Below, piece after piece: positions 1 through 29,547 of a DNA stretch of 29,547 nucleotides. The translations under genes and the position numbers were made by a program. The stretch covers positions 1 to 29,547 of the IMG/VR virus record IMGVR_UViG_3300033521_000021; one strand, written 5' to 3'. How positions within the stretch are numbered: position 1 is the stretch's first letter; every line of letters starts with the position of its first letter. Below the pieces are notes generated by a model. That model was given only the letters and a program-made list of their open reading frames with translations. It made no database searches and was not told the origin of the DNA. This DNA comes from a virus. Its lineage: Duplodnaviria > Caudoviricetes.

Positions 1-192
1 TTTGTCCATAACTTTGATGATAATGAGATCAACTTTGTCAAGAGTAGTTAGCATTGCACTCCTGACCTTATTTGGACCATCATTCTCATAAAAACTCCGC
101 ATCAGGAATGATACAATGCCCACAATGATTGCGGAAATTGTTGCAACATTCAGAACCAAAGTTTTGTAGAAACTGGAGTAGTATTCTTGCAT
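1..192 (-). CDS. Small membrane protein, runs off the window edge (MQEYYSSFYKTLVLNVATISAIIVGIVSFLM...)
   Basis: Read manually: ATG at 192, open to position 1, one hydrophobic stretch. Confidence 0.6.
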   Translation of the reverse strand, partial: MQEYYSSFYKTLVLNVATISAIIVGIVSFLMRSFYENDGPNKVRSAMLTTLDKVDLIIIKVMDK

Positions 193-276
193 GAGTTTAT
201 GTCAATTAGTTTGTTGTTCATTTGCATCAACATCAGCACCAATGTTCTAGACATAAGAAACTGATTGATGATAGGA

Positions 277-747
277 TCACTGATCACCATAGTCTGCCCA
301 GAAGGCATCATTATGGGATGGACGAATGCAATCTACAGCATGATCACGAATCACCTGTGCATTGTAAGGAGAATCATCAACCCAGAATTGAATATTCCAG
401 AAGCGTTCAATGTCTAGGAGTTGATCACCCTTACACTGTGAACCAGTTGAATCATCATCTGCATTCTTCATGTATAGTGCATCAAACTCTGGTAGATGTT
501 CTTGCAACCAATATCCTGTTCCTTCAGCATACACATCAGGACGTGCAGTTGCAATGACTAGATCAAAACCATGTGATTTGCAATGCTTGGCAACATCAAC
601 AACAGCATCAATAGCAGGGAATTGATCACATTCATCAAACCCAGTTTGTGAACCATGATGACACAGAGTTGCATCAAGATCAAACACAACACATTTGGGT
701 TTTGAAATGTTGTAAATGACCTTTGAGAAAGTTTTGTTTTTTTGCAT
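277..747 (-). CDS. HAD-superfamily phosphatase (like the C-terminal 3'-phosphatase domain of T4 PseT/Pnk)
   Basis: Motif I VFDLDATL, motif II IATAR, conserved K, motif IV VDD. Confidence 0.8.
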   Translation of the reverse strand: MQKNKTFSKVIYNISKPKCVVFDLDATLCHHGSQTGFDECDQFPAIDAVVDVAKHCKSHGFDLVIATARPDVYAEGTGYWLQEHLPEFDALYMKNADDDSTGSQCKGDQLLDIERFWNIQFWVDDSPYNAQVIRDHAVDCIRPSHNDAFWADYGDQ

Positions 748-812
748 ATTGCAATAATAGCACGGATTTGGTGATTTGTCAAGTGTATTGTGCCACTAGT
801 ACATATGGCACA
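748..812 (-). promoter_or_regulatory. Double-palindrome early promoter cassette 1
   Basis: Minus strand TGTGCCA-N10-TGGCACA, 6 nt, TTGACA-17-TATTAT with TG extension, palindrome TATTGCAATA. Confidence 0.9.
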
Positions 813-821
813 TGAATGACA

Positions 822-962
822 CTATTGTTGGTTAATTTGTGATAGTTGTTTATTCAGTTGCTGTGCATGAGTTTGTAGAATATTGATGCCAACATCCATG
901 ATATTTGCTACACCACTCAAACCAACAGTTGCAACAGCAAAACCAATGATAAATGTCTTCAT
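822..962 (-). CDS. Small hydrophobic hypothetical protein (MKTFIIGFAVATVGL...)
   Basis: ORF track; start moved to ATG 962 to avoid overlap with the upstream gene. Confidence 0.6.
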   Translation of the reverse strand: MKTFIIGFAVATVGLSGVANIMDVGINILQTHAQQLNKQLSQINQQ

Positions 963-969
963 TTTAATA

Positions 970-1179
970 TCAAACAGGAAGGACACAAAATGTACCACAC
1001 CAACCACGAACCCAGTTGAGAGTTTCACTGTAACTGCTGCGAGGTTTGGACATCACCATGCTCACATTCTTCTCAGGATTGTAAGCAATAGCAACATATT
1101 TGTCTTCAACTTGTTGAATCCACATCTGATTAACTTTACCTTCCTTCCAGTTTGTGTGATAGTGGAAGATTTGATCCAT
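970..1179 (-). CDS. Hypothetical protein
   Basis: 69-aa ORF directly downstream of cassette 2. Confidence 0.7.
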   Translation of the reverse strand: MDQIFHYHTNWKEGKVNQMWIQQVEDKYVAIAYNPEKNVSMVMSKPRSSYSETLNWVRGWCGTFCVLPV

Positions 1180-1195
1180 TTGTGTTTCTCAACTT

Positions 1196-1264
1196 TGATA
1201 CATGTATCATACCATGGATTGAGGCATTTGCAAAAATATAGCGACCACTTCTACAACTGGCACA
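1196..1264 (-). promoter_or_regulatory. Double-palindrome early promoter cassette 2
   Basis: TGTGCCA-N10-TGGTCGC, TGG-TATGAT, perfect palindrome TGATACATGTATCA. Confidence 0.8.
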
Positions 1265-1298
1265 TGCTATACCTGAAATGCCATACATTCATGTTAGA

Positions 1299-1372
1299 AG
1301 CTAGTGACAAGACTTGAACTTGCGACCTGAGCTTTACAAAAACCCTGCTCTATCCAACTGAGCTACACTAGC
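1299..1372 (-). tRNA. tRNA-Thr(TGT)
   Basis: Cloverleaf GCTAGTG.../...CACTAGC, loop TTTGTAA, GTTCAAGT T-loop. Confidence 0.93.
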
Positions 1373-1378
1373 AAAAAA

Positions 1379-1699
1379 TTACTCCTTAAAGTATTGAATC
1401 AAGACCCAGACAACTAATGAAATTGCACCAATGATTAGGATGTATTTCCATGCAGCAAGTGCAAAAAGAATGACTAACAGTGCTAATGCACCTGCACCAT
1501 TGAACTCACCACTATCACCACCAGATGATGATGAATTGCTATTGTCTGAACTGTATGAGTTATCTATAACAGCAGTGATACATTTGCCACCAGTCATAGA
1601 CTCAGCAAATGAAACTGCATCACTGTAAGTGTATGCTTCAACCCTTACAGTTTGAATCCAATTAGATGGAGTTCTAATTGTACACTTCCACTCATTCAT
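1379..1699 (-). CDS. Hypothetical membrane protein (small N-terminal domain, Ser/Gly linker, C-terminal hydrophobic hairpin); start may be ATG 1695-region/GTG-type, taken from ORF track
   Basis: ORF track; two hydrophobic segments at the C-terminus. Confidence 0.7.
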   Translation of the reverse strand: MNEWKCTIRTPSNWIQTVRVEAYTYSDAVSFAESMTGGKCITAVIDNSYSSDNSNSSSSGGDSGEFNGAGALALLVILFALAAWKYILIIGAISLVVWVLIQYFKE

Positions 1700-2376
1700 T
1701 TGTTGTTGTAATCCTGAATATACTTCTTGAGAGTGTCAACATAATCATCAGGGTTCTTGATGAACACCTGAGTTTCACCTGAATGACAAGAAATGAGAGT
1801 TACAATTTGCTCTACCTTTCTACCAGTCATTTCCTCATACATCTTAGCATAACCTGTCTCTTGAACAAAGTAACCAAGAATCTGAGATTCATACTTTGGT
1901 TTAGAAGAACTCTTGAAGTCAATGATGGACAATTTACCATCAAACTCTGCAATGCAGTCTACACGACCAGCAATGCCTAGTTGTTCAGAATACAATGCAC
2001 ACTCTTGATAGTGAACATTGTTAATCATGTCAAGATGATGCTTGAATTGATTGAACAACTTCAGAGCAACTTCATAATTCTCATTACCTTCATACTCTAC
2101 AAAGTCAATAGAATTGTCAACATATTGCTCTACAATACTGTGGAACTTTGTGCCATTAGTAGATGCAAACTGACTGATCTTATTTGCAACTTCTTGACCT
2201 ACACGTTGCCTCCATTCATTAATACTATGACGAGTTTGATAGGAAGTAACTGATGTGATAGAAGGCAACAGTTTGCCATTCACGACATATTTGCGAGAAC
2301 CATTGACAGTTTCAGTAGGAATATCTGCAAGTTTAGGCAGATTGAGGTGATTGAAAGGTTGAGAAATAGTCAGCAT
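1696..2376 (-). CDS. PD-(D/E)XK exonuclease (cyanophage exonuclease / MGME1-like)
   Basis: PSITSV, GTKFH, IAGRVDCIAEFDGKLSIIDFKSS and QxxxY motifs; start set at ATG 2376. Confidence 0.88.
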   Translation of the reverse strand: MLTISQPFNHLNLPKLADIPTETVNGSRKYVVNGKLLPSITSVTSYQTRHSINEWRQRVGQEVANKISQFASTNGTKFHSIVEQYVDNSIDFVEYEGNENYEVALKLFNQFKHHLDMINNVHYQECALYSEQLGIAGRVDCIAEFDGKLSIIDFKSSSKPKYESQILGYFVQETGYAKMYEEMTGRKVEQIVTLISCHSGETQVFIKNPDDYVDTLKKYIQDYNNK

Positions 2377-2399
2377 GTTGTTTTTAATGGTGTTGATGA

Positions 2400-2549
2400 T
2401 CAAAGGAACTCAGCAATGTAATAGTCAACAGTAATTTCTAATTCTGCTGCTTTTGTTTCAAGTTCCATTGCATATTCTTCTGCAAGTTGTGCATCCTCAT
2501 GATTACAGAAGAGATCAAGAGTGGAGTCAGTCATAAACTTATCTTTCAT
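2400..2549 (-). CDS. Small acidic hypothetical protein (C-terminal EITVDYYIAEFL)
   Basis: ORF track; start reassigned to ATG 2549 downstream of the promoter. Confidence 0.7.
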   Translation of the reverse strand: MKDKFMTDSTLDLFCNHEDAQLAEEYAMELETKAAELEITVDYYIAEFL

Positions 2550-2614
2550 ACATGTATGATACCACAGATTCACAAGAAAGTCAAGCATTAGTAGACAGTT
2601 CTACAAGTGTCACA
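2546..2614 (-). promoter_or_regulatory. Double-palindrome early promoter cassette 3
   Basis: TGTGACA-N10-TGTCTAC, 6 nt, TTGACT-17-TATCAT, palindrome TCATACATGTATGA. Confidence 0.88.
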
Positions 2615-2729
2615 AGGTATAACTTTGATGCATCATTTTGTGTGTATCATGTTGCATCTGTTTATCTGCATTGTTACTCACAACATATCCAATCATCAGA
2701 CAAATAATACAGAACAGTACAGGTTTCAT
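2610..2729 (-). CDS. 39-aa hydrophobic peptide (MKPVLFCIICLMIGYVV...)
   Basis: Read manually; ATGA overlap with the upstream gene. Confidence 0.55.
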   Translation of the reverse strand: MKPVLFCIICLMIGYVVSNNADKQMQHDTHKMMHQSYTL

Positions 2730-3139
2730 TTGTAGAGATAACCTCCTGCCCAATCAGCACGTTTGTACATTTCTTCACAAGATTGTTCATCCATAAGATT
2801 ATACCTCACACCCTTAGCAGGTGATTTCCAAGATGCAGATTTGTACACATCACCAGTATTCAGATCAACAAATGCATGAGCACTGCGTTGTTTATGGAGA
2901 CCAGCATGATGTACAATTCTGGCATACTTTCTACCCTTTTCATAGGTATATTCATCCACACCTTCACCCATGCAAAGTTTATCAATTTGCTCCTGGTGAT
3001 AGTCTACATTCTCACCTTTGGCAATGTATTCTCTATGACGAGCAATAGCAGAAGATTGATAATTGGTACGCAGAACATCACAGAACTGCTCAATCTTATC
3101 AATAATTTGTTCAGTGGTCAAAGTTGTATTTTTCATCAT
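2726..3139 (-). CDS. Conserved phage hypothetical protein (GRKY...HAFVD...GDVYK.ASWK.PAKGVRYNL type)
   Basis: Motif pattern recalled from T4-like cyanophage early genes. Confidence 0.8.
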   Translation of the reverse strand: MMKNTTLTTEQIIDKIEQFCDVLRTNYQSSAIARHREYIAKGENVDYHQEQIDKLCMGEGVDEYTYEKGRKYARIVHHAGLHKQRSAHAFVDLNTGDVYKSASWKSPAKGVRYNLMDEQSCEEMYKRADWAGGYLYK

Positions 3140-3205
3140 GCTTACAGCATAACACAGATAACAGCAGAAATCAAGGGGTATTGTGGCAGTTTGTCAACTG
3201 TCCAC
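3138..3205 (-). promoter_or_regulatory. Double-palindrome early promoter cassette 4
   Basis: GTGGACA-N10-TGCCACA, 7 nt, TTGATT-17-TATGCT, palindrome ATGCT-GTA-AGCAT. Confidence 0.85.
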
Positions 3206-3361
3206 CTTCAAATGCTCTCTACAATATACAAATCTATTCCATTCTTCATCTGTAAAGTTATCACTTGCATAAGGAATGCCTACAACATGAGCACAGAATT
3301 GATTGATATATTCTGATGTATTTGTACTTGAAATGACAACAGAAGCAAGAAGTTCAATCAT
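3194..3361 (-). CDS. 55-aa hypothetical protein (MIELLASVVISS...)
   Basis: Read manually; TAATG coupling to the upstream ORF. Confidence 0.55.
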   Translation of the reverse strand: MIELLASVVISSTNTSEYINQFCAHVVGIPYASDNFTDEEWNRFVYCREHLKVDS

Positions 3362-3573
3362 TAAAATCTGGGAGGAATGTCACAATATTGTTGTGGATCA
3401 TAGTCAGATCCATCTTTAATTGATGCAGTAATACCTTGAATATCTTTTGCTTTATACAATAAAAACTCAAGATCTTCAATGAGTTCATTTAAATCATCAT
3501 CAGTCTTTCCACGTAAAGCATCATCAATTCTATCAAATGCTGCTGATGTTTGTAGTGAGTGTTGATGTATCAT
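3361..3573 (-). CDS. Hypothetical protein
   Basis: 70-aa ORF, co-oriented with neighbours. Confidence 0.65.
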   Translation of the reverse strand: MIHQHSLQTSAAFDRIDDALRGKTDDDLNELIEDLEFLLYKAKDIQGITASIKDGSDYDPQQYCDIPPRF

Positions 3574-3594
3574 TTTACTTATTCTTTAATATAA

Positions 3595-3667
3595 CAGGCA
3601 CAGAGGGACTCGAACCCCCAATCGTCATCTTAGAAGGATGTTGCATTATCCATTATGCTATGTGCCC
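3595..3667 (-). tRNA. tRNA-Arg(TCT), copy 1
   Basis: GGGCACA acceptor, loop CTTCTAA, GGTTCGAGTCC. Confidence 0.92.
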
Positions 3668-3692
3668 AAATAAAGGGGCATTGCCCCTATTT
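3668..3692 (-). terminator. GC hairpin with T-rich tail (terminator-like)
   Basis: AGGGGCAATGCCCCT followed by TTATTT on the minus strand. Confidence 0.5.
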
Positions 3693-3696
3693 ATTA

Positions 3697-3846
3697 TCAG
3701 AAATCAATCCATTCAGAGGTTGGTTCAGCAACCACAGTTTCAGTGGAAGGAGTTTTATCTTCACCAGTCACAGCATCAAGAATTGCCAGAATCTCATTGC
3801 CAGTTTGACCACGACGAAGAGCAGCAATCATGAGTTCAGCAGACAT
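3697..3846 (-). CDS. 49-aa hypothetical protein (MSAELMIAALRRGQTGNEILAILD...)
   Basis: Read manually; resembles a small protein family recalled from cyanophages. Confidence 0.65.
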   Translation of the reverse strand: MSAELMIAALRRGQTGNEILAILDAVTGEDKTPSTETVVAEPTSEWIDF

Positions 3847-3908
3847 AATAAGAAAGAATCAAATAGGGTACAATTTGTGTAACTTTAGGGCAAACACATT
3901 CCCATCAA

Positions 3909-4046
3909 TCAAGCAGTGAGTGTTATTTCAACATCCTCATCTTCATCTGGAAGATTATAGATGAGTTCATAGTAATCATCATAATCAACACCAAGATAAG
4001 ATGCAAAATATTCTAGATCATCATGCAATTTGCAAGTGTCAATCAT
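3909..4046 (-). CDS. 45-aa acidic hypothetical protein (MIDTCKLHDDLEYF...)
   Basis: Read manually; GAGGA ribosome-binding site, follows cassette 5. Confidence 0.65.
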   Translation of the reverse strand: MIDTCKLHDDLEYFASYLGVDYDDYYELIYNLPDEDEDVEITLTA

Positions 4047-4060
4047 TGTTCCTCAACTTT

Positions 4061-4129
4061 TGATGTGATCATCATAGCACAAAAACTTAGGATTTGGGAG
4101 TATTATGTGCCAGTTCTACAGGTGACACA
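4061..4129 (-). promoter_or_regulatory. Double-palindrome early promoter cassette 5 (no -35 box)
   Basis: TGTGTCA-N10-TGGCACA, TGC-TATGAT, palindrome TGATG-ATCA-CATCA. Confidence 0.82.
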
Positions 4130-4219
4130 GTAGCATAGTTTTGAGTCTGTGCTTTGAGTGTAATGAATGGATCTCCAACAAGTAGAATCACACACAGAAA
4201 GATGCCTTTCCACATACTA

Positions 4220-4402
4220 TCAAACATCATAAATCTTGTTCATGTTGAACTGTTCCCTATACCACACTTTATCTGCTTCAGTGTTATAGGAAAGACCTAA
4301 TAAAAAACTATAATGATCTGCCCACAATCTACAACTAAACTCAAACCAGTCTTGCATTGGTTCACTGTTAATGTTTTGAAGTTGCATTTCAATTTTGTTC
4401 AT
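4220..4402 (-). CDS. Hypothetical protein (MNKIEMQ...)
   Basis: ORF track; start reassigned to ATG 4402. Confidence 0.65.
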   Translation of the reverse strand: MNKIEMQLQNINSEPMQDWFEFSCRLWADHYSFLLGLSYNTEADKVWYREQFNMNKIYDV

Positions 4403-4468
4403 ACATGTATGATAGCACACAATCACAGAGAAATCAAGTGGTTGTGTGCCAGTTCATCAAGTGTCCTC
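4399..4468 (-). promoter_or_regulatory. Double-palindrome early promoter cassette 6
   Basis: GAGGACA-N10-TGGCACA, 7 nt, TTGATT-17-TATCAT, palindrome TCATACATGTATGA. Confidence 0.88.
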
Positions 4469-4685
4469 AGTTAACCTCAAGTTCAGCAAGTTTCTTCTTA
4501 TTACGTAATTCAGTGATGATGATTTGCAGTTCAATCACATCCTGCCTACAATCTTCTAGATCCTCACACATAATTTCATATTGATATTCTGATTTACATC
4601 TACGAATTTGTTTGCTTAATTTATCATACCTCTTCTTTGCTTCTTTGAGATCTTTTTCGTATTCTTGAATAGACTTGTAGTTCAT
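4467..4685 (-). CDS. Small coiled-coil hypothetical protein
   Basis: 72-aa charged helical ORF. Confidence 0.65.
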   Translation of the reverse strand: MNYKSIQEYEKDLKEAKKRYDKLSKQIRRCKSEYQYEIMCEDLEDCRQDVIELQIIITELRNKKKLAELEVN

Positions 4686-4807
4686 TTGATGTAAGGACTA
4701 TTGAAATAACGACGAAAAACAGTGATAAGAATAATAGCAGTGCTAATGACACCAACCAAACCAAGGAAGGTAACAGCATCACCTGTGAAATTGTACGTAT
4801 TAGGCAT
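4682..4807 (-). CDS. 41-aa single-pass membrane peptide (MPNTYNFTGDAVTFLGLVGVISTAIILITVFRRY...)
   Basis: Read manually; ATGA overlap with the next gene. Confidence 0.65.
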   Translation of the reverse strand: MPNTYNFTGDAVTFLGLVGVISTAIILITVFRRYFNSPYIK

Positions 4808-4817
4808 TTGTTTTTTG

Positions 4818-4888
4818 ATTACCTTGTAATGATACCAGATCTGAGGGAAGAAATCAAGGGGTAGTGTGCCACTTCATCAACTGTACCC
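4818..4888 (-). promoter_or_regulatory. Double-palindrome early promoter cassette 7
   Basis: GGGTACA-N10-TGGCACA, 7 nt, TTGATT-17-TATCAT, ATTAC-AAG-GTAAT. Confidence 0.85.
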
Positions 4889-5050
4889 TGTGAGACCCTC
4901 AATAGTGCTCTGCAGTTTATTGTACAATCTATTTAAACTTACATCACAATTATTCTCTATGAGTTTCTGTTCATTCCTTGATAGTAACTGAAGAGCATTC
5001 TTAATTGCACCCAATTCATCAAGACTCAATCTCACAAAGTCTTCAGTCAT
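4877..5050 (-). CDS. 57-aa hypothetical protein (MTEDFVRLSLDEL...)
   Basis: Read manually; ATGA overlap. Confidence 0.55.
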   Translation of the reverse strand: MTEDFVRLSLDELGAIKNALQLLSRNEQKLIENNCDVSLNRLYNKLQSTIEGLTGYS

Positions 5051-5256
5051 TTAACTACTTTCCAATGAAGATCATTCACTTTATCAATCCAAAAGAAGTA
5101 TTTCTTATTGATTGATGCAAGAAACAATTGCTTATCATTTTCTTGCTCTACATGACAACCATGAAGATTGTCCATAACATTGGCAAACCTATTCTTTGCT
5201 TTATTAGAAACAGGTTCAACATTAACCATTTTACGTTTCATCTTAGTTTCCATCAA
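5047..5256 (-). CDS. Hypothetical protein
   Basis: 69-aa ORF with GGAG ribosome-binding site. Confidence 0.7.
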   Translation of the reverse strand: MMETKMKRKMVNVEPVSNKAKNRFANVMDNLHGCHVEQENDKQLFLASINKKYFFWIDKVNDLHWKVVK

Positions 5257-5296
5257 TTAACTCCACAAAATGAATTGAGAGTATCATGTGTTTGAT

Positions 5297-5368
5297 TGAT
5301 TACCTAGTAATCATAGCATGGATTTAAGGTCTCTGCTCTTTTATTGTGCCACTTCTACATGTGTCACA
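5297..5368 (-). promoter_or_regulatory. Double-palindrome early promoter cassette 8 (no -35 box)
   Basis: TGTGACA-N10-TGGCACA, TGC-TATGAT, TGATTAC-TAG-GTAATCA. Confidence 0.85.
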
Positions 5369-5376
5369 CTGTATAA

Positions 5377-5447
5377 TGGAGAATACCAGAGTCGAACTGG
5401 TGACTGATGCTTGCAAAGCACCCATTTTACCACTAAACTAATCCCCC
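5377..5447 (-). tRNA. tRNA-Ala(TGC)
   Basis: Loop TTTGCAA, G3:U70 pair, A73. Confidence 0.9.
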
Positions 5448-5450
5448 AAG

Positions 5451-5524
5451 TGCCCATGATAGGATTCGAACCTACACTGTATGGATTCTAAGTCCACCTT
5501 CTCTACCAGTTGGAATACATAGGC
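5451..5524 (-). tRNA. tRNA-Leu(TAG), short variable loop
   Basis: GTGGA-CTTAGAA-TCCAT anticodon arm, 5-nt variable loop, GGTTCGAATCC. Confidence 0.88.
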
Positions 5525-5527
5525 AAA

Positions 5528-5599
5528 CTCCCCCACCTGGATTCGAACCAGGGACCAAATGATTAACAGTCATCTGCGCTACCGCTGCGCCACAGGGGA
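5528..5599 (-). tRNA. tRNA-Asn(GTT)
   Basis: Loop CTGTTAA, canonical D and T arms, G73. Confidence 0.95.
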
Positions 5600-5602
5600 A
5601 TA

Positions 5603-5761
5603 CTATTCTTCTTCACTAATAATATATTCAACTGTATTTGCTATGTCATTCATAGCATCACGCAGTTGCTGTTGACTTCCTGCGTGCATTTCAAGAGATG
5701 AATCAGTTAAAGTCCATCTCCACAGTTTCATATTTTCATTATACCACAGATTGATTATCAT
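5603..5761 (-). CDS. 52-aa hypothetical protein (MIINLWY...WRWTL...AMNDIANTVEY)
   Basis: Read manually. Confidence 0.65.
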   Translation of the reverse strand: MIINLWYNENMKLWRWTLTDSSLEMHAGSQQQLRDAMNDIANTVEYIISEEE

Positions 5762-5906
5762 TTTTGAAATATTCGAGTTTTATCCAATTAAGAAGGGCAT
5801 TGAGTTCCATTCTCTTTTCTTCAGTAAAATCAAATTGTTTGTTGAAAATATAAAAGTCAAGTGCTTCAATAGCAACTTTTCTATCTCTCTGTGATATTAA
5901 GGACAT
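5739..5906 (-). CDS. 55-aa hypothetical protein (MSLISQRDRKVAIEAL...)
   Basis: Read manually; preceded by AATAAATA (late-promoter-like) at 5931-5938. Confidence 0.6.
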   Translation of the reverse strand: MSLISQRDRKVAIEALDFYIFNKQFDFTEEKRMELNALLNWIKLEYFKNDNQSVV

Positions 5907-5944
5907 AATAAAAATTTAATTGCTTGAAGATATTTATTCTTCAA

Positions 5945-6019
5945 TCGGGGTGATAGGATTTGAACCTACGACTTCTGCTTCCCAAAAGCAGCGCTCTATC
6001 CAAACTGAGCTACACCCCG
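5945..6019 (-). tRNA. tRNA-Pro(TGG)
   Basis: CGGGGTG acceptor, loop TTTGGGA. Confidence 0.95.
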
Positions 6020-6023
6020 TGAG

Positions 6024-6095
6024 TGGGAAATCACAGATTCGAACTGTGGACCATCTCCGTGTAAAGGAGGCACTCTACCACTGAGTTAATCTCCC
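6024..6095 (-). tRNA. tRNA-Val(TAC)
   Basis: Loop TTTACAC, canonical arms. Confidence 0.93.
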
Positions 6096-6097
6096 AG

Positions 6098-6245
6098 AGG
6101 GGAAGTATTAGAGGACTTCCCTATACGACTATCAGAATCAGATATTTCTAACCCTGATAGAAGGTGATACAGTACTGAAGTAATTTACTGACTCCCCACA
6201 GGCATCAATAACACTTTCAGTAAAGTTGGCAGATATTTCTACCAA
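6098..6245 (-). ncRNA. Candidate structured ncRNA, four hairpins, between tRNA-Ser and tRNA-Val
   Basis: Two stems capped by identical TAGAAATATCTG; G-U pairs favour the minus strand. Confidence 0.6.
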
Positions 6246-6331
6246 AGGAAGGTCAGGGATTCGAACCCTGGGAGGCTACTAACCTCAATAGTTTTCAAGA
6301 CTATCACCATAAACCACTCGGTCAACCTTCC
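6246..6331 (-). tRNA. tRNA-Ser(TGA)
   Basis: Loop CTTGAAA, long variable arm GAGGTTAGTAGCCTC. Confidence 0.93.
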
Positions 6332-6401
6332 AATTTGATGGATTAGGTGTGATATACCTCATAAGGATATAACAGGGACCTAACCTCTATCTAGTTATGT
6401 A

Positions 6402-6632
6402 TCAGACTTGAATAGGAACAAGAACACTATTATTCTTGAGTTTGGCAATCAGTTTACCAACACTCTCAGCAGTGCGAATTTGTTCTTCAACACTTTGAAG
6501 ATTATCACATGCAAAAACATAAGACTTATCAAGATTGCTATGATAAGTTACACCAACTTGATTTTCATCATAATCAAAAGAAACTTCAGAGATAGCAGAA
6601 GAATCAACATTGAGAGTAACAGAAACAGACAT
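6402..6632 (-). CDS. Small protein with KTSC-like features (SSAISEVSFD...GVTY...Y...SVGK)
   Basis: Loose resemblance to the KTSC-domain pattern. Confidence 0.55.
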   Translation of the reverse strand: MSVSVTLNVDSSAISEVSFDYDENQVGVTYHSNLDKSYVFACDNLQSVEEQIRTAESVGKLIAKLKNNSVLVPIQV

Positions 6633-6645
6633 TTGCCTTTGATTG

Positions 6646-6715
6646 ATTACTTTGTAATAATAGCATGTCTGAGGGGAAAAGTCAAGAGGTGTGTGCCACT
6701 TAGAGGATTGTCACA
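6646..6715 (-). promoter_or_regulatory. Double-palindrome early promoter cassette 9
   Basis: TGTGACA-N10-TGGCACA, 6 nt, TTGACT-17-TATTAT, ATTAC-AAA-GTAAT. Confidence 0.9.
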
Positions 6716-6841
6716 TTGGTCCAATTATTTTTATAAATTAGCATCAATGCATTACTATTGATTGGATTGAATGTTGCATAACTATCACAAACAAAAACAA
6801 TTTTACCTTTCATGTCTTTGTAGGAGACAAACATCTTTTCT

Positions 6842-7021
6842 TCAAGAGTCATAAGTGGGATCGCCTTTACCTTCAAGAGTTTTTACAAGCAATGCAGTGA
6901 AAAGTTCCATTTTATCTGGATGAACTGTTGCTGGATTAATATTTATTGCATTCTTCAGTGCAACAAGTTCATTCCATTCATCATTTGATAGGTCTGTTTG
7001 AGTAAAACGTGAGTGCGTCAT
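6842..7021 (-). CDS. 59-aa hypothetical protein (..EWNELVALKNAININPATVHPDKMELF..)
   Basis: Read manually; AAGGA ribosome-binding site. Confidence 0.65.
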   Translation of the reverse strand: MTHSRFTQTDLSNDEWNELVALKNAININPATVHPDKMELFTALLVKTLEGKGDPTYDS

Positions 7022-7094
7022 AAATTCCTTAATTATGTTGATACTCTAACATACTATCTATGATTTATGTGATTTCTTAATCTTATCTTTAATT

Positions 7095-7427
7095 TTATGT
7101 AAACTTTTTCAATTCTTCCATGTCTTCATCACTCTTCTTCTCATGATAATATGACCAGAGAGCATTGTGAACATCCATCAGATGATCTACCCAAAACCCA
7201 GAGGGATATATTCCCAATGCATCCTGAAGACCACGATGAGATGTTCCCTCATGCTCTGCTTTACACATAATATAGCAGATTGCTTGAACCATATCAAGTT
7301 TGTCTGATTCAGAAAGCATAAAATACTTTCCTATTGCCTTTTGCTTAGACTCCTCCAAATCTTTTTGAAGTTGTTTACAAGCATCAGAATCCCACCATTC
7401 TTGTATGGATTTACCTGCTTCATTCAT
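7095..7427 (-). CDS. Hypothetical protein
   Basis: 110-aa ORF. Confidence 0.7.
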   Translation of the reverse strand: MNEAGKSIQEWWDSDACKQLQKDLEESKQKAIGKYFMLSESDKLDMVQAICYIMCKAEHEGTSHRGLQDALGIYPSGFWVDHLMDVHNALWSYYHEKKSDEDMEELKKFT

Positions 7428-7734
7428 ACATTTTTAACTTTTGCTTTAGTGCTTCAATAACCCAGTTTTCAATCCATTCTTGATCTTTATCATTCAAAAA
7501 AGACCACATTGGATCATTTCCATCCCAATCAAGATCAAATGACCCATCTTCCCTTTCAGTAAGTTTAAGTGAATTTGTTTCAGTCATTACTAATTACTTT
7601 TCGTTGAAGTTCTTCTATTTGATTTTGCAGTTCATAAAGACTATTTGTAGTCGCTACATTTTCCTGTTCAAGTTTTGTAATCTTCTCTTCCAAATAATTA
7701 GTATAATCAAGAATGGGTTGAATAAACTTTTGCA

Positions 7735-7962
7735 TCAACTTACCTCATAATGCTGTTGATAATAAGCACTGACAACTTTATCATCCCAACATGATGGAAG
7801 ATTATTCTCCCTAGATTTCATATGATTTACTTTTGAAACTGGGAATTCAAAGAGTTCACAATCATGAAGAACTCCATCCAGTTGCTTACGCTCATTTTCA
7901 GTTCTTGGATAACGATATGCATATCTATGCATACCACTAGTATTCCTGTAAGTTCTGCTCAT
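7735..7962 (-). CDS. Hypothetical protein
   Basis: 75-aa ORF with GGAG ribosome-binding site. Confidence 0.65.
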   Translation of the reverse strand: MSRTYRNTSGMHRYAYRYPRTENERKQLDGVLHDCELFEFPVSKVNHMKSRENNLPSCWDDKVVSAYYQQHYEVS

Positions 7963-8103
7963 TTCTTTACTCCATAAAGATTAAAGTAAGAATTGTATCG
8001 CAACCACCTACCATAAGATGGTTGTACATCTAGACTAGCACAACATTCCAAATAAGACAACCACTCAAACCAAGGAGTTGTATAATCAAATACATGATGA
8101 GGT

Positions 8104-8310
8104 TTAGAGTTTTCCACCTACTACACCTTCATAAGTTGAGGATTCAGAGAAACCCTCCTGCCGTCCTTTAAGATAAAAACGGGTTGCTGAAATACATTGC
8201 TCTTCAGTGAGAGATGTGATAATTGGTTTGTCTTCTTTGTCATATGATACCCAAGTTCCCCATCTCTGTTGTTTCACATAAAATGTATCATCCAACAAAT
8301 CATGATTCAT
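8104..8310 (-). CDS. Conserved phage hypothetical protein (C-terminal Y.GVVGGKL)
   Basis: 68-aa ORF; ATGA coupling. Confidence 0.7.
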   Translation of the reverse strand: MNHDLLDDTFYVKQQRWGTWVSYDKEDKPIITSLTEEQCISATRFYLKGRQEGFSESSTYEGVVGGKL

Positions 8311-8645
8311 TCAAATTCCCCTGATTTGTTTTTAACTGTGCCTGAAGAATAAACTCCCTCAATTCTGGAGACTCTATCCATTCCCACACTGTCCCATCCT
8401 TTTGAGTATAACTTTTCTGAATAGTTTGAATTTTCATAAATTTCTACCTCAACATTAATTTCTTTATCATTCCAGTGACGAATAACACCTGCCACAATAA
8501 AGCAGTTAGTCACAAGATATGTAGCAAAAATGATTGTCCTAATTGTTGCTACTTGATCTGCTATTTTGTTTTTTTGATGTGCCTTTTCTCCTAGGGACTT
8601 TGCCCACAGTCTCCAAATTTGTTCCAGGTTTGATATAAATCTCAT
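8307..8645 (-). CDS. Hypothetical membrane protein (WRLWAKSLGEK...AGVIRHW); true start uncertain
   Basis: ORF track; one hydrophobic helix. Confidence 0.65.
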   Translation of the reverse strand: MRFISNLEQIWRLWAKSLGEKAHQKNKIADQVATIRTIIFATYLVTNCFIVAGVIRHWNDKEINVEVEIYENSNYSEKLYSKGWDSVGMDRVSRIEGVYSSGTVKNKSGEFE

Positions 8646-8814
8646 AATCTTTAGAATTAAAGTTAGACCTAGTAATGTACTTATTTGCGTGATCTTCGTT
8701 CTGGAAGTAGCAAGTTTTTGTATCCTTTAGATCCTTCCCATCTTTATGGATAATTTTTATTGGAAATTGTTCAAATGGAAACTCTTGAACATTTGATGTA
8801 TTCTTAATTGCCAT
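8539..8814 (-). CDS. Hypothetical protein
   Basis: 91-aa ORF with AAGGAG upstream. Confidence 0.65.
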   Translation of the reverse strand: MAIKNTSNVQEFPFEQFPIKIIHKDGKDLKDTKTCYFQNEDHANKYITRSNFNSKDYEIYIKPGTNLETVGKVPRRKGTSKKQNSRSSSNN

Positions 8815-8976
8815 TAACTTGATTGCTCCTTGGTGTGTGGATAATACTTATCAAATGTCATATTTAAAATCTCATCACAAATTTTATAATCACTCCCATT
8901 AAATCTGACTCCATGAATTTGATAATATCTAACTGCTTGGTGAATCAATTTAATTTGTTGATCTGTTAAATCCATG

Positions 8977-9567
8977 TTAACTGTTATTTACTAGGTTAAA
9001 TGCTATTGATATTCTATCATCCATTGATTTATTGGCATCCACCCAATGCTGTAGTGAAGATGGAAATATTACCATGCGTCCTTCCACTGGAGTAAAATAA
9101 AAATTAGAGAAGTAATTATATTGATTTGAAATTTCTGAATCTATATTCTCAGTGAGTACATATTGAGAAAATCCATTTGGAGATTCAAAAACTAGATTGC
9201 CACAATTATCTGGTGTTTTTATCCACATCACACCAGACAATAAAGATGCTGGATGACAATGAGATAAATTATAATTACCTTTTTGATTTACATTAATCCA
9301 CATGTTATCCAACTTTAGATTCAAGTTATACATTTCTGATGCAGTTAATGCATGAAACAGTATGTAATCTTTAAATTCTTTAAATGTTGAATCTAAATGA
9401 AAATCAGATTGTGATTGCCAACCTCCCACATTTGATCTTTGAACAGACTCATGAGTTTTCTGATATTCATATATCCAAGAGACAAGATCAGATTTAATTG
9501 ACTTAAACAAGTTGCAATCTATTTCATTGATAATAGAAGGAAATACTGAGTAGTTTTTTATATTCAT
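8977..9567 (-). CDS. Putative 2OG-Fe(II) oxygenase (TIGR02466-like)
   Basis: WINVN..G.YN..HxH, LSGV.W, IFPS.L.H.V, RISIAFN. Confidence 0.85.
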   Translation of the reverse strand: MNIKNYSVFPSIINEIDCNLFKSIKSDLVSWIYEYQKTHESVQRSNVGGWQSQSDFHLDSTFKEFKDYILFHALTASEMYNLNLKLDNMWINVNQKGNYNLSHCHPASLLSGVMWIKTPDNCGNLVFESPNGFSQYVLTENIDSEISNQYNYFSNFYFTPVEGRMVIFPSSLQHWVDANKSMDDRISIAFNLVNNS

Positions 9568-9580
9568 TGTAAATTAAATG

Positions 9581-9826
9581 TCAATTCAAACCTATTGAAA
9601 CTTCACCCTTATCTTCTAAAGTGAGTTTACGAATGCCAGTGACAAAATAAGCAAAGTCTCTTGCCTCTGTGATGTTTTTAGTTTTACCACATACATCACA
9701 TTTGCCCTCCCATATAGAGGAATATCCTACAGAATACACACCATATTTGTCACCACAATCAAAGCAAGTGACATAAGCACTCTTCAGTTTTTTAATAAGT
9801 TTTTTGTTGGACATAATGCTTATCAA
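9581..9826 (-). CDS. Small Zn-ribbon-like protein
   Basis: CFDC...CDVC; likely start at the internal ATG (MSNKK). Confidence 0.65.
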   Translation of the reverse strand: MISIMSNKKLIKKLKSAYVTCFDCGDKYGVYSVGYSSIWEGKCDVCGKTKNITEARDFAYFVTGIRKLTLEDKGEVSIGLN

Positions 9827-9893
9827 TAATCTTTATTATAGCACATCATCTTCCTTTTGGGAGAGTTGCTGTGACAGTTCCTCAGCTGTCTTC
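9826..9893 (-). promoter_or_regulatory. Double-palindrome promoter cassette 10 (inside the 3' end of the upstream ORF)
   Basis: GAAGACA-N10-TGTCACA, TGC-TATAAT, ATAAT-AAAG-ATTAT. Confidence 0.75.
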
Positions 9894-10093
9894 ATATACT
9901 TCCTCATCATCCACCATCTACCTATGGGTGAGGAAATAATGACAGGATGAAATCTAATCATCCAGAACATTCTCTCTGCTTTTACTTTAGCAGATTTAGA
10001 AAGTAAAATTATATAATGAGATACATTTGGATCTATTATCATCATTGTGACAATAATAGAAAATATTGTAAAAATTGAATAGTAATAGATCAT
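9836..10093 (-). CDS. Hypothetical membrane protein
   Basis: 85 aa, hydrophobic N-terminus. Confidence 0.65.
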   Translation of the reverse strand: MIYYYSIFTIFSIIVTMMIIDPNVSHYIILLSKSAKVKAERMFWMIRFHPVIISSPIGRWWMMRKYMKTAEELSQQLSQKEDDVL

Positions 10094-10325
10094 GGCATTT
10101 TTCTTAGAAAATTTAAATAATCTATTAGTTGTTGTTTAATAGATTCCAATTCTCTTTCACATCCCTGCCCTCTTGCCATGCATATTATTCTATGATTTGC
10201 TGTGTGTAGATCTTCAATCATAAGATCTATTGCTTTATTTTTTTCTATGTTCATTTTTTTGATTGTGATTGGACATGGAAAAATATTATATGATTACTAA
10301 TTATCTATCAAAAAAATTAATTGAC

Positions 10326-10574
10326 TTAATAATCTGTGGTATCCACCAACTGCCAATCTAAATCAAGATTATCAAGGAATTGAATCAATTCATGTTCACT
10401 ACTGGGAACAATATCATCCTCATCAAGAGTGAATGATGCCTCACACAATGCAGCACCATATTCAGCAGGTTCATAGTATGTCTGTGCATATGTTTGAACT
10501 ACATCTTCAACAATAGCAGAAACATAGATTACACCATTCTCATAATAAATGGATTCAATACTAGAGATACTCAT
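10326..10574 (-). CDS. Acidic hypothetical protein
   Basis: 82-aa ORF. Confidence 0.7.
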   Translation of the reverse strand: MSISSIESIYYENGVIYVSAIVEDVVQTYAQTYYEPAEYGAALCEASFTLDEDDIVPSSEHELIQFLDNLDLDWQLVDTTDY

Positions 10575-10755
10575 CGTTTTTTTGCCATCTGTTTTTGAAC
10601 AAATTTCTTAGCAGTAGTCATATTTAAATGCATAGAAATTTGATGTCCATTATTAATGGTTACAAACTTCTTTCCACATGGAATGATTGCCCATTCCATA
10701 TCTTTACTTACCCACCCTAATTGATCTTCATCCATATGTTAGTTAGTATAAAAAA

Positions 10756-10827
10756 CAGGCTCACTAGGAATCGAACCTAGAACAATTGCTTAGAAGGCAA
10801 TGGTTATATCCATTTAACTATGAGCCC
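10756..10827 (-). tRNA. tRNA-Arg(TCT), copy 2
   Basis: GGGCTCA acceptor, ATTGC-CTTCTAA-GCAAT, GGTTCGATTCC. Confidence 0.92.
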
Positions 10828-10833
10828 ATAAAG

Positions 10834-10906
10834 TAGAGAGTGGTTGGATTCGAACCAACTACTGAATGCATTATCTGCGTGCCTTATCCCTTTGGCTTCA
10901 CTCTCT
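10834..10906 (-). tRNA. tRNA-like element with undetermined, aberrant anticodon arm
   Basis: Perfect acceptor (A)GAGAGTG/CACTCTC(T), perfect T arm GTTGG-TTCGAAT-CCAAC, D arm GCC...GGC; no canonical 5-bp/7-nt anticodon arm. Confidence 0.65.
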
Positions 10907-10929
10907 GTGGGGCAACCTTCCACTTACAT

Positions 10930-10958
10930 ATACTACATTGAAACATCATCAAAGTCAA
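10930..10958 (-). promoter_or_regulatory. sigma70-like promoter upstream of the tRNA-like/tRNA-Arg pair
   Basis: TTGACT-17-TAGTAT. Confidence 0.6.
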
Positions 10959-11262
10959 CATCAGGATGCAGATGCTCTAAGTAATCTTCGTAATCAACAC
11001 CAAGATAATCTGCAAACTCCCTCAATTCCTGATGATACTCACGTGTAATAAGTTCTTCTATACTTTGAATCATAGTAACCTCTTCAATACCCATATCTGG
11101 AGATCATTTGATCCATTCTATCCTCTCTATATTCATCCTCTACTTCTTCTGTTTTATTTTCTTCTAATTCCTCATAGATGATGTCACCATCTTTTTCTAG
11201 GAAAATGGAAGTCATAGTAGATTTTAAATGTAAGGGGTTCATTTATATATGCAAGAAGGAGA

Positions 11263-12360
11263 TTATTCCCCCTCTTGTTGTTGGAATTCAGCGTCAATCT
11301 TATCATACAACTCCACAAAAGTGGACTTGGTTTCATCATCAAAGCGATTCAGACACACTTTAAGTGCCTTATCTTTCTTGCCAAAGATAGCATATGCTTT
11401 CATGATGTGGACAAGACGACGAGTAGAGATTACTTCATCAATACCACCATCAGCAAAGGTTTTGCGAATGATATCTGACCAACTGCACAGGTGTTTGATG
11501 AAGTCTGTGTGCTCCCCAATCATAGGAATGTTGAGGGATTGTGCCACCTTTGTTAGGATCTTGTTCTCAACACTTGCAGTGGGATATTCTTGCTCAAAAG
11601 TAATGGGGAATCTCTCAAGAAATGCCTCATTGAGTACATTGGTTCCAATGAACCTACCATCATCAGAACCTTTACCTTTAGTATTTGCAGTAGCAAACAC
11701 AGTGAAACCTTCCTTTGGCATGATATGCTTACCAATCTTCTTTAGGAAGACACCCTTACCCTCTAGGATGGATTGTAGGCACATGATCTTATTAGATGCA
11801 AGGTCAAGTTCATCCAAAAGGAGAACAGAACCACGCTCCATTGATTCCACAACAGGACCATTATGCCACACAGTCTCACCATTAACTAGACGAAAACCAC
11901 CAATTAGATCATCTTCATCAGTCTCAATAGTGATATTGACACGAATCAACTCACGACCAAGTTGAGCACATGCCTGTTCAACTCCAAAAGTTTTACCATT
12001 CCCACTGAGACCAGTGATGAAAGCAGGGTAAAACAAACCAGAAGATACAACTTTCTTAATATCACTAAAGTTACCAAAGCTGACGAAGGTAGCATCTTTC
12101 TGTGGGATTAGATTTTGTTGTACATAAGAGAGGGAGTTGATGGTATCTTTTCCTTCTGCAGCAGGGGAGTTATAGGTTTGCTCAAGATCTTTCACTGTTA
12201 CCTCCAGATTCCATTTACCACGACCAACTTTGTATTGTTGCAGATGCTTAGATGCAGTTGCATAAGTAGTATTCATTTGAACTGCTACAGATTTTACTGC
12301 ATCAGCAGTAATTTCTGTACCAAACTGATCTTTGAGTAGTAATACAAGTTGTTCTTGCAT
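11263..12360 (-). CDS. cobS: CobS-like / MoxR-family AAA+ ATPase
   Basis: Walker A GLSGNGKT, Walker B LLLDE, ETDEDDLIGG, ATANTKGKGSDDGRF, AFLERF; start moved to ATG 12360. Confidence 0.92.
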   Translation of the reverse strand: MQEQLVLLLKDQFGTEITADAVKSVAVQMNTTYATASKHLQQYKVGRGKWNLEVTVKDLEQTYNSPAAEGKDTINSLSYVQQNLIPQKDATFVSFGNFSDIKKVVSSGLFYPAFITGLSGNGKTFGVEQACAQLGRELIRVNITIETDEDDLIGGFRLVNGETVWHNGPVVESMERGSVLLLDELDLASNKIMCLQSILEGKGVFLKKIGKHIMPKEGFTVFATANTKGKGSDDGRFIGTNVLNEAFLERFPITFEQEYPTASVENKILTKVAQSLNIPMIGEHTDFIKHLCSWSDIIRKTFADGGIDEVISTRRLVHIMKAYAIFGKKDKALKVCLNRFDDETKSTFVELYDKIDAEFQQQEGE

Positions 12361-12372
12361 GGTCTTGGGTTG

Positions 12373-12442
12373 ATTACTTTGTAATGATAGCATGGATTGG
12401 GGCAGAGTCAGGGGCAGAGTGGACTCTGCCCCAACTGGCACA
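12373..12442 (-). promoter_or_regulatory. Double-palindrome promoter cassette 11 with internal ACTCTGCCCC repeats
   Basis: TGTGCCA-N10-AGTCCAC, TGC-TATCAT, ATTAC-AAA-GTAAT. Confidence 0.75.
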
Positions 12443-14608
12443 TCAGGCAATTAGATCAACAAATGAAGAGAGCAGTTTCTTATTTGTTTTCTTTTTACTG
12501 AGCATCTTCACAAATGCAGATTTGATTTTGGCATTTGTTGCACCCTCTTCAACATCAAAGGATTCATCTTGCGATAATGAACTTGTAGGAATAACATTGA
12601 ATTGATCAAATCCAGTACCAGTAAATGTAATGAATTGATTTTTCTTATATTTTGCCTTCACTTCCTCATAAGAACCACATTCTCTGCCATACCATTGGTA
12701 ACAGGTATTGAAATAGATACCAGGAACAACTCTGAAGTTGATGAAGTTAACAGTAGGAAACCTATCCTTCAATGATGTGAGCAAGACTTTAGCATATTGT
12801 GGGAAGTTGCCATACTCAAAGGGAGAATAAACTCTCCCAGTCTTCCTATCACGCAGGGTTGTTTTATAATTTTTAGAATATCCTACATAATCTTGACTAG
12901 AGCGATTCTTCTTGATCTTTGTGATGGCATTGACATAACCTTCACCATCAGTCAGAAATACAACATTTACTTTCTGAAGTTTGTTTTGTTTCTGGAAGTG
13001 GGGGATCAAATAATGCAAAGCAATCATGGTATCCCCAACAGGAGAACCAGACAAATCAAGATGACGAGGATTGTCAAAGTTACTCTTCTGGAAACTCCAA
13101 CAACATGACCAAATATTTTTCATCTGTTCTTCTGTCTCACGAGCATTAACTTTGCTAGTGAAGATATTTAGAAGTCTAAATGATTTTTCTGGAGCAAGAA
13201 CTCCACCTTTCATTTCGATAATATTGGGATGATGAGGTTGGATGTCAATATAAGAATTGCAGTCTACAGTGAAAGCATATACTTCAAAGGGAATGTTAAC
13301 TTTCTTACAGAACCAAATAAGATTAAACAGTTGCTTACAAGTATCCAGCATCCAGTTTGCCATAGATCCAGACCAGTCAAGAATAAAGATCAATCCATGA
13401 TTCTTTCCATCAGGGATCACTGAGACTTTTCTGAATAGATCTTCATTATATTTGTAAGTATGCAGTTTAGTTGTATCTAATACACCAGTACGTGCAGTAG
13501 TGGCACGTGCATACTGATCTGCAGATTTCTTACACTCAAACTCTTTTACAAGATAATTGACTTCCTTGACTGCAGAAGATTTGTACTGTTGGTATTCCTG
13601 AATTACTTTGACATACTCATCACGAATAAAAGAATTTGCATACTTATTATAATACTCAGATGCCTTCTCATGAATATAAGAATTGGGAATGATTACATTC
13701 TCAAGATAAACCTTAGGGAGTTCTACATAGGTAGTCTCCTGAGCAAAGGAATTGGTCAGGTCTTGAGACTTTTCATCAAAAGATTGTGATGTCTTGGATT
13801 TGAGTTCATCAATCTCACCATGCTGCCTAGATGGTTGATTCCCACCACCATTAGGTGCTTCCTGTTGCATAGTGATAGAAGATTCATCCTGAGAATCTTC
13901 ACCAGAAGTTGAAGATGATTGAGATTCTTGTTGGAGTTCAGTTTTATTGCCATTCTCAGATTGTTGAGTATTCTGCTGAGAATTCTGAGGAAGATCTACT
14001 TGTTCTCCACTTTGTCCTTCATTCTGAACAAATTCAGGCATTTCAGTGAGTTGTTTTGGTTTGTATTTGACAAACTCAGCAATCTCACGAGCAATATCAA
14101 GAACTTCAGTAAAAGTTTCCAGTTTGCTAATGCGAGTCAAAAACTCATTCTCTTGATCAGAGAAAGCAATGTTATGGAATGCACCAATCTTGAAGTACAT
14201 ATTGATGCGATCAATGAATGAAAGATTATCCAGATTCTCATCCTTAGTGGAAAAGAAATCATCATTATTCAGTTCATTGTATCCATTGTAGAAAGTCTTA
14301 GAAAGACCAGGATATTTCTTCTTCATCAGACGTTCTACACGAACATCTTCAATCACATTGATAAAATCCTTAGGAACATCAGGATAATCAATAGTCCAGT
14401 CAATATTGTCAGTGAAGAGTGCATGACCAACCTCATGCCCTACAAGAAGGTCATAAACAGTTGCAGATGCTTTATCCCACATAGGGAGAGTCAGAACCCT
14501 CAGATCCACATCAAAACATGCAGTAGGGACCTTTTTATGTTCAATGATAAGGTTCTCAGTTGCAAGACATTTTGCAAGAGAACCTTTAACCTCTAGGTTG
14601 ACTGACAT
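12443..14608 (-). CDS. HExxH metallopeptidase-like + VWA domain protein (CobT-like partner of the AAA+ ATPase)
   Basis: HEVGH, NVIEDVRVE, Q/S/E-rich linker, MIDAS ILDWSGS and FLTDGE; start moved to ATG 14608 (AGGA RBS). Confidence 0.88.
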   Translation of the reverse strand: MSVNLEVKGSLAKCLATENLIIEHKKVPTACFDVDLRVLTLPMWDKASATVYDLLVGHEVGHALFTDNIDWTIDYPDVPKDFINVIEDVRVERLMKKKYPGLSKTFYNGYNELNNDDFFSTKDENLDNLSFIDRINMYFKIGAFHNIAFSDQENEFLTRISKLETFTEVLDIAREIAEFVKYKPKQLTEMPEFVQNEGQSGEQVDLPQNSQQNTQQSENGNKTELQQESQSSSTSGEDSQDESSITMQQEAPNGGGNQPSRQHGEIDELKSKTSQSFDEKSQDLTNSFAQETTYVELPKVYLENVIIPNSYIHEKASEYYNKYANSFIRDEYVKVIQEYQQYKSSAVKEVNYLVKEFECKKSADQYARATTARTGVLDTTKLHTYKYNEDLFRKVSVIPDGKNHGLIFILDWSGSMANWMLDTCKQLFNLIWFCKKVNIPFEVYAFTVDCNSYIDIQPHHPNIIEMKGGVLAPEKSFRLLNIFTSKVNARETEEQMKNIWSCCWSFQKSNFDNPRHLDLSGSPVGDTMIALHYLIPHFQKQNKLQKVNVVFLTDGEGYVNAITKIKKNRSSQDYVGYSKNYKTTLRDRKTGRVYSPFEYGNFPQYAKVLLTSLKDRFPTVNFINFRVVPGIYFNTCYQWYGRECGSYEEVKAKYKKNQFITFTGTGFDQFNVIPTSSLSQDESFDVEEGATNAKIKSAFVKMLSKKKTNKKLLSSFVDLIA

Positions 14609-14620
14609 GTGTGATTTCCT

Positions 14621-14691
14621 TACTATCCTTACAGGATAGCACAAAAAAGGGGGGCACCACACCCCCTTAGGACACCAATTAAACTGTCTAC
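14621..14691 (-). promoter_or_regulatory. Double-palindrome promoter cassette 12 overlapping a terminator hairpin
   Basis: GTAGACA-N10-TGTCCTA, TGC-TATCCT, CTATCCT-GTA-AGGATAG. Confidence 0.7.
14643..14666 (-). terminator. Intrinsic terminator
   Basis: GGGGG-TGTGGTG-CCCCC(C)-TTTTTT. Confidence 0.7.
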
Positions 14692-14745
14692 CACCAAAGA
14701 CAGGTCTGGGGTCTCAAAGTTACAAAGAACCCTCAAGACTTTTAC

Positions 14746-14804
14746 ATAATAACATGAGGTCTTGAGGGTGTCAAGTTGACAAGTTGTCCAAACATGAGTA
14801 GGAT
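14746..14804. promoter_or_regulatory. Back-to-back divergent sigma70-like promoters
   Basis: TGTCAA-G-TTGACA; minus strand TTGACA-17-TATTAT, plus strand TTGACA-17-TAGGAT. Confidence 0.7.
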
Positions 14805-14833
14805 CACTCTGTTAGGTTTGAAGATAAATTGTA

Positions 14834-15193
14834 TCAATAAATCTTTACTTCTTTATAAGCAGATTCAGTTTCATCATTAATCTTTCTTTTAATTACTGCT
14901 CTAAGATCATTTTGCTTGTATACACTTCTAGCAAGTTCAATGAACCCTTCATCAAACTCTTGTTTCTTTTCTTTGATTCTAATCTCATCTTCAATGTACC
15001 ATAGAGATTGATTAACCTCCATAAGATCATTAAGATAATCTTCTTTGTAAACTTGCAAATCTTCTGCAATTTTGATAAGATCATTTAGTTCTTTGACAAT
15101 ATATTCATTGTCAGAAAACTTCTGTTTAATTTGAAGAATTGTAATTTTATCAATCAATTCTCCAATTGATACTGGGACATTAGGGAAATTCAT
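14834..15193 (-). CDS. DUF6165-like protein
   Basis: VPVSIGELIDKITILQIK...VN..LW.IED.IR...FIELARSVY..ND.R..IK..IN. Confidence 0.75.
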   Translation of the reverse strand: MNFPNVPVSIGELIDKITILQIKQKFSDNEYIVKELNDLIKIAEDLQVYKEDYLNDLMEVNQSLWYIEDEIRIKEKKQEFDEGFIELARSVYKQNDLRAVIKRKINDETESAYKEVKIY

Positions 15194-15225
15194 AGGAATC
15201 TATATAATAATTATTAAAATATTTT

Positions 15226-16098
15226 ATGAAATATATTCTGTTTTTTACTGAAGGTCATAATGGAGATATAGTTCATAATAAAGCATTCATTAAAGATATT
15301 TGTGAAAATATTGATGTAAAATGCTTTTACCATTATAACAGTAGTCCATCATTAATAAAAGATTTAAATGTAAAGTATACTCAAATTTACACTTACAATT
15401 TTTATGATTCATTTTTTGAAATGAATTCAATTTTATATATTAATGTTTGGTTGTGGCCATATATGTGTGAGAATGAAGAATATAAACAATCTGGAGTAAA
15501 TTTAAGAACTAATTATAAAGTATTTGAACAAATTTATAATAAAATAAATTCCACCTTTAATACTAATTTAAAATTAAAACCAATAGAACAATATCTTCCT
15601 TACATTGACTTTTCTAAAATAGATTGTTCTAGTGTAGATAACTACATTAAAAAAGACAACTCTAAGAAAGTATTGTTTTCAAATGGACCATGTTTATCTG
15701 GACAATCAATTCATAATGATGATATGTCAGATTTGATAATAGAACTAGCAAATCAATATAAAAATATTACATTCATAGCAACTAAAAAATTTAATTGTGA
15801 ATTAGATAATATTAAATTTACTGATGATATTATTCAAATTAAAGGATGTGATTTAAATGAAATTGGATACTTATCTACTTTTTGTGATCTAATCATTGGT
15901 AAAAATTCTGGTCCATTTTGTTTTTCTACAATTGAACAAAATTTAAATGACCCAACTAAAACATTTTATGCCTTTGGTCAAAATCCTAATGATTGGTTTT
16001 GTACAGGAGCAGATATTAAAGCAAATCATATATTTCAATCTTCAGAAAAAATAGAAGATATTCATAATGATATTAAAAAATTAGTATCTACTCTATAA
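15226..16098 (+). CDS. GT-B (GT9-like) glycosyltransferase
   Basis: N-terminal GHNGDI, C-terminal CDLIIGKNSGPF. Confidence 0.65.
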   Translation: MKYILFFTEGHNGDIVHNKAFIKDICENIDVKCFYHYNSSPSLIKDLNVKYTQIYTYNFYDSFFEMNSILYINVWLWPYMCENEEYKQSGVNLRTNYKVFEQIYNKINSTFNTNLKLKPIEQYLPYIDFSKIDCSSVDNYIKKDNSKKVLFSNGPCLSGQSIHNDDMSDLIIELANQYKNITFIATKKFNCELDNIKFTDDIIQIKGCDLNEIGYLSTFCDLIIGKNSGPFCFSTIEQNLNDPTKTFYAFGQNPNDWFCTGADIKANHIFQSSEKIEDIHNDIKKLVSTL

Positions 16099-17050
16099 TG
16101 TTATTATAAAGTAAATTAATTGATTCCTTTCTTTCATCAATATTCAAGGTGTCATTTGAAAATGCAGATGCAAAGATAATGATATTGGGATTATTAAGTA
16201 GTTTTCCCACCATTAATAGGTGAATAAAGGCATTTCCAAGTAGTTCTCCTCCAAAATTCATTGCTTCACTGACAGCATGAAATGCATAATTAGCACCTCT
16301 TTGCAAATCTCCTATAGAAAATAAAATCTGACTACAACGAATAAAAGCAAGAATCCTAAAACTATCAAAATAAGGTTTAGATATATTTAAAAACTCTTGA
16401 CCATATTCAAGTGCTTTTTGGAAATTTTTAACATTATAGTAGTGATTAAAAATAAACCAAATCCAATACCAGTTAGTTGGATCTTTTTTATGTTCCCTTT
16501 CACAGATAGTAAAATAAAATAGTTCTTTGTCTATGGTTTTGTTGATTTTCTTTGTAATCTTAATAGTAGTGTCTACACCAACCTCATTAGGATATTCTTC
16601 TGTTGGAACAAAGTTGGGAACTTCATGAACAGCATTTACCCAAGTATAATTGTTTGTTCTATGAAATCTTGTATGAACTTCATTAGATGGAACGGGTTTA
16701 TCAGTTTCATTATCATCGTATCTTAGATGTCTAAATGTGGTAAATTCTTGAGAAATAGCATCAAATCCTTCTGGATAAAACTCATCAACATCTTCATTAA
16801 AATCAAGAACAAATGCCCAATCAGTTTTGACATAAGAAAGTGCTTGATTTCTTGCTACTGAGAAGTCAAACTCCTCTCTTGTTTGTGGATGTTCATAAAC
16901 TTCTATTCCAGCATCACGAAGTAACTGAACTGTATTGTCTGTGCTTCCAGTATCAACTACAACTGTATGATAAAACTTTTTGGAGTTGTTAATGAACTTC
17001 TCAATATTCTTCTCTTCATTCTTACAGATAGCATATAAAGTTACATTCAT
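16088..17050 (-). CDS. GT2-family glycosyltransferase with C-terminal TPR-like helices
   Basis: AICKNEE, VVVDTGSTD, FDFSVARNQAL, W...VHE; DxD position reads DFNE. Confidence 0.85.
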   Translation of the reverse strand: MNVTLYAICKNEEKNIEKFINNSKKFYHTVVVDTGSTDNTVQLLRDAGIEVYEHPQTREEFDFSVARNQALSYVKTDWAFVLDFNEDVDEFYPEGFDAISQEFTTFRHLRYDDNETDKPVPSNEVHTRFHRTNNYTWVNAVHEVPNFVPTEEYPNEVGVDTTIKITKKINKTIDKELFYFTICEREHKKDPTNWYWIWFIFNHYYNVKNFQKALEYGQEFLNISKPYFDSFRILAFIRCSQILFSIGDLQRGANYAFHAVSEAMNFGGELLGNAFIHLLMVGKLLNNPNIIIFASAFSNDTLNIDERKESINLLYNNIIE

Positions 17051-17739
17051 TTTTGATTCTCCACTCTTTCATGTTCTCTTAAAATATTAGTTTTAGTGGG
17101 ACCCCAATCATTATTAGGATTCACATAAGTTTGATAGAAGTCATATGCTCCACGAATAAGATTCAAAGAAGAAATCGATAGGGCAAGCAACACTAACTTT
17201 TGAATCACTGCAATTTGTTCTTGAATTTGATTGTCCAGTTTGATTCTATCTAAAATACTTCTTTGATGAAGTTTTGGAAGTTCAACCTCAGTTTCAGGTT
17301 TTCTTGTATAAGTCCAGGTGCTTGTTTCAAAGTCATATTCAGCAAGATTTGCATGATCATAATTTCTCATAATTGGGGAACAAATATAAGGAATCTCCTT
17401 ATCAATATGTCCAACACTCAAATCAATCAAAATAGGAACTTCAGTCTCAGTAATACAAATTACATGAGTGGATAACATTTTATCCTTGGTATAATTATTT
17501 TGATTAAACCCAGGATATCCCACCAAAAATAGTCCTGGTGGGTCTTTCAGAGTCACCATTAGACTACACTCAAGTATTTGAGATTTGATACCTTCTTTAT
17601 GTAAGAGTTTGTGAATAATATCACTCATACTCACACAATAACCTGAACCTGCTTCTAGCATTCCAGAGGTCTTTAAATTATCTACAACACCTTTGATAGT
17701 CTTAAAGTATTCAGTTTGAGTTACGGGATGATTTTTCAT
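17047..17739 (-). CDS. Hypothetical protein with possible Cys-His-Asp (transglutaminase/papain-like) triad
   Basis: GYCVSMS, THVIC, LIDLS; start set at MKNHPV (ATGA overlap). Confidence 0.5.
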   Translation of the reverse strand: MKNHPVTQTEYFKTIKGVVDNLKTSGMLEAGSGYCVSMSDIIHKLLHKEGIKSQILECSLMVTLKDPPGLFLVGYPGFNQNNYTKDKMLSTHVICITETEVPILIDLSVGHIDKEIPYICSPIMRNYDHANLAEYDFETSTWTYTRKPETEVELPKLHQRSILDRIKLDNQIQEQIAVIQKLVLLALSISSLNLIRGAYDFYQTYVNPNNDWGPTKTNILREHERVENQK

Positions 17740-18422
17740 AAGTATGTGCTCCAATCAATACAAGGGGATAAAAACTGCGAATGGCAGTGTGTAGAATAAC
17801 CAGGAATACTTGATATTAAATTTCTTCCTCTCTTATGTAGTTCAATAAATTTACCATGATCTGCAGAAGGTTCATATCCAGTTGAGAAGTGTCTATGAAT
17901 TTCTTGATCTTGCTTGAGTGTTTTAAACTTAACAGCAAAGGTATTTGTTGTTGAAGGAGTTGGCATCCAATGAGAATGTTTTGTTGCCAAAACCTTAGTC
18001 ATAAACTCTTTATACATTTCTTGATACTTATCTCCATGGTCATATAAAGTTACATATTGAACTGGAAGAGTAAACCCATCCATAAGAACTTTATCCCATC
18101 CTGGACGATGAACATAATCATCCTCAAGAAAATAAATGATTGTGTCATCATCAAAGTCTTGTGAAAGAATATGTTCTAATGTCTTACAAAAACTAGAACT
18201 TTCTTTACCAGAGTTAATTGTGATTGCTTCTTCATCTTTGAGGAAAGTATCTTCTTGCTTTCCATAAAATTCATCAAAGATGATTGTGTAGTTGGTGGTT
18301 TCTGCATTCAAAGTACTCTTGAAATTCTGGAATACCTTTTCCTTATTCCACCAATCTGGACGATTTGCTCCAGAAAGATTGACTTTAGATGTATAACAAT
18401 GTCTTAAAAATACCTCAATCAT
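17736..18422 (-). CDS. GT-A fold glycosyltransferase-like protein
   Basis: IYFLEDDYVH, YDHGDKY, STTNTFA. Confidence 0.7.
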   Translation of the reverse strand: MIEVFLRHCYTSKVNLSGANRPDWWNKEKVFQNFKSTLNAETTNYTIIFDEFYGKQEDTFLKDEEAITINSGKESSSFCKTLEHILSQDFDDDTIIYFLEDDYVHRPGWDKVLMDGFTLPVQYVTLYDHGDKYQEMYKEFMTKVLATKHSHWMPTPSTTNTFAVKFKTLKQDQEIHRHFSTGYEPSADHGKFIELHKRGRNLISSIPGYSTHCHSQFLSPCIDWSTYL

Positions 18423-19198
18423 ATATTAAAGTTATCATAAAGTTTTACATTTTCCTCACCAATCACTTCTTCTGGAGGTGGTGAAGTTCTTTGAAGTTGA
18501 GTTCTTATTTGGTGAAGATTATCAATACCCCACTCATAATCTTTCTCTTCAGCACAAGTATTTAGAATGTTAGAAAAATCGTGTGAATGAGATTCTATCT
18601 CCAAAAATTCATAGATTTTGTTTATTTCTTTTTCTGGGTTTTGTGTAAGATCATTATAATCTACCAAATGAATATTTTGTCTATTATGAGTTAGACCATA
18701 TACTAAACTTTCATATGGGTCACTCACATAATTCTTCCAAAGACATTCAATCCTATTATCTTTAGTAATTTCTTTTCCTTCTCTTCTTAAATGAGCATCT
18801 ACAAAATTATCTGTTCCATTCTTTTCAATAAGAATAATATATGAAGAAAGAACTTCACTAACTCTGCGATTGGTTGCTATAATCTTTGGAGTTTGATGTA
18901 AAAACTTTTCGATAGAAGAAATATTCTTACACCAACCACGATGTTTATCAAGAATATAAGGTTTCTCTATATGATTATAAAAGTTAGAAAGTATTGAACT
19001 ATATGTATTATATGTGATTGCTTTTTTATCATAAGTATATTGAATGTCTAATTTTGAAAATCCATCATCAATCCAACAAAGCAAATCTGCTAATGGTGAT
19101 GTTGGAGTTGCTTGTAGTTTTGGATGTTGTGAAAGAATTGATCCAAGTAAAGTAGAACCTGATCTTGGAAGACCAGAAAGAAAAAATAATGTTTTCAT
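18419..19198 (-). CDS. PAPS-dependent sulfotransferase-family protein
   Basis: 5'-PSB loop SGLPRSGSTLL, DK, R..SEVLSS, YNDL..NP; start set at MKTLFF. Confidence 0.85.
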   Translation of the reverse strand: MKTLFFLSGLPRSGSTLLGSILSQHPKLQATPTSPLADLLCWIDDGFSKLDIQYTYDKKAITYNTYSSILSNFYNHIEKPYILDKHRGWCKNISSIEKFLHQTPKIIATNRRVSEVLSSYIILIEKNGTDNFVDAHLRREGKEITKDNRIECLWKNYVSDPYESLVYGLTHNRQNIHLVDYNDLTQNPEKEINKIYEFLEIESHSHDFSNILNTCAEEKDYEWGIDNLHQIRTQLQRTSPPPEEVIGEENVKLYDNFNI

Positions 19199-19215
19199 AA
19201 TGAATATAATGATGT

Positions 19216-20400
19216 TTATATGGATGGATCTATGTATGTGACTGCTATTGTGGAATCTCCCAAAGCAATGCCTTTCCAATTATTTCCTCCAGCAAATGTT
19301 GTAACTGGACTATTTCTTTGAGTGGTATTATTAATTCCAAGTTGCCCATAAACATTATTCCCCCAAGTCCACAAAGTTCCATCAGTTTTTACTGCTCCAG
19401 AATGTCTATATCCACAATCAACTTGTTTCCAATTATTTCCTCCAGCAAAAGTAGTGACTGGTGTTGGTCTATTAGTAGTATCATTTACTCCCAATTGTCC
19501 AAAATTATTACGACCCCAGGTCCATAAAGTTCCATTAGTTTTTATTACAGCAGACATATCTTGTGATCCACCAGTATTTGCGGGTCTTTTCCAATCATTT
19601 CCCCCGACAGATGTGGTTACTGGTGTTGGTCTATTAGTAGTATCATTGACTCCTAGTTGACCATAAGCATTTCCCCCCCAAGTCCATAAAGTTCCATCAG
19701 TTTTTACTGCATTGACAAAATTTATACCACAACTAATTTGTTTCCAGTTAATTCCTCCAGCAAATGTAGTGACAGGTGTAAGTCTATCTGTTGTATTATT
19801 AACTCCTAATTGACCTCTAAGATTGTCTCCCCAAAGCCACAGAGTTCCATCAGTTTTAACTGCTGCAACAAAAAAGTTTCCCCCACTAACTTGTTTCCAG
19901 TTAGTTCCTCCAGCAAAAGTAGTGACTGGTGTTGGTCTATTTGTGGTATTATTAATCCCCAATCCCCCATAAGCATTACGTCCCCAAGTCCATAAAGTTC
20001 CATCTGTTTTAACTGCTGCTGAATGGTTCCCTCCACAGTGAACTTGTTTCCAGTTAGTTCCTCCAGCAAATGTAGTGACTGGTGTTGGTCTATTTGTTGT
20101 ATCATTAACTCCTAATTGCCCATAAGCATTCAAGCCCCAAATCCACAAAGTTCCATCATCTTTAATGCCCGCATAATGATCTGCCCCACCTGATATTGTC
20201 CTCCAGTTTGCTCCACCAGTAAAAGTTGTGACTGGAGTGGTTCTATTTGTTGTTGTTCCTGAAGCATTAATTCCCAATTGACCAAAATCATTACGTCCCC
20301 AAGTCCATAAGTTCCCAGTTCTAAAAGCATCAGCAGGTACAAAAACATCATCAAAGGAATATATCAATCCATTTTGTGTGTAATTGTAAAAAGTAGGCAT
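19216..20400 (-). CDS. RCC1/BLIP-II repeat 7-bladed beta-propeller protein C
   Basis: 7 x WxWGxNxxGQLG...[15 protein letters not shown]...AVKTDGTL. Confidence 0.92.
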   Translation of the reverse strand: MPTFYNYTQNGLIYSFDDVFVPADAFRTGNLWTWGRNDFGQLGINASGTTTNRTTPVTTFTGGANWRTISGGADHYAGIKDDGTLWIWGLNAYGQLGVNDTTNRPTPVTTFAGGTNWKQVHCGGNHSAAVKTDGTLWTWGRNAYGGLGINNTTNRPTPVTTFAGGTNWKQVSGGNFFVAAVKTDGTLWLWGDNLRGQLGVNNTTDRLTPVTTFAGGINWKQISCGINFVNAVKTDGTLWTWGGNAYGQLGVNDTTNRPTPVTTSVGGNDWKRPANTGGSQDMSAVIKTNGTLWTWGRNNFGQLGVNDTTNRPTPVTTFAGGNNWKQVDCGYRHSGAVKTDGTLWTWGNNVYGQLGINNTTQRNSPVTTFAGGNNWKGIALGDSTIAVTYIDPSI

Positions 20401-20768
20401 TAGAGGACTTCCCAGTTATTATTCTTAAAATAAATCACTGGAGTATTCATTATACTACTCCATTTACTAAAATAATTTAATATATCTGTATTTATTTCTT
20501 CCTTTGTTGATATTAACTTAAGATATTGACCATTCTCATTATTCTCTACAGAAACAATCACTCCACATTTATCAGGTCTCATTTCTTCATCTATGAGTTC
20601 TTGAGACCAGGCACAGAAATAACTTTCACATACTTTTGGTCTTGCCTTATGGACACTACATCCAGATTCACATAAGAACTTACAGGTTTTTCCATTACCA
20701 AAAGTATGCCCATAAGCACTACCATTCAACCAAGTACAGCAAGCAGTACAATCTCCACAAGGTCTCAT
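20400..20768 (-). CDS. CxxCxxCC (YkgJ-like) cysteine-cluster protein
   Basis: CGDCTACC, CKFL...CSVH..RP.VC..Y.C. Confidence 0.8.
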   Translation of the reverse strand: MRPCGDCTACCTWLNGSAYGHTFGNGKTCKFLCESGCSVHKARPKVCESYFCAWSQELIDEEMRPDKCGVIVSVENNENGQYLKLISTKEEINTDILNYFSKWSSIMNTPVIYFKNNNWEVL

Positions 20769-21439
20769 TTTATATAATCTTCCTCCCTAAAATAATACTC
20801 ATAGTTATTAAAGTTAAATGGGTCTCTATCAAAATTTATATCATTATATAATGTCTTTGGATAGCAACTATCACTATCTCCAATCCATCTTTCTTTTTCC
20901 ATTCTACAATCAGAATCGATATATCTAGATTTGATCGTGTTTATATAAGAAGCATTTGCCCACCAAAAGTTTCCCATATAGGCATAAGTTCTATCATTTT
21001 CAATCAAAGAACCATCCTCACAGATACTTGGTCCTATTGTTCCTAAATGAGATCCAACACAAGTATATTCATCAAGATGTTTTACACACTCTTTCCATTT
21101 ATCAATTGTAAAATATTCCATCATCAATCTCCAAGAATGAACTGAAAGTTCATTTTTAGTTGCTCCCTTTGTATGAAAGTATAAGACTTTATAATCTGAG
21201 TTTTCTTTACAAAATTGTTTTAATGATAGCAAAGTTTCTTTTTCAGACTTCCAATCTTTATTATAATTAACTGTTGCTTTTTCTGGAATATTAAAAAGTT
21301 CTTTCTCTCCATTTATTCCAAAGTGAATATAGTCTGCTGCTTGAATTAAACCAGAAGAATATAGTCTATGAACTTGTTGCTGGTAAATAAAAGCACCAAA
21401 ACCAATTTGTGCTATATGATAAAAGATTGCTATTTTCAT
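20765..21439 (-). CDS. Putative glycosyltransferase-like protein
   Basis: VLYFHTKG, WR..MEYF, GNFWWA, E.WI pattern; gene context. Confidence 0.55.
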   Translation of the reverse strand: MKIAIFYHIAQIGFGAFIYQQQVHRLYSSGLIQAADYIHFGINGEKELFNIPEKATVNYNKDWKSEKETLLSLKQFCKENSDYKVLYFHTKGATKNELSVHSWRLMMEYFTIDKWKECVKHLDEYTCVGSHLGTIGPSICEDGSLIENDRTYAYMGNFWWANASYINTIKSRYIDSDCRMEKERWIGDSDSCYPKTLYNDINFDRDPFNFNNYEYYFREEDYIK

Positions 21440-22203
21440 AATGAAAATCTATCACCATCCATACCTTTAATTAAATCTAGTCCAAGCACAGGAACATTTA
21501 TAATATTATCTCTATCAATAAAATGATAGAAAGAGTGTTCAATATCAATTCCAGCAGTCATTTGGATTGCTCTTTCCATATATTGAAAACTTTTTTGAAG
21601 AACAGCATAGATATTCATGAACAAAAATCTATCAAATGACCACAAACCAGTCACAACATTACCTTTACATCCATAGAGAGTTGTGTAAATATCATCCATA
21701 TTTTTAAATCTTTCATCATAATCATAATATTTCATCACATACTTGTTTGTGAAAAATCTACTTTTATAGTCATTAATATCAAAGTATTCATTTAATTTGT
21801 ATCTTCCACTTAACTTGAATATTCTAGTTACATCATTAAAAACATTATGCTCCATCATATATTCTAAAACCAATTCCAAACATCTACACTCAAGCATAGA
21901 CTTTACAAATGTAAATTTATTTGGATCTCTATGAAGATTCTCATAAAGAGATTTCATATATGGGTCATTACCAAACTCAAGAAATAAATCACTCTGTTCA
22001 ATAAACCTATCTTTATACTCTTGTTTGATTGGTGTTTCTGATCCTTCATATATCAAGATATAAGCATCAGGAACTTTATCTTTGATTGACTGAATAGTAT
22101 CTAATGTCTGTAGAAATCTTTGTTCAGCATTAAACTCACTTAAACTTTCTTCCTTGAAATGGTTGATTGCTGATCCAACTAAAAACAAAAACTTATAGTT
22201 CAT
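21436..22203 (-). CDS. Putative glycosyltransferase-like protein
   Basis: R..QT..TI.SI, IFKLSGRY, DIEH pattern; gene context. Confidence 0.55.
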   Translation of the reverse strand: MNYKFLFLVGSAINHFKEESLSEFNAEQRFLQTLDTIQSIKDKVPDAYILIYEGSETPIKQEYKDRFIEQSDLFLEFGNDPYMKSLYENLHRDPNKFTFVKSMLECRCLELVLEYMMEHNVFNDVTRIFKLSGRYKLNEYFDINDYKSRFFTNKYVMKYYDYDERFKNMDDIYTTLYGCKGNVVTGLWSFDRFLFMNIYAVLQKSFQYMERAIQMTAGIDIEHSFYHFIDRDNIINVPVLGLDLIKGMDGDRFSL

Positions 22204-22873
22204 AAAAACACGATGAATGATGTGGAATGATTTTTTGATCTTCTAGTATATTATTTACACGAGTTGTCCAAAGGTCTGGTATTTCATTATTAAAATCACT
22301 AATTCTAAAATAATGCCAAGTTGCTGGATATAAAGTTCCTCTTCCATACATTCCATAACCAGAAAGTTTATATTCTTCTTTACCATCATATCCAATAGGA
22401 TACATTAGTTGATATGGCATTCCAATTTGGTCTGCTCTTAAAGAAAGTAATTGTGCAGTATCTATTTGTACTCCATTCTGCATAAACCAAGAAAAATCAG
22501 GACTACCTAAAGTATTCCAAGCATTTTTGGTTACAATTAAACAAGAAGCAGCAGCATAGATATGATTTCTCATTTGTGTATGAGAAATGTTTTGAGCATT
22601 ACCTACAAATGAATTATTTGTTACTGCCCAGGAATATGCTTTCTCTAGAAGATGCTTATTATGAGGAAGGCAATCAATATCCAAAAAACAAGCAACTTCT
22701 TCTTGCTCCATCACAGAAGTCATAAACTTTCCGTGAGCAGTATAAGCACTATCATAATCAATAAATTCTTCACTATGATATTGAACTTCTATGCCAATCT
22801 TATTGCAGACCTTTTTGTGGTCTTCTGCAAGTTGCTCTGAAAGATTATTTGTATAAAATGTATGGAATTTCAT
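22193..22873 (-). CDS. GT-A fold glycosyltransferase-like protein
   Basis: FLDIDCLP (DxD), HG..M, DTA. Confidence 0.6.
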   Translation of the reverse strand: MKFHTFYTNNLSEQLAEDHKKVCNKIGIEVQYHSEEFIDYDSAYTAHGKFMTSVMEQEEVACFLDIDCLPHNKHLLEKAYSWAVTNNSFVGNAQNISHTQMRNHIYAAASCLIVTKNAWNTLGSPDFSWFMQNGVQIDTAQLLSLRADQIGMPYQLMYPIGYDGKEEYKLSGYGMYGRGTLYPATWHYFRISDFNNEIPDLWTTRVNNILEDQKIIPHHSSCFYEL

Positions 22874-24210
22874 TTGCTCATAAACTCTCCAAACTCTTTA
22901 ATGGGAGTATCCCAAGTTCTTGGTTTCTTTTGACGAAATAGATGAACATTATCTCCATACCACATAGATTTTCCTGTTGAACTTGTCCAAACATAATATT
23001 CCATAATGGGAACAAAGACACATACTTCTTTTCCTAGTGCTGCTGCAACGTGTGCTACAAAACTACAAGAAGTCACAACCATATCAAGGTTTTGAATAAT
23101 AGAAAATGTATCAGCAAATTCTCTACCTTGAACTGATAGTGATTGTTTGATTTCTGGATACTCATCAGCATCCTTATTATCACTATGAGTTTGAAGTGAA
23201 TATAATGAGTATCCTTTATTTCCAAGCACACTCACATAGTCTTTGAGTTCTACACTTCTAAATGAGTTCTGTTCAAATCCAGAACTAGATGCCCAGAACA
23301 TTCCAATCTTGTATCCAGTATCTTCCTGCATCCATTTCCATTTCTCATCATACTTTGGAATGGTTTGGAGATAAGGTTCTTTCCCTAAATCTTCTATTGT
23401 TAGATTAAGATAATAAGGAAGTGCAAGTCCATAAACCCAACAGGCATCTTTAGGAAACTCTGGTTTATCATAAACACAAACAGCATCATAACCATTATAT
23501 TGAAAGAGTTCTACAAGTTCTTTTCTGGTTGAACTCCAAATAGGTTTCATTCCAAGTTCTTTGAGATGCTTCATAAACCTGATATGAATCACTTCATCAC
23601 CAGCACCACATTCATTATCTACAATAATAGTTCTTCCTGGTGTAATAGTTCCATCCCATTTCTCATACTCTGGAAGTTTTCTATTTTTATATGCTTCTAC
23701 TTCTCCTGCCTTGAGAAAATGTTGAAGTCCTGTACGAATATCATCCTTTCTGAAATAATGTCCTGATAAGTTATGATATGCTTTTCTTTCAATTTCTTCT
23801 GGTAGTTTCTTTTGAAGAAGATTGAATAAAAGTTTTTCTGATTTGTCTTTTTGATTGAGGGCAGAATAAGCAAAAGTTTCCTCAAGAAGAAGTTCAGTAT
23901 CTTGAGGATTTTGTTTCTTTATTTTTTCAATTTGAGTTATTGCTTTCTCTGGGATGTTAGACTGATTATAAGCATTAATCAGGTTCTTTGCTGTTGTATA
24001 TTTTTCTTCTTTTGTCTTTGCTAATTTGAGTCCCTGTTCTCCATACTCAATTGCTTTGGAGAAGTTTTTAAGTTCAAAAAAGCACTTTGCAATCTCATCA
24101 TATTGCTGAAATACTTGTGCTTTTTTTCCAAAAGCATCTAGAAGTTCAAATGTAAGTTGATGTTCTTGAAAAGAATATAAGGTTTTTGCTACCAATTCAA
24201 GGGGATTCAT
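22870..24210 (-). CDS. TPR + GT-B (GT9-like) protein
   Basis: N-terminal TPR helices, WDG, E.GAGDEVI..RF, LDMVVTSCSFVAHVAAALGK, SMWY..VHLFRQ. Confidence 0.8.
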   Translation of the reverse strand: MNPLELVAKTLYSFQEHQLTFELLDAFGKKAQVFQQYDEIAKCFFELKNFSKAIEYGEQGLKLAKTKEEKYTTAKNLINAYNQSNIPEKAITQIEKIKKQNPQDTELLLEETFAYSALNQKDKSEKLLFNLLQKKLPEEIERKAYHNLSGHYFRKDDIRTGLQHFLKAGEVEAYKNRKLPEYEKWDGTITPGRTIIVDNECGAGDEVIHIRFMKHLKELGMKPIWSSTRKELVELFQYNGYDAVCVYDKPEFPKDACWVYGLALPYYLNLTIEDLGKEPYLQTIPKYDEKWKWMQEDTGYKIGMFWASSSGFEQNSFRSVELKDYVSVLGNKGYSLYSLQTHSDNKDADEYPEIKQSLSVQGREFADTFSIIQNLDMVVTSCSFVAHVAAALGKEVCVFVPIMEYYVWTSSTGKSMWYGDNVHLFRQKKPRTWDTPIKEFGEFMSK

Positions 24211-24232
24211 ATAAGAATAATGTATTTGAAGG

Positions 24233-24239
24233 TATTTAG
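24233..24239 (-). promoter_or_regulatory. T4-type late promoter-like box
   Basis: CTAAATA about 23 nt upstream of ATG 24210. Confidence 0.45.
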
Positions 24240-25474
24240 ATACCTTGTAGATCGTCTGAAGTTTTTATTGCATATGTATTATATGTACTACAAGCAATTT
24301 GTTTCCAGTTGGTTCCTCCAGCAAATGTAGTAACTGGAGTTGTTCTGTTGGTGAAGGTATTAATTCCCAACTCACCATCATTATTGTATCCCCAAGTCCA
24401 TAGAGTTCCATTAGTTTTTATTGCTGCTGTATGAAAAACACCAGAAGCAACTTGTCTCCAGTTATTCCCTCCAGTAATTGTTGTGACTGGAGTACACCTT
24501 CCTGTAGTGTCTCCAGCAACATTAATTCCCAGCTGTCCTTGATTATTACGTCCCCAAGTCCATAAAGATCCGTCAGTTTTGATTGCTGCACAATTCCATT
24601 CATTTGCAGAAACTTGTTTCCAATTAGATCCTCCTATGAATGTTGTAGTTGGAGTGGTTCTGATTGTTGCATCTCCAGCAGTATTGACTCCCAATTGACC
24701 ATATCTATTAAGTCCCCAAGTCCAAAGAGTTCCATCAGTTTTTACTGCTACTGTGTGTCCATATCCACAAGCAACTTGTTTCCAATTAGTTCCTCCAGCA
24801 AATGTTGTGGTTGGAGTAATTCTTGTATTTCTGTCATTAACTCCTAGTGCCATATAAAAACTATTTCCCCAAGTCCACAAAGTTCCATTAGTTTTTATGG
24901 CAGATACGTGTGCAGTTCCAACTGCAACTTGTTTCCAATCAATCCCCCCTATAAATGTAGTCACTGGAGTGCTTCTATTATTTGTTGCCCCAGCAGCAAC
25001 ATTAATACCTAATTGTCCATCATTATTAGATCCCCAAGTCCACAAGGTTCCATCAGTCTTAATTGCTGCTACACTAAAAACACCACAAGCAACCTGTTTC
25101 CAGTTAGTCCCTCCAGCAAATGTAGTGACTGGAGTTGTTCTGTATGTGGTGGCATTAATTCCCAATTGAGCAAAATTATTGATTCCCCAAGTCCACAAGG
25201 TTCCATCAGTCTTAATTGCTGCTGCAAATGCAAACCCAGCAGAAACTTGTTTCCAATTTGCTCCTCCAGAAAGTGTTGTAGTTGGAGTAGCAGAATTTGA
25301 TGTATTATTATTTCCAAGTTGTCCAGAATTATTATATCCCCAGTTCCACAATTCTGGTGTAATTAACTGATTGGCAATTTGTGGATATACTGACATCAAA
25401 TATTCTTTGGTAATTAATTTATTGCCTAGATCAGTACCAAAAGAATCTCTGAAATTAGTTGTTGGGTTTGGCAT
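24236..25474 (-). CDS. RCC1/BLIP-II repeat 7-bladed beta-propeller protein B
   Basis: 7 RCC1 repeats, some with loop insertions (VAAGATNN, TAGDAT). Confidence 0.92.
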   Translation of the reverse strand: MPNPTTNFRDSFGTDLGNKLITKEYLMSVYPQIANQLITPELWNWGYNNSGQLGNNNTSNSATPTTTLSGGANWKQVSAGFAFAAAIKTDGTLWTWGINNFAQLGINATTYRTTPVTTFAGGTNWKQVACGVFSVAAIKTDGTLWTWGSNNDGQLGINVAAGATNNRSTPVTTFIGGIDWKQVAVGTAHVSAIKTNGTLWTWGNSFYMALGVNDRNTRITPTTTFAGGTNWKQVACGYGHTVAVKTDGTLWTWGLNRYGQLGVNTAGDATIRTTPTTTFIGGSNWKQVSANEWNCAAIKTDGSLWTWGRNNQGQLGINVAGDTTGRCTPVTTITGGNNWRQVASGVFHTAAIKTNGTLWTWGYNNDGELGINTFTNRTTPVTTFAGGTNWKQIACSTYNTYAIKTSDDLQGI

Positions 25475-25475
25475 A

Positions 25476-26150
25476 TTATCTACTTAGTGTGGATGGGGGA
25501 GTAGGTGGTGCCAAATATGGGGGTGAAGAAATCTCAACATTATAAACTTCTTGCCAAGTCTGACATGAATCAATTTCTTGAAGTTTTGCATACTCCCAAT
25601 CAAATGCTTCTTGAACTTTCAAATCAATTTGTTTAATCACATATTCTAAATCTGATTTTGAAACATTAATCCAAGTATTATCATTAAACTTGTACAGAAC
25701 AGTATCTGTTTCTGCTAGTGAAGTTAATTTATTGATTAGTTGAGTTCTTTGTTCTCTAGAAGTTAGTAGAGTTAATTCTGTATTTTGAACACTAACTGTT
25801 ATATATTGATTTTCTTTATTTTGTCTTTCTGGTTTTACTGATTGTTTATACTCATCTTTAATTTGTTCAAGTGGTTTTTCTAATTTAGTATGTCTGAAAA
25901 TTACTTCTGTTTCTGTAATTTCATATGTTATATTTGAAAGACTCTCAAATCTCGGATCATATTCTGGATTATCATCTCTTGTTGGAAGAATTTTAATATC
26001 TTCAGTAATTATAATAGGAACTGACTGATAGCTCTGTGAAGTTACTCTATAATCAACCTCAAGTTCTTCTTCAAGAACTGAATTTATCATTCTGTAGTTA
26101 AATGAAATTGGCCCTAAAAGCAGTTCCTGGCCATTAACAAGTGCGTACAT
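25476..26150 (-). CDS. Tail-fibre-associated protein (DUF4376-like C-terminal half)
   Basis: LEQIK..YKQ.VK.ERQ.KE...YKF....WI...VQ.AFDWE...L.EI pattern; position between fibre genes. Confidence 0.6.
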   Translation of the reverse strand: MYALVNGQELLLGPISFNYRMINSVLEEELEVDYRVTSQSYQSVPIIITEDIKILPTRDDNPEYDPRFESLSNITYEITETEVIFRHTKLEKPLEQIKDEYKQSVKPERQNKENQYITVSVQNTELTLLTSREQRTQLINKLTSLAETDTVLYKFNDNTWINVSKSDLEYVIKQIDLKVQEAFDWEYAKLQEIDSCQTWQEVYNVEISSPPYLAPPTPPSTLSR

Positions 26151-26163
26151 ATATTTTTTGAAT

Positions 26164-26171
26164 TATTTATG
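26164..26171 (-). promoter_or_regulatory. T4-type late promoter-like box
   Basis: CATAAATA upstream of ATG 26150. Confidence 0.5.
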
Positions 26172-27360
26172 AAATAAACAGGGTAGAATCAGTTCCTGAT
26201 GTGACTGCTATTGTATGGGAAGCTCCACCTCCACTAGCAACTTGTTTCCAGTTAGTTCCTCCTGCTAATGTAGTGACTGGAGTATTTCTCTGAGTTATAT
26301 CATTAACTCCTAGTTGTCCATTAGTATTAAGTCCCCAATTCCATAGGGTCCCATCAGTTTTGATTGCTGCTGTATGGTTAGTTGCACCAGTAACTTGTTT
26401 CCAGTTTGATGATTGCGTAAATGTTTGAACTGGAGTAGTTCTTGTATTTGTATCGTTGACTCCTAATTGTCCATTAGTATTAAGTCCCCAAGTCCATAAA
26501 GTTCCATCAGTCTTGATTGCTGCTGTATGGTTAGCTCCACCAGTAACTTGTTTCCAGTTAGTTCCTCCTGCAGAAGTTTGAACTGGAGTACATCTTTGAA
26601 TTGTATCGTTGACTCCTAGTTGTCCATTAGTATTACGTCCAAAAGTCCATAAGGTTCCATCAGTTTTGACTGCTGATGTATGATTAGTTCCATTACCAAC
26701 TTGTTTCCAGTTAGTTCCTCCAGCAAATGTAGTGACTGGAGTGGATCTACTGGTTGCTGTGTTGTCTCCCAATTGTCCATAACCACCCTGCCCCCAAGCC
26801 CACAAAGTTCCGTCAGTTTTAATTGATGCTGTATTATTAGCTCCACTAGAAACTTGTTTCCAGTTAACTCCTCCAGCAAATGTAGTGACAGGTGTAAGTC
26901 TATCTGTTGTATTATTAACTCCTAATTGTCCAAAATTATTACGTCCAAAAGTCCATAAGGTTCCATCAGTCTTGATTGCTGTTGTATGAAAATTCCCACA
27001 AACAACTTGTTTCCAATTGTTTCCTCCTGCTAATGTAGTGACTGGAGTGGATCTACTTGTTGTATTATTAGTTCCTAGTTGCCCATAACTATTAAGTCCC
27101 CAAGTCCATAAAGTTCCATCAGTCTTGATTGCTGCAGTATAATTAGCTCCACCAGCAACTTGTTTCCAATTAGCTCCACCGACAAGTGTGGTGGCTGGAG
27201 TGGATCTATCAACAATTGTATTGTTTCCTAGTTGTCCATTAGTATTACGTCCCCAAATCAATAAAGTATCACCAACCCACTGGTCTATTAACCAACTCTC
27301 ATCTACAAAATAATCCTCCAGATCACCTTCTGGAGATAAAAACTGATTAGGTCTGGTCAT
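26167..27360 (-). CDS. RCC1/BLIP-II repeat 7-bladed beta-propeller protein A
   Basis: 7 RCC1 repeats; start overlaps the fibre gene stop region, GGAGG RBS. Confidence 0.92.
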
Positions 27361-29539
27361 TTAACCTCTCCTCCAATTGATCTATACGAACTTGTTGTTC
27401 TTTGATTGCTTCAATCAATACTGCAACAATATTTCCATAAGAAACTGATTTCAATCCACCAGGATTGTCATTTACAACTTCAGGCAATACTTTCTCAATA
27501 TCTTGTGCAATTACACCAATTGATGGTTTATTGTGATTATCTATCCAATTGTACTTAACACCTTCAAGTTTTTTGACAATATCTAATGCATTTTCAATTG
27601 GTTTAATATCAGTTTTTTGAGATCTATCTGAAAGTGAAGTGAATATAGTTGCAGATAAAGTTCCTGTAGATGGGTTAAATTGAAGTTTTGATGATGAAAC
27701 GAAAAGTCCAGAAATTGTTCCAGATGTTGCATCATCAAATACTGGATACCTAGTTGCATTAGTTGTAGTGTCATCGGTGAGTGATCCTCCAGTTCCTGGA
27801 GAACCTTGAGCACCTGGAGAACCTTGAGCACCTGAAGAACCTTGAGCACCTTGAGGTCCTTGTGGACCTCTTATCCCTTGAGCACCCTGAGCACCTGGAG
27901 AACCCTGAGCACCTGGAGAACCCTGAGCACCTGGAGAACCCTGAGCACCTGGAGAACCTTGAGCACCTGGAGAACCTTGAGCACCTGGAGAACCTTGAGC
28001 ACCTGGAGTTCCTCCACTTCCTTGAGCACCTGGAGTTCCTGGAGAACCTTGAGCACCTGGAGCACCTTGAGCACCTGGAGTTCCTTGTGCACCCTGAGCA
28101 CCTGTAGCACCTTGAGCACCTTGAGGTCCTTGTGGACCTCTTATCCCTTGAGCACCTTGAGCACCTGCAGTTCCTTGTGCACCTTGAGCACCTGGAGCAC
28201 CCTGAGCACCTGGAGCACCCTGAGCACCTGGAGAACCTTGAGCACCTGGAGAACCTTGAGCACCTGCAGTTCCTTGTGCACCCTGAGCACCTGTAGAACC
28301 TTGAGCACCTTGAGGTCCTTGTGGACCTCTTATCCCTTGAGAACCTTGAGCACCTGGAGAACCTTGAGCACCTGGAGAACCTTGAGCACCTGGAGAACCT
28401 TGAGCACCTGGAGAACCTTGAGCACCTGGAGCACCCTGAGCACCTGCAGTTCCTTGGGCACCTTGAGCACCTGGAGAACCTTGAGCACCTGCAGTTCCTT
28501 GGGCACCTTGAGCACCTGGAGAACCTTGAGCACCTGGAGAACCTTGAGCACCTGCTGCACCTTGAGCACCTTGTGGCCCTTTTAGTGCTACTTGTTGAAC
28601 ATTAGACCAAGAAACACCAGTACCTGTAGATACTAAAACTGAGGTAGCAGAACCTACTTGATTATTAATGTCATAAAGTGTAGAACGAAGTCTTATAGAT
28701 CCATTTACATCCAATTTTTGTGTGGCTGATATTGTCCCAACTCCAATATTTCCACCATAAGGTCCTAGTTGAATAGTCCCATCAGCATTTACATCAATAC
28801 TTGGAATACCAGAAACATCATTAACTGAGAATATAGATCCAGATGTGAGGTTATTGGTAATAGAGAATAACTGACCAGCAGAACCTTCCCAAGAAAGTGT
28901 ACCTGAATTTAAAGTATCATAATGGACATTCTTAATAACAGTTCCAATACCTACAGTACCAACTCCAGATACTGGTCCAGTATAAGTTAATGAAGTTGAT
29001 CCAGTGGGATTGTTGGAAGCATCCTTATAAACAATTTGATATGCAGAACCTGCCACTGGACCAGTTGCACCCTGAGCACCTTGTGGTCCTCTTACACCCT
29101 GAGCACCTTGTGCACCTGCTGCACCTTGTGCACCTGCAGTTCCTTGAGCACCTTGTGCACCTGCTGCACCTTGTGCACCTGCAGTTCCTTGAGCACCTGC
29201 AGTTCCTTGAGCACCTTGTGCTCCTGCTGCACCTTGAGCACCTGGAGCACCTTGAGCACCTGCAGTTCCTTGTGCACCTGGAGAACCTTGAGCACCTGCT
29301 GTTCCTTGAGCTCCTTGTGCCCCCTGAGGTCCTTGTGGACCTCTTATGCCTTGAGCACCTTGTGCACCTGCAGTTCCTTGAGATCCTTGAGCACCTGCTG
29401 CACCTTGTGCACCTGCAGTTCCTTGAGCTCCTTGAGCACCTGGAGAACCTTGAGCACCTGGAGAACCTTGAGCACCTTGTGGTCCCTGTGCACCTGCAGT
29501 TCCTTGAGCACCTTGAGCACCTGCTGTTCCTTGGGCACC
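27347..29539 (-). CDS. Collagen-like fibre protein with C-terminal intramolecular chaperone (Peptidase S74); 5' end lies outside the window
   Basis: Gly-X-Y frame open from 29539 through GTG 29056; SD...K at 27631, GVIAQ, VSY, C-terminal coiled coil. Confidence 0.9.
27788..28579 (-). repeat. Collagen repeat block 1 (about 88 Gly-X-Y triplets; 9/18-nt tandem units)
   Basis: (GAQ GSP)n with GTA, GAP and GIRGPQGPQ punctuation. Confidence 0.95.
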
Positions 29540-29547
29540 TTAGCACC
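29054..29547 (-). repeat. Collagen repeat block 2 (about 54 triplets, truncated)
   Basis: [12 protein letters not shown] triplets to the window end. Confidence 0.95.

What the first reader, a model, noticed from the sequence alone, without database searches (positions are those of the whole stretch)
6098..6245. About 150-nt four-hairpin RNA with twin UAGAAAUAUCUG caps between two tRNAs
Seen on the minus strand: (1) TTGGTAGA-AATA-TCTGCCAA; (2) long stem TACTGAA..TTATTGAT..loop..GTCAGTAA..TTCAGTA; (3) 14-bp CTATCAGGGTTAGA-AATA-TCTGATTCTGATAG; (4) GGGAAGT-N8-ACTTCCC. Stems 1 and 3 share the same 12-nt cap on different lower stems. Their G-U pairs would be A-C mismatches on the other strand, which fixes the orientation. 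The element fills the tRNA-Ser/tRNA-Val gap, so tRNA processing would release it. Inference: a stable phage ncRNA with two protein-binding loops (decoy, antitoxin-like or scaffold). I cannot assign it to an Rfam family.
Basis: partly seen in the sequence, partly recalled or inferred. Interest (0 to 1): 0.75.

Follow-up and report, generated by a model that had tools for sequence, protein, structure and literature searches.

The report
Swappable hairpin array between cyanophage tRNAs
The 150 bases between two tRNA genes of this virus, which likely infects cyanobacteria, are predicted to fold into four RNA hairpins that are interchangeable modules recurring in many related viruses, and because sister arrays carry a stand-alone copy of a host antitoxin-type RNA, the array likely serves as a set of decoys against host defence proteins (untested).

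Summary
Observation confirmed; interpretation partly supported. The tRNA-Ser/tRNA-Val gap (6096-6245, minus strand) folds into four hairpins (z = -5.6; plus strand -1.3) and has no Rfam match. It is not one fixed RNA. In sister phages the same gap is 0-233 nt and holds different module combinations; the twin cap occurs only in this lineage. The cap itself is a real, uncatalogued motif (F): 86 of 101 viral matches lie at one fixed distance after a tRNA, mostly tRNA-Asn, and 10 of 13 stem pairs covary. Hairpin 4 (G) and hairpin 2 (B) are further covarying modules. New here: sister arrays hold solo abiF RNAs whose flanks match an RNA upstream of Abi_2 toxin genes in Cyanobiaceae (10 of 18 loci), while 0 of 5 phage records carry the toxin. 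Best reading: tRNA processing releases a multi-module decoy RNA (0.45). Against it, no host counterpart was found for F, G or B, and no discrete transcript is shown. This scan noted the same kind of array before on other DNA, function unknown.

The parts
6402..6632 (-). 76-aa ORF conserved directly upstream of tRNA-Ser in the clade; weak lead to KTSC-like fold
   Evidence: 116 homologues; PHROG 4357, unknown function; no Pfam hit over cut-off; Atlas row at score 0.87 with KTSC on 11% of members, a lead only
6337..6391 (-). Module E, a further conserved hairpin of the same kind, upstream of tRNA-Ser
   Evidence: lies inside the Ser-Val gap in L078; 48 of 402 spacers, some shared with abiF
6246..6331 (-). 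tRNA-Ser(TGA), no encoded CCA; 5' boundary
6226..6245 (-). Hairpin 1: clade-typical slot-1 closing stem carrying only the 12-nt F tip (cap 6230-6241)
   Evidence: sisters have the same stem with other or no tips; leave-out profile fits the 12-nt core but not the F stem
6173..6222 (-). Hairpin 2: module B, long interrupted stem with conserved tip GAUGCCUGUGGGGAG
   Evidence: 10 distinct copies, 4 of 23 pairs with double changes; 9 of 10 in Ser-Val gaps
6161..6172 (-). Single-stranded linker with AUCACCUU, one letter off the 16S rRNA 3' tail; only partly conserved
   Evidence: host tail from G035; linkers of 10 B spacers
6129..6160 (-). Hairpin 3: full module F, 14-bp stem, U-G / R-Y / G-C / A-U tip and AAUR tetraloop (cap 6139-6150)
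   Evidence: best leave-out profile score in the window, 24.5 against next 9.2
6100..6121 (-). Hairpin 4: module G, variable 7-bp stem with conserved loop CCUCUAAY
   Evidence: 23 copies, 100% of cells paired, 6 of 7 pairs covary; 36 of 402 spacers in 13 tRNA contexts
6023..6095 (-). tRNA-Val(TAC); 3' boundary

Best explanation
The gap is a string of interchangeable, sequence-conserved RNA hairpin modules (F tip, B, F, G) placed between two tRNA genes, which tRNA processing would likely cut out as a small RNA whose loops likely act as decoys that bind and block host defence proteins. Shown: the fold, covariation, the wide spread of F and G in cyanophage tRNA spacers, module swapping between sister phages, and that one module of sister arrays (abiF) copies an RNA found in front of Abi_2 toxin genes in the likely host family while the phages tested lack that toxin. 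Inferred: co-transcription with the tRNAs, release by a 3'-trailer nuclease and RNase P, protein binding, and that F, B and G have defence proteins as partners. The second F tip would double the dose of one decoy.
For: Strand-specific fold. F: 95.1% of cells paired, 10 of 13 pairs covary, score 0.536 against 0.230 shuffled and at most 0.149 slid; stem base varies while the tip is fixed. F caps found in 10 of 190 spacers fetched without the F pattern; 7 in the 173 spacers up to 200 nt against 0-1 in 20 shuffles. One F copy per genome in 3 of 5 records. G: 6 of 7 pairs covary under a fixed loop. Gap of 0-233 nt with shuffled modules, as expected of accessory cargo. abiF in 13 of 402 spacers, sharing a spacer with modules C and E in 3 architectures; Rfam abiF over cut-off in S-CREM1 and G002. 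Host side: 4 of 151 Cyanobiaceae genomes give abiF hits, 4 of 4 in front of Abi_2 ORFs; Abi_2 in 19 of 331 genomes, 10 of 18 loci examined have the RNA with the same flanks as the phage copies; Abi_2 in 0 of 5 phage records, 3 of which hold abiF RNA. abiF-motif RNA neutralises AbiF in trans (abstract of 10.1101/2025.04.15.648962; passages of PMC13064643); phage RNA antitoxin mimicry has precedent (passages of PMC3475682).
Against: The window's own element holds no abiF, so the link is by association. No host counterpart was found: F model 8 of 151 family, 2 of 125 genus, 6 of 151 phylum genomes, all weak (at most 26.9 bits) and coding, terminator-like or without the cap; G model 2 of 151 and 4 of 125, none a true loop match in a spacer; B model 0 of 151; C core 4 of 301, all in reading frames; no F, G, B, C or E core upstream of the 18 Abi_2 loci. 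These searches scored only 35-60 candidates per genome. The host abiF hits are under the Rfam cut-off (29-33 against 37 bits). F is far more widespread than a patchy toxin would suggest and nearly always starts at a tRNA 3' end, which also fits a processing role. Two of the abiF-bearing phage records are incomplete (51%, 82%). No discrete transcript is shown.
Confidence: 0.45

Rival explanations
1. The hairpins are cis-acting processing or stability signals: nuclease recognition sites or barriers that control cutting and half-life of the tRNA precursor and downstream mRNA.
For: F begins right at a tRNA 3' end with a fixed 13-bp stem in 86 of 101 matches, 80 after tRNA-Asn; most module-bearing spacers start with U; the four window tRNAs checked lack an encoded CCA.
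Against: Sisters run the same two tRNAs with gaps of 0-2 nt. The full F of this window sits 85 nt inside the gap, and its tRNA-Asn has none. More than ten different conserved loops, abiF among them, fill the same slots.
Confidence: 0.2
2. The modules bind phage proteins or host housekeeping RNA-binding proteins (scaffold or sponge unrelated to defence); the upstream 76-aa protein is one candidate partner.
For: Conserved loops on variable stems; the ORF is always next to tRNA-Ser in the clade; weak KTSC lead; no host RNA counterpart found, as expected for a phage partner.
Against: The ORF is kept whether the gap is 0 or 233 nt and whichever modules it holds; KTSC is carried by 11% of one cluster at score 0.87 only.
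Confidence: 0.17
3. The released RNA acts by base pairing, its C/U-rich G loop or the anti-Shine-Dalgarno-like linker masking ribosome-binding sites.
For: G loop is single-stranded and fixed; the linker is one letter off the host 16S 3' tail.
Against: The linker is changed in 6 of 10 B spacers; the complement of the G loop occurs once on the window's coding strand, inside a gene; F presents only a tetraloop.
Confidence: 0.1
4. One fixed four-hairpin ncRNA whose two identical caps work together.
For: Twin 12-mer is unlikely by chance (2 of 2000); the B-x-G scaffold and its linkers are kept in several sisters.
Against: Twin caps found only in identical copies of this sequence; tips of hairpins 1 and 3 are swapped or lost in all sisters.
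Confidence: 0.05
5. The hairpins are DNA-level elements or neutral recombination debris in a hot spot.
For: Frequent gain, loss and swapping.
Against: G-U pairs and strand-specific fold; 39 of 42 F copies keep a U-G pair and one pair alternates G-C, G-U, A-U; one copy per genome.
Confidence: 0.03

Closest known systems
abiF RNA (Rfam RF03085), RNA antitoxin of AbiF/Abi_2 (PF07751) HEPN toxins
   Same: Small hairpin motif that sits in the same kind of cyanophage tRNA spacer and shares spacers with other modules; annotated in S-CREM1 without a function (passages of PMC9964418).
   Different: F, B and G do not match RF03085 and have no known cognate toxin; not found upstream of 18 host Abi_2 loci.
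Pseudo-ToxI RNA mimic of phage PhiTE (PMC3475682, passages read)
   Same: Phage non-coding RNA that would titrate a host defence protein; dose raised by duplication.
   Different: Pseudo-ToxI is a tandem repeat of one pseudoknot resembling a known antitoxin; this is a mixed array of different hairpins punctuated by tRNAs, with no host original found for the window's modules.
T4 RNA C and RNA D (rnaC, rnaD; small stable RNAs of unknown function in the T4 tRNA cluster, passages of PMC9697503)
   Same: Size (139 and 119 nt against 150), place in a tRNA cluster of a T4-like phage, strong fold.
   Different: RNA C ends in a tRNA-like T-arm and is nearly invariant across 748 records; this element has no T-arm and is mosaic. 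A shared 10-mer is not a cap in RNA C and is not conserved.
manA (RF01745) and wcaG (RF01761) RNAs of cyanophages
   Same: manA fills a tRNA-Leu/tRNA-Asn gap in S-CREM1.
   Different: Single larger motifs proposed as cis-regulators (passages of PMC2864571); no match to this element.
Theta ribozymes next to phage tRNAs (PMC10879173; search listing only)
   Same: Structured RNA adjacent to phage tRNA genes.
   Different: Described as HDV-like ribozymes; this element is predicted as plain hairpins and hits no Rfam ribozyme family.

Membership tests
Rfam cyanophage motifs (manA, wcaG, abiF, PhotoRC) | Covariance-model match at the family cut-off | tested here: not met
   the same scan does find manA, wcaG and abiF in S-CREM1
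abiF RNA antitoxin | abiF core motif in the element | tested here: not met
   absent from 6096-6245; present in 13 of 402 sister spacers
Phage RNA antitoxin mimic | Resembles a host RNA lying beside a cognate toxin gene | tested here: not met
   not found for F, G, B in the genomes searched (limited sensitivity); met for the abiF module of sister arrays
Phage RNA antitoxin mimic | Phage lacks the cognate toxin gene | tested here: inconclusive
   Abi_2 in 0 of 5 records, only some complete; the partner of F, B, G is unknown
Phage RNA antitoxin mimic | Expressed during infection | tested here: inconclusive
   contigs of 4 RNA runs of one study span the F-I-G spacer of L173; DNA carry-over not excluded, no ends or strand
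Phage RNA antitoxin mimic | Binds and neutralises the toxin | not testable with these tools
   needs binding and toxicity-rescue assays
T4 RNA C / RNA D | Lies inside a tRNA cluster of a T4-like phage | tested here: met
T4 RNA C / RNA D | Sequence or structure homology, tRNA-like 3' arm | tested here: not met
T4 RNA C / RNA D | Accumulates as a discrete stable RNA | not testable with these tools
   only contigs were available
Theta / HDV-like ribozyme | HDV-like nested pseudoknot directly after a tRNA | tested here: inconclusive
   position fits; no Rfam ribozyme hit; no pseudoknot-aware search was run
RNA anti-CRISPR (solitary repeat unit; recalled, no call) | Near-identity to a host CRISPR repeat | tested here: inconclusive
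   no Rfam hit and no repeated host hits of the F, G, B models; host arrays not compared directly
Intrinsic terminator | GC-rich stem followed by a U run | tested here: not met
   none inside 6096-6245

The most novel reading that the evidence does not exclude
T4-like cyanophages use their tRNA operons as expression cassettes for a shuffled library of RNA decoys, each hairpin mimicking the RNA partner of a different host defence protein. abiF is the one module whose target is known; F, B, G and ten more would point to undiscovered RNA-controlled defence systems of picocyanobacteria.
Probability: 0.33. Interest if true: 0.88.

Novelty: new variant of a known kind. Interest (0 to 1): 0.63.

Why it matters
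Non-tRNA RNAs in phage tRNA clusters have had no function since T4 RNA C and D. Here they resolve into a vocabulary of short, covarying, exchangeable motifs, one of which copies an antitoxin-type RNA found in the likely host family. That makes the question directly testable in cultured pairs (S-PM2 carries F and G; S-CREM1 carries abiF). If the decoy reading holds, each module is bait for an unknown host defence protein and tRNA operons are anti-defence islands at the RNA level.

Tried and rejected
Twin-cap pattern scans found only identical copies of this sequence and 3 unrelated repeats (4 viral loci; 2 metagenome loci); the exact hairpin-1 16-mer gave 21 loci, 20 without tRNAs. rRNA mimicry: longest shared words of 13 modules with a Cyanobiaceae rRNA operon did not exceed shuffles (lowest p 0.07). 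T4 RNA C homology of the cap: 8.5 bits, E 1.4, lies in a long stem and changes in a relative. Antisense action of F on a host nucleotidyltransferase mRNA: 7 weak hits in one orthologous coding region without the cap. G-model hits inside one coding region of 4 genomes. Anticodon-loop mimicry and late-promoter likeness were considered by eye only and dropped: F folds as a tetraloop and occurs once per genome. The J/K kissing-loop idea was not tested. No structure model of the 76-aa protein was obtained, and phyla outside Cyanobacteriota were not searched with the RNA models. Literature: searches gave no paper describing these modules (121: 0 papers); subscription journals are mostly missing. PMC10690425 (10,006 candidate viral RNAs): passages read; 3 of its 6 text supplements searched for 6 motif words without a hit, the other 3 and 3 oversize files unseen, so some modules may be listed there anonymously.

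Full report
Setting. The window is a 29.5-kb virus record with genes on the minus strand, nine tRNAs and phage-type genes. It has no host marker that I tested directly. The 76-aa ORF upstream of the tRNA cluster has its named relatives in Synechococcus phages (25 of 26 records), and 4 of 5 related records carry photosystem II reaction-centre genes. A T4-like cyanophage is therefore inferred.

Observation. The gap between tRNA-Ser(TGA) and tRNA-Val(TAC) is 6096-6245. It folds on the minus strand into the four hairpins described (z -5.60, 0 of 200 shuffles; plus strand z -1.33). The 12-nt cap occurs exactly twice in the window, and a repeat this long arose in 2 of 2000 shuffles. Rfam gives nothing, window-wide or targeted.

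Not one fixed RNA. Loci fetched through the upstream ORF (17, 35) keep the order ORF, Ser, gap, Val, Pro, but the gap is 0, 1-2, 44, 87, 95-101, 129-130, 140, 150, 155, 171 or 232-233 nt. Sisters keep the closing stems of hairpins 1 and 3 but carry other tips or none. A twin-cap scan found only identical copies, and two caps in one spacer occur in 1 of 402 distinct spacers, the window's own. The 402 spacers come from 324 loci that were mostly fetched with the F and C patterns, so module counts are not frequencies in nature.

The cap is a real motif. A scan for the degenerate cap 10-40 nt after a tRNA T-loop gave 101 viral loci. The distance is exactly 21 nt in 86, and the upstream tRNA is Asn(GTT) in 80. 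The core letters are fixed by the pattern, but distance, stem and context are not. In 42 aligned copies 95.1% of cells pair and 10 of 13 pairs change on both sides (0.536 against 0.230 shuffled, at most 0.149 slid). The U-G pair is kept in 39 of 42, and the next pair is G-C, G-U or A-U. In 190 spacers fetched without this pattern, 10 carry the cap as a tetraloop; 7 in 173 short spacers against 0-1 in 20 shuffles. A profile built without the window ranks hairpin 3 first in the window (24.5 against 9.2), while hairpin 1 fits only in the 12-nt core. So hairpin 3 is a full module F and hairpin 1 is a slot-1 stem with an F tip, likely copied locally (inference). F occurs once per genome in 3 of 5 records. 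S-PM2 has an F-I-G array after tRNA-Thr.

The other hairpins. Hairpin 4 is module G, loop CCUCUAAY on a freely covarying 7-bp stem (23 copies, 100% paired, 6 of 7 pairs), in 36 spacers and 13 tRNA contexts. Hairpin 2 is module B, 10 distinct copies in this clade, 4 of 23 pairs with double changes. Module E lies just upstream of tRNA-Ser (6337-6391) and inside the gap in L078. More than ten modules recur in many orders (F-G-J-K, F-H-I-J-K, B-M-G, C-E-abiF).

A handle on function. One module of these arrays is known. Rfam abiF scores over its cut-off in a tRNA spacer of S-CREM1 and beside a tRNA in G002; the motif is in 13 of 402 spacers, sharing spacers with C and E. An abiF-motif RNA neutralises the AbiF toxin in cis and in trans by direct binding (abstract of 10.1101/2025.04.15.648962; review passages). 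In the family of a Cyanobium genome, abiF hits appear in 4 of 151 genomes, under the cut-off, and all 4 lie directly before Abi_2 ORFs. Abi_2 is in 19 of 331 genomes. Of 18 loci examined (3 fragment loci of the 21 dropped), 10 have an abiF-like RNA about 155 nt before the domain match, with the same flanks and core as the phage copies but a longer inner loop. Abi_2 is absent from 5 of 5 phage records, 3 of which hold the RNA, two of those incomplete. The phage abiF module therefore looks like a solo, shortened host antitoxin, comparable to pseudo-ToxI of PhiTE (passages). The S-CREM1 paper lists the abiF RNA without this reading in the passages I saw.

What speaks against extending this to F, B and G. 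No host original was found. The F model gave 8 of 151, 2 of 125 and 6 of 151 weak hits that are coding, terminator-like or lack the cap. The G model gave 2 of 151 and 4 of 125, none convincing; the B model 0 of 151; the C core 4 of 301, in reading frames. None of these cores lies before the Abi_2 loci. These searches score only 35-60 candidates per genome with phage-trained models, and host abiF itself differs enough to fall under the Rfam cut-off, so the negative is soft. F's strict position at tRNA ends also suits a processing role. rRNA mimicry and homology to T4 RNA C were tested and rejected.

Expression. Contigs of four RNA-seq runs of one study span the F-I-G spacer of L173. This shows presence in RNA libraries only: no ends, strand or level, and DNA is not excluded. 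A sigma-70-like site with extended -10 lies upstream of the 76-aa ORF (6685-6657), but 8 sites were found against 6.4 expected. Release by tRNA processing is inferred from the element abutting both tRNAs and from general knowledge of RNase P and 3'-trailer cleavage (recalled).

Earlier notes. This scan recorded the same kind of mosaic spacer RNA on other cyanophage DNA several times, function unknown. These are unchecked notes, not independent support. They supplied the anti-Shine-Dalgarno lead and pointed again to T4 RNA C/D.

Verdict. A real, uncatalogued, modular RNA array. The twin cap is a local duplication of a widespread motif, not the defining feature. Decoy action against host defence proteins is the best-supported mechanism (0.45), shown by sequence only for the abiF module of sister arrays. 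New variant of a known kind; interest 0.63.

Noticed in passing
window 10835-10906 (-): tRNA-shaped element missed by ARAGORN and Rfam just upstream of tRNA-Arg: T-arm and acceptor stem intact, 5-nt loop in the anticodon position; its start motif occurs in 9 fetched loci and a variant precedes the abiF RNA in G002.
   Followed up: partly
L097 2488-2524, L324 and 15 further spacer variants; host loci L444-L464: Solo abiF RNAs in cyanophage tRNA spacers match an abiF-like RNA upstream of Cyanobiaceae Abi_2 genes that falls under the Rfam cut-off. Deserves a finding of its own.
   Followed up: yes
L082 1884-2116; S-CREM1 (L097 about 2001-2083); DSL-LC03 (L098 about 2001-2085): An 85-nt branched module (D) with an internal 7-nt direct repeat, conserved between this clade and two cultured phages, no Rfam hit.
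   Followed up: partly
L211-L323: Module C (loop AAAGAUAAA) is nearly invariant over about 25 nt; 113 viral loci, 68 spacers in 28 tRNA contexts.
   Followed up: partly
L021 4652-4911: A related phage encodes a cyanobacterial-type, permuted tmRNA at the end of its tRNA cluster.
   Followed up: no
   Followed up: no
L097 1925-1996, L173 1333-1405: tRNA-like genes with a 5-nt GACAA loop in the anticodon position, called His or undetermined by ARAGORN.
   Followed up: no
L099 2141-2472; L102 3112-3315: Protein antitoxin genes are annotated right after tRNA clusters in DSL-LC02 and S-WAM2, in line with an anti-defence neighbourhood.
   Followed up: no
window 19216-20400, 24236-25474, 26167-27360 (-): Three paralogous repeat proteins of about 400 aa among glycosyltransferase-like genes, after a collagen-like fibre gene (names by eye).
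   Followed up: no
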